Source: Gammaproteobacteria bacterium
GTDB taxonomy: Bacteria > Pseudomonadota > Gammaproteobacteria > UBA6186 > Azoamicaceae
Assembly: GCA_013288135.1 (NCBI GenBank)
Contig: JABDCL010000004.1
Location: forward strand, 19,949 to 83,948
Reading direction: 5' to 3'
DNA: 64,000 nt
How positions within the stretch are numbered: the first letter of the stretch is position 1; each line of letters begins with the position of its first letter. Shown in pieces: positions 1 through 64,000 of the stretch. The notes beneath the pieces were generated by a model. That model saw only the letters and a program-made list of their open reading frames with translations, did no database searches and was not told the origin of the DNA. The position numbers were made by a program, and so were the translations under genes.

Positions 1-7299: not shown

Positions 7300-9279
7300 T
7301 TATCTGGGTGATGCGGATGCTACTCTAATGGTATTAAACTCCATAGCTCTTCTTAAACGTTCCGGAGTAATACCTGCATGTATAAAACCATCCAAAACCT
7401 TTTTGCGTCCTTTTTTAGTAAAAATTTCCATGCGATCTCCTCCATGAAAACGCCAACTATCTATTTTACTCATTTGTGATCGTGATATTGTATATAGACC
7501 CGCTGTATTTTTATCCCAAGATACATTTGTATTGGGTACAAATGCCTTAAAATGAGAAGAACCATTGAATTCAAATAAATTGCTGGGCTTATCCACAAAG
7601 TTAGCAAAAAGCGCTTTAATAAAACTTTCCAATTGGGTACAAGTAAAATCACCGCCATCAAAAATTGCATCAAAAACAATTTGGTGTGCTTTTATAGCAT
7701 GATTTAAATGAAGCAAGCGTTCCACCTCAATAGAATCCATTTCTGCGCTTTCTTTCTCCTCTTTTCTTTCACTTCTTCTCATCGATAATTTTATCGATAA
7801 TTTGCGCTTTTCTGTTTCTATTTGTCTATTTATTGCTCTTTGACGATCTACAAATTCGTTATAAGCTCGCACTTTTTCTGCATCTCGCTCTCTACGTTGA
7901 ATCACTTGAAAATCTTGCATTATTCTTTCCAATTTTTCTTGATCTTTTTGTCTATTCTCACCAAAAAGAGGAATTGAAGAAGAATCTAAATCTACGGCTG
8001 GTGGAATTTCTGGAACAGATTTTTTATGAACAACAACTTTAGCTTTTTGGGTAGTCTTTTTGGCAGCTTCTTCAGCTTTCCTTTTTGCTTTTTCTTCTGC
8101 CACTTTTGCTGCAACAGTTTCCTTTAATTTTTCTTTAATATTTTTAACTTGAATGGCATTATCATAACAATCATAAAATATCTCCTTTCTTAAACGAAAG
8201 AGCTTATAAGCACGATCCGGATCATTTTTCGCTATTTTTGAAGGATCAGTTTTAACTTTTTCACTATATTTCAAATATTCATCCCTAATTTTCCTTAAAT
8301 TCTCCAAATATGAACTTTCTAAACAATATTTGGCATTTTCTTGAACAAACGATGCAACAACTGTATTTTCATCCAACAATTCTTTAAAGTAAGCATTGAA
8401 AACTTTTACAGTTTCTTCAATTGGTACCGCTCCTTCCTTCGTAAAAAATCTTTCTTTGAATTTTTTATAATTAGGAGATATAAAAGGTTTTAAAATTTCA
8501 AGAAATGCTTTATAATTGCCAGCTTCGTAAGCAGTTTTCCTGGTTTCCATTTCCTCAATAAGTAGCCTGGGTGCAGCTTTTTTCATCTGAAGATAAAAAC
8601 TAAAAAGTAAATCATAAGCCATTTCCAAACAAAATGTATCCTCATAAAGAATTCCATCAAAATTAGTTAATACTTCTTGATACCCGGCAATATTACTTCT
8701 AGCCATTTCAATCAATCCCTCATCATTAAATTGAATTGCAGGACTAAAACTAGGACCCATTTTCTGTGTTATTCCATAAACATCCTTTAAATATTTTTCA
8801 AATTCAGTATTTTTTAGTAAAGGTTTGTTTTGAAAATAGTCAAGGGTAGCTTCATTCCAAGCCATACGAGTTTCTATAATAGACCTAATTGACATAATAA
8901 CTTCTTCTCGTCTCACCGCCTCAGAATCTAAATGTAGTGCTGCAGCGGCTGCTCTGGGATCTAAATATTTCGGATCGGTAGGTTTTGCGCCCTCTCTTTT
9001 ATTCCATGCTTCATAAGTTTTAACCCAGTGATCAAAAACTGGAACAACTGGCGTTGCTCTTTCAAATCCTGTTATACATTCCTCTTGCGCTACATAGTCA
9101 GAAAGACCAGCTTTTTCTATCTCACCTCGGTGCTTAAATGCACATAGATTTAATTCTAATTGTGCTATTTGATCTAATGATAATTCTGATACTGCTTTTT
9201 TCTCTTGCTCGACTTCTTCAATTTTTGTTTTTCTTTCTTCTCTATTTACATTAGCTTTTTTGTCAATAGTTGCCGCCAT
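7300..9279 (-). CDS. Large hypothetical protein (paralog B) with HicA-like C-terminal module
   Basis: Track ORF runs to 9297. ATG at 9279 (MAATIDKK) has GAGGTG 7 nt upstream and matches the MAAV start of paralog A. The C-terminal ~110 aa are roughly two-thirds identical to A by eye. Confidence 0.8.
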   Translation of the reverse strand: MAATIDKKANVNREERKTKIEEVEQEKKAVSELSLDQIAQLELNLCAFKHRGEIEKAGLSDYVAQEECITGFERATPVVPVFDHWVKTYEAWNKREGAKPTDPKYLDPRAAAAALHLDSEAVRREEVIMSIRSIIETRMAWNEATLDYFQNKPLLKNTEFEKYLKDVYGITQKMGPSFSPAIQFNDEGLIEMARSNIAGYQEVLTNFDGILYEDTFCLEMAYDLLFSFYLQMKKAAPRLLIEEMETRKTAYEAGNYKAFLEILKPFISPNYKKFKERFFTKEGAVPIEETVKVFNAYFKELLDENTVVASFVQENAKYCLESSYLENLRKIRDEYLKYSEKVKTDPSKIAKNDPDRAYKLFRLRKEIFYDCYDNAIQVKNIKEKLKETVAAKVAEEKAKRKAEEAAKKTTQKAKVVVHKKSVPEIPPAVDLDSSSIPLFGENRQKDQEKLERIMQDFQVIQRRERDAEKVRAYNEFVDRQRAINRQIETEKRKLSIKLSMRRSERKEEKESAEMDSIEVERLLHLNHAIKAHQIVFDAIFDGGDFTCTQLESFIKALFANFVDKPSNLFEFNGSSHFKAFVPNTNVSWDKNTAGLYTISRSQMSKIDSWRFHGGDRMEIFTKKGRKKVLDGFIHAGITPERLRRAMEFNTIRVASASPR

Positions 9280-9391
9280 AAAAACACCTCTAATCATTAA
9301 ACCTAATTATGTTATAAAAAATAAAAAATTATTATACCATGAAAAGTTAGAAAATAGAATCAAAATTCATTGGAAATGTGTACATGCATAC

Positions 9392-9502
9392 AAAATTATG
9401 TGGGATCAAGTCACAACAATTGACATAAATTCCCCAAATTTATTATTTAAACTGAGTCGAATTTCTAAAGTCAATTGTTGCGACTTGACCCCACATAATT
9501 TT
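9392..9502. mobile_element. Palindromic MITE-like element, variant of the GGGGTCAAGTC family
   Basis: Arms AAAATTATGTGGGATCAAGTCACAACAATTGAC (9392..9424) and GTCAATTGTTGCGACTTGACCCCACATAATTTT (9470..9502). The nadE stop (9443) lies inside it. Confidence 0.75.
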
Positions 9503-11365
9503 TATTTCTCTTTTAAAGCCACCCGATAATATGGGAAACCGACATCCGGTTTTAGGATCAACATTTTCATCATCTAAATGAAAGCTCGGTGCTATTCGCT
9601 CTCGTTTCCATTGATTTTGAACCCAAAGCGTAAAAAAGAGCTCAATGCTTTCAGCCAGGCTTTTTAAAGATTCACTCGGGTATTTTTGTTGCATGAACTG
9701 TAATATCTCAACCGGTGAACGTTTATCTCGTATAAACAAACGTTCAATACTATCCAACCATTCATAAGGCATGAGATCTTTTTCATCTGTTTGATCTGCT
9801 ATTAGAGGTCGTAACTCCGCCATTGGCATTTGTGCTGTTACGGCTTTAAGTGCCGGAATAGGACCGATCCCTTCTAACCCTTCTTTCTCTAGCCATTTTA
9901 GCCATTTCAATATAAAAGCTTTATCAATGCCCGCCAAAGGAGCTAAGCCCCCTGCTGTATCACCATCCATCGTAGTATATCCTACAGAAGCTTCCGACCG
10001 ATTACTGGTGCATAATAAAATAGCTTGTCTAAGATTCGTCAACAACCAAACGCTAGGAACTCGAACTCGCGATTGAATGTTTTGAAAAGCAATATCTTCT
10101 TTTTCCCAAGAAATTTCTCGATTTATTATGGGTTGAATTAACTGCGTGTATTCTAACACGAATTTATCGATAGAAAATACCGAAAAGGGCACTTTCAAGG
10201 CACGGGTAAGTTCAGTGGCTGCTTTTTCTGTCACTAGGCTATTATTAGAAGTCGCCTGATACAAACAATATAAGATCTTCTGTAAACAATCTTCTGCTGT
10301 TTTAACTGTTACTATTTCTGGAATATAGTTTAATTTTTTTATAAAATTTTCTAGCCCAAGCTCTTGAATACCCAATTGAACCATCAAATAAACCAAACAA
10401 ACACAAGCAGAAGAGTCTGCACCCCCACTTAGATTAATCACAAATCCCTGCGTTTTACTTTTACGTAAATAATCATAAAGACCCAAAGCAACCGATCTTG
10501 CAAATTCTTCTTCTTTATTCATTGTTTTTGAAATCATAGGATCATTGACTGCACCCCCTATTCTTTGGACGCCTAGGGATTTAATATCAACAACAGCGGT
10601 AGTCAACACGTGATCTTGAAAAGAAAATCGGGGTCCCTCCGCTAAAAGATGCTCCCCTGCCGCAATCAGTGTATCGCCATCGTAAAGAAGTCGACCTGCC
10701 TCGTTACCCAAGAGGTTGGCATAAATATAAACCACTCGAAAAGCACGAGCCCCCTCTTCAACAAACCGTTTTCGAACTTCTGATTTTCCAAATGCAAAAT
10801 GACTGGCACTGGGGTTTAAAATAAGATCAACCCCTCGTTCAACAAGCCCCAACCCTGTACGATTTTCAACCCAAGCATCTTCACAAATTTCAAACCCAAT
10901 TCTTAAACCTCTTACATCAAATATTAAATCTCCAATAGGATAGAGCTTCGTATCTAATAGCATCTCTTCGCATACTGTATTGGGCCAAGGTTTAAACCAA
11001 CGAGGTTCGTAATGCACACCCTCTCTTGCTAAATTTTGCTTAGGCACAAACCCTAATATTTTTTGATCTGCAATAAGGCAAGCACTATTGTATAAAACAC
11101 CCTGATGTAATAAAGGTAAACCAACCGCAACCATAATATTAGAAGTATAAGGAATAATTTCTTGAAGGACTGTAAGTGCCATTTGGCAAACAGCAACAGA
11201 TAAAAACTCATCTTCACAGCCATATCCTGTAATACAAAGCTCAGGACAACATAAAACACTGACTTTAGCTTCTCTCGCTTTTTGAATACCTTTTAAAATA
11301 TTATTTAGATTATGATCCCAATCTAAAGGCGTTTGATTTAAGGCAAGCGCTCCCACTGTTATCAC
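9443..11365 (-). CDS. nadE: Glutamine-dependent NAD+ synthetase
   Basis: N-terminal CN-hydrolase domain (CPEL..., FEICED) plus a C-terminal NAD synthetase domain with PP-loop SGGADSS. Overlaps pncB by 4 nt. Confidence 0.9.
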   Translation of the reverse strand: MITVGALALNQTPLDWDHNLNNILKGIQKAREAKVSVLCCPELCITGYGCEDEFLSVAVCQMALTVLQEIIPYTSNIMVAVGLPLLHQGVLYNSACLIADQKILGFVPKQNLAREGVHYEPRWFKPWPNTVCEEMLLDTKLYPIGDLIFDVRGLRIGFEICEDAWVENRTGLGLVERGVDLILNPSASHFAFGKSEVRKRFVEEGARAFRVVYIYANLLGNEAGRLLYDGDTLIAAGEHLLAEGPRFSFQDHVLTTAVVDIKSLGVQRIGGAVNDPMISKTMNKEEEFARSVALGLYDYLRKSKTQGFVINLSGGADSSACVCLVYLMVQLGIQELGLENFIKKLNYIPEIVTVKTAEDCLQKILYCLYQATSNNSLVTEKAATELTRALKVPFSVFSIDKFVLEYTQLIQPIINREISWEKEDIAFQNIQSRVRVPSVWLLTNLRQAILLCTSNRSEASVGYTTMDGDTAGGLAPLAGIDKAFILKWLKWLEKEGLEGIGPIPALKAVTAQMPMAELRPLIADQTDEKDLMPYEWLDSIERLFIRDKRSPVEILQFMQQKYPSESLKSLAESIELFFTLWVQNQWKRERIAPSFHLDDENVDPKTGCRFPILSGGFKREIKIMWGQVATIDFRNSTQFK

Positions 11366-12732
11366 AAAAGAGAGGCTCCTGGAAGAGACAATATCACCGG
11401 ATAATGTCCTATAGGTGTTAAGGTTGTTATTTCTCTGGGTAAAAGTTTTATTTGAGAAATGGTGCGTTTTTGTATATCTATTAAAGAGGGTGGATTATAT
11501 ATCCATTTTCCGTTCTGAACGATAGGAACCAGTAAATCTTCATAAGTTTCTTCTTCCATCACTTGTAAATGAAAGGGCGTATAAATATCATAAACAATAT
11601 CTCGTGCAAATTGTCCTTGTCGTGAAATCCGTCGCACCTGATGAATACCCGGCATGGTTTTCTTTCTGACATCATCAGTTCTTTTTTCTTTATAGTACCA
11701 TTGACCATCTTCTCCCCTTAATGCAACCAATTTATAGACTCCTCCTAAAGCAGGTTGATCATAAGCGGTTGCAAGACGAGTACCTACCCCCCAAACGGAG
11801 ATGGCAGCCCCTTCAGATTTCAATTTCGCAATCCTATACTCATCTAATTCATTACTGGCAACAATGATAGCCTCTGAAAATCCCGCCTCATCTAATAATT
11901 TCCTAGCTTCAATACTTAATTTTGCTAAATCTCCAGAATCCAAGCGGATCCCAACAAACTGATGACCTTTGGCCTTTAATTTTAACCCAGTTTGAATGGC
12001 ATGCCTAACGCCTTTTAGCGAATCGTAAGTATCAACTAAAAATATACAGTTATTCGGTAAAACTTCAGCATAAGCATCAAAGGCTTCTTGCTCATCTTTA
12101 AAAGCCATCACCCAACTATGAGCATGTGTCCCTTTAACAGGAATACCAAAGGTTTGTCCTGCTAATACATTTGAAGTGGAAGATGCTCCACCAACAAAAG
12201 CAGCTCGGCTTGCTGTTAAACCTCCATCTGGACCTTGGGCTCTGCGCAAACCAAATTCAACAATTTCATCCCCACCTGCCGCATGACAAATGCGAGAAGC
12301 TTTGGTGGCAATAAGAGTTGGAAAATTAATGAGGTTCAGAAGTACCGTTTCAAGTAGCTGGCATTCCCATAGTGGTCCTTCTACTCTAAGTAGGGGTTCT
12401 TTGGGAAATACGGCCGTCCCTTCTGGGATTGCGTCGATGTTGATTGTTAATTGCAAAGTTAATAAGACTTGAAGAAAATCAGGATAAAATAAAGGTTTTT
12501 GATCGTTACCACACAAGGTTGATAAATAGTCAATATCTGCTTTTGTAAAACAAAAATGTTCGGCAAGTTTAGCCAGACTCTCTAAACCACAAACAATAGT
12601 ATACCCACCATTAAAAGGATGTTCTCGAAAATATAGGTCAAACACAGCTCGCTGCTGATCCTTTCCTAATTTCCAATATCCCTGAGCCATGGTAAGCTGA
12701 TAGAGATCGGTACGCATTGAAATAGATTGCAT
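11362..12732 (-). CDS. pncB: Nicotinate phosphoribosyltransferase
   Basis: N-terminus DLYQLTMAQGYW and the GTHAHSWV motif. Operon-like overlap with nadE. Confidence 0.85.
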   Translation of the reverse strand: MQSISMRTDLYQLTMAQGYWKLGKDQQRAVFDLYFREHPFNGGYTIVCGLESLAKLAEHFCFTKADIDYLSTLCGNDQKPLFYPDFLQVLLTLQLTINIDAIPEGTAVFPKEPLLRVEGPLWECQLLETVLLNLINFPTLIATKASRICHAAGGDEIVEFGLRRAQGPDGGLTASRAAFVGGASSTSNVLAGQTFGIPVKGTHAHSWVMAFKDEQEAFDAYAEVLPNNCIFLVDTYDSLKGVRHAIQTGLKLKAKGHQFVGIRLDSGDLAKLSIEARKLLDEAGFSEAIIVASNELDEYRIAKLKSEGAAISVWGVGTRLATAYDQPALGGVYKLVALRGEDGQWYYKEKRTDDVRKKTMPGIHQVRRISRQGQFARDIVYDIYTPFHLQVMEEETYEDLLVPIVQNGKWIYNPPSLIDIQKRTISQIKLLPREITTLTPIGHYPVILSLPGASLL

Positions 12733-12807
12733 AGTTTAAGTGTTGTACTAAGTTAGCTTGTCGTCAAGTTAGAAAGAAAGACGGAAAACCAGGGAAGAGA
12801 GGGCACT

Positions 12808-13356
12808 ATGTCATTAAAAAATAGCACAAATAAGTATGGAAGCATCAGCAAATTACTTCATTGGACCATTGCCTTGCTTTTTATTGTGCAATTTTATTTG
12901 GTCTATTGGACAGAGTATGTCTTACCTAAAAAATCTCCCCTTGCTGAATTTTACATTGATGGTCTGCATAAGCCCATAGGCATTACGATATTATGTCTTG
13001 CCATATTTGCTGTGTTATGGAGGCTATACAATGTTAAACCCAAATTTCCTCCATTGATGAGGGAATGGGAAAAAGGTGCAGCTCACAGTGTTCATTTATT
13101 ACTTTATTTAACTATGTTCGTGATGCCCATCACGGGTTTTATGATGTCGGTTGCAGCGGGATATCCCCCTAATTATTTTGGTTTGTATCAATTCCCCATG
13201 TTCATAGAAAAGAACAAAGCACTCTCTAATGCTTTATTTGAGGTTCATGAAATAACTTCATACATCATCATTGCCTTAGTTTTGGTGCATACCCTCGCAG
13301 CTTTAAAACATCATTTTATTGATCGAGATAGTGTATTGAAAAGAATGCTTCCGTAA
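12808..13356 (+). CDS. Cytochrome b561 family protein
   Basis: 182 aa with four predicted TM helices. Conserved His positions (LLHWTIALLF, HKPIG, HSVHLLLY, VHTLAALKHH). Confidence 0.65.
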   Translation: MSLKNSTNKYGSISKLLHWTIALLFIVQFYLVYWTEYVLPKKSPLAEFYIDGLHKPIGITILCLAIFAVLWRLYNVKPKFPPLMREWEKGAAHSVHLLLYLTMFVMPITGFMMSVAAGYPPNYFGLYQFPMFIEKNKALSNALFEVHEITSYIIIALVLVHTLAALKHHFIDRDSVLKRMLP

Positions 13357-13416
13357 TCCCTATTAACCCCTACATTTGAATACAAAATCTAACAATGATA
13401 AAATTCTTATTTTTAA

Positions 13417-15669
13417 ATGGTTTTTGGGGCTTTAATGACATTTGATAATGAATCTAAATCTTTTTGGCCGCAAATTTCATTGGATTTAAAACTATGGGTG
13501 TATATCCTTTCTTTATTTCAATGCTATCGTTTATTATTCATCGCATTATTTTCAACACAAATCGCCAGTTCCACCAGTTACTTTGAAATTATTCAGAGTG
13601 TTCTACAAGGTTTGCGTTTTGACTCAATTTGGGCAAGCAGTTTTGTTTTTGTCACATTGATCACCTGTTCTTTACCCACACTCTGTTTACCACAACGATT
13701 TTTAATTTATATCCCCAAATGGCGCAGTCTTTGGTTTGGGATATTAACAATTGCAACTGTTAGCATTTGTGTCATAAACTACGTCTACTACAAAGAATAT
13801 AACGATACATTCAACGAGATTTTGTTTGGATTACTATTTGATGATACTCAAGCTATTTTTAAGACATTAATTTTCGAATATCATTTCATTGAATATATCA
13901 TCTTAATCAGTTTATTATCTTTTGCGTTGCTTAAATTTTTTGGCAATTGGTTTGCAAAACCTTTTTTACCAAATACATTAACTTTAACTTATCCTAAATT
14001 TTGCAGCTTAGCATTAATAATACTTTTAGTTGCTGGATTTCGAGGTGGCTTAGGGCCTAGACCAATGCAATACAGAGACGCAGGGGTAACAACGGATACT
14101 TTTTTAAATAAAACCATCCTGCCACCCTTTGCGTCATTACGATATGCCATTAAAAAACATAATACCATCAATAGCGCAGACGGCATTAAAGAGTGGTTAG
14201 GAAATCAAAGCATTCAAACAGCTGCAGAAATTTATTTCAAAAAACCTCCTCAAAAAAATCTAGATGATTATATGAAAAGAGTATCTCAAGGTTCTGTCGT
14301 TTCTGAAGGCGTACGTCCTCGTCATATTTTTTTAATTGTGATGGAAAGTTATGATGCCTGGCCTTTATTACCTCAGTATAACCATTTAGAAATTGCCAAG
14401 GAATTGAAGGCTCTGGCAGCTGAAGGTATTTATTTCAAAGCGTTTGTTTCAGCGGGCGAATTAACCATGCCCTCATTAGCGCCAATTATAACAGGTTTAC
14501 CAGATGCAAAAATAGCAAGCAATTATCAACCAAGTTCTAAGCACCCTTTTCCAACGGCATTAGCATCCAATTTTAAAAAATTAGGCTACAAAACTCAGTT
14601 ATTTTACGGTGGATTTTTAACTTGGGAGCGTATTGAGGACTTTGCTAAAAACCAGGATTTTGATGTGGTTTATGGCGCCCCTCATATTGCCAATTGGCTA
14701 TCAACCAATGAATGGGGTATTGATGATGCCAGTTTGTTTGACTTTATCAGCACAACCATTGCAAAAGATAATAATAACAATACTCCCACTTTTAATTTAA
14801 TTATGTCAACCAGTAATCATCCCCCCTTTAGTATTGACCTTAAAAAAATGGGCTTTGATGAAGAAAAAATGAAACAAATTTTAAAAAATTATCCCAATGG
14901 AAGAGCTACGGCTAAAACACTGGGGCATTTTTGGTATGCGGATAAAGTATTAGGGCAATTTGTGCGAAAAATATCCAAAGATATACCTAAAAGTCTTTTT
15001 GCAATTACAGGAGATCATCCCAGTCGTCGTCATGTGTTATTGAATATGCCTAGCTATGATGCCAGTGCCGTTCCTTTGGTATTGTACGGACCTGACATTC
15101 TATCAAACAAGAAAATATCAACAAATAATGTAGCTGGTGGACATCTAGATATTGCCCCTACCCTCCTAGAATTGGCTGCGCCTAAAGGGTTTTCTTATCA
15201 TTCTATGGGTCGAAATCTATTAGCAGATCATGATTCAACTGAAACCGCATTTATGAGTCCATTGATAGGTTTTGGCAATGAGCGCATTATATTACCCAAT
15301 TGCCAAGTTTTAAGTCTCTCAGGGAAAGAAACTGTAGGTTCCCCAGAGTACAGTGAACAATTAAGAGCCTATTATCGTGCAGCAACGGCAATTGCTTGGT
15401 GGCGAATTAAAAAAGGGCCGGATTTTGGGGGTCAAGTCTTTTTTCAGGATAGGTTCTTTAAAACCTATCCTGAAAAAAGACTTGACCCCCAACGCGACCC
15501 CTTCCAAATCCCTGCAGAAATCAAAAAAGTTGCAGGAATTGTTAAGACCCATGCCCAGACAATTCTTCTTGCAATTCCCCAACGAACTGCTGATAAAGTT
15601 TGTATGGAGCCAACCCCCACGATAGAGCCCGTAATAGTATGTGTGGTTGAAACCGGAATCCCAAAATAA
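13417..15669 (+). CDS. Membrane-anchored sulfatase/LTA-synthase-family (phosphoglycerol-transferase-like) protein; 3' end remodelled by a MITE
   Basis: N-terminal multi-TM region followed by a sulfatase-like domain (IFLIVMESYDAW, TGDHPS). The last ~80 codons are read from the MITE and from the antisense strand of pit. Confidence 0.65.
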   Translation: MVFGALMTFDNESKSFWPQISLDLKLWVYILSLFQCYRLLFIALFSTQIASSTSYFEIIQSVLQGLRFDSIWASSFVFVTLITCSLPTLCLPQRFLIYIPKWRSLWFGILTIATVSICVINYVYYKEYNDTFNEILFGLLFDDTQAIFKTLIFEYHFIEYIILISLLSFALLKFFGNWFAKPFLPNTLTLTYPKFCSLALIILLVAGFRGGLGPRPMQYRDAGVTTDTFLNKTILPPFASLRYAIKKHNTINSADGIKEWLGNQSIQTAAEIYFKKPPQKNLDDYMKRVSQGSVVSEGVRPRHIFLIVMESYDAWPLLPQYNHLEIAKELKALAAEGIYFKAFVSAGELTMPSLAPIITGLPDAKIASNYQPSSKHPFPTALASNFKKLGYKTQLFYGGFLTWERIEDFAKNQDFDVVYGAPHIANWLSTNEWGIDDASLFDFISTTIAKDNNNNTPTFNLIMSTSNHPPFSIDLKKMGFDEEKMKQILKNYPNGRATAKTLGHFWYADKVLGQFVRKISKDIPKSLFAITGDHPSRRHVLLNMPSYDASAVPLVLYGPDILSNKKISTNNVAGGHLDIAPTLLELAAPKGFSYHSMGRNLLADHDSTETAFMSPLIGFGNERIILPNCQVLSLSGKETVGSPEYSEQLRAYYRAATAIAWWRIKKGPDFGGQVFFQDRFFKTYPEKRLDPQRDPFQIPAEIKKVAGIVKTHAQTILLAIPQRTADKVCMEPTPTIEPVIVCVVETGIPK
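15427..15490. mobile_element. 64-bp palindromic MITE (GGGGTCAAGTC family)
   Basis: GGGGGTCAAGTCTTTTTTCAGGATAGG ... CCTATCCTGAAAAAAGACTTGACCCCC, placed between or inside two convergent ORFs. Confidence 0.85.
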
Positions 15670-16466
15670 GTTGCTACAAATAGTGCAATACCTGCCGAAG
15701 TTTCAGCACAAAAACCATGAACTGGTTTTAATTTGGTAATTTTCATCCCCATGGTTTTAATGATGCGCCAACCTCCAAACAAAGTTCCCATCGCCATCAT
15801 AAAATTACAAGAAATAATCACCCAAAAAGGAATATTAAACTCATGCCCCGATGGTTCAACAGAATATAATAAAACCGCAATAATACCCATGGTTTTTTGT
15901 GCATCATTCCCCCCATGCCCTAAACTCACCCAAGCGGAAGAGAGTAATTGAAGTTTTTGAAACAACACATCAACTTGGTGACGAGTGGAATCATAAAAAA
16001 TCCTAACAACCACTACCATTAAAATAAATCCTAACAATAACCCCAAAACAGGAGAACCTATTATTGAAAGCAGTATTTTGCTTAAACCAGCAAAATTGAT
16101 AGTATCAATATTTGATTTTGCAACAGCAGCCCCAACGATACCGCCAATTAAAGCATGAGAAGAACTAGAAGGTAGACCAAAATACCAAGTCAGGATATTC
16201 CAAAAAATGGCGGCAATCAATGCAGCAAAAACCACCATTGGTTCAATCACATTAGGATCGACCAATCCAGTTCCAATGGTATTAGCAACGTGTAACTCAA
16301 AAACTAAAAATGCAACAAAATTAAAAAATGCTGCCCATAATACCGCCCAGTGCGGTTTTAAAACACGTGTAGAAACAATGGTGGCAATCGAATTAGCGGA
16401 ATCATGAAAGCCATTTAAAAAGTCAAAAATGAATGCCAGCAGTATAATTAAGATGATAAAGGTCAT
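15465..16466 (-). CDS. pit: Inorganic phosphate transporter, PiT family
   Basis: FDFLNGFHDSANSIAT and GIPVSTTHTITGSIVGVG motifs. The last 8 codons and the stop (WGSSLFSG*) are MITE-encoded. Confidence 0.85.
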   Translation of the reverse strand: MTFIILIILLAFIFDFLNGFHDSANSIATIVSTRVLKPHWAVLWAAFFNFVAFLVFELHVANTIGTGLVDPNVIEPMVVFAALIAAIFWNILTWYFGLPSSSSHALIGGIVGAAVAKSNIDTINFAGLSKILLSIIGSPVLGLLLGFILMVVVVRIFYDSTRHQVDVLFQKLQLLSSAWVSLGHGGNDAQKTMGIIAVLLYSVEPSGHEFNIPFWVIISCNFMMAMGTLFGGWRIIKTMGMKITKLKPVHGFCAETSAGIALFVATYFGIPVSTTHTITGSIVGVGSIQTLSAVRWGIARRIVWAWVLTIPATFLISAGIWKGSRWGSSLFSG

Positions 16467-17089
16467 GAATACTCCAGAACAATATCTTTTATAATAACTG
16501 CCACAATGCGACAGCCTCCGATAATGTTCTTAGTGTCTTCATAAAGTTCTTTAGTGATAATCAATTTTTTAAAATCAGACTCTTCTTTATAAAGTTTGGC
16601 AACCCCTGCCAAAACAATGTGCTGAGAAGCACCCTCTAAAGGTTTAATCGCATCACATAAAGATAAAATCTCTGTTGAATTTTTAAGAGAATTAAGAGAA
16701 CTTACAGCCTTTAGAATAATTTCTGAAGATCGGTGACACAAATCCCCCAAGGTCACAATCTCTAACGGGGTACTTTTTACTTCATAAGTTACAATTTTTT
16801 GTGTCGTTCTTTTTATATAATCCACGGAATCATCGAGTTTACTAACCAACCTATGAATATCGTACCGATCAAACGGAGTAATAAACGTTTTATGTAATTT
16901 AGCAAGTGTAAGTTCTTCTATTTTATCTGCACAATGTTCATGATGAGAGATCTGCTTTGAATAGAGCTCTTTATTATTGAGATCTGATAACATCAATTTA
17001 AATTGTTGGGAGGCTTTAACTAATTCTTCCGCAGCACTTTGAAATAGTTTAAAAAAATCTTCATCAGATGGAAAGAATATTTTTAACAT
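16463..17089 (-). CDS. DUF47/TIGR00153 PhoU-like phosphate transport regulator
   Basis: 208-aa helical protein directly upstream of pit with a 4-nt overlap, the usual DUF47-pit arrangement. Confidence 0.7.
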   Translation of the reverse strand: MLKIFFPSDEDFFKLFQSAAEELVKASQQFKLMLSDLNNKELYSKQISHHEHCADKIEELTLAKLHKTFITPFDRYDIHRLVSKLDDSVDYIKRTTQKIVTYEVKSTPLEIVTLGDLCHRSSEIILKAVSSLNSLKNSTEILSLCDAIKPLEGASQHIVLAGVAKLYKEESDFKKLIITKELYEDTKNIIGGCRIVAVIIKDIVLEYS

Positions 17090-17098
17090 ATATATAGC

Positions 17099-17178
17099 CC
17101 TTCAGATAAATACTTTGTTTCGGTCGCAAAACTCGCTATGCAGAAACACCTCTCCCTCACAAAATATTTATCTGAAGG
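17099..17178. repeat. 80-bp hairpin element (20-bp arms, 19/20 complementary)
   Basis: CCTTCAGATAAATACTTTGT ... ACAAAATATTTATCTGAAGG, located between the tsaB stop and the DUF47 start. Confidence 0.7.
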
Positions 17179-17197
17179 ACTATAGTGTTCCATGTAT

Positions 17198-17797
17198 TTA
17201 TTTTCTAACAACCGTATCCCTTATATAAATGGGCAAAGCATCTTTAGCAAACACAAAATGACCTAGAACAAATTCTGCGCGCGCTATTGTGGCAATATCT
17301 CTTGCTTCAGGATAACGACTTGTTGCAATCCAATTTCCTTCTGGTAATTGAACGTCTGCTTTGGGCCCCACACGTTCTTCTGTGATCGACTGCATGATCC
17401 CCTCACTATCCACCACAAATAGCCCCCAATAAATCTCTTGCATACGGGCATCTAAACTCGCAAATACATGAGTTTGTCCCTGTTCTCGATAAACGCCCTG
17501 TGCAAGTGCCCGCAATGTTGAAACAGGAACAACAGGTTTATCACATCCAAAGCTTAAACCTTGAATGACACTGGTGGCAATTCTAATTCCAGTAAAACTC
17601 CCAGGACCTCTGCCAAAGGCAAAAACATCTAAATCCTGTAAAGTAATCCCGGCTTCTTGTAGTAATTCATCAATCATGGTCAAGATTAACTGTGTGTGTT
17701 GCTTAGGTGCCACTTGAAAACGATGAAATAGGGCATCACCTACCAATAAAGCAACTCCACACCCATCAGTGGCTGTATCAATCGCTAATAATTTCAA
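17198..17797 (-). CDS. tsaB: tRNA t6A37 biosynthesis protein TsaB (YeaZ)
   Basis: KLLAIDTATDGCGVAL and GPGSFTGIRI motifs. Start placed at TTG 17797 to give (M)KLLAIDTA. The track ORF starts at TTG 17818. Confidence 0.8.
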   Translation of the reverse strand: MKLLAIDTATDGCGVALLVGDALFHRFQVAPKQHTQLILTMIDELLQEAGITLQDLDVFAFGRGPGSFTGIRIATSVIQGLSFGCDKPVVPVSTLRALAQGVYREQGQTHVFASLDARMQEIYWGLFVVDSEGIMQSITEERVGPKADVQLPEGNWIATSRYPEARDIATIARAEFVLGHFVFAKDALPIYIRDTVVRK

Positions 17798-17816
17798 AAT
17801 CCACCCCACAAAAAGC

Positions 17817-17841
17817 AAAACCCAGCGATTAGGCTGGGTTT
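17817..17841 (-). terminator. Rho-independent terminator after the histone-like gene
   Basis: On the minus strand AAACCCAGCCTAATCGCTGGGTTT is followed by TGCTTTTTG. Confidence 0.6.
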
Positions 17842-17919
17842 ATACACCACTTAAAGCGCCGTAACCTTACTTTAAGACTTCTACGGCGCTTTTAGTGGTT
17901 GGTTTGGGCTTGCTTAAAC

Positions 17920-18321
17920 TTAAGCTGCCTTTGCCATAGCGGTTTTACGGCTAGAACGACGTGATTTACGCTTGTGAGAAGCGGCTTTAGTCACTCGTTT
18001 TTTAGCCCCACCAGCCTTAGCTTTACGGGCAGTTTTTCGTTTTTTGGTTGTCTTCTTGGCAACTGCCTTAGCAGCACCGGCTTTAGCTTTAGGCTTACGC
18101 TTACGAGCTACTGCCTTTTTGGCAACCGCCTTTTTAGCAGTCGCTTTTTTAGCTGTTACTCGCTTCTTCTTAGCAACAGATTTTTTAGCAACTACCTTTT
18201 TGGCACCCTTTTTAGCGGTAGACTTTCTGGCACCTGCTTTTTTAGCAACTGCCTTCTTAGCAACCGACGCTTTTGGCGAAGCAGACTTCGCCTTCTTTAC
18301 TCTACGTTTCGCTTTTGCCAT
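17920..18321 (-). CDS. Histone H1-like Lys/Ala-rich basic protein
   Basis: 133 aa built almost entirely of AKKAVAKKA-type repeats. The antisense ORFs in the track are low-complexity mirror artefacts. Confidence 0.7.
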   Translation of the reverse strand: MAKAKRRVKKAKSASPKASVAKKAVAKKAGARKSTAKKGAKKVVAKKSVAKKKRVTAKKATAKKAVAKKAVARKRKPKAKAGAAKAVAKKTTKKRKTARKAKAGGAKKRVTKAASHKRKSRRSSRKTAMAKAA

Positions 18322-18380
18322 GCTTGATCTCCTATGGCTTACAAATTAACGGACAATACAAACATAGCACAAATCTTGTT

Positions 18381-19418
18381 CTAGTACATACTACATTGTA
18401 AATATTTTTTTAAAATATTACTTAAAGCATCCACATGTAGAGGGGTATCATTCAATGCTGGGATAACTCTAAATTGTTTTCCACCCGCTTTTATAAACCG
18501 GTTAAAATTCAATTTCCCTAATTCTTCCAGGGTTTCTAAACAATCGACTGCAAATCCAGGGCTCACAATATCAACCGAATGAAACCCTTTATGAGCCAAT
18601 GAAATTAATATTTCATCGGTATAAGGCTGAACCCATGTATTCCATCCAAAGCGGGATTGAAAACTAACGCTCCAATTATTTTCCGGCATTTTCAATAAGT
18701 TAGCAACTTGCAATGCTGTTTTTCGACATTGCTCTGGGTAAGTATCACCTAAATCTTCATTGCGTTTTGGAATGCCATGAAAAGAAAATAATAAATATTC
18801 TGAGCGCCCATTTTCTTTCCAATAAGAAGAAATATGAAGGACTAATGCTTGTATATAATAAGCCTCTAAACCATATTCACGAATAAAATAAACAGAAGGA
18901 ATTTGTCGACTCTTTGATAATGCACGTGCAAGTGCATCATAGGCTGCCGCAGTCGTCGTAGATGAATATTGAGGAAACAAAGGCAACACAACTAAGTGTT
19001 GTATCTGTAAATGAATAATCGTTTCAATGGCTTTTAAATAGCTTGGAGTACCGTAGGTCATGGCTGGTAAAACAGGAATAGTTACCCCTAATTTTATTGA
19101 TAAGTGATCACTTAATCGTTTCGCTAATGACACTGTATAAGTTCTAAGAGGAGATCCATTTTCTGTCCATATTTGTTGATACAGTTTAGTCAATTTAAGG
19201 GGCCTAAAAGGTAAAATAAAACCATATAAAATAAACCCCCAAATAACCCTTGGAATTTCAACAACCCGTTTATCCCACAAAAAAGTTTTAAGGTACTGAC
19301 GAACACCCCCAATGGTAGGAGACTCTGGGGTTCCCAAATTGACAATTAAAATAGCCGTGGTCGTTGTAGAGGGGGGATGTAGGGATCCGCTTTCCCGATT
19401 TTTTTCAGGAATCATCAT
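18381..19418 (-). CDS. hemH: Ferrochelatase
   Basis: ILIVNLGTP, LPLFPQYS and SFQSRFG..W..PYT motifs. Confidence 0.85.
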   Translation of the reverse strand: MMIPEKNRESGSLHPPSTTTTAILIVNLGTPESPTIGGVRQYLKTFLWDKRVVEIPRVIWGFILYGFILPFRPLKLTKLYQQIWTENGSPLRTYTVSLAKRLSDHLSIKLGVTIPVLPAMTYGTPSYLKAIETIIHLQIQHLVVLPLFPQYSSTTTAAAYDALARALSKSRQIPSVYFIREYGLEAYYIQALVLHISSYWKENGRSEYLLFSFHGIPKRNEDLGDTYPEQCRKTALQVANLLKMPENNWSVSFQSRFGWNTWVQPYTDEILISLAHKGFHSVDIVSPGFAVDCLETLEELGKLNFNRFIKAGGKQFRVIPALNDTPLHVDALSNILKKYLQCSMY

Positions 19419-19783
19419 TTTTTAGAATCTTGATCTTCAACAACTTTACGAACTTCTGTTAGGTCAAGCGCTTTGGCCTCTTGAATAATTTTTTCAAGTG
19501 CGGTCTGTGTTAAAGCCCCCGATTCAGCGAAGACTGCGATATTTCTTCGAAATACCATGAGTCTTGGAATCGAGCGAACCTGAAAATCTTCTGCCAATTC
19601 TGTTTCTTCTTCAATGTCAACTCTAGCAAATACAATATCAGCATGCTTTTCTGAAGCCGCTTCATAAATTTTCTCAAATGCCCGACAAGGCCCACACCAT
19701 TCGGCCCCAAAATCCACCAATACCATATCATGGGTATTAATAGTATTATCAAAATTATCCTTGGTTAATATGACGATCGCCAT
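19415..19783 (-). CDS. Thioredoxin
   Basis: WCGPC active site in VLVDFGAEWCGPCRAF. Confidence 0.85.
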   Translation of the reverse strand: MAIVILTKDNFDNTINTHDMVLVDFGAEWCGPCRAFEKIYEAASEKHADIVFARVDIEEETELAEDFQVRSIPRLMVFRRNIAVFAESGALTQTALEKIIQEAKALDLTEVRKVVEDQDSKK

Positions 19784-20435
19784 CTCGTTTCTCCATCACT
19801 GAACCCAATTTTTGCATGATTTGATCACAAATAGAATTCACCGCCCCCTCACCCTCCACTTGAATGTATTTATTAGGGGACCGCTTTTGATACCAAGCAA
19901 TCAGGGGTTCAGTTTGTTGATGATAAACCTGTAAACGCATACGAACTGTTTCTTCTTTATCATCCTCACGCTGAATTAAGGGCTCCTGTGTTATATCATC
20001 TATCTCTGGATTTTTAGGTGGTTGGTATATTATATGGTATGTTCGACCTGATTGGGGATGTATTCTTCGACCTGACAATCGCTTAATAATGTCTTCATCC
20101 GAAATATAGATTTCAATAATAGCATCAATTAAAATTCCATTCGTTTCAAGTAATTCTGCTTGGGAAATTGTTCTTGGATATCCATCTAAAAGGAAACCTT
20201 TCTTACAATCAGGAAGTTTAAGACGCGCCATCAATAAAGAATTTACAATTTCCTCTGGGACTAATTTCCCCTCTGCCATAATGCCTTGTACTTTTTGACC
20301 TATAGGTGTACGTGCAGCAATTTCAACTCTCAACATGTCTCCCGTTGAGATTTTAGGGATCCCAAATTGCTTACATATAAATTCAGCTTGAGTACCTTTA
20401 CCAGCCCCTGGTGCACCCAATAAAATAAGCTGCAT
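19755..20435 (-). CDS. adk: Adenylate kinase
   Basis: MQLILLGAPGAGKGTQA P-loop. ATG at 20435 has GGGAG upstream. The track ORF starts 15 nt earlier. Confidence 0.9.
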   Translation of the reverse strand: MQLILLGAPGAGKGTQAEFICKQFGIPKISTGDMLRVEIAARTPIGQKVQGIMAEGKLVPEEIVNSLLMARLKLPDCKKGFLLDGYPRTISQAELLETNGILIDAIIEIYISDEDIIKRLSGRRIHPQSGRTYHIIYQPPKNPEIDDITQEPLIQREDDKEETVRMRLQVYHQQTEPLIAWYQKRSPNKYIQVEGEGAVNSICDQIMQKLGSVMEKRDGDRHINQG

Positions 20436-20477
20436 GCTAATTACTCCCACTTATCTTTCGCCACAAGCCTTAGTATA

Positions 20478-20981
20478 TCAATTTGAAAGACTAACAGCTA
20501 CAGAATGAATAGCACTAGCATCTGCAAAGGGACAATAGAAAGCACCACTGCTTAAGAATAAGAAATCATCCGTGGATATTTGTACAAGAGAGGTATGACA
20601 CCCCGATTCAAAATAAACAGAATTTAATTGGTAAAGACTTTTATCCAGTACCCAATCTAAATGATAAATTTCTCCAATCGGGGGATGGGAACCCGGCTCA
20701 CAATCAGGAAACAATCTATCGATTTCATGTCGAGAAACTAATTGAAGTGGGCGATGTAATTGTCTTTTAAGTTTAAAAGCATCTATTTTTGCCGATAGGG
20801 GTAAAACTGCCATAACATACCCATTTCCATCCCATAAAACGGATGCTTTTATCATTTGATTTCTATCTATGCCTGTGGCTCTCGCCGCTTCTTCTAATGA
20901 AGTGGTGCGATCATGATGAAGTACCCGATATTGAACCCTATGTTTATGTAAAAACTTTTTAAGCGTAGCTGCTAATGTCAT
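20478..20981 (-). CDS. YbaK/aminoacyl-tRNA-deacylase-like domain protein
   Basis: 167 aa whose N-terminal half resembles the YbaK/ProRS-associated domain (HHDRTTSLEEAA...KASVL...). Confidence 0.5.
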   Translation of the reverse strand: MTLAATLKKFLHKHRVQYRVLHHDRTTSLEEAARATGIDRNQMIKASVLWDGNGYVMAVLPLSAKIDAFKLKRQLHRPLQLVSRHEIDRLFPDCEPGSHPPIGEIYHLDWVLDKSLYQLNSVYFESGCHTSLVQISTDDFLFLSSGAFYCPFADASAIHSVAVSLSN

Positions 20982-21173
20982 AAATCCATTTCCATTATAC
21001 CTTTATAAAACAAATCCTTCTCTTAAAACCTCTAACACAACTTATGCACTTTTTCAAATTTTCAACAAAAAAAAGCAAACCACCTAACAATAATCCTTAT
21101 GACTTTTCTTATGACAATTCTTATTTTTAAATCATGCTACATTAATGCTATATTAAAATAAGGAGGAGAATGC

Positions 21174-21899
21174 ATGGACAAATCAATATCCGATCACCGT
21201 CCCATAGCCCCCACAGTTAATGATTCTCTGTTGACTCGAGAATCGTGGAAAATCTTTCAAATCATGGCCGAATTTGTGGAAGGATTTGAACGCTTAGTTC
21301 ATATCAAACCATCTGTCAGTATTTTTGGATCAGCCCGAGCTCATCCAAACAGTCCCGATTATCTGATGGCAATTGAAATTGGAGAAAAACTTTCTAATGC
21401 AGGATTTTCTATTGTGACTGGGGGCGGGCCCGGCATTATGGAGGGAGCCAACAAAGGGGCCTATCGCGGCAGTTCTTCCAGTGTCGGCTTAAATATTGTG
21501 CTCCCTCAACATGAGGGCGTTAATGATTATCAAGATATTTCTTTACGGTTTAGACACTTTTTTACTCGAAAAGTCATGTTTGTTAAATATGCTGCTGCCT
21601 ATGTTATTTTACCCGGCGGCTTTGGTACTTTAGATGAATTTGCAGAAGTTCTTGCACTGATTCAAACCGGTAAAACTCGTAGGATCCCAGTCATTCTGGT
21701 CAGGGAACCTTTTTGGCGCGATCTCATTCGCTGGTTTAAAAATACCCTTATCCCTGAAGACAAAATTGATGCAACCAATTTTAATTTGTTTCAACTCGTT
21801 AATACTTCTGATGAAGTGGTTGCTGCTGTAAAGGCGTTCTACAAAGACCGACCCGCTGAGCCATCCGCTGCTGAAGCTGAGAAAATTTCGGAGCTTTGA
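21174..21899 (+). CDS. LOG/TIGR00730 family protein (nucleotide phosphoribohydrolase)
   Basis: TGGGPGIMEGANKGA and PGGFGTLDE motifs. Confidence 0.8.
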   Translation: MDKSISDHRPIAPTVNDSLLTRESWKIFQIMAEFVEGFERLVHIKPSVSIFGSARAHPNSPDYLMAIEIGEKLSNAGFSIVTGGGPGIMEGANKGAYRGSSSSVGLNIVLPQHEGVNDYQDISLRFRHFFTRKVMFVKYAAAYVILPGGFGTLDEFAEVLALIQTGKTRRIPVILVREPFWRDLIRWFKNTLIPEDKIDATNFNLFQLVNTSDEVVAAVKAFYKDRPAEPSAAEAEKISEL

Positions 21900-21910
21900 T
21901 GGTAGGCCAT

Positions 21911-23475
21911 GGTGTCTGACACCAATGGCACTAAGATAAGAAATAGTCGTTTAATTTAATCACTATCATTAAGCTGCCTTTTTGTGATAAAAGTGACGCG
22001 GTTTCGTCAAAAGTGGGGTTGGTTTTGGCCTACGTTTAACACGCCTCGGTTCTTGTCGGCCAGGTCTGTTGCCAATCCGTTTACTTGCAACTGCCTTTAA
22101 AAGTTGGAAATAGTGTTCTTTATTTTTTTCATTAAGCAATCCTTTGTCTCTAAATGATCTTACTGATTGTAATGCATTCTTAAAACTTAATTCTCTAGGT
22201 TTTTTCTCATAAACTACTGCAGCTTGTGCCATTATTTTTCTAATTAGGTTGTAAGCTAAAAGACGAGCCCAAATTTCTTTTCGCACCATCTCTGGCGTTT
22301 TCCCTCTGAGTACTCCCATATTCATGGTATCCTTGATGGTTCTCAAGTCAAGTTCAACTAACCAACGGTATCCGTACAATTCTGATAAATCTTCTTTTGT
22401 AACAGACCTACTATTTAAGAATGTTGTTACCATAATTCGTTTTGTCGTTCTAAATCCTTTTTGAGAATTTTCAATCAAAACTTCTCGCATTTCTATTTCT
22501 TCAGGAAAACCATCGTATGTTTCTTGATCCATCCATTCCGGTTTTTTTGATTTCTTCCATTGAACAATATGATCTCTTTTTCCTAATGATTTCCCTTTTC
22601 GAAAATCAGTTCGACGGGTACCGTGTTGTGGAAAAACAACATCAATACCCATTTGTATTAGCGTTACCACAAGGAAAAATGAACAATAATATCTGTCAGC
22701 AACTACAATGTCACCAGCCTTCAAAGTTTGAAAAATTTGTCTTAGTAAAGCATGCTCTCCTGTTTCTTTGCCTGAATACGGTCCAATTGATACGTTCTTA
22801 ATCATTCCTGTTGCTAAGGAAATGATTGCCACAATATTTGCTATTGGAAATCCCAGTCCCGGTTTTTGTCCCCTTATTTGAGGGTATATATTTTGATTTT
22901 CGGGGGTATCTTCCATTGAAACGCTTGAGCCATCTACTAATTGAACAGTTCTATTTCTCCATTTCCATTCTGAGGGGGCAGCTTGTTCAAGTTGCTCTGC
23001 GCTTGTTCGTGTCAGATTAGAAAGTATATCTTCAGGTAATCGTGTTCTTGCTTGACTATAAGCAGATGTATTGCTAGATGGAACAGGAAGATTTTTTGAA
23101 GTATTGAACGCGATTACACGATCAACGGCAGCTTGTAATGACTGATCTGCATCGATGGTCTGCGATAAAAGAGCCCATAATGTAATATCCGGAGCATAAG
23201 TGCGAACTCGATACTCCAGAACCACAATAACCTCATTGATTACTTGTTTGGAAAGTATCTCACTAAAAGGAAGGCCCTTAGAAGATTGTAAACTAGATAA
23301 AATTGATTTTGGATGATTAAGATTCAAATTTGTGCTATTAATAGTACCCATCAGTGCCTCCTTGCTATGTTTAATTTCTTGGTGGAAATCAAACATACCG
23401 CAAGGAGAGCCACTGTTCAACTAATTGATATTAAACATACTATTTCTTATCTTAGTGCCATTGGTGTCTGACACC
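21911..23475 (-). mobile_element. IS4-family insertion sequence
   Basis: Ends are GGTGTCTGACACCAATGGCACTAAGATAAGAAATAG (21911..21946) and its inverted copy (23440..23475), 35/36 matching. Alternative reading: 23-bp perfect IRs with a 13-bp direct repeat GGTGTCTGACACC. Confidence 0.85.
21969..23420 (-). CDS. IS4-family DDE transposase
   Basis: YGYRWLVELDLRTIK matches the Y-(2)-R-(3)-E-(6)-K signature exactly. The ORF is flanked by the inverted repeats. Confidence 0.85.
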   Translation of the reverse strand: MNSGSPCGMFDFHQEIKHSKEALMGTINSTNLNLNHPKSILSSLQSSKGLPFSEILSKQVINEVIVVLEYRVRTYAPDITLWALLSQTIDADQSLQAAVDRVIAFNTSKNLPVPSSNTSAYSQARTRLPEDILSNLTRTSAEQLEQAAPSEWKWRNRTVQLVDGSSVSMEDTPENQNIYPQIRGQKPGLGFPIANIVAIISLATGMIKNVSIGPYSGKETGEHALLRQIFQTLKAGDIVVADRYYCSFFLVVTLIQMGIDVVFPQHGTRRTDFRKGKSLGKRDHIVQWKKSKKPEWMDQETYDGFPEEIEMREVLIENSQKGFRTTKRIMVTTFLNSRSVTKEDLSELYGYRWLVELDLRTIKDTMNMGVLRGKTPEMVRKEIWARLLAYNLIRKIMAQAAVVYEKKPRELSFKNALQSVRSFRDKGLLNEKNKEHYFQLLKAVASKRIGNRPGRQEPRRVKRRPKPTPLLTKPRHFYHKKAA

Positions 23476-23483
23476 GTGTCATT

Positions 23484-25655
23484 CTAATCAACCCGCTTTA
23501 TTTCAATAATATTAGGCAATTGTTGGATCTTTGAAAATATTTTACCCAATATCTCAATTCCAGAAACTTCTATCTTTAAACGAAAATCTGCCGTATTTTC
23601 CTTTTTACTGGTTATGGTATTTACGGCAACAACATTGACGTGTTCATTCGCTAAAACAAAACTGATATCTCGTAATAAACCTTGCCTATCAAAAGCATGG
23701 ATTGCAACTTCCACCGTATACTGATTCTGAAGCTTCCCTTTACCACCCCACTCTACTTCAATTAAACGATTTTGATTCCTTTCACCCGCTTCCAGAACGT
23801 TTGCACATTCTTTTCTATGAACGGATACTCCCCGCCCAACCGTAATATAACCAATGATTTCATCGCCTGGTACAGGTTTGCAACATCGTGCCATTTGGCA
23901 TAACAAATTGCCAACACCCGCAACCCGTATATCCACCTCTGATGCTTTTTTTTCTTTGGCAGCAGCTTTAACGGGAGGTATTTTCTTTAATATGGGAGGA
24001 GCCAATACCTGAACAGCATGTAAAATCTGAGCAACCCGAATATCCCCGCCCCCTAAAGCGCTTAACATATCATCTACCTTAGGAAATTTTAATTGATGGG
24101 CTAAGGCTTCAAAATTGAGATTTCTAACGCCCAATCGTTTCAATTCCCGATCAAGAGCATCTCGACCTTCGGAAATATTTTGATCTTTATCTTGTCGTTT
24201 AAACCACTGATGTGCTTTAGCTCGAGCTCGTGCCGTTTTTAAATATCCCAATTGTGGGTTTAACCAATCTCGACTGGGTCCTCCAGCTTTAGCAGTTAAA
24301 ACTTCAATTTGATCTCCACTTTTAAGCGGTTTGGTCAAAGGCACAATTTTGCCATTAATTTTTACACCACGACATCGGTTGCCAATTTCCGTATGTACAT
24401 GATAAGCAAAATCTAACGCCGTCGCTCCTTCTGGAAGATCAATCACTTTTCCTTTCGGTGTTAAAACATAAACTCGATCGCGAAATACTTCCGCATGTAG
24501 CATTGCATCACTTTCTTTATCGCCTTTTTCGGTAGCAAACGCTTCCTGCCATTTCAAAATTTGTCGCAAATTGGCTAATTTTGCCTCATAACCTAGATCA
24601 GGACTGCCGCCTTCTTTATAACGCCAATGCGAGGCGACCCCTAATTCAGCTTGCGCATGCATTTCATGTGTCCTCACTTGCACTTCCAAGGCCCGACCTT
24701 CAGGTCCCACCACTGCAGTATGTAGTGAACGATACCCATTATCTTTAGGATTTGCGATATAATCATCAAATTCTTTGGGAATGGGCTGCCAAATAGAATG
24801 TATCGCACCTAAAGTCGCATAACATTCATGAATATTAGACACTAAGATACGAATGCCACGAACATCGTAAATCTCATTATATCCAACTCCTTTACGTTGC
24901 ATTTTTTTCCAAATACTATAAATGTGCTTTGCACGTCCTGAAATTTCAGGTTCTATTCCTTGAGGCTGTAAGGCTTTTTCTACCTGCAGAATAACACGAT
25001 TAATATAATCTTCTCTGTCAGTTCGCCGCTCATCCAATAATTTTGCAATATGTTTATAAGTAATAGGTTCTAAAAAACGAAACGCTAAATCTTCTAATTC
25101 CCATTTAAGTTGCCCTATCCCTAAACGATTTGCTAATGGCGCATAAATGTCTAAGCTTTCTTGCGCAAGTTGGCGACGGAATTTCTCATGACCATTCACT
25201 AGAGCATGCATCTCACAGGTATGCTCTGCCAAACGAATTAAAACGACTCTGACATCTTCAACCACAGCCAACAACATGCGTCGTAAATTTTCAGATTGTG
25301 TAATTTTCTGAGTAGGCAAAGAGTGCAATTTTTGCAGGCCAGCAACCAAAGAGACTACTTCTTGACCAAGAGATCGCTCAATGTCGTTCAAAATAGGTTT
25401 TTCACGAGTAGGACTATTGTTATTATATGCATGGTTATACGCAATCGCTGCTGCTACCGTAGCAGCATCTAAACCTAAATCATGCAGAATTTCAGCCATT
25501 TCTAGCCCGCGATCCAAATACTCTTTCGCGAATTCACAAGCTTTACGAATTAATTGAATTTGTTCTTGAGATCGATTGTCTGCAACTCGTTTTATCCAAC
25601 GATCAATATCCACTGTACCATCGGCTAACAAAGGACGTGGTTGACGAAGTTTCAT
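23484..25655 (-). CDS. relA: GTP pyrophosphokinase, (p)ppGpp synthetase I
   Basis: RelA/SpoT architecture (synthetase, TGS and ACT regions). The N-terminal HD motif is not evident. Lies downstream of rlmD as in E. coli. Confidence 0.8.
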   Translation of the reverse strand: MKLRQPRPLLADGTVDIDRWIKRVADNRSQEQIQLIRKACEFAKEYLDRGLEMAEILHDLGLDAATVAAAIAYNHAYNNNSPTREKPILNDIERSLGQEVVSLVAGLQKLHSLPTQKITQSENLRRMLLAVVEDVRVVLIRLAEHTCEMHALVNGHEKFRRQLAQESLDIYAPLANRLGIGQLKWELEDLAFRFLEPITYKHIAKLLDERRTDREDYINRVILQVEKALQPQGIEPEISGRAKHIYSIWKKMQRKGVGYNEIYDVRGIRILVSNIHECYATLGAIHSIWQPIPKEFDDYIANPKDNGYRSLHTAVVGPEGRALEVQVRTHEMHAQAELGVASHWRYKEGGSPDLGYEAKLANLRQILKWQEAFATEKGDKESDAMLHAEVFRDRVYVLTPKGKVIDLPEGATALDFAYHVHTEIGNRCRGVKINGKIVPLTKPLKSGDQIEVLTAKAGGPSRDWLNPQLGYLKTARARAKAHQWFKRQDKDQNISEGRDALDRELKRLGVRNLNFEALAHQLKFPKVDDMLSALGGGDIRVAQILHAVQVLAPPILKKIPPVKAAAKEKKASEVDIRVAGVGNLLCQMARCCKPVPGDEIIGYITVGRGVSVHRKECANVLEAGERNQNRLIEVEWGGKGKLQNQYTVEVAIHAFDRQGLLRDISFVLANEHVNVVAVNTITSKKENTADFRLKIEVSGIEILGKIFSKIQQLPNIIEIKRVD

Positions 25656-25656
25656 C

Positions 25657-27018
25657 TTATGGTTTCACCAATAAAGCAATAGATTCTACATGTGTTGTAT
25701 GAGGAAACATATCCATAACTCCCACTGAAACCAGTCGAAACTTATGTTTTTGTACCAGTTCACCTACATCACGTGCTAAAGTTGCTGGATTACAAGAAAC
25801 ATAAACCACCCGAGTGACCCCCAATTTAGGGATTAGTCCCATTATAGGAAATGCTCCCGTACGAGGAGGATCTAACAATACTGAATCATAGCACTCTTTT
25901 GCCCAGTGTGACTGATGGGTACTCGACTGTAAAATATCCGATTGTAAATCAGAGGCATAAAATTTAACATTGTTTATCCGATTATGTAAGGCATTTTCTT
26001 CTGCTCGACGAACAAGTTCAGAGCTCCCTTCAACACCCACCACCTGGTGAGCAAACTTTGCCAATGGCAAAGTAAAATTTCCTATCCCACAGAACAAATC
26101 GAGAACCCGATCCGTATCTTTAGGTTGAAGCAGTGAAAGAGCTCTTTCAACCATACTCTGATTGATGTCAGCGTGAACTTGCGTAAAATCAGCGGGATGA
26201 AACAGGAATCGTAGATCAAAATTTTTCAATTTATAGGTCAAATAATTTAGGGTATTAGGCCACAGCGGGCAAATTGTTTCTGGTCCACCACTTTGTAAAT
26301 AGAGATGAAAACCGGTGTGTTTTGCAAATTCTACTAAACTTTTTTTATCACCCTCACACAAGGGTTCTAAATGACGAAATATCAAAGCAACATCTTTATC
26401 CCCTGCGGCAACTTCAATTTGAGGAATAACACGATAAGCTTCCAGATTAGAAATGAGTGTTGTGATTTCTGGTAACCGATCCCCAATGCGCGGATGTAAT
26501 ATTTCGCACTTTTTTAGATCAAGAATAAAATGGCTTTGTTTCTCTCTAAAACCAACCAACACTTTTTCTTTTTTGACAACATAACGCACACCTAAGCGGG
26601 CTTTACGGCGATATCCCCAAACAGGGCCAATGAGAGGATCCAATACTGTTTCAGGTTCCACACCTCCAAAATGACGTAATTGCTCTAATAATACTGCTTG
26701 CTTATGCAATATTTGCGCGCTCGATTCCATGTGTTGGAGTGTACACCCACCACAGAGATCAAAGTGCTGACATTTTGGCTCTACGCGATCAGGCGAAGGA
26801 TTAATGACATGAACCACTCGTCCTTCATCAAATTTTTTGCGTCTTTTTTGATAAACAAAGGACACCTCTTCGCCAGGTAATCCCCCTTCCAAAAATACCG
26901 TTTTCCCATTAACTTCTGCAATCCCTCGCCCCTCATGAGAAAGCGCATGAATCGTTCCCTTAGCCCCTTTTTGTAAAGTTATACCATTTTGTGGAGCAAT
27001 AGCAGTATCATCATCCAT
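25657..27018 (-). CDS. rlmD: 23S rRNA (uracil1939-C5)-methyltransferase
   Basis: TRAM domain, Cys cluster (CQHFDLCGGC), SAM motif DLFCGIGNF, catalytic VSCNP. Confidence 0.85.
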   Translation of the reverse strand: MDDDTAIAPQNGITLQKGAKGTIHALSHEGRGIAEVNGKTVFLEGGLPGEEVSFVYQKRRKKFDEGRVVHVINPSPDRVEPKCQHFDLCGGCTLQHMESSAQILHKQAVLLEQLRHFGGVEPETVLDPLIGPVWGYRRKARLGVRYVVKKEKVLVGFREKQSHFILDLKKCEILHPRIGDRLPEITTLISNLEAYRVIPQIEVAAGDKDVALIFRHLEPLCEGDKKSLVEFAKHTGFHLYLQSGGPETICPLWPNTLNYLTYKLKNFDLRFLFHPADFTQVHADINQSMVERALSLLQPKDTDRVLDLFCGIGNFTLPLAKFAHQVVGVEGSSELVRRAEENALHNRINNVKFYASDLQSDILQSSTHQSHWAKECYDSVLLDPPRTGAFPIMGLIPKLGVTRVVYVSCNPATLARDVGELVQKHKFRLVSVGVMDMFPHTTHVESIALLVKP

Positions 27019-27790
27019 GCTGCCATATCCTTAAAAATTCTAATAAATGTGGTTTTTCAGACTGCATCAGATGATTTTTTAAACGCGTTTGTTCATATTC
27101 ATAAGATCCTTCATCCAATTGCCCTCGAATGAATTGAAATCGAAGATAAATTAAATAGGTATTCAAAACATCGGTTTCGCAATAATTCCGAATAGAGTGA
27201 ATACCACCCGCTTGAAAATGTTCAAATACCTTACCCCCCTCCATACCCATTTTACCTGGAAAACCTAGCATTAATGCAATCTCATTTAAAGGTGCAAAGG
27301 CACGATTTTGATATCCTGAAATAACGTCCATAATATCTGTATGACGTTGGTGATACCGGCTTAAATAATTATTCCATTTAAATCCAGAATCACTTTCACC
27401 CGTTTCCCAATAACGAGGAGCAGAAATCCCATGCAATAAAGCACGATAATGAAGAACCGGCAAATCAAAGCCACTGCCATTCCAAGAAATAAGTGTCGGA
27501 GCGTATTGTTGGATCCCTAAAAAGAAACGTACAATTAACTCACGCTCATCTGAATTTTCATCCCCCAAAGACCATACTTTCACCCATTCAGAAGTCGCGA
27601 CAACCACTGAGATAGCAACCACCTTATGTAAATAATGGGGCAAAAAATCCGATCCTTGGGTTTGTTGACGTCTTCGTTCTAAAAGAGCAGCTAATACCTC
27701 TTCATCGGATTGTTCAATAAATCCTAAGAACTTTCGTCCACTGTTAATATCGGGGATCGTTTCAATATCATAAACCATGGCAACAGTCAT
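27011..27790 (-). CDS. DEDD-type 3'-5' exonuclease (PolB-exonuclease-like)
   Basis: YDIETIPD and WNGSGFDLPVL motifs. Confidence 0.55.
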   Translation of the reverse strand: MTVAMVYDIETIPDINSGRKFLGFIEQSDEEVLAALLERRRQQTQGSDFLPHYLHKVVAISVVVATSEWVKVWSLGDENSDERELIVRFFLGIQQYAPTLISWNGSGFDLPVLHYRALLHGISAPRYWETGESDSGFKWNNYLSRYHQRHTDIMDVISGYQNRAFAPLNEIALMLGFPGKMGMEGGKVFEHFQAGGIHSIRNYCETDVLNTYLIYLRFQFIRGQLDEGSYEYEQTRLKNHLMQSEKPHLLEFLRIWQHG

Positions 27791-27801
27791 AGATTCTCCT
27801 A

Positions 27802-27929
27802 GGGGGGGTCAAGTCTTGTTTCAGGATAGCCTACCCGACTATCTACATTTTGCTTTTGCTTGTTGCTGTAGGATATAAGAACAAGCTAACTATCCTGAAA
27901 ACACTGTCCTGAAAAAAGACTTGACCCCC
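27802..27929. mobile_element. 128-bp MITE (GGGGTCAAGTC family)
   Basis: Left arm GGGGGGGTCAAGTCTTGTTTCAGGATAG and right arm CTATCCTGAAAA..CCTGAAAAAAGACTTGACCCCC. It begins 12 nt upstream of the exonuclease ATG. Confidence 0.85.
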
Positions 27930-28044
27930 ACTTGATAATACGCCATTATGCTCAATCTAAATCGGTTTTTCCCTATAATCGGTTTAGTTATAAAACTTTT
28001 TTTGCCTCAGTAACCTCTATTGGGGCATTTTTTTTGCTAGTTTT

Positions 28045-28428
28045 TCACCCAATTAAAATGACAAAAGCAACTGCAAACTCTTTTTCATCAGAAAGACTTA
28101 AATGACTCTCGGTAATACCTCGCAGCGCAACCTCTGAAGCTGCATTGCCTCTAAATATAAATTCAGGTTTTCCTAGAGAATCATTAACAACCCCTATTTC
28201 TGTTAACCAAATGCCTCCCTGCCGAAAACCCGTTCCCAGAGCTTTAGCAAACGCCTCTTTTGCAGCAAAACGTTTAGCTAGAAAATGTACTGGCTTAGAA
28301 ATTTTTGGGAGTTCGAGCAATTCTGTCGGCGTTAATATACGTCGCGCAAAAGTAACGCCAAATCGATCCCAAATCGACTCAATGCGTGTAATTGAAACAA
28401 TATCTGTACCTATACCAATAATTTTCAT
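28045..28428 (-). CDS. acpS: Holo-ACP synthase
   Basis: MKIIGIGTDIV and FAAKEAFAKALGTG motifs. Confidence 0.85.
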   Translation of the reverse strand: MKIIGIGTDIVSITRIESIWDRFGVTFARRILTPTELLELPKISKPVHFLAKRFAAKEAFAKALGTGFRQGGIWLTEIGVVNDSLGKPEFIFRGNAASEVALRGITESHLSLSDEKEFAVAFVILIG

Positions 28429-28437
28429 TAAAACGAA

Positions 28438-29175
28438 TTATACCCTTAATAACCGTCGGCTTTCTAATGGTTTATACCCTAAATGTACACTTAAAGCTCG
28501 CCTCATTAAGCGTTTAGCATCCAATAACACTTGTGGATCTTGAAATTGTTCTTCCGATAAAGCCAAAAGACTGCTTCCTTTAAATATAAAAGTACCCTCC
28601 TCTCTTCTTCTAGAATTTTCAGCACCCTGTTCCACTAAAATAGGCCCTTGTTCGGGATCATATAAATAATCAGCCTCTGGTTTAACTGGATGACCTTTTC
28701 CTGCTTCTTCTGTTAATCTTAATTCATAGCCTATTGCTTTTAATAAATTTTTTTCAAATAATCGCAAAGTTTGCTGTTCAGTAATATTTTTGTCATCTCT
28801 TGCTTTTTCGAGTTGTATCAAAGTTTCTCGATAACTTTGAAATAAATCGGTATGCGCATCCCATCGTGCTAACAGTCGCATTAACAGTTCATTCAGATAA
28901 AAAGCACTGACTAATTGTCGTCCAGGTAAATGATGGACGACACCTGCTGAATCAAAATTTTTTAAGGTTAATAATTCGCCTCGTCCAACGCAAGAAACTA
29001 ATAAAGGCACAAATGATTGCAACAATCCACGTGCTTGTGAATTCGGTCGTCTTGCCCCTTTTGCAATGACAGCAATACGCCCATAATCTTCTGTAAAAAG
29101 TTCTAATAACAAGCTTGTTTCTTGATAAAGACGTGCATGCAAAATGTAAGCAGATTGAAATTCAATGCGATGCAT
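28438..29175 (-). CDS. recO: DNA repair protein RecO
   Basis: AYILHARLYQETSLLLELFTEDYGRIAVIAKGARR, plus synteny era-recO. Confidence 0.85.
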   Translation of the reverse strand: MHRIEFQSAYILHARLYQETSLLLELFTEDYGRIAVIAKGARRPNSQARGLLQSFVPLLVSCVGRGELLTLKNFDSAGVVHHLPGRQLVSAFYLNELLMRLLARWDAHTDLFQSYRETLIQLEKARDDKNITEQQTLRLFEKNLLKAIGYELRLTEEAGKGHPVKPEADYLYDPEQGPILVEQGAENSRRREEGTFIFKGSSLLALSEEQFQDPQVLLDAKRLMRRALSVHLGYKPLESRRLLRV

Positions 29176-29193
29176 ATCTTAAATCCTTGTAGT

Positions 29194-29312
29194 GTCTCAT
29201 GGTGTCAAATCTTGACATTGGACAAACCGGTTATATCTCATATCAAATTTGACATTGGTAAAACTTGCATCATGACCGGTTTGTCCAATGTCAAGATTTG
29301 ACACCATGAGAC
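29194..29312. mobile_element. 119-bp MITE (GGTGTCAAATCTTGACATTGGACA family)
   Basis: About 44-bp terminal inverted repeats GTCTCATGGTGTCAAATCTTGACATTGGACAAACCGGT. Fills the recO-era intergenic gap. Confidence 0.9.
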
Positions 29313-29313
29313 A

Positions 29314-30216
29314 TTAATCAATATACCCCAAACTTGCCAGAGCCCGCTCGTCATCAGACCAACTCCCTTTTACCTTAACCCAAAGCCTTAAATGGACTTT
29401 CTTTCCTAATAACTTTTCCATATCGACTCTAGAACGAATACCAATTTCTTTCAAACGAGCACCATTTTTACCAATCACGATTGGTTTTTGGCCGTCTCTT
29501 TCTACCCAAATAATGGCATGAATGGTGCACAATTTTTCCTCATCTTTAAAAGATTCAATTTCAATGGTAATGGCATAAGGAATTTCTTCACCCAACATTC
29601 GGGTTAATTTTTCGCGAATAATTTCTGCCACTCTAAATCGCAGGGTTTTATCGGTGACTTGTTCTTCTGGAAAATAATGAGGACTTTCTGGTAAAAGTTC
29701 TGATATTTTTCTTTCTAAAATTTTTACATTCGTGCCTTTGCGTGCTGAAATGGGAATAATGTCAGAAAAGGTATACTTTTCTGAAAGACTCTGTAAATAA
29801 GGCAATAATAGTTCTTTTTCTGAAATGGTATCAGTTTTATTAACCGCTAAAATAACTGGACACTGAACATGAGAAATGATTTCTAAAACCCAGGTATCCA
29901 ATTCTGTCCATTTCATGCCATCAACCACAAAAATTACTGCATTGACATCTTTTAAAGCGCCTCTGGCTGCTTTATTCATATATCGATTCAGTGCTCGAGT
30001 TTCTTGAAAATGTAACCCAGGGGTATCTACATAAACGGCTTGATACGCCCCCATTGTTTTAACCCCTAAGATTTGATGACGCGTTGTTTGCGGTTTTCTA
30101 GAAGTAATGCTTAATTTTTGCCCTAAAATACGATTTAATAAAGTTGATTTGCCCACATTGGGTCGACCAATAATGGCAACAAAACCACAATAAGTCAAAG
30201 CTTGGTGTTCAGACAT
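29314..30216 (-). CDS. era: GTPase Era
   Basis: G1 [10 protein letters not shown]3 DTPG, G4 NKTD, and a C-terminal KH domain. Confidence 0.95.
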
Positions 30217-30892
30217 GCAAAACCTTTAAGGCCATTTCAGCTGCTATTTGTTCTGCCTTACGACGACTGTTCGCTACCCCTTCTAAAGGTTTATCTAATC
30301 CTGAAATAATACATTGAATATGAAAAATAGGATCGTGTGGATCACCTTCTACACTAACGACTTGATATTCAGGTAAAGGCAAATGCCGAGCCTGTAAAAA
30401 TTCTTGCAAACGTGTTTTAGCATCTTTTTGAGATTCATTCGGAATGATGTTTTCCAAACGTGTACCATACCACACTAAAATACGCTCTCTACAAGTATGA
30501 ATATCAGAATCTAAATAAATGGCTCCAATAATGGCTTCTAATGCATCTGCTAAAATAGAACCTCTTTGATGTCCACCACTTTTTAATTCGCCAAGACCTA
30601 AATGTAAATACTTCCCTACTTGTAAATCACGCGCAATTTCAGCAAGCGTTTCTTCTCTTACTAACATGGCACGCATACGGGTCAACTCTCCCTCACGCGC
30701 TTTAGTGAAACGATTGTAGAGTTCAGAACCAATAGTGAAATTTAAAATAGAGTCTCCTAAAAATTCAAGACGTTCGTTATTAGTCCCCCCTATCGATCGA
30801 TGGGTAATAGCAGCTTGAAATAGAGCATCATTTTTAAAATGATACCCTAGATTTTTGGCAAATTGTTGAAGATTCTTATCTTGCATAATCAC
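30209..30892 (-). CDS. rnc: Ribonuclease III
   Basis: [10 protein letters not shown] signature plus a C-terminal dsRBD. Confidence 0.95.
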
Positions 30893-30916
30893 ATAATCAG
30901 TTCATAACATAATCAT

Positions 30917-31735
30917 CTAATGAATAATCGTTGCTAATCGATGCCAACGAATTTTCTTTGACCAATCATTTTCAAGGCTATCCCAACTCATCCATATGGC
31001 AAACGCTCGTCCCAAAATATCTTCATCTTTTACAAATCCCCAATAACGACTGTCTTTACTGTTATCTCGATTATCTCCCATCACAAAATAACTCCCTTTA
31101 GGAACCGTGGTATCGTTGTACTGATAAATACGAAGAGGATCTTTCACATGAATATAAATATCGTGGATCTTATCATCTATTTTTTCAGACAGTTTCCGCA
31201 CCGGCCAAGAAGCTTTCTCCAAAGTAAAATCATTGGTTTCCTCTAAAAATTCTTGTTTAAGCGGTGTTCCATTAACGTAAATAATGTTATCTTTATAATT
31301 AATATGATCCCCAGGCAGACCAATCACTCGTTTTATCACGTCTTTTGAATCTAAATCGTCATCCTGCTTAAATACGATAACATCTCCTCGTTTAGGTTCT
31401 CCAATCGAGAAAATTTTTGTACCGATGACCGGTAAACGAATACCATAATCAAATTTATTAACTAATATAAAATCACCTTCCCATAATGTCGGATGCATTG
31501 AACCAGAAGGGATGCGAAAAGGCTCTGCCAAAAATGAGCGCAAAATTAACACAATCAATAATATCGGAAAAAAGGCCTTAGAATATTCAACATACCAAGG
31601 CTCTGCCGCACTGCTCTTTGAAGTATTTGAAGGCATTACATGCATCAATCGATTCGCACGAAAAAATATAGTATCTACTAGCCATACAAGCCCAGTTAAT
31701 ACGGTTGCTGATAACAAAATTTCAGAAAATCTCAT
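30917..31735 (-). CDS. lepB: Signal peptidase I
   Basis: [10 protein letters not shown] and [16 protein letters not shown] motifs. Confidence 0.9.
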
Positions 31736-33540
31736 TTTTTATCCTTGTCTACTTTTAAGACCGCTAAAAAGGCTTCTTGTGGAATTTCCACTCTGCCCAC
31801 CTGTTTCATACGCCGTTTTCCAGCTTTTTGTTTTTCCAATAATTTACGTTTTCGGGTGATATCCCCACCATAACATTTGGCAGTGACATTTTTACGTAAT
31901 GCTTTTACAGTTGTCCTGGCAATGATATGCGCACCAATCGCTGCCTGTATCGCAACATCAAACATTTGTCTTGGAATGATTGCTTGCATTCGTTCGGTTA
32001 ATTCTCTGCCTCTTTGATAAGCTTTGTCTTTATGCACAATTAATGCCAAGGCATCTACTTTTTCACCATTAATTAAAATATCCAATTTAACTAATTCTGC
32101 GGCTTGAAAACGAACAAAATGATAATCTAAAGAAGCAAATCCTCGACTGACTGATTTTAAACGATCAAAAAAATCTAACACAACTTCATTCATCGGTAAT
32201 TCATAAGTAAGCGATACTTGATTGCCTAAATAAAGCATTTTAGTTTGCGTACCGCGCTTTTCTGTACACAGTGTCATCACATTGCCTAAATAAGTTTGTG
32301 GCACCAAAATATTTGCCTCAACAATGGGTTCTCGCATTTCGGCAACCGCAGAAGGATCTGGCAATTTTGCAGGATTATCAACTTGAATAATGTCCCCTTT
32401 ACGGGTTAACAACTCAAACACCACTGTCGGTGCTGTTGTGATTAAATTTAAATTGTACTCTCGTTCTAAGCGTTCTTGCACAATCTCCATGTGCAAAAGG
32501 CCCAAGAACCCACATCGAAATCCAAATCCTAAGGCTTCAGAAACTTCGGGTTCATAAAAAAGTGCAGAATCGTTTAAGCGTAATTTGGCTAAGGCTTCTC
32601 GAAAATTTTCATAATCTTCGGAATCAATCGGGAATAATCCTGCATATACTTTAGGTTGAACGGTCTTAAACCCCGGTAAGGGCCCTTTAGCGGGACGATT
32701 GGCAAGCGTTATTGTGTCTCCCACCGGAGCACCATTAATTTCTTTAATGCCCGCAATCATAAAGCCCACTTCGCCCGTACTTAAGCTCGCTTTTTTAACG
32801 CGTTTAGGGGTAAAAATACCCACTTCATTTACTTCATAAGTACGGCCTGTTGACATCACCAACATCTTATCCCCAGCGCGTAAGATCCCATTTTTAATCC
32901 GCACCAAGGAGACCACGCCTAAATAACTATCAAACCAAGAATCCACAATTAATGCTTGTAAGGGTTCATTGGCATCACCCGTGGGTGCTGGGATACACTC
33001 AACCAATTGTTCAAGTAAATCGTGAACACCTAAGCCGCTTTTAGCACTAATGCGCAGCGCATTGCCTGCAGCAATTCCGATGATCTCTTCTATTTCTTGA
33101 ATGACACGCTCAGGCTCCGATTGAGGTAAATCAATTTTATTTAAAACTGACAATACCTCAAGCCCTTGTTCTAAGGCGGTATAACAATTTGCAACGGTTT
33201 GCGCCTCCACCCCTTGAGCAGCATCAACCACCAACAAAGCGCCTTCACAAGCAGCCAGTGATCGAGAGACTTCATAGGCAAAGTCGACATGTCCAGGCGT
33301 ATCAATAAAATTTAGTTGGTATTCTTTCCCATCTGCGGCTTTAAAACTCAATGTAACACACTGTGCCTTAATGGTAATGCCCCGTTCCCGCTCTAAATCC
33401 ATGGAATCCAGGACTTGCTCAGACATTTCACGCGTGGTTAATCCCCCACAGATTTGAATAAATCTATCTGCAAGTGTCGATTTTCCGTGATCAATATGCG
33501 CAATAATGGAAAAATTTCTGATATGTTGCATCTTAGACAA
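31732..33540 (-). CDS. lepA: Elongation factor 4
   Basis: [28 protein letters not shown], and the LepA C-terminal region. Confidence 0.95.
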
Positions 33541-33689
33541 AAATTACCCCAGAGTTTTTTTAAACGCTTAACTCTAAGGGTTTATTCTAACCTATATCCG
33601 GGGTTTCTAGAACCCTTATAATTCCCCCACCTTCCCTCCCAAAAAACTAGCCTAAGCTAAGGTGGGGGAGCGGGTACAAGGTATGTATA

Positions 33690-36600
33690 CTAAGGGCGAG
33701 CTGGAGAAGCGACAGCACTCGTAGGGGCCACTCTCGTACGAACCATGCCCTCAACAGCTGCTGCCATGTCTTGCACTTCTCCAACACGTGCTGGACAAAG
33801 CTGCTTATCCTTTTTGTCACCATGCATTCCGTGCATAAATAATACTGCTGGAGCTTCTCCTCGTCCAGGGTCTGTTGCTAAACTCGACATACTAAATCTT
33901 ATACCAGACCCCCCTCCCATAGCTGGTCTCATTTCGAACACCATATTAAAGTCCGAACAAAGACTAAATCTACCCATCAGTGCCTTAAAGGCATCCAATT
34001 TAATTTGTTTCTTAAGCCTGGGATCTGTAAAAAATTTAAGATCTCTTAAAAGTCGTTTCATTTTTTCGCCAGATGGTGCTTTCGGCTGATCCCTTTCCAC
34101 TGCCCTTTTTCTTTCACCCGCTGTGGCTTCTCCTCTTTTAGCAGCGCCCCTTCTTTCATCCTTTAATTTGAGATCTAGCTCCTGCCTCTTGTGGATAGGA
34201 TGAGTTTCAGTTAACAATAAAATAACATCGGCATCGGTAATTTCTTCGAATTCATCAAAATAATCCAAAGCTTTTTTAATAATAACAGGTCGTTTTTTAG
34301 GAAAAATAGCCCTGAATTCTTTTTTAATTTTTGGAAGCTCCTCGTCAAGATTTAAAATCAGACGTATCATACCTCGTAGAAAGATGGAGTTCACATGCCC
34401 TTGACTCACACCATCTTCCAAATGTTTTAGAAGAGCTTCTAATTCTGATGTAGGAAACTCTTCAGAATCTATTAAGTTTTTTAAGCGGAGCTTAACGTAA
34501 AAATAAACAGCTTTTTTTGATCCCGCAGCAACTGCTTTTTCATAATATTCACAAGCCAATTCATGGTTGGGAGTATCGGCATAAAGTTCGTAAAAATCTC
34601 CTAAATGTGCAAAAAGATTCGCTCTTTCACTCTTAGATAATCTTTCTATACTTCCTTCAACTTCTCGTAGGAGGTCAAGTGCGCGTGGTAGATTTTTTTT
34701 AACAACTTTCCCCTCTACATACCATTTGACTAATACGATCCCTGCTGTAAAATTACCCGCAGCATAAGCTTTTTTACACCATTCCTCTCCAGCCAAAGGA
34801 TCTTTTGTTATACCAGGACCGCCTTTAGAGAGTAAGATTCCCAAGCTGAGCATTGCATCCTTAGTTATAAGCGAATCTGAGTCTATCGCTACTCGATACA
34901 GATCCATACTTTTCCTAAGATCGGCTGATAAATTCAATACCGAGCGATCTTTCTCATAAATCCAAGCCAGTGCGATCGTAGCTGCGGGTTGCATTTGTTC
35001 AGCCCCAACACGTGCATGTTCAAATAATTTTTTAAAATCAGCGCCTGAATCCGAATCTAAATCGCCGCATCTCCAATAGTACAAACATAAAACATCATCA
35101 AAAATTTTTCTAAACTCCCCTGAAACTTTTGTGCTTGTTTTTAAAAAATTGAGATATTCTGCTATTTTAGAAAAAGTCAAACCATGAAGTTCAAAATCTT
35201 TCCTCTCCCCTTTATCCCAAGCACAACATAAATGCCACATAGCTTGGACATCACCCTGATTGGCCGCCACAACCAACATTTGAATCCCTGCAGATACATT
35301 TTTTTCAACGCCTAATTCCCCTTCTAGTAAAGCTCTGCCATAATAAAACATTGCTTCAACATTATGGTTTGAAGCCTCTTTAAATAATTCCATGGCTGTT
35401 TTGCGATCTTGTTCCAATCCATAGCCACCATCCCAATACAGTCGAGCCATTTCAAACTGACATCTTGCACATTCTTTTTTACTCTCAGTCTTATCTCTCA
35501 GTAGTAATAATTCTCTTCTAAGATATTCAATTGCTTTGGGATAATTTTTAGGGACATTAGAATCTCCTCCTTCCAAATATATACCTATGATATTCTTTAT
35601 CATACCAAGAGCAAGATCTATGTTGTCTCCCGTTTCCATACAAACCGCAAGCGCCTGTTCACAATAATTAAGACATTCTCGTTTATTTTTTTCTTTCCCA
35701 CCTAAACCCTTATTAAAAAATTTAGCAATATGATTTAATGCGTAAGGATTTCTAGCAATTTCTACAGCACGCTCATACCACACTAGGGCCTCTCGATCAT
35801 CTTTAGGTGCCGCTTCACAACCCTGCTCATGAATTTCTCCTAGCAAAAATGCACCATGAGCTAACTCATTGGGTGGTATAAAATCCGTTCGGCCTTTTTG
35901 AAAGGCTAATTTTAAAAAATGAACAGCAGCATTAGGATTTTTATTTACCTTGTATAATACATTTGCATATTGAATTTGTGCCCTCCGTTCACCTTTATCA
36001 GCTGCTATTGGTAACCATTGGACCTTTAAGGTAAAATAAGTACTTAACATGAACTGTTTTGATTTGTTACCCATAAAGGCTGAAGTAGAGCCCCAGAAAA
36101 ACCCCCGATCGGGATTTCTTTTAAGTGTGCTTGTTCCTCCTTCTTTTGCACAATAGAGATCTGACAATATAGATTCTATTTTTCCATCAGTAACAATAAA
36201 ACCACTCAATTTGCATACTGTCTGCCACTCTGCTTCTATATCTACCTCTGCATCTGCATCTACCAAAGCTGCCTCTGCAGCTGCCTTTTCCCGAGTTTTT
36301 GCCCGAGATTCCCCAATATCTGGAAACCTTCTGGAATGAAACAAATAATAAAGATCTGGATTTTTACCCCAACTTTTTACGAGTTCAATATATTTACGAG
36401 ACGTTTTGCCCGCTTTAGTATGAAAATCTAATAAAAAAACTCTGGCATTTGGAGCCGCAGAGGCTAGACCATCCAATTCCTGAATTAAGCGCAGCTGTTC
36501 TTTCGGTTTTGTGGTTTTCTTGAGATCAATGATACGACAAGACGCATACAACCAATATCGTGGGTGATCGTTATCTATCGCCGGAATCTTAGCTATGTAA

Positions 36601-36887
36601 TCTCTTAAACCTTTTAAAAAAGTTTCATCTTCAACAACTTCTGTGGCGAGAGACGGATCAATTTCTAAAATGTGCTCTAAATAAAAAGCAGCAGGAAGAT
36701 TGTGATCTTTCGTACACTGTAGAAATAATTTGAATATTTCTACCCGTGTTTCACGTTCATTGCCTAAAAATGATCTTGTTTGAAATAATTCAACAGCCCT
36801 ATAAAAAGGAGATTTATTGATGTCGAATGTAGTAACCGCGGGTTTCTTGGGCATTGGCATTGCAGCAGCCATTTCTATGTCCTCCAA
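33690..36887 (-). CDS. Sel1-like repeat (SLR/TPR) protein, 1065 aa, with divergent HicA-like C-terminal module
   Basis: Many SLR units (e.g. ALVWYERAVEIA, AMELFKEASNHNVEAMFYYGRALLEGELGVEKNVSAGIQMLVVAANQGDVQAMWHL). C-terminus DAFKALMGRF...GGGSGIRFSM...FMHGMHGDKK. Confidence 0.8.
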   Translation of the reverse strand: MEDIEMAAAMPMPKKPAVTTFDINKSPFYRAVELFQTRSFLGNERETRVEIFKLFLQCTKDHNLPAAFYLEHILEIDPSLATEVVEDETFLKGLRDYIAKIPAIDNDHPRYWLYASCRIIDLKKTTKPKEQLRLIQELDGLASAAPNARVFLLDFHTKAGKTSRKYIELVKSWGKNPDLYYLFHSRRFPDIGESRAKTREKAAAEAALVDADAEVDIEAEWQTVCKLSGFIVTDGKIESILSDLYCAKEGGTSTLKRNPDRGFFWGSTSAFMGNKSKQFMLSTYFTLKVQWLPIAADKGERRAQIQYANVLYKVNKNPNAAVHFLKLAFQKGRTDFIPPNELAHGAFLLGEIHEQGCEAAPKDDREALVWYERAVEIARNPYALNHIAKFFNKGLGGKEKNKRECLNYCEQALAVCMETGDNIDLALGMIKNIIGIYLEGGDSNVPKNYPKAIEYLRRELLLLRDKTESKKECARCQFEMARLYWDGGYGLEQDRKTAMELFKEASNHNVEAMFYYGRALLEGELGVEKNVSAGIQMLVVAANQGDVQAMWHLCCAWDKGERKDFELHGLTFSKIAEYLNFLKTSTKVSGEFRKIFDDVLCLYYWRCGDLDSDSGADFKKLFEHARVGAEQMQPAATIALAWIYEKDRSVLNLSADLRKSMDLYRVAIDSDSLITKDAMLSLGILLSKGGPGITKDPLAGEEWCKKAYAAGNFTAGIVLVKWYVEGKVVKKNLPRALDLLREVEGSIERLSKSERANLFAHLGDFYELYADTPNHELACEYYEKAVAAGSKKAVYFYVKLRLKNLIDSEEFPTSELEALLKHLEDGVSQGHVNSIFLRGMIRLILNLDEELPKIKKEFRAIFPKKRPVIIKKALDYFDEFEEITDADVILLLTETHPIHKRQELDLKLKDERRGAAKRGEATAGERKRAVERDQPKAPSGEKMKRLLRDLKFFTDPRLKKQIKLDAFKALMGRFSLCSDFNMVFEMRPAMGGGSGIRFSMSSLATDPGRGEAPAVLFMHGMHGDKKDKQLCPARVGEVQDMAAAVEGMVRTRVAPTSAVASPARP

Positions 36888-36993
36888 TTTATTTATTAGA
36901 AAACATGATACCAGCTAACTAAATGTCGATCAATAGGAATGTTAAGAACATAGAATTTTAACAAAAAAAATTTAGGTATTGATGCAATTGCAC

Positions 36994-37572
36994 TTATTGT
37001 TGTATTAACGGCTGAACGCCGCGATCAATCGCTGCTCGTGCTCTAAATATGCGAGATCTAACAGTTCCAACCGGACAATCCATCACAGCTGCGATTTCCT
37101 CATAAGATAAACCGTCTATTTCACGCAACATAATGGCTGTTCGCAGTTCTTTGGGCAGGTGGTCAATAACATCATAAACTACGTGTTCAATTTCATCCCG
37201 TAACATTAAACGCTCGGGGGTTCCTTGTTCTTTCAGGCTATTTCTAACAATAAATTGTTCCATGTCATTAATTTCTAAATCAATGTCTGGTAATCGACGA
37301 CCTTGTGTTACAACGTAGTTTTTAGCGGTATTAATAGCGATTCGATATAACCAAGTATAAAATGCACTTTCTCCTCTAAATTTCTGAATGGCACGAAATG
37401 CTTTAATAAACACCTCTTGTGTAACATCCATACTTTCACTGGGATCTTTCACATAGCGGGCTACAATTCTAAAAACTTTAGATTGATATCGAAGCATTAA
37501 ACTATTAAACGCTTGTACATCCCCGCGTTTAACCGCTTCAATTAATTGTAAATCCACTCTATATTCACCCAT
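36994..37572 (-). CDS. rpoE: ECF sigma factor sigma-E
   Basis: From ATG 37572 the N-terminus MGEYRVDLQLIEAVKRGDVQAFNSLMLRYQSKV is collinear with E. coli RpoE. The track ORF starts at GTG 37593. Confidence 0.85.
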   Translation of the reverse strand: MGEYRVDLQLIEAVKRGDVQAFNSLMLRYQSKVFRIVARYVKDPSESMDVTQEVFIKAFRAIQKFRGESAFYTWLYRIAINTAKNYVVTQGRRLPDIDLEINDMEQFIVRNSLKEQGTPERLMLRDEIEHVVYDVIDHLPKELRTAIMLREIDGLSYEEIAAVMDCPVGTVRSRIFRARAAIDRGVQPLIQQ

Positions 37573-37707
37573 AAGGACTTGACCCCCATTCACCCGTCCC
37601 TTTGGTGACCTGTCATAATTATATTTTAGTTAATTATGGAACTATTATCAATTTGCTATCAATTTGGGTATCGGCCTAGATAGAAAAGGTTTTAGTTAAA
37701 ATCCGAA

Positions 37708-37724
37708 GGGTTAGGGGGGATTTT
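37708..37724. repeat. Solo arm of the poly-G palindromic element (GGGTTAGGGGGGATTTT)
   Basis: Same motif as an arm of the element at 55861..55940. It contains the stop codon and last codons (NQNPP*) of the ygfX-like gene. Confidence 0.6.
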
Positions 37725-38151
37725 GATTTAAGCGAAGCAGTAAAGCTCTGAATTCATGAGGGGTTAAGATATCTTTGGGTATAATCACGCTTATTTTGCG
37801 ATCTTTAAGACGTAATCTAAGGATAATAAGCCAAGCACTTTTAAAACTATCCCCTTGTAATTCCCCTAAAGCACTCAGACCATATCTAAAGTGACACCCA
37901 AATCGACCTTTAGAGTCTTGCCAAATTCTAATGACTGAACGAGAAGCTTTACGAAATACATGCGTTTTAAGTGTTTGAAAGTAACTAAAACCTAATAAGG
38001 CACCTCCCCCTATTTTTAAAATGAGAGGAATTGGCAGTGTCAAAAAAATCCCAATACCCCCCAAATAGCTGAAGGTAATTAAAAGAAACAGGATCCGTGA
38101 GTACCCCAATGCAAATTCTAGGGAGTGCCCAACATTCTTAAGCGAATACAT
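37711..38151 (-). CDS. YgfX (CptA)-like inner-membrane protein
   Basis: 146 aa with two N-terminal TM helices, directly downstream of and overlapping sdhE as in E. coli sdhE-ygfX. The call rests mainly on synteny. Confidence 0.45.
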   Translation of the reverse strand: MYSLKNVGHSLEFALGYSRILFLLITFSYLGGIGIFLTLPIPLILKIGGGALLGFSYFQTLKTHVFRKASRSVIRIWQDSKGRFGCHFRYGLSALGELQGDSFKSAWLIILRLRLKDRKISVIIPKDILTPHEFRALLLRLNQNPP

Positions 38152-38378
38152 TCAACTATTGCCTTTAAAATAGGATTTTCTGGTACATCCTGACCCATTA
38201 ACCATTGATACAAATCTGGATCAGGGGCTTCTAATAAATGAATAAATGCTTCCTGTTGGCTTAAAGTTAAAGTATCATAAGCTTGATCAAAAAATGAAAT
38301 TAATAGAATATCAAGCTCTAACATGCCTCTTCGACACTGCCAACGCACTTTATTTGGGGGCAATATTTTGGTTTCCAT
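38118..38378 (-). CDS. sdhE: FAD assembly factor SdhE (YgfY, DUF339)
   Basis: RWQCRRGMLELDILL..F motif. Divergent from ygfZ as in E. coli. Confidence 0.8.
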   Translation of the reverse strand: METKILPPNKVRWQCRRGMLELDILLISFFDQAYDTLTLSQQEAFIHLLEAPDPDLYQWLMGQDVPENPILKAIVECIRLRMLGTP

Positions 38379-38390
38379 GGAGAACTTCCT

Positions 38391-39345
38391 ATGTCCAATT
38401 TTGATTCAGGTTTAGCTTTAACGATTACCGAACTTAAAGATTATGCACTAATCAGCGTTTCAGGCCCAGATGCTTTAAAATTTTTACAAGGTCAATTAAC
38501 ATGTGACATGCAAAATATCATTGAAACTCGTCATCAATTAGGTGCTTATTGTAACCTAAAAGGACGAGTTATTGCACTATTTAGAATCTTCTTAAAAAAC
38601 AATACTTATTATTTACAACTTCCTGTAGGATTAGTTGACAACACTCTTAAAAAACTAAAAACATGGCATGTTTTCAAAAATTTCTATTCAAGATGAAAGT
38701 CATCAATGGCAAAAAATTGGCGTGAGTGGAAGGGATGCCGACAAAATATTATCTGAAATTTTGAACAAAAATATTATTTATGAAGCTAATCACGCAAAAC
38801 AAATAGAAAGAGATCTTCAACAACATATTTTTAATGATACTAATGATATTCTTATTTTATCGTTACCTGGAAATGAACCGAGATTCGAACTAATAGCCCC
38901 ATCCACTTCATCTTCTTTGACAACACTTTGGGAAATACTTTCGCAACAAGCAGAGATTCAAGACTTAGAATATTGGAAATTATTAGATATTCGTTCGGGA
39001 ATCCCAGAAATATGGCCAGAAACAACTGAGCAACTACTACCACATTATATTAACTTGCCTCAACTGAACGCAGTGAGTTTTACCAAAGGGTGTTATTGTG
39101 GGCAAGAAATTATTGCTAGAATGGAATACCGTGCCAAAATTAAACGTCACATGATTCATGCAATTTTACCAAATACCCGTCAAGTGCCTGTTCCTGGGAC
39201 CTTGTTATTTGAAAAAAATGAGGAGAATAGCGATCAAACAAAAGATATTGGGACCGTTGTTACCGCCAGTCCAACTGCAACAGGGGTTGAGATGCTAATA
39301 GAAGTTCTTGACGAATATGCCACAAATTGGAGGTGTTTAGTTTAG
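38391..39345 (+). pseudogene. ygfZ: tRNA-modifying folate-binding protein YgfZ, interrupted by a frameshift near 38668..38696
   Basis: ORFs 38391..38696 and 38668..39345 together give a collinear YgfZ. The conserved K.Y.VFSK block is split between frames. C-terminal KGCY.GQE motif is present. Confidence 0.7.
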
Positions 39346-39422
39346 GTGTCAATTGACATTGGACATACTTTGGAACGTTATAAAAGAGAAAAGTGTTGTG
39401 TCCAATGTCAAGATTTGACACC
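39345..39422. mobile_element. 78-bp MITE (GGTGTCAAATCTTGACATTGGACA family; left arm lacks 3 nt (ATC))
   Basis: GGTGTCAATTGACATTGGACA ... TGTCCAATGTCAAGATTTGACACC. It touches the ygfZ stop and contains the stop of the convergent gene. Confidence 0.85.
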
Positions 39423-40628
39423 ATGCACTATTGCAGTTGCCACTGTTTCTGCTGCTGGTTCTCTCGCAACATTTGCAAGATCAGTGGCTATAATTGATAT
39501 AGGCTTTACACTCTTTTCTACTTTATCTACAACAAAACCTTGTGCCCGACCTTCTCGCAAAATTGATTCCATTTGTTTAATATGAGTCGCATTCGCACTG
39601 CCTATTTGTACAAGATTAAGCTGTGTTTTTGGTAGAACATCTCTTATTTCGCTCATATTAGAACTGGAATCTATGGTTACATACATTTTTGCAGTAGGAT
39701 TTTCAAGCACTAACCCTATAAAAGGCTGATAAGCACTCGGTGGCTGAGGTTCTTTTTTTATGTAATTGACCAAGAGATAAGAAACTTCTTTTGTTTTTAA
39801 TACATTTTCAAAAGCTTTTGTGACTTTATCCAATTCAAGCTCTTTACCCTCTTTACTTTCTTTATGAACTTTACCTGCTGCAAAGAGATCTTCTCCCGTT
39901 ACAGGGTTAAATTTACCAGTTCTCGGTCCATTCGTTACTAATACTGTGGCACCCATCTCCCTTGCTTCTTTTGCAATGAATTCTGCAAAAACTGCTGCTT
40001 CTTCCGGAAGAAAGTAACGTTGTTTGTTTAAACTGTCTGGCGCATCCCCACCTAAAATAACTGCTATATATCGATCTGCAGGGGGTATGGCTTTAACTGT
40101 TAGGTTTTTACGCCAATTATCAAGGGCGCTTCTTACAAAGCTTGATGTCACCCGATGTGGAATACCATTCATAGTAACTATTTGAGTTTTAATATAATGA
40201 TAATTTTGATGATCTTTACGAGCTTTTTCATCAGCACTTTTTAATTTCTCAAGAATTTCTTCATCAATCGCATTTTCATCAAATGCCATGATATTAATTT
40301 TTCCTTGAAGATCTATGGCTTCTTCAATAAATTGGTGGGATGAAAAAACGGTAAATAATTTATTTTTAAGTTCAAGTTCAGACTCTTCAGAAATTCTCTT
40401 TAAAACCTTAAGACCCGCAGTTCCAATACCACAAACAATAGCTTTATTCAAATTAGGTACTTTTAAATTTTGATTAAGTACTTCTTTTTTAAATTCCAAG
40501 AATTGATCACCAGTCCATTCTTTAATCATTACCTGGCCAGAGGGATATTTCTCCTTAAAGGTTTCAGCAATCGCTAAAGCATGATTACGATCCCCCATAA
40601 GATTTTTATCAGTAAAAAAATGAAACAT
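39408..40628 (-). CDS. ELM1/DUF1022-like putative glycosyltransferase-fold protein
   Basis: IAVILGGDAPD, VLVTNGPRTGK and MYVTIDSSSNMSEI resemble ELM1-family motifs (vLiGG, SRRTP, vT.DSvSM.sEA). The last 5 codons and stop are MITE-encoded. Confidence 0.45.
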   Translation of the reverse strand: MFHFFTDKNLMGDRNHALAIAETFKEKYPSGQVMIKEWTGDQFLEFKKEVLNQNLKVPNLNKAIVCGIGTAGLKVLKRISEESELELKNKLFTVFSSHQFIEEAIDLQGKINIMAFDENAIDEEILEKLKSADEKARKDHQNYHYIKTQIVTMNGIPHRVTSSFVRSALDNWRKNLTVKAIPPADRYIAVILGGDAPDSLNKQRYFLPEEAAVFAEFIAKEAREMGATVLVTNGPRTGKFNPVTGEDLFAAGKVHKESKEGKELELDKVTKAFENVLKTKEVSYLLVNYIKKEPQPPSAYQPFIGLVLENPTAKMYVTIDSSSNMSEIRDVLPKTQLNLVQIGSANATHIKQMESILREGRAQGFVVDKVEKSVKPISIIATDLANVAREPAAETVATAIVHGVKS

Positions 40629-42208
40629 TACACCGGTCTCATATGGGGAAATAATAACACATCTCGTATAGATGGCGAATCCGTTAACAGCATCACTAAA
40701 CGATCAATACCTATACCCTCCCCTGCTGTGGGTGGCAAACCATGTTCCAAAGCAGTAATGTAATCAGCATCATAATGCATGGCTTCTTCATCGCCTGCTG
40801 CTTTATTCGTCGCTTGCTTTTGAAATCGTTCGGCTTGATCTTCAGGATCATTCAACTCTGAAAAAAGATTGGCAATCTCACGGCCGGCAATATATAATTC
40901 AGTGCGATCGGTGATGGTAGGATCTTGATCATTGCATCGTGCAAGGGGTGATACTTCCGTTGGATATTCCAAAATAAAAGTTGGATTTTGTAATTTTTGT
41001 TCTACTGTTTGTTCAAACAATTCTAATTGCAGTTTTCCTAAACCCCAATTTTTTTCTACTTTAATCCCCAAGTCGCTCAAAATTTTTGTTAAAATAGTGC
41101 TGTCTTGCAGATCACTCAACTTAACAGCAGAATTATACTTTACAATGGCTTCTTTAATAGTAAGACGTTGAAAAGGCTTTTCAAAATCGATAGTGTTACC
41201 TTGATAATTAACGCTTAAATTGCCTAATACTTTCTGCACAATTTCTCTTAATAAAATTTCTGTCAGATCCATAAAATCCTTAAAATCTGCATAGGCTTGA
41301 TAAAATTCTAACATGGTAAATTCAGGATTATGACGCGTTGATAAGCCTTCGTTTCTAAAATTACGGTTAATTTCAAATACTTTTTCAAAACCACCGACCA
41401 CCAGTCGCTTTAAATATAATTCTGGTGCAACCCGTAAATAAAGATCCATATTTAAGGCATTATGATGTGTCATAAAAGGTCTGGCAGTGGCACCTCCTGG
41501 AATAACTTGCATCATTGGTGTTTCGACTTCTAAAAAGCCTTGGTGAGTTAAAAATTCGCGAATGGCTTGGATCACTTTTGATCGAATAACAAAAGTACGA
41601 CGCGCATGCTCATTTACAATCAAATCTAAATAACGCTGTCTATAGCGAATTTCTTGATCATGTAAACCATGCCACTTATCCGGCAAAGGACGTAAGGATT
41701 TGGTTAACAGCCGAATATCTTGAACTTTAACGGATAATTCACCGGTTTTTGTTTTAAATAGGGTCCCCCTGACCCCCAAAATATCGCCTAAATCCCAAGT
41801 TTGAAATTGATCATAGCGATCTTCTGATACTTCTGATATTTCTGATACGTCTGATCCTTTTGGTACTTCTGATAAAACGTCTTTCCGAATATAGAGCTGC
41901 ATTCTGCCTGACATATCCTGAAGATGTACAAAGCTGGCTTTTCCCATCACCCGACGCGTCATCATGCGTCCTGCTAAAGTGACCAAAATCGGATTTGCTT
42001 CTAACTCCGTATTTTCTTTATCTCCATATTTTAAATGCAAATCGGCTGCTAAATTTTGGCGGCGAAAATCATTCGGAAAAGCGTTTCCTGCTTTTCGCAA
42101 TTCTGATAATTTGGATTTACGTTGTGCAATTTGTTCATTGGTATCTAAAACTTGTTCCGTCACTTGCTCTGTAACGTGTTCATCTCGTTTATCTTTTGTA
42201 TCTGTCAT
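40628..42208 (-). CDS. lysS: Lysine--tRNA ligase (class II)
   Basis: OB-fold N-domain plus class II core ([15 protein letters not shown]). Synteny prfB-lysS. Confidence 0.95.
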
Positions 42209-43300
42209 AAACCTTCCTTTAAGCTCGCTTCGATAAAGGGATCTAAATTTCCATCTAATACATCCCCAGTATTTGTCATTTCAACACCCGTGCGTAAATC
42301 TTTTATACGGGATTGATCAAGAACGTACGATCGGATCTGGCTGCCCCAACCAATATCCGATTTTGTTTCTTCTAACGCTTGTTGTTCTGCACGCCGTTTA
42401 TTATGCTCTAACTCATACAATTTTGCTCTTAATTGCTTCATTGCATTTGAACGATTCTTATGTTGTGAACGATCGCTTTGGCACTGAACAACGGTATTGG
42501 TTGGCAAATGGGTAATTCGGATGGCAGAATCGGTTCGATTCACGTGTTGACCACCCGCACCACTGGCTCTATAAGTATCGATTCGAAGATCGGCTGGATT
42601 AATGTCAATTTCAATATCATCTTCTACTTCAGGATAAACGAATACCGAGGCAAAAGAAGTATGACGACGATTCCCAGAATCAAAGGGAGATTTTCGAACC
42701 AAACGATGAACACCTGTTTCTGTTCTAAGCCAGCCATAAGCAAAATCTCCTTCAAACTTAATGGTAGCACTTTTTATACCGGCAACTTCACCATCCGAAA
42801 CTTCCATAAGAGTTGCTGTAAATCCTTTACGCTCTCCCCATCTTAAATACATTCTTAATAACATATCTGCCCAATCTTGGGCTTCTGTTCCCCCTGAGCC
42901 TGATTGAATATCCATAAAAGCATTGCAAGGATCCATTTTACCTGGAAACATGCGTTCGAATTCTAATTTTTCAACAGAAGTTTTTAAATGTTCAACTTCT
43001 TTGGAAACTTCTTGTAGTGTTGCATCATCTTTTTCTTCAAAGGCAAGTTTTAATAATTCTTCTGAATCCAAAAGTCCTAAGTTGAGCGTCTGCAGGGTAT
43101 TAACGATCTGTTCAAGCTCACGTCTTTCACGACCCAAAGATTGGGCTAATGCGGGTGTATTCCAAATAGTAGGATTTTCAAGTTCTCGAGTGACTTCAAT
43201 TAGGCGATCTGCTTTGACATCAAAGTCAAAGCGTCCTCCGTAAATCTTGCGATCTCAGTTTTAAGTCTTTAATTGTATTAATTATTAAATTAATTTCCAT
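42205..43300 (-). CDS. prfB: Peptide chain release factor 2 (requires programmed +1 frameshift)
   Basis: Frame 0 reads [24 protein letters not shown] then TGA. The +1 frame continues [12 protein letters not shown]... into ORF 42205..43137, which carries SPF and GGQ motifs. Confidence 0.95.
43225..43231 (-). promoter_or_regulatory. prfB: RF2 +1 frameshift site CTT TGA C
   Basis: The plus strand reads GTCAAAG. On the minus strand the internal SD-like GGAGGA lies 3 nt (ACG) upstream of CTT. Confidence 0.9.
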
Positions 43301-43339
43301 CATAAAATAATTTTACCCATTTTTATTATGATACCACAA

Positions 43340-43419
43340 GGGGCCGGCCTCTGTGCCGGCCCGCGTAGGGGCCGGCCTCTGTGCCGGCCCACTGTAGGGG
43401 CCGGTCTCTGTGCCGGCCC
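43340..43419 (-). repeat. Three tandem GC-rich REP hairpins (28-bp period)
   Basis: (TGTA)GGGGCCGG(C/T)CTCTGTGCCGGCCC repeated three times. The last C is the first base of the TetR stop codon. Confidence 0.9.
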
Positions 43420-44027
43420 TATGCGACTTCAGCTGATCTCGAAGTTGAACCTGTTTTAGAACTGGCAATCAATTTCTCTAGCCAATCCTGAATTGTCTTC
43501 GCTTGACGAATGGCTAATTTGGGATCTTTAAAAGTATGTGTTAATAAATACATACCTTGAATATTGGATACCAAATTTAAAGCCAAATCATAGGATTTTT
43601 CACCAAATCCTAAAGACTTAAACTGAGTTTCACTCCAGGTTAAAAGATCATGCAACAATTTCGCGGCTTGATCTGCTAAAGAGCCACCCTGCTTGCCCAG
43701 TTCTTGGCATAAACCACCGACTGAACAACCATAGCGTGCAATGAGTTCTAACTCTTCTGTATTGATATGCAGCAATGAAAGTAAGCGAGCTCTTGGGTCG
43801 GAATTTTCTTCCAATTTTGTCAAGTACTCGGCAATTTCACCAGCGCGTTTTTCAATAACAGCTTCGCCAATAGCCTCTTTAGTTTTAAAATAATAATAGA
43901 CATTACCAAGAGGTACATCTGCTTCCTGGGCAATATCTGCTAATGTTGTTAAGTTAAAGCCCTGTCGGTGTATTAACACTTTAGCAGCTTCAATTAATCT
44001 AACTCGTTTATCAGTTTTCCGTGGCAT
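43419..44027 (-). CDS. TetR/AcrR family transcriptional regulator
   Basis: N-terminal HTH region RLIEAAKVLIHRQGFNLTTLADIAQEADVPLGNVYYYF. Start placed at ATG 44027. The track ORF starts at GTG 44072. Confidence 0.8.
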   Translation of the reverse strand: MPRKTDKRVRLIEAAKVLIHRQGFNLTTLADIAQEADVPLGNVYYYFKTKEAIGEAVIEKRAGEIAEYLTKLEENSDPRARLLSLLHINTEELELIARYGCSVGGLCQELGKQGGSLADQAAKLLHDLLTWSETQFKSLGFGEKSYDLALNLVSNIQGMYLLTHTFKDPKLAIRQAKTIQDWLEKLIASSKTGSTSRSAEVA

Positions 44028-44082
44028 AGTGTTTATAGATCCATGGTTAAAGTTAAGGGGATCACCCCACACATTACAATCA

Positions 44083-44114
44083 TGGTTATAAATTCAAATT
44101 CGATTTTATAACCA
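44083..44114. promoter_or_regulatory. Inverted repeat TGGTTATAAA-N12-TTTATAACCA (candidate TetR operator)
   Basis: Perfect 10-bp arms located 56-87 nt upstream of the TetR start. Confidence 0.4.
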
Positions 44115-44176
44115 CAATCACCCTCTCACTCATCGAAGGATTATACTAAATCCAACGTTAGTTGAATACTATCAAA

Positions 44177-45478
44177 TTACGCAATATCCCAAGTAAATTG
44201 TAATCCCAAAAGATTTGCACCTGTTCTATATCTACCCGTTAATTGTGCAGGCCCTAATACTGCAGGAGCAGATTCATTTAAGCGAGCCTTCTTAAAGAAG
44301 ACATGTGCGTACCCTAATTCAAGAGCAGCACACTCACTGAATCGGTATTGTGCACCTAACCCTAACCATGTTCGATTAGAATCTGGAATACGGGCTGTTC
44401 TAAATTTATTGCGAGTGGGAGAACGATCGTAAGCCACACCGACTTTTCCTCTCCATTCTGGCGTAAATTGATAAGTGGTTCCCGCAGCAACCCGATAGGT
44501 ATCTTTATATCTTTCCTGCGTAGTAACACTGTGAATTGGAGCGGTATCAGACTTCAGCGTAAGCTCTTTAAAGCGTTTCCAACGAACCCATGAAATATCA
44601 CCCATCAAAGCCCACTGTTCAGTGAGATCGTGATAGGCGCTCAACAAAAGTGTTTCAGGTAATGTAACTCTGGCTCTTACGTCAAAAATTTGTTCAGGAC
44701 CAGCCGCAGGAAATCCAGGGTTACTTACAATTGTTTCTCCCTTCAACTTAACTTTTACTTTTGAACGGAATTGTACACCCACTCGCGTGCAATCGCTTAT
44801 TTCATATAATAAACCTACATGCCAACCCAATCCCCAAGCATCTGCGGTATTTTCAATTGTACCATCTGCTAGAGTACGAGGACCTGGCACAGTTGCCCCA
44901 GTACGAGAATTAAGTTTTGCATAGGCATATAAGGCATCCACCCCTGCACCAACAGATAAACCATTATCAAAAGCATAGGCAAGGCTTGGACCAAGATTAA
45001 CTGTTTGTAATTCTGAACGTGTTGCCATATATCGTGCAACTGAGTTTTGTTTATAAAGCGTTTTTAAACCCCAAGGACTATCCGCACTAAAACCAAAAAC
45101 TAAATTGTCACAGATACGTCTGGCATAATGAAAAGCGGGCACCAATGAATTACCACGCACTTTTGTTCGACCCGTGGATCTAGCAACACCTGTATTGTCT
45201 GTAACTTTTGTCGCTGTAAATTTTGAATCTGGCAGAATTCCGACAGCAGAGAATACAACTTGTTCTTCTCCTAAACGAGTTAAACCGGCTGCATTATAAG
45301 AATTGGTGGATGCATCTTCAGCAATTGATCCTGCACCAGCCCCCGCAAGTCCTACTGTGGCACCCGCCTTTTCTACATAAAGATTAAAAGCTGCTGCTAA
45401 TACGGGGGTAGATAAACTCGTTAATGCACCTGTAACCAGAAGGCCCATAATCCCTTTATAGTAATCCTGCTTTGACAT
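44177..45478 (-). CDS. fadL: Outer-membrane long-chain fatty acid/hydrophobic compound transporter (FadL/OmpP1/TodX family)
   Basis: Signal peptide ending LAAAF, beta-barrel-like alternating pattern, NPAGL-like motif (YNAAGLTRL). Confidence 0.7.
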   Translation of the reverse strand: MSKQDYYKGIMGLLVTGALTSLSTPVLAAAFNLYVEKAGATVGLAGAGAGSIAEDASTNSYNAAGLTRLGEEQVVFSAVGILPDSKFTATKVTDNTGVARSTGRTKVRGNSLVPAFHYARRICDNLVFGFSADSPWGLKTLYKQNSVARYMATRSELQTVNLGPSLAYAFDNGLSVGAGVDALYAYAKLNSRTGATVPGPRTLADGTIENTADAWGLGWHVGLLYEISDCTRVGVQFRSKVKVKLKGETIVSNPGFPAAGPEQIFDVRARVTLPETLLLSAYHDLTEQWALMGDISWVRWKRFKELTLKSDTAPIHSVTTQERYKDTYRVAAGTTYQFTPEWRGKVGVAYDRSPTRNKFRTARIPDSNRTWLGLGAQYRFSECAALELGYAHVFFKKARLNESAPAVLGPAQLTGRYRTGANLLGLQFTWDIA

Positions 45479-45639
45479 ATATAAAATTCCTCCATTAAAT
45501 CTGCAGAGCTTCCGAGTTCCTCAACTAGGAAAGCTATCAATTTCACAATATCCCCCTTTGTAAAATCATTGTCAAATAGGTCAACACATAGTTTTTAACT
45601 TTTTTATTTTGTTGGATTACATTCTAAATGGGATTAAAT

Positions 45640-45651
45640 GGTGTCAGACAC
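45640..45651. repeat. IS-end-like motif GGTGTCAGACAC
   Basis: Matches the outer 12 nt of the IS4-family element terminus and is preceded by AT, as at the IS. Confidence 0.4.
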
Positions 45652-45677
45652 TTCTCAGACACCTTTTGACATTTTTT

Positions 45678-45704
45678 GGGCCGGTACAGAGACCGGCCCC
45701 TACA
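45678..45704 (+). repeat. GC-rich REP hairpin GGGCCGGTACAGAGACCGGCCCCTACA
   Basis: Ends one base before the stop codon (45705..45707) of the adjacent gene. Confidence 0.85.
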
Positions 45705-46925
45705 TCATTTTCTTTTAGGGCGAGCAACTGGAACTCTGCGAGAGGGGGTGGATGTTCGAGAAACATTTCCAGATGTTCGAGCACCAATCCCAGAAGTTCG
45801 AGAAGCTGGCGCAGATGTTGGAGTAACAGTCCCAGGTGTTCCTACTACTATAGCTATAGCCCCCAATTTTGGTGCTTCTCTTTGAGCCCTCGCCATTGCT
45901 GGAACTAAAGTGGCACTCGTACTTACTGTACCAGCTCCAGAACTAACACTGCCATTAGCTGCCAACTCCACACGGTGCTCCGCGTACTCTTTCCCTCTTT
46001 CATCTTCTTTCTTTTCTTTCGATTTTCTTTCTGGTCTCGATTCTCGATCTGCTTCATCACCACCACCACTGTTTATTCCAATGCTAGTAAATGTACCAGG
46101 GCTTGGTACCGTTAATTGGGGTGCAGAAGTATTGGAGTTACCCTTTTTACAAGAACAATTTTCGATACACGAACAACACTTTGTGATTGCAGAGGAACAG
46201 CCAGATTTTACTTCATATATAAAGCGATTTCTAAATTCATAATATAATGTACAAAGTGTGTAACCTACTGTAGCGCCCCCAGCACCAATTGAAACTGGAA
46301 CTGCCCAAGCAGGCAAGGTAATTAAACCAGCCGCATGCAAAATACCTACACCTGCGCTTGTTAATCCAAATGCGATGGCACCTTTTATACCATAGGTTTG
46401 TTTTTTACTATTTCTAGCTCTTGCTCGAACTACTTCAATGATATCAGAGATCAGGTATCCATGCCCTGTAACAGGAACCAATCCTTGAGCATTTCGTTTA
46501 AACTCCGCTTCTTCTCCAGCAACCAAGTCTTTGATTTGAGCGTAATCTGATGTAAAATCTTTTCCATTATCAAGTGTAATGGTAGTCTGTAATCTATCGA
46601 TCAATTGGCCCTTCTTGTTATAGAAATAAGCATCATATTTGATTTCATCTTCCTCTCCCTCATTACCAGGTATAATCTTTTCCACAAGAACCAGAGCATT
46701 TTTTGGTTTGGCTGTTTTTTTAGGCCAAGGTTTTTTTCTTATATAAAGCGCTGCTCCATCCCATGTTTCTTCTGCTTTTATTTTATTGGCTCTGCGAACA
46801 ATCGATTTTTTCCTACCATTTTGATCTGCTTGTTTTGCATCAGGAAATCTAGCTACGGAAGATCCAAAACCAACACCGGTACCGGCACTTACGACGCTGC
46901 TTTTAATAGGGGGGTGTGCACTCAT
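45705..46925 (-). CDS. Hypothetical membrane protein with bilobed hydrophobic segment, Cys-rich patch and basic Ser/Thr/Pro/Gly tail
   Basis: About 48 hydrophobic residues (GAIAFGLTSAGVGILHAAGLITLPAWAVPVSIGAGGATVGYTLCTLYY), then SGCSSAITKCCSCIENCSCKKG, with RTSG-type repeats at the C-terminus. Confidence 0.7.
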   Translation of the reverse strand: MSAHPPIKSSVVSAGTGVGFGSSVARFPDAKQADQNGRKKSIVRRANKIKAEETWDGAALYIRKKPWPKKTAKPKNALVLVEKIIPGNEGEEDEIKYDAYFYNKKGQLIDRLQTTITLDNGKDFTSDYAQIKDLVAGEEAEFKRNAQGLVPVTGHGYLISDIIEVVRARARNSKKQTYGIKGAIAFGLTSAGVGILHAAGLITLPAWAVPVSIGAGGATVGYTLCTLYYEFRNRFIYEVKSGCSSAITKCCSCIENCSCKKGNSNTSAPQLTVPSPGTFTSIGINSGGGDEADRESRPERKSKEKKEDERGKEYAEHRVELAANGSVSSGAGTVSTSATLVPAMARAQREAPKLGAIAIVVGTPGTVTPTSAPASRTSGIGARTSGNVSRTSTPSRRVPVARPKRK

Positions 46926-46944
46926 TTAATTATCTCCAAAAAGA

Positions 46945-46963
46945 CCATTGGGTGTCTGACACC
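46945..46963. repeat. IS-end-like motif CCATTGGGTGTCTGACACC
   Basis: Identical to the right IS terminus GCCATTGGTGTCTGACACC apart from one extra G. Confidence 0.5.
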
Positions 46964-47240
46964 ATCGTCACCTATTAAGTTCGAATGATATCTAAACTTG
47001 ACCTATCATATAAAAGAAATGAATTAAATACAAGAGAAAAGATAAAAAAATGTCCTAACTCTGGCGGAAGCAGTTTTTGCACACGCATCTGAGCCAGAAA
47101 TGGTTTCTGAACCTGCCCCCACTTTAATGACCCCACAATATTCATCTGCCACACATTCCCCACACACATCACAAGATCTCATGAATAGAGCAGATGATAT
47201 CCATTGGAAAGTGAACAATGGTTTTACTATCTAGAACGAT

Positions 47241-47303
47241 GGTGTCAAATCTTGACATTGGACATTGAGTATTTTGCAATGTCCAATGTCAAGATTTGAC
47301 ACC
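47241..47303. mobile_element. 63-bp MITE (GGTGTCAAATCTTGACATTGGACA family)
   Basis: GGTGTCAAATCTTGACATTGGACATTG...CAATGTCCAATGTCAAGATTTGACACC, 15 nt from the ankyrin gene stop. Confidence 0.9.
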
Positions 47304-47318
47304 ATTTGACTCATTTCC

Positions 47319-49265
47319 TCATCCAACAGTTTTTAAAGGCGCCGTTCGGCTCAATGCCACATTTACACTCTGAACTGATAGTGTTTCTCGACGAACCGGG
47401 AGACGATCAATCATCCTATTACCATTATTTTCAGTTAAAATTCCTCTATATCTCGTTAAAAGAGGCCCACCTTGAAAACCGTCGATCGGCACTTGTTTTG
47501 AAGCACGAGGAACCCCTCTACCCCTCTGAACACGGACACAACGACCCTGTTCTACCATTGCCATAATGTTAGGCAATTTTACAGTTTTACGAGGGCTTTC
47601 TTCGGGCCTAAGATTTTCTTTTTCGATCTTTCTTTCAAGCTCAACATGAGTCTCGTCTACTGGACCTTTTGAAGCAAGAGAAGGAAACATAGGTGCTCGG
47701 GCTTCTAATTCAACTTTTAATTCAATTTCATTTTCAGAACCCTTTTCAGAATTCTCATCCATCTCAAGCAAAACACGCAAATGAGATTTAATTTTACTTT
47801 TCTGAGCATTCATCACTCTGTTACGTTCTGCTTTTGTTAAAGCTTTTAACATTTTTAAAGCTCTTTTCGATTCGGTTTTTACCTTTTCCATTCGTTTAAT
47901 TCTTTCAGGCCGTATGCTTGAGGGATTTTGTCCATGATGTTCTTTTAAAATTTCAAAAATCAATCTTAAACAAAGCTTATAGATGGGATCCTTTTCTCTT
48001 TTCTCTCGTGCAACACGCAATTTTTCTAACAACATGTCAATAAACTTATCTCGCATATGACAGGTAGACTCTTTATAACAATGCTTGGCATTTAATAAAG
48101 CTATAGTAATCATTGCTGGAGAAATGATACCTCCAACAAACTCTTGAGATTTTTTTAACTCCTGCAAGAGTAATAAGGGAAATCTTAATATCTTTAAATT
48201 TGCCATAGTACAGGTTGCATGTTTCTGTGGTTTTGCAGCACATTCATAAAAGTGCTTGGCGTCAGTTTTGGTGGCACCAAAGGAGGCAACACGTCCCACT
48301 ATTAATTTATGAATTTCTTGTTCTTCTGGTATGCGTCCAAAAGGGAAAAACCCACGGATCCAGGCCTCATCAATATGTTTCCTTTCTTCTTCGGTCATTT
48401 CATAAATTCTAACTTCTTGTCTAGAGCCCCCTCCACGATTACAGTAAACAAAAAATTTCCCATATAACCCTATTCCAACGACATGTTTCTCTATTTTGCC
48501 TGCGACATTAATAACATTCATGCATACCGGTAATATTATAATTTTATTTTCTTGATACCGCTTAAGAAGAACAACTTCAGTGACTGAGTTTTCAAGATTT
48601 ACAAAATTATTAGTAACTCCATAAGCTTCTAAAATATCTACTAAACATTTTTGTTCTTCAGCTGTCCTTTTGATTTCTGTATCAAAAACATATTGTTGGA
48701 AAAAATCATTTAAACTTTTAAAAGACAAATGCGTGTAATTTTTTTCCGTGCTAATAGTTATCTCTCCCCTTAATGGGGACGGTATACGGATTTTTGATCT
48801 AACCCCTGTAATATGTCCTGTGGCTTTTATCAAACTAAAGCCATCTTGAAAATTAGCGAATGGGACTGAAATTGTTTGACGTTTAGTAGCCTCACGAATT
48901 AAATCAACCAATTCAGGTATTCGATAGTAAATAGCCATATCAAGCACAGTATAACCGTGTATATTTATAATATTAAGATTGGTGCCTGCTTTAATTAAGT
49001 GTCTATAAGCAATTTTTCTATCATTTCTAACAGCTAGCATAAGAGGAGTGTCTAAGCCATCATTTACAACATTCACATCAGCCTGATTTTGCAAAAGTAA
49101 CTTTACAATAACACCGGTACGATCGTGTAAAACAGCAAGATGTAATAAAGTTTGTTTATCTATATCTACAGGATCATTCAATTTGGCTAAAATATCAGGT
49201 TCTAGCAGTAATTGTCTGATTGCCGGAATATCACAAGCCCGAATAGCGTCGTATGCTCTTTTCAT
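47319..49265 (-). CDS. Ankyrin-repeat protein with large uncharacterised C-terminal region
   Basis: N-terminal ANK units (TLLHLAVLHDRTGVIVKLLLQNQADVNVVNDGLDTPLMLAVRNDRKIAYRHLIKAGTNLNIINIHGYTVLDMAIYY). Confidence 0.8.
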   Translation of the reverse strand: MKRAYDAIRACDIPAIRQLLLEPDILAKLNDPVDIDKQTLLHLAVLHDRTGVIVKLLLQNQADVNVVNDGLDTPLMLAVRNDRKIAYRHLIKAGTNLNIINIHGYTVLDMAIYYRIPELVDLIREATKRQTISVPFANFQDGFSLIKATGHITGVRSKIRIPSPLRGEITISTEKNYTHLSFKSLNDFFQQYVFDTEIKRTAEEQKCLVDILEAYGVTNNFVNLENSVTEVVLLKRYQENKIIILPVCMNVINVAGKIEKHVVGIGLYGKFFVYCNRGGGSRQEVRIYEMTEEERKHIDEAWIRGFFPFGRIPEEQEIHKLIVGRVASFGATKTDAKHFYECAAKPQKHATCTMANLKILRFPLLLLQELKKSQEFVGGIISPAMITIALLNAKHCYKESTCHMRDKFIDMLLEKLRVAREKREKDPIYKLCLRLIFEILKEHHGQNPSSIRPERIKRMEKVKTESKRALKMLKALTKAERNRVMNAQKSKIKSHLRVLLEMDENSEKGSENEIELKVELEARAPMFPSLASKGPVDETHVELERKIEKENLRPEESPRKTVKLPNIMAMVEQGRCVRVQRGRGVPRASKQVPIDGFQGGPLLTRYRGILTENNGNRMIDRLPVRRETLSVQSVNVALSRTAPLKTVG

Positions 49266-49512
49266 TGTCGTTTTCCGTTTAGTTTATAATAATAAAAAAT
49301 AAATAAAAATAATAGAAAGAATTCTAACATAAAATTAAAAACATATAAAGGAATTATTTAATGAATGTAGAAAAATTAGCTAATTATTTTCAGATGGGTG
49401 TAAATACAAGTATTGGGCTCAACATTAACGTTGATCCCTTACAAAAATACAGGGTATCAGGATATAGTGACGGGATTGGCTTCAGACCAATCCCTATCAC
49501 TTAGATCTTTAT

Positions 49513-49833
49513 CTAAGGTTTTGAAGTTTTTGGAAGTGAAAGTATTTTAGCATGTTTTCTGTGAAGCCAAGATGTTCCAGCCGCAGCTGTTGGTTCATCC
49601 CGTGGATTAAAACCTTTATAACCAAAATTTAATACACGGGCTGAAGAAAGAGCTACATCTTCCTTTTCCTTTTCTTTTAGTACAGCTCTCCTCTCTTTCT
49701 GCTCTTTATCAAAATCTTTAGCGAGTTTTGCAAATTGCTCATCTAATGTCCTACATGCAGGCGGTGGTGTTACACATCGCTCTGGCAGCCCTGTTAATCC
49801 CGTTGGTGCTATTGCTGGTGGTCTTGAAGCCAT
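49513..49833 (-). CDS. Hypothetical small protein
   Basis: 106-aa ORF with AGGAG 8 nt upstream of the ATG. Pro-rich N-terminus and charged centre. Confidence 0.5.
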   Translation of the reverse strand: MASRPPAIAPTGLTGLPERCVTPPPACRTLDEQFAKLAKDFDKEQKERRAVLKEKEKEDVALSSARVLNFGYKGFNPRDEPTAAAGTSWLHRKHAKILSLPKTSKP

Positions 49834-50016
49834 AAGATATCTCCTATTTAAGTTTAAAATAATAAGTTCTAAAAATTATATCAGAGCGACATATGTTTAG
49901 TCCATATTATATATTTAAAAATAGGTCTATATACACGTTTCTTCTTGCTTTTCTAAAGTGAGCGGGATTATAGTGCCCATGTAAATGGGATCGTGTTCAC
50001 GGAGGTTTAATAAGTT

Positions 50017-50295
50017 ATGTCTCAAAACAACACGCAAAACTATTTGTCCCTTATAAATCGACAAATTGCTTCACAAAAATCGGTGCTCAATCAATATTCT
50101 AAAATGGAGACAACGCTTGCTCTCCTCTTAAAACAAGATTTAAAACGTCAAGAAACACGAGAATATTTGTCAGAACTTAATGAAATGATTGATTTAATCA
50201 AATTTTTTAATGAACACTTATTGAATATTTTAATTAAAATAAGACTTACCTTGTTGGAATCTAAATCTTCAGTAAGTAATTGGACAATTCACTAA
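50017..50295 (+). CDS. Hypothetical small helical protein
   Basis: 92-aa ORF with GGAGG about 12 nt upstream of the ATG. Confidence 0.45.
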   Translation: MSQNNTQNYLSLINRQIASQKSVLNQYSKMETTLALLLKQDLKRQETREYLSELNEMIDLIKFFNEHLLNILIKIRLTLLESKSSVSNWTIH

Positions 50296-50335
50296 ACAAT
50301 TTACTAAACAGCTACAATAAGAGCTAAGAACAAAG

Positions 50336-50737
50336 CTAACCGTAGTGTGCACCATCTACATAATACCAACAACCCTTAATTCGATGAAATTCACTATTTT
50401 CATGAATGCATCTCTCAATTCCCTCGCCCACTAATTGATATCTGGCTTTAAATTCGACAAAACCAATAGTCGGATCATGATTATCAATACTTGATGCAAT
50501 AACATTAAGCCCCAACCATTGGATTTTCCCTTTTGTAATTTCTTTTTTATTGAATTGTGATAAAGCCGGTTCTCGCATGGTTTGTTTTATATAGTCATAA
50601 TTTTCTTCCACATAAGCAGTGTACCGAGAACGCATCAAAGCCTCTGGTGTTTCTGCTGGAATTTTTTCCTGAATGTAAGCACCACAACAATCAAGATAGC
50701 GTTTTTGACTATCACAGGGACACAATTTCATTTCCAT
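50336..50737 (-). CDS. ychJ: YchJ family protein (SEC-C motif plus NTF2-like UPF0225)
   Basis: N-terminal CPCDSQKRYLDCCG SEC-C metal-binding motif. Confidence 0.8.
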   Translation of the reverse strand: MEMKLCPCDSQKRYLDCCGAYIQEKIPAETPEALMRSRYTAYVEENYDYIKQTMREPALSQFNKKEITKGKIQWLGLNVIASSIDNHDPTIGFVEFKARYQLVGEGIERCIHENSEFHRIKGCWYYVDGAHYG

Positions 50738-50766
50738 AACACCTCATAAATATTTGGTTTTTAGTT

Positions 50767-50840
50767 GGGTCGGCACAGGGACCGACCCCTACAATTTGAA
50801 TGTTCCTTCAGTTGGGTCGGCACGGAGACCGACCCCTACA
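50767..50840 (+). repeat. Two REP-variant hairpins GGGTCGGCAC(A/G)G(G/A)GACCGACCCCTACA (47-bp period)
   Basis: The stem GGGTCGG/CCGACCC differs from GGGCCGG/CCGGCCC by paired compensatory changes. Confidence 0.85.
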
Positions 50841-50843
50841 ATG

Positions 50844-50885
50844 AAAAAGGGGGGTTAGGGGGCATTTGGGGATTTGCGGGGATTT
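50844..50885. repeat. Poly-G element arm AAAAAGGGGGGTTAGGGGGCATTTGGGGATTTGCGGGGATTTT
   Basis: Shares AAAAGGGGGGTTAGGGGG.ATTT with the reverse complement of the fadJ insertion. It abuts the thiolase stop codon. Confidence 0.6.
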
Positions 50886-52084
50886 TAAACCGATTCTAAG
50901 ATACCCGCAGCGCCCATTCCAGTACCCACACACATAGTCACCATCCCATACTTTAAACGCTTTCTTTTTAATCCATGAACCACTGTTGTTGCACGAATCG
51001 CACCAGTGGCACCCAGAGGATGTCCAAGTGCAATAGCACCTCCTAAAGGATTTACTTTAGAGATATCCAAATTCACTTCATTAATAACTGCTAAAGATTG
51101 TGCAGCAAAGGCCTCATTCAATTCAATCCAATCGATAGCATCCAGAGATAACCCTGTCTGTTTCAATACTTTAGGAATAGCCTCGGCTGGACCCATACCC
51201 ATGATTTCAGGTGCAACCCCTACCACCGAATACCCACAAAAACGAGCCAAAGGTGTTAAATTATGCTGCTGTAAAAATGACTCACTGACAACCAAAAGAG
51301 CTGCGGCACCGTCGCTCATTTGCGAAGAGTTACCCGCTGTGACTGATCCTTCTGCGCTAAACACCGGTTTTAATTTTGATAAGGTTTGGAGACTGGACCC
51401 TGCACGAGGACCTTGATCAATACTCACTTTGCTTGTGTTAATTATTGGTTTTCCCGTTGTAATATCTGGATAATGCGTCATCACTGTAAAGGGCACAATT
51501 TCAGCTTTAAAAGCTTCTTGATTAATTGCTATTAATGCTTTTTCATGGCTCTTCAGTGCAAATTCATCTTGTGCAAGCCTTGCTATATTGTATCGTTTAG
51601 CGACAATTTCAGCGGTGATCCCCATGCCATAAGCAATACCAATATTTTCCCCCTGATTAGAAAAAAATTTTGGATTTCCTGTAAATTTAAATCCGCCCAT
51701 GGGAATGCGACTCATACTTTCAACACCTCCCGCTATTATAACGTCCGCTCCCCCTAAGTTAATTCGATTAGCCGCTTGTGCTAAAGTCTCTAAACCTGAG
51801 GCACAAAAACGATTAACAGTAACACCAGGTACTGAATCGGGTAATCCTGCCAAAAGAGCACCAATCCGTGCAACATTCATCCCTTGTTCGCCTTCCGGCA
51901 TTGCACAGCCAATGATGACATCTTCTATTAAACTGGGATCTATTTCAGGCACGCTGTCCATTAGGTTTTTTAATACATGCGCTAACAAATCATCCGGGCG
52001 AGTATGTGCAAAGGCACCTTTAGCCTTACCCACCGCAGTACGACAGGCTGCAACAATATAGGCTTCTTGAATTTTTTTTGTCAT
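50885..52084 (-). CDS. Acetyl-CoA C-acyltransferase (3-ketoacyl-CoA thiolase)
   Basis: Thiolase motifs VNRFCASGL (active-site Cys), NEAFAAQ, and GHPLGATG...CVGTGMG. Confidence 0.9.
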   Translation of the reverse strand: MTKKIQEAYIVAACRTAVGKAKGAFAHTRPDDLLAHVLKNLMDSVPEIDPSLIEDVIIGCAMPEGEQGMNVARIGALLAGLPDSVPGVTVNRFCASGLETLAQAANRINLGGADVIIAGGVESMSRIPMGGFKFTGNPKFFSNQGENIGIAYGMGITAEIVAKRYNIARLAQDEFALKSHEKALIAINQEAFKAEIVPFTVMTHYPDITTGKPIINTSKVSIDQGPRAGSSLQTLSKLKPVFSAEGSVTAGNSSQMSDGAAALLVVSESFLQQHNLTPLARFCGYSVVGVAPEIMGMGPAEAIPKVLKQTGLSLDAIDWIELNEAFAAQSLAVINEVNLDISKVNPLGGAIALGHPLGATGAIRATTVVHGLKRKRLKYGMVTMCVGTGMGAAGILESV

Positions 52085-52091
52085 AAATACC

Positions 52092-54476
52092 TCAATTCTT
52101 CAATGGCTTATTATGTTGAAGCATATAAGCAATGCGCTCTTGCGTTTTTTTAGTATTCAACAATTCTAAAAAGGCTTGTTGCTCTAATTCTAATAACCAC
52201 TCTTCCGACACTTCTATGCCTCCTTCGACTTCTCCCCCACACATGACACGTGCAAGCAAAGAACCTATTAAATAATCGTGATCAGAAACAAATCCCCCTT
52301 CTCGCATATTGACTAATTCTACTTGAATGGTTGCAAGTCCTGGTTTTCCAGCAACAGTAATATTACCTTTAAGCGGCGGGTGATAATTTGATTCCGCAAG
52401 GGCCAGTGCTTGTTTTTTTGCGACAAATAAAACCTCATAAGGATTTGTAATAATAATGTCCCCTTCTTGCAAAAATCCTAATTGTTTCGCCGCTAATGCA
52501 CTCTTTGCCACTTCTGCTCTTGCAATGGTTCTAAAATATTTTTGCAAATGAGAAAATGGATCCCCGCCGTTTACATTTTGGGAGGCACGAGAGGCCCGAA
52601 GAGCCATTTCCTTACTTCCCGCACCCGCTGGGATTAAACCCACACCCATTTCCACTAAACCAGGATAAGATTCTAATGCTGCGATTGTCTTTGTACAATG
52701 CATCATAAGCTCACAGGCGCCCCCTAATACTAAACCTTGTATCGCCATTAATGTCGGAACTCGTGCATAACGTAAAGCAAGTGCCGTTTTTTGAAATTTT
52801 ACAACTACTTTTTCTAATAATTCTATTCTTCCTGCTGATAACGCAGTTAAAACATCTTTTAAATTTGCTCCGTAACTGAAATCAGTTCCGTGTCTTTGCC
52901 ATAAAATCAATGCTTTATAATCGGATTCAGCAACCCATATTGCTTCTAATAACCCATCCAATACAGCATCTGATATTGTGTTTTTCTTACTTTTAAAACT
53001 TAAGATTGCGAGTTCATCTCCTGTTGTCCAAAGACGAACAGCATCTGTTTCAAAAATTGTTTTACCTTCATCAAAAATTTCGCCCAATAAGGGATCAGGA
53101 AAAATTTGGCGTTTATACACCGGCAAAGAAGATCTGCTAATATAAGTTTGTTTCGAAGGGGAATAACAAGTTCCTTTTCCATAAGGACCCTCTTCTTTTA
53201 AAATTGTACTCCATTCCGGTAAGGGCTCCGAACTTAAGGTTTTGTTAGCACGAATATCCTCTTCTATCCAAGCCATCACCGTCTTCCAACCAATGTTCTG
53301 CCATAATTCAAAGGGACCTTGCTGCCAACCGAAACCCCAACGAATGGCCAAATCTATATCCCGCGGAGAATCCGCAATGGCCGTTAAATGATAAGCACAA
53401 TAGTGAAATAAATCCCGATAACTTGCCCACAAAAATTTAGCTTCGGGTATTGTACTCGTTCTTAATTTTGAAAACTTTTCATAAACCGTAGGTATTTTTA
53501 AAATTTCTAATATTTCAGGATCCACTTTTTGTTGTGCAGTTCTATAACACCGTTCTCGAATATCAAATACTTGGATCCCTTCAGCATCTTTTTTATAAAT
53601 ACCCGATCGGGTTTTTTGTCCTAATGCACCCTTATTAATTAAAGTAGAAAACCAGGCAGGAATATGAAATAAAGAATGCCAAGGATCATTCGGCAACCAT
53701 TTTTCCATAGTATTGACTACTTGTGCAAAAGTATCTAAACCAACAATGTCTAATGTTCTAAACGTTGCACTCCTGGGTCGACCCATAATAGGGCCTGTTA
53801 TTTGATCTACCAAATCAAAAGATAAATCCAGATCCATCGCATGATGTAAACTACACAAAAAAGAAAAAACACCTACTCGATTCCCAATAAAATTGGGCGT
53901 ATCTTTTGCATAGATAACCCCTTTGCCCAACTCCATCACTAAAAATGATTCCAACTGTTCTAATAAAAGTTTATCTGTTTCTTTATGAGGGATAAGTTCT
54001 ACTAAAGTCATATAACGGGGTGGGTTAAAAAAATGAACTCCACAAAAACGTGAACGGATAGAAGTCGGTAAACTTAAAGCTAATTTATTAATACTCAAAC
54101 CAGAAGTATTACTGACAAGCACCGACTGTGGATTTAAATACGGTGTAATTTTACGATACAAATCTTGTTTCCAATCTAATCGTTCTGAGATAGCTTCTAT
54201 TACTAAATCACACTCTCTCAATAAAGCTAAATCGTGACCGTAGTTTGCAACTTCTATAAGCTGAAATAAAGAATCGAGTGCTAAGGGGGAAGGATGTAAC
54301 TCTTTCAAAGATTTTAACGATTGCTTGACTAAAGCATTTTGATCATTCCCCTCTGTGGGTAGATCAAATAAAATAGGGGTAATTCCAACATTGACAAAAT
54401 GTGTTGCAATTTGTGCACCCATAACACCTGCACCAAGAACTGCTACCTTACGGATAAACAAACGATTATGCAACAT
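52092..54476 (-). CDS. 3-hydroxyacyl-CoA dehydrogenase / enoyl-CoA hydratase-family fusion (~800-aa type)
   Basis: N-terminal NAD-binding VAVLGAGVMGAQIA with the HAD domain, and a C-terminal crotonase-like region. Confidence 0.8.
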   Translation of the reverse strand: MLHNRLFIRKVAVLGAGVMGAQIATHFVNVGITPILFDLPTEGNDQNALVKQSLKSLKELHPSPLALDSLFQLIEVANYGHDLALLRECDLVIEAISERLDWKQDLYRKITPYLNPQSVLVSNTSGLSINKLALSLPTSIRSRFCGVHFFNPPRYMTLVELIPHKETDKLLLEQLESFLVMELGKGVIYAKDTPNFIGNRVGVFSFLCSLHHAMDLDLSFDLVDQITGPIMGRPRSATFRTLDIVGLDTFAQVVNTMEKWLPNDPWHSLFHIPAWFSTLINKGALGQKTRSGIYKKDAEGIQVFDIRERCYRTAQQKVDPEILEILKIPTVYEKFSKLRTSTIPEAKFLWASYRDLFHYCAYHLTAIADSPRDIDLAIRWGFGWQQGPFELWQNIGWKTVMAWIEEDIRANKTLSSEPLPEWSTILKEEGPYGKGTCYSPSKQTYISRSSLPVYKRQIFPDPLLGEIFDEGKTIFETDAVRLWTTGDELAILSFKSKKNTISDAVLDGLLEAIWVAESDYKALILWQRHGTDFSYGANLKDVLTALSAGRIELLEKVVVKFQKTALALRYARVPTLMAIQGLVLGGACELMMHCTKTIAALESYPGLVEMGVGLIPAGAGSKEMALRASRASQNVNGGDPFSHLQKYFRTIARAEVAKSALAAKQLGFLQEGDIIITNPYEVLFVAKKQALALAESNYHPPLKGNITVAGKPGLATIQVELVNMREGGFVSDHDYLIGSLLARVMCGGEVEGGIEVSEEWLLELEQQAFLELLNTKKTQERIAYMLQHNKPLKN

Positions 54477-56547
54477 CTAATTCACTCCAACCTCTATCCG
54501 CCAAAAATTGATCGCCATACCGCTCTGCTAATACATTTAAACGATGCATTAAATATGGTTTTCCTTCTTCTGCAATATAATGCAAAGGTCCTCCTCGAAA
54601 AGGAGGAAATCCTGCACCAAAGATCATCCCTGCATCCAGCAAATTCGCATCTGCTACAATCCCTTCTCGTAAACAGGCTAATGCCTCATTAAACATTCGA
54701 AACATTAATCTATCTGTAATATCTTCTGGGATCTGATAATTAATATCCAGTTTTTCTTTAACAGGTTTACCCTTTTTATATTCATAAAATCCTCGGCCAG
54801 TCTTTTTGCCTAAATGCCCCTTGGCAACCAACTCTCGTATTTGATTAGGTACTTGTCCTCCAAAGTGGTGACTTAAAGATTCTCCTGCTAATAAACAAAC
54901 ATCTAATCCTACCATATCCGCCAGTTCGATAGGGCCCATAGGCATGCCAAACTCAATGGCTGCACGATCAATCACTGTTTTTGAAAGTCCTTCGCTTAAC
55001 AAGCGTACACCTTCCATTAAATAAGGCATTAATAGTCGATTAATTAAAAAACCAGGCGCACTTCGGACAGGTAAAGGCAGCTTGTCAATACAACGAACAA
55101 AAGCAATTGCACACTGAGTTACCAGAGGATCTGTTTTATTATCTGAAATTACTTCTACCAAAGACATTTTGGCAACCGGATTAAAAAAGTGGATCCCCAC
55201 TAGTCGTTCTCCAGACTGTAAAGTTTCTGCTATTTCTTCTAAAGGAATTGTCGATGTATTGCTTGCCAAAATTGCCTCTGGCTTTGCCAATTTTTCTATA
55301 TTCTTAAACAAAGCTTGCTTGGCTTCTTTGTTTTCAATGATAGCTTCAATAATAATGTCACTCTTAGAAATACCAAGTCCTTCAACATCTGGCATTAATC
55401 TATCCATCGCTGCTTTAACTCTATAAGGTTCTTTGAGTTGTTTTGTGAATAGTTCCTTGGCACGTTTTAAAGATGCAGCAATTGCCTTTAAATTAGTGTC
55501 TTGTAAAGTTACTTTAAACCCTTTAAGCGCGCACCAAGCAGCAATATCACCGCCCATAACACCTGCCCCGACAACATGTATGTGTCTGGGTTTAAATAGG
55601 CTTTCCCGACTTAGATTTTTTAATGTTTCTTGTAAATGAAAGACTCGAAGCAAATTTTTTGCTGTGTCTGAGACCATTAATTGACTGATAGATTTTATTT
55701 CTGACTCAAAAGCGGATTGTTTTGAAATACCATGTTCTACCCAATTATCAACAATAGCAAAGGGTGCTGGATAATGCGCTGGATTCACTTTTGCCCTTAA
55801 TTTACGATACAGAAATTTTCCGATTAAAGGGCGGACAAATTCAAGATTTAAGATATGTTCCCCCACTTTTATAAAGGGGGGGCTAGGGGGGGATTTCCGA
55901 TTTAAAAAATCCCCCCTAACCCCCCTTTTCCAAAGTGGGGAATTTAAATAATACTTCACAGCAGCCATATACTGTCGCTTCGGCACCACAACATCCACTA
56001 ACCCCATTTTACCTGCCTCTTTAGCAGAAATGGATCGCCCCGATAACATTAAATCCATCGCCGAGAATATCCCAATTAATCGAGGCAGTCGTACGGTTCC
56101 CCCCCAACCTGGATGAATACCTAACAACACTTCAGGTGTCCCAAAACGCGTTTTTGGATCGTCGATCGCAATCCGATAACGACATGCCAAAGCAAGTTCT
56201 AAGCCTCCTCCCAAACAAAATCCTTGGATTAAAGCAAGCGTTGGAAAAGAAACTTTTTCTAACTCCTCAAAAATTTTTTGACCTTGCTCAATTAAACTCG
56301 TCGCTTCCTCTGCAGACTTTACATTCTCAAATTGATGAATATCAGCCCCAGCTATAAATCCATTTTCTTTGCCAGATTGTATAACCAACCCAAGTGGTGG
56401 TTTTGGGAGTGCTTCTAACATTTGTAAAAAAGAATGTAATTCTTCTAATACCTCTGCATTGATGGTATTCACCGAGGAAGACTGTCTATTAAAAGTTAAC
56501 CAAAAAATGTTATCAGCATCTTTTTCATATTGCCAATGACGATACAT
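54466..56547 (-). CDS. fadJ: Fatty-acid oxidation complex alpha subunit (enoyl-CoA hydratase + 3-hydroxyacyl-CoA dehydrogenase), carrying an in-frame palindromic insertion
   Basis: N-terminal crotonase fold (GFIAGADI, GGGLELALAC), then HVVGAGVMGGDIA HAD domain. Lies downstream of a FadI-like thiolase, as in fadIJ. Confidence 0.8.
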   Translation of the reverse strand: MYRHWQYEKDADNIFWLTFNRQSSSVNTINAEVLEELHSFLQMLEALPKPPLGLVIQSGKENGFIAGADIHQFENVKSAEEATSLIEQGQKIFEELEKVSFPTLALIQGFCLGGGLELALACRYRIAIDDPKTRFGTPEVLLGIHPGWGGTVRLPRLIGIFSAMDLMLSGRSISAKEAGKMGLVDVVVPKRQYMAAVKYYLNSPLWKRGVRGDFLNRKSPPSPPFIKVGEHILNLEFVRPLIGKFLYRKLRAKVNPAHYPAPFAIVDNWVEHGISKQSAFESEIKSISQLMVSDTAKNLLRVFHLQETLKNLSRESLFKPRHIHVVGAGVMGGDIAAWCALKGFKVTLQDTNLKAIAASLKRAKELFTKQLKEPYRVKAAMDRLMPDVEGLGISKSDIIIEAIIENKEAKQALFKNIEKLAKPEAILASNTSTIPLEEIAETLQSGERLVGIHFFNPVAKMSLVEVISDNKTDPLVTQCAIAFVRCIDKLPLPVRSAPGFLINRLLMPYLMEGVRLLSEGLSKTVIDRAAIEFGMPMGPIELADMVGLDVCLLAGESLSHHFGGQVPNQIRELVAKGHLGKKTGRGFYEYKKGKPVKEKLDINYQIPEDITDRLMFRMFNEALACLREGIVADANLLDAGMIFGAGFPPFRGGPLHYIAEEGKPYLMHRLNVLAERYGDQFLADRGWSELDVA
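55861..55940. mobile_element. 80-bp poly-G palindromic element inserted in frame in fadJ
   Basis: CCCCACTTTTATAAAGGGGGGGCTAGGGGGGGATTT...AAATCCCCCCTAACCCCCCTTTTCCAAAGTGGGG, translated as PLWKRGVRGDFLNRKSPPSPPFIKVG. Confidence 0.8.
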
Positions 56548-56567
56548 AGATTCTCCTTGCGGGGGTT

Positions 56568-64000: not shown

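Follow-up and report, generated by a model that had tools for sequence, protein, structure and literature searches.

We consider it probable that the palindromic insert in the FadJ-like gene of this gammaproteobacterium-like contig is an inverted doublet of two class II intrastrand-triplex units that encloses no ORF, representing a sequence variant (C6T3 / A3G6 / G6AT3) of the BoxC/PIT/TM_ECO repeats, with DUF559 nucleases as the likeliest driver. A first-pass annotation had left open whether the family was described; the class is already described, as intergenic repeats under the names BoxC, PIT and TM_ECO, but the coding insertions and the fadJ sequence variant are beyond that account (PMC4666352).

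The imperfect palindrome of 80 bp originally noted at 55861-55940 of the window (the whole 64-kb stretch of DNA analysed here, with a G+C content of 38%) is real: a repeat search recovers arms of 30 nt at 55861-55890 and 55911-55940 that are 77% complementary, and once the conserved TT/AA ends are counted the full element is an 85-nt imperfect palindrome (Table 1). The predicted RNA fold of the region has an energy of -56.9 kcal/mol, against -36.3 +/- 3.9 for shuffled sequences (z = -5.3; none of 200 shuffles folded as stably), and the core GGGGGGNTAGGGGGG occurs four times in the window where 0.2 occurrences are expected. The contrast between the G/C runs and the surrounding gene is likewise borne out, with 51% G+C in the element and 39% in its host gene. 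The element consists of two inverted 36-nt units, each with the order pyrimidine run, 3-nt loop, purine run, YTA, mirror purine run and ATTT, and the spacer between them is the shortest of the 29 doublets found, the others ranging from 10 to 46 nt. A profile search with the 36-nt unit finds in the window only this one full doublet and two fragments, of which one is a partial unit adjoining a GTAG-type REP copy at 50815-50839, and the other is probably a decayed unit. Classical GTAG-headed REPs are present in six copies in the window, and belong to a sequence family distinct from the triplex units. The identical fadJ element sequence is found on two assemblies, Logan SRR8431266 and JGI 3300020809, whose read sets are possibly not independent. 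An Rfam scan of the element region returned no family, only sub-threshold miRNA-like hairpin matches, and literature searches with the element's DNA strings and derived peptides gave nothing relevant.

Table 1. Positions in the window of the host gene, the triplex-unit doublet with its parts, and the two unit fragments.
Feature	Position	Strand	Sequence	Remarks
Host gene, FadJ/FadB-like multifunctional alpha subunit	54466..56547	-		693 aa; domains ECH_1, 3HCDH_N, 3HCDH
Complete element, inverted doublet of two putative intrastrand-triplex units	55858..55942			85 nt, ~28 codons; minus-strand translation corresponds to FadJ-like residues 202/203-230
Unit L (type A)	55858..55896	+	TT CCCCCAC TTT tat AAA GGGGGGG cta GGGGGGG ATTT	nhmmer E = 9e-6
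Spacer X	55897..55906		ccgatttaaa	between Unit L and Unit R
Unit R (type A)	55907..55942	-	TT CCCCAC TTT gga AAA GGGGGG tta GGGGGG ATTT	nhmmer E = 8e-11, full length 1-36
Partial unit	50842..50870	+	GAAAAAGGGGGGTTAGGGGGCATTT	no pyrimidine arm; intergenic, downstream of thiolase gene
Weak fragment	37705..37725	+	GAAGGGTTAGGGGGGATTTTG	3' end of minus-strand ORF 37711-38151; profile match E = 1.4

The element lies within the open minus-strand frame of the FadJ-like protein and is read through without a stop, as first proposed; two of its six frames are open, and it is translated as ..NSPLWKRGVRGDFLNRKSPPSPPFIKVGEH.., residues 202-230. Its annotated placement before the YPAP motif also stands, the insert occupying the linker between the crotonase and 3-hydroxyacyl-CoA dehydrogenase domains, with YPAP 29 residues further on. 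A lineage-specific insert of about 26 aa had been suggested; lineage specificity is upheld, the element-derived peptides being present in none of the 119 other homologues examined, but the length is not, as the protein is longer by a net 16 aa (48 nt). This value derives from the spacing of two conserved anchors. Both could be located in 73 proteins (the query and 72 homologues); 65 of these have a spacing of 57 aa, and the window FadJ has one of 73 aa. Given a net gain of 16 aa and about 28 element codons, these codons occupy the place of about 12 expected ancestral linker codons, and about 36 nt of the former fadJ linker would have been lost during or after insertion. The closest homologue is 61% identical, the best matches being labelled Legionellales or Gammaproteobacteria, and with no insert-free allele or close relative available for comparison the insertion borders, this loss and the age of the event can only be inferred. 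A MAG from a similarly numbered JGI sample proved to be no relative of the window organism, as its G+C content is 45% against 38% and it shows no similarity. Human TFP-alpha is uninformative as an alignment reference for the insert because it has a long linker of its own, and a megablast search of the host gene against plasmids gave no match. In an AF2 model of the FadJ-like protein (mean pLDDT 85.7) residues 206-225 are the only segment with a pLDDT below 50, and the structure model thus predicts the element-encoded peptide to be a disordered loop.

Units are also found inside other genes. In a WaaC-like GT9 protein a unit lies in frame and adds 28 aa in the interdomain linker (reference E. 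coli WaaC 2GT1), and in an MdtB-like RND pump an in-frame unit adds about 12 aa (reference 9LYQ); in an ORF with NACHT and FGE-sulfatase domains a unit falls within the FGE-sulfatase domain as judged from the span of the Pfam match. The comparison originally drawn with the RPEs of Rickettsia is apt as to behaviour, the FadJ, WaaC-like and MdtB-like inserts lying in frame at permissive sites, in the fadJ case as a palindromic insert in a housekeeping enzyme, but the resemblance is one of behaviour only and nothing ties the element to the RPE family, the fadJ element being built of 36-nt modules of the BoxC/PIT/TM_ECO type. RPEs are reportedly palindromic repeats of about 100-150 bp that lie in frame in Rickettsia housekeeping genes, and both they and the fadJ units are repeated palindromic DNA that adds peptide at positions compatible with the fold. 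To our knowledge, RPEs are restricted to Rickettsia, have no poly-G/poly-C triplex grammar and have no associated nuclease gene; the fadJ units are set apart by description in their triplex grammar, their occurrence under record titles of many phyla and their association with DUF559.

BoxC, PIT elements and TM_ECO are intrastrand-triplex motifs (Bergler 1992; Hoyne and Maher 2000; Holder et al. 2015, PMC4666352). In E. coli MG1655 the TM_ECO copies are always intergenic and their function is unknown; they have the consensus CCCTCNCCC N3-6 GGGNGAGGG N3 GGGNGAGGG, and all five E. coli doublets combine types A and B (PMC4666352). Triplex formation has been demonstrated in vitro, and for TM_ECO only. 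Holder et al. observed no stable triplex in double-stranded DNA and none by in vivo DMS footprinting, and they found no association of TM_ECO with transposons, phages or plasmids in E. coli (PMC4666352). Both fadJ units show the class II order on one strand, CCCC(C)ACTTT / AAAGGGGGG(G) / GGGGGG(G)ATT, and their stems fall within the ITxF criteria, which call for 6-15 triplets (C.G*G, T.A*A, T.A*T), no more than one mismatch if there are more than seven, and loops of 1-6 nt (PMC4666352); Unit L has 10 potential triplets and Unit R has 9, each with one A.G*G mismatch and loops of 3 + 3 nt. They share with TM_ECO the 36-nt length, the succession of pyrimidine run, loop (3-6 nt), purine run, 3-nt loop and second purine run, the richness in G/C runs, the occurrence as singlets and as inverted doublets of two unit types, and a high conservation across many bacteria; as in TM_ECO type A the second loop is TTA, and a single mismatched triplet is allowed there as 'A mm'. 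The stem sequence is different, CCCCCCTTT/AAAGGGGGG/GGGGGGATT rather than CCCTCNCCC/GGGNGAGGG/GGGNGAGGG, so the fadJ units do not match the TM_ECO consensus and are a separate sequence variant of the class, not copies of TM_ECO. The window doublet moreover joins A to A across a 10-nt spacer and is coding and translated, whereas the TM_ECO doublets are A + B and intergenic in MG1655.

The consensus of the unit family, TTCCCCCCTTTnnnAAAGGGGGGYTAGGGGGGATTT, was derived from 129 copies in more than 119 GTDB loci. Among the matches listed, the family occurs under record titles of many bacterial phyla, these labels being MAG titles and some of the bins possibly contaminated. Solo 36-nt units are common, units are mostly intergenic in other genomes, and most of the doublets combine a type B with a type A unit. 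The variant analysis covered 215 informative units from 133 loci: in 185 the second purine run mirrors the first, and in 153 of these the pyrimidine run is also complementary to the first purine run. The mirror rule holds across six variant classes in which the position of the A/T is shifted, as expected at the family level for a third strand; reading the two purine runs as direct repeats fits just 34 of the 215 units in the variant analysis, and pairing within a long doublet hairpin was ruled out as the source of the rule by reasoning on the unit grammar. The G runs of the fadJ units are homopurine, and both units are therefore uninformative on the mirror rule when taken alone. At many loci a change in one run is matched in the other two in the manner of Y.R*R base triples, and from this three-way covariation we argue that selection acts on the triplex geometry itself.

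In many lineages a DUF559 gene exactly fills the space between two units, one of type B and one of type A, with the polarity seen in the doublets that lack an ORF; ORFs enclosed by units match PF04480 with E = 1e-34 and 6e-30, and these cassettes of other genomes have a whole DUF559 ORF where the fadJ doublet has Spacer X. Of 71 metagenomic DUF559 loci, 64 carry a unit at one end of the gene at least, and 35 carry one at each end. Units reach a density of 7.6 per kb at DUF559 gene boundaries, compared with 0.97 in the remaining flanks and 0.2 in GTDB loci. DUF559 is the sole small ORF family that recurs near units in the GTDB unit loci listed; its presence in only 4 of the 119 counts against the link. 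A transposase was sought between long convergent unit pairs; DUF559 alone recurred there, the rest being unrelated host genes or spurious ORFs of GC-rich DNA. Of six distant DUF559 genes that we also inspected, those of Picosynechococcus and Deinococcus have their own Y/R/mirror-R motifs on both sides, that of Azospirillum is preceded by a full motif and followed by a hairpin, that of Neisseria has a degenerate motif upstream only, and a Synechocystis plasmid copy has no motif. The E. coli DUF559 gene, ycjD, has a TM_ECO copy (BoxC no. 9) 168 nt downstream, with a possible degenerate TM_ECO copy across its stop codon. Units and DUF559 genes, E. coli ycjD included, are in tight, reciprocal genomic association. 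There are 19-30 triplex-motif copies in the listed E. coli strains that we take to be of phylogroup A, B1 or C, with ycjD status presumed likewise, 1-2 copies in those that we take to be of phylogroup B2, and 6-15 in O157:H7, 042, UMN026 and IAI39, whose phylogroup and ycjD status we in part presume. According to statements made at the level of phylogroups, ycjD is carried by E. coli phylogroups A, B1 and C (PMC12817139).

The DUF559 proteins belong to a nuclease fold. The DUF559 profile detects 3HRL (E = 2.5e-25) and the homing endonuclease I-Bth0305I (3R3P, E = 0.003) in the PDB, to which characterised structures the cassette proteins are thus related, and D52, E63, D65 and H69 are invariant in the alignment. 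In I-Bth0305I the DUF559 profile recognizes the catalytic domain, and the enzyme cuts its pseudo-palindromic target as a dimer (PMC3239194); it is, however, intron-encoded and has extra NUMOD DNA-binding domains, whereas the DUF559 proteins here consist of the 119-aa domain and nothing else, and are encoded on their own between units. In Caulobacter a DUF559 protein triggers the SOS response (PMC12907096). Our literature searches on DUF559, Vsr-like + REP, ycjD, and triplex + endonuclease found no link between repeat and nuclease, and the account of TM_ECO does not mention a DUF559 link, the word 'endonuclease' being absent from it (PMC4666352).

The fadJ element is best read as selfish DNA without an ORF, tolerated in a disordered loop. 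It would act as DNA, by folding into a hairpin, cruciform or triplex while the DNA is transiently single-stranded, and not through its peptide or mRNA; we note that purine-motif triplexes do not form in RNA (PMC4666352). The element may have arrived by copying from another copy in the genome, and presumably persists because about 28 stop-free codons in a surface loop impose a low cost. The genomic association suggests that DUF559 mobilises the units: the nuclease, of the Vsr-like PD-(D/E)XK type, would nick or cleave the unit in its folded or palindromic form, with repair then copying the element, much as in homing or in REPIN/RAYT systems. The 64-kb window has no DUF559 gene and only one full doublet and two fragments, and a local driver is therefore unsupported. 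Alternatively, DUF559 cassettes could land in unstable triplex-motif sites, the adjacency then arising without mobilisation by the nuclease. More tentatively, and with somewhat more doubt than confidence, we suggest that BoxC/PIT/triplex repeats could belong to a pan-bacterial selfish system, serving it as non-autonomous partners or as homing sites; the sole protein of that system would be a 119-aa DUF559 nuclease recognising hairpin-plus-third-strand DNA, and the FadJ, WaaC-like and MdtB-like inserts would be its footprints.

Two familiar kinds of mobile element resemble the doublets in organisation. A MITE, that is a deletion derivative of a DDE-transposase IS moved in trans by cut-and-paste or copy-paste, would have the 36-nt units as its terminal inverted repeats, and it would account for a variable core enclosed by inverted terminal units, for long versions with an ORF and short ones without, and for copies at unrelated sites, genes included. 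We regard it as improbable, as target-site duplications are absent at all 29 doublets listed, no transposase family recurs in the 119 GTDB unit loci listed that could point to a parent IS, and the sole enclosed ORF is a 119-aa Vsr-like nuclease domain and not a DDE enzyme; 36-nt solo units are moreover common, and an internal covariation with mirror symmetry is foreign to terminal inverted repeats. An origin as a REP/REPIN-type element, on whose single-stranded hairpins a RAYT (an IS200/IS605-like Y1 HUH transposase) acts, seems to us just as improbable. REP/REPIN-RAYT systems are said to combine non-autonomous palindromic units with a few copies of a small gene flanked by such units, and the triplex units are alike in their many short palindromic units and doublets, in a small gene flanked by the same units and in the lack of target duplication; their singlets, inverted doublets and arrays of alternating orientation recall REPINs and BIMEs, the hairpin-forming units contain a YTAG tetranucleotide, and the source genome does possess classical GTAG-headed REPs. 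Those REPs are, however, another sequence family, the tetranucleotide lies between the two purine runs and not at the 5′ foot of the hairpin, and the unit has a third, mirror-symmetric strand, which distinguishes it from REP/REPIN. No RAYT-like ORF recurs near units in the 119 loci listed, and the unit-flanked gene is DUF559, a Vsr-like PD-(D/E)XK nuclease, where REPIN-RAYT systems have an HUH Y1 transposase.

It is also unlikely that the insert is kept for a role in mRNA or protein, such as a hairpin that pauses ribosomes at the domain boundary and so affects folding or expression, or a loop with a function in the enzyme complex. The stability of the predicted mRNA hairpin, the still open frame and the placement of both the FadJ and WaaC-like inserts exactly in interdomain linkers are in keeping with such a role, but linkers also tolerate insertions, the peptide is disordered by prediction, units in other genomes are mostly intergenic, PIT elements acted neither as promoters nor as terminators in earlier studies (cited in PMC4666352), and the covariation obeys a DNA triplex rule and not codons. 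Least credible of all is an artefact or local accident, either an assembly chimera or a palindrome made on the spot by template switching and belonging to no family; the contig is metagenome-derived and has a single full copy in 64 kb, but the same sequence with an intact frame is present on both assemblies, and each half of the element matches a 36-nt profile built from other organisms at the E values given in Table 1. We favor the ORF-less triplex-unit doublet.

BoxC/PIT/TM repeats abound in hundreds of bacterial genomes, where they are strongly conserved, and have been linked to genome instability, yet the literature reports no function, mobility mechanism or associated protein for them, and BoxC elements have been orphan repeats since 1992. 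The fadJ case shows that triplex repeats can enter genes of an essential pathway and stay there as translated loops, and are thus a source of variation in protein length, as RPEs are in Rickettsia. The covariation together with the DUF559 association makes the old BoxC question testable, and E. coli ycjD, together with BoxC no. 9, would offer a tractable model should the reading as a pan-bacterial selfish system be true. Were the nuclease to act on triplex structures, these repeats would represent a novel type of mobile or self-maintaining element, and DUF559, a large domain family of unknown function, would gain a role.

An in-frame palindrome had been noted in the first-pass annotation within a gene for a FadJ/FadB-like protein, and both parts of this description are borne out: the repeat search finds two 30-nt arms (55861-55890 and 55911-55940) that are 77% complementary, and a minus-strand open reading frame (54466..56547, 693 aa) runs through the element, which is read as NSPLWKRGVRGDFLNRKSPPSPPFIKVGE at residues 202-230. 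Only two of the six frames are open across it. The G+C content of the element is 51%, versus 39% for the gene; its core, GGGGGGNTAGGGGGG, occurs four times in the window where 0.2 copies are expected, and the region folds as RNA at -56.9 kcal/mol, against -36.3 +/- 3.9 in shuffled sequences (z = -5.3). By this predicted fold the fadJ mRNA would carry a very stable hairpin, which could affect fadJ translation. The identical sequence is present in the Logan SRR8431266 and JGI 3300020809 assemblies, although these two are possibly not independent. The gene lies in a beta-oxidation cluster (52092-60335) in which two FadB/FadJ-like genes of 794 and 693 aa stand in tandem, with an 11-nt overlap at 54466-54476, alongside two thiolases and a large acyl-CoA dehydrogenase.

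Coordinates of the fadJ element and other repeats in the window, and of ycjD and the adjacent triplex motif in E. coli
Feature	Position	Strand	Remarks
fadJ element	window 55858-55942		TTCCCCCACTTTTATAAAGGGGGGGCTAGGGGGGGATTT-ccgatttaaa-AAATCCCCCCTAACCCCCCTTTTCCAAAGTGGGGAA
GTAG REP-like copy	window 4456-4480	-
GTAG REP-like copy	window 4561-4585	+
GTAG REP-like copy	window 43394-43418	+
GTAG REP-like copy	window 50768-50792	-
GTAG REP-like copy	window 50815-50839	-
GTAG REP-like copy	window 56675-56699	-
GGGGGTCAAGTCTTTTTTCAGGA inverted pair	window 15427-15449/15468-15490
GGGGGTCAAGTCTTTTTTCAGGA inverted pair	window 27804-27826/27907-27929
GGGGGTCAAGTCTTTTTTCAGGA solo copy	window 56570-56592		23 nt upstream of fadJ start codon
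ycjD (b1289, DUF559)	E. coli K-12 NC_000913.3 1351407-1351760	minus
TM_ECO no. 9 (Holder Table 1; with ycjD in L244, 1351204-1351760)	E. coli K-12 NC_000913.3 1351239-1351204		168 nt downstream of ycjD

The host protein is a multifunctional alpha subunit of the FadJ/FadB type with ECH_1, 3HCDH_N and 3HCDH domains; among solved structures it is best matched by human TFP-alpha and by E. coli FadJ and FadB, and its nearest homologues are only 61% identical. Alignment of 19 sequences places 16 extra residues between the crotonase domain and the helix before the YPAP motif. Both anchors used for measuring the linker were found in 73 proteins of a 120-member hit list (the query and 119 homologues), and they are 57 aa apart in 65 of these 73 and 73 aa apart in the query. 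Taken with the alignment, these distances indicate that the element supplies about 28 codons in a stretch where about 12 would be expected for the linker; the host gene has gained 48 nt net, and we infer that either some 36 nt of ancestral linker were lost or the linker was already shorter in this lineage. The peptides derived from the element are absent from all 119 other homologues in the hit list, and in an AlphaFold2 model of the protein (mean pLDDT 85.7, pTM 0.77) the sole segment below a pLDDT of 50 is residues 206-225, within the insert, which is thus predicted to be a disordered loop. The homologue comparison identifies the insert as lineage-specific and not conserved across orthologues. 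The proposed linker position and lineage specificity therefore stand, and the proposed length of about 26 residues is replaced by 16 extra residues and about 28 element codons.

Searching the GTDB species representatives with GGGGGGNTAGGGGGGATTT yielded at least 119 loci, and alignment of these defines a 36-nt unit, TT-CCCCCC-TTT-nnn-AAA-GGGGGG-YTA-GGGGGG-ATTT, in which a pyrimidine run, a loop and a purine run are followed by a linker and a second purine run. Conservation extends 17 bases upstream of the searched pattern, over bases that the search did not demand, and among the loci listed there is none past the unit edges. By record title, these loci derive from the Beta-, Gamma- and Deltaproteobacteria, Myxococcota, Cyanobacteria, Nitrospirae, Acidobacteriota, Methylomirabilota, Omnitrophota, Verrucomicrobia and Deinococcota, and from a Gracilibacteria bin. 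The unit profile matches both halves of the fadJ element (E = 8e-11 and 9e-6) and only two fragments in the rest of the window. Units occur as singlets, convergent pairs, divergent pairs and arrays, and we found 29 complete doublets of two inverted units (79-116 nt), none with a target-site duplication; most join one unit of type B (C5/G5, with A-TTG-A as linker) to one of type A (C6/G6, with YTA as linker), and the fadJ doublet is A+A with the shortest spacer of the 29. Some units (L032 434-545, L020 and L176) have an additional G+C-rich hairpin, such as AAATCCCCCCGCCTCGCTTAGCGCTCGGCGGCCCCCTTTTTCAAAGGGGGC, in place of the 3-nt second loop, so the linker position tolerates insertions. The exact 19-nt motif is also present on 23 viral or proviral contigs in IMG/VR (L216-L238), one of them with four copies, and such contigs are possibly a route of spread between lineages.

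Two other repeat families are evident in the window. The GTAG-headed, REP-like palindrome GTAGGGGYCGGTCYCYGTGCCGRCC has six copies versus none expected, and its stem arms co-change (GTCGG..CCGAC versus GCCGG..CCGGC); of these copies, one is immediately upstream of the fadJ-like gene and another abuts a partial triplex unit at 50842. The repeat GGGGGTCAAGTCTTTTTTCAGGA has five copies, again with none expected.

The variation among units shows how the three runs are related. At many loci a C to T change in the pyrimidine run is accompanied by the complementary A in the first purine run, as expected for a hairpin, and in the second purine run of the same variants the A falls at the mirror position and not where a direct repeat would put it. 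The mirror rule holds for 185 of 215 informative units (133 loci), and hairpin and mirror rules hold jointly for 153; six variant classes with substitutions at different positions behave alike. A direct-repeat reading of the purine runs fits only 34 of the 215 units, most of them ambiguous. As judged from these alignments, the covariation is that of a purine-motif triplex (C.G*G, T.A*A, T.A*T) with the third strand antiparallel to the purine strand, and the conserved ATTT tail can be read as extending the putative triplex over the TTT/AAA part of the stem. The two fadJ units offer 9-10 allowed triplets, with one mismatch each.

Elements of this kind have been described as 'intrastrand triplex motifs' by Holder et al. 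2015 (PMC4666352), the E. coli member being TM_ECO, formerly BoxC (Bergler 1992) and the PIT element (Hoyne and Maher 2000). Its 36-nt class II consensus is CCCTCNCCC N3-6 GGGNGAGGG N3 GGGNGAGGG, with a second loop of TTA in type A and CCG in type B; MG1655 has 23 copies, 'always located intergenically', including five inverted doublets, every one of them A + B (PMC4666352). In vitro, the single strand folds into a stable triplex, which was seen neither in duplex DNA nor by in vivo DMS footprinting, and according to the authors RNA does not form purine-motif triplexes; the motif has neither promoter nor terminator activity, was found in no association with transposons, phages or plasmids, and is linked to local genome instability, its function being unknown (PMC4666352). 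The fadJ units share the architecture, length and TTA loop of TM_ECO but differ in stem sequence, and on sequence grounds we therefore assign the fadJ element as a new variant of the triplex-motif class, in a coding context that has not been reported. No Rfam family covers it.

Long open reading frames running through units elsewhere were compared with Pfam, and two of them also with solved structures. A GT9 heptosyltransferase (L079) reads a full doublet as SLPLCKRGIEGDSSTVEIPPSPPFAKGG, its residues 170-206 replacing 168-176 of E. coli WaaC (2GT1), a gain of 28 aa in the interdomain linker, while an MdtB-like RND pump (L121) contains one unit (EIPPTPPSAKEG) after a transmembrane segment, a gain of about 12 aa relative to MdtB 9LYQ. 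In a NACHT+FGE-sulfatase protein (L038) a unit lies inside the FGE-sulfatase match, as placed by the Pfam span alone; in two DNA-methylase-like frames (L048, L085) the unit-derived peptides fall outside the methylase match, and their coding status is thus less certain. In-frame persistence is thus a recurrent property of the family, not confined to fadJ, which supports the likeness to Rickettsia palindromic elements (RPEs) drawn in the first-pass annotation. Its observation is confirmed and its interpretation is partly right: the analogy holds for behaviour, and the element belongs to a known class of repeats, as a triplex-motif variant.

At four of the GTDB loci listed, from unrelated lineages (Sulfuricella, Proteobacteria SG_bin4, L089 and Calothrix), an ORF of 115-140 aa is placed precisely between a unit of type B and an inverted one of type A, its start codon a few bases past ATTT and its stop abutting or inside AAAT-CCCCCC-TAG. 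The two scanned against Pfam are DUF559 (PF04480; E = 1e-34 and 6e-30), and when all ORFs of the 119 loci listed were clustered without bias, DUF559 was the only small family to recur; no transposase recurs. There are 4253 DUF559 homologues, the best 120 of which (78-100% identity) are from Nitrosomonas, Thiobacillus, Sulfurimicrobium, Gallionellales, Methylobacter and Desulfurivibrionaceae. Three of four homologue loci fetched have the arrangement A(<) - B(>) - ATG..DUF559..stop - A(<) - B(>), and the fourth, from Thiobacillus, has units on the 3' side only.

The association is reciprocal. In 80 metagenomic DUF559 loci (49-78% identity), 71 of them with both flanks available, a unit is present at one or both gene ends in 64/71 and at both in 35/71, and unit density is 7.6 per kb at gene boundaries, 0.97 in the rest of the flanks and 0.2 in the GTDB loci. 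We inspected five records of more distant genes (37-46% identity): those of Picosynechococcus pAQ6 and Deinococcus are bracketed on both sides by lineage-specific motifs with the same grammar of pyrimidine, purine and mirror purine runs, in Azospirillum a full motif precedes the gene and a hairpin follows it, the Neisseria gene has just a degenerate motif, on its upstream side, and no motif is seen around the gene on the Synechocystis plasmid. At several loci the TAG or TAA of a unit is the stop codon of DUF559 or a neighbouring gene, and two database DUF559 ORFs (P0228, P0186) are called into the flanking units, with N-terminal MSSPFEKGGLRGI... and C-terminal ..GNPP. The cassettes are often inside or beside defence loci (L122-L131 on Gallionellales metagenome contigs, L066, L239 on Picosynechococcus pAQ6 and L240 on the Synechocystis plasmid), for example between a type I restriction R-subunit C-terminal gene and hsdS, or near PIN + DUF1156 or BREX pglX.

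The DUF559 profile matches PDB 3HRL ('endonuclease-like protein', E = 2.5e-25) and 3R3P (E = 0.003), the Vsr-like catalytic domain of the homing endonuclease I-Bth0305I, which acts as a dimer and cuts a pseudo-palindromic site (PMC3239194). D52, E63, D65 and H69 are invariant in DUF559 alignment A2, and YcjD-like proteins have long been assigned to the PD-(D/E)XK superfamily (PMC1189080). Caulobacter VsrA, a DUF559-domain protein, is responsible for an SOS response when a methylase is absent (PMC12907096), which demonstrates nuclease-type activity in vivo in one family member. In the literature searched, no paper ties DUF559 or YcjD-like proteins to triplex motifs.

The E. coli DUF559 gene, ycjD, is followed by TM_ECO no. 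9 and also by an apparent degenerate motif overlapping its stop codon and a duplicated fragment of its 3' end, an arrangement resembling what two or more DUF559 cassettes would leave behind. From its position downstream of fabI/envM, TM_ECO no. 9 is presumably the original BoxC of Bergler 1992. A rough estimate puts at ~0.0016 the probability that any of 18 triplex-motif loci should lie within 200 nt of a given gene. Of 5426 complete E. coli genomes, 3378 carry ycjD. We take the K-12 strains, BL21, HS, ATCC 8739, IAI1, 55989, O104:H4, E24377A, W and APEC O78 to belong to phylogroups A, B1 or C, CFT073, UTI89, UM146, IHE3034, S88, APEC O1, LF82, JJ1886 and others to B2, and the O157:H7 strains, 042, UMN026 and IAI39 to E, D and F. 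Motif counts in these three sets are 19-30, 1-2 and 6-15, respectively (PMC4666352 supplement), and in phylogroups A, B1 and C ycjD occupies the place of the eefRABCD efflux operon (PMC12817139). With ycjD status taken from these phylogroup-level statements, not strain by strain, motif count tracks the ycjD-bearing phylogroups, a suggestive correspondence that is confounded by phylogeny.

We infer that the element acts as DNA, not as peptide or RNA, and that doublets lacking an ORF may relate to DUF559 cassettes as MITEs do to insertion sequences, or REPINs to RAYTs. The nuclease would recognise the 21-bp palindrome or the folded three-stranded unit and nick or break the DNA, and repair of the break would copy the element; the instability reported around triplex motifs (Holder et al.) may account for the 36 nt of missing linker. 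Alternatively, DUF559 genes may do no more than home into triplex-motif sites that already existed, without mobilising the motifs. No nuclease gene is seen near the fadJ copy in the 64-kb window, and this doublet may be a fossil. Taken alone, the fadJ insertion is a modest curiosity; the work yields in DUF559 a testable candidate enzyme for the triplex-motif class, and the DUF559 link and the covariation open a 30-year-old orphan repeat to experiment.
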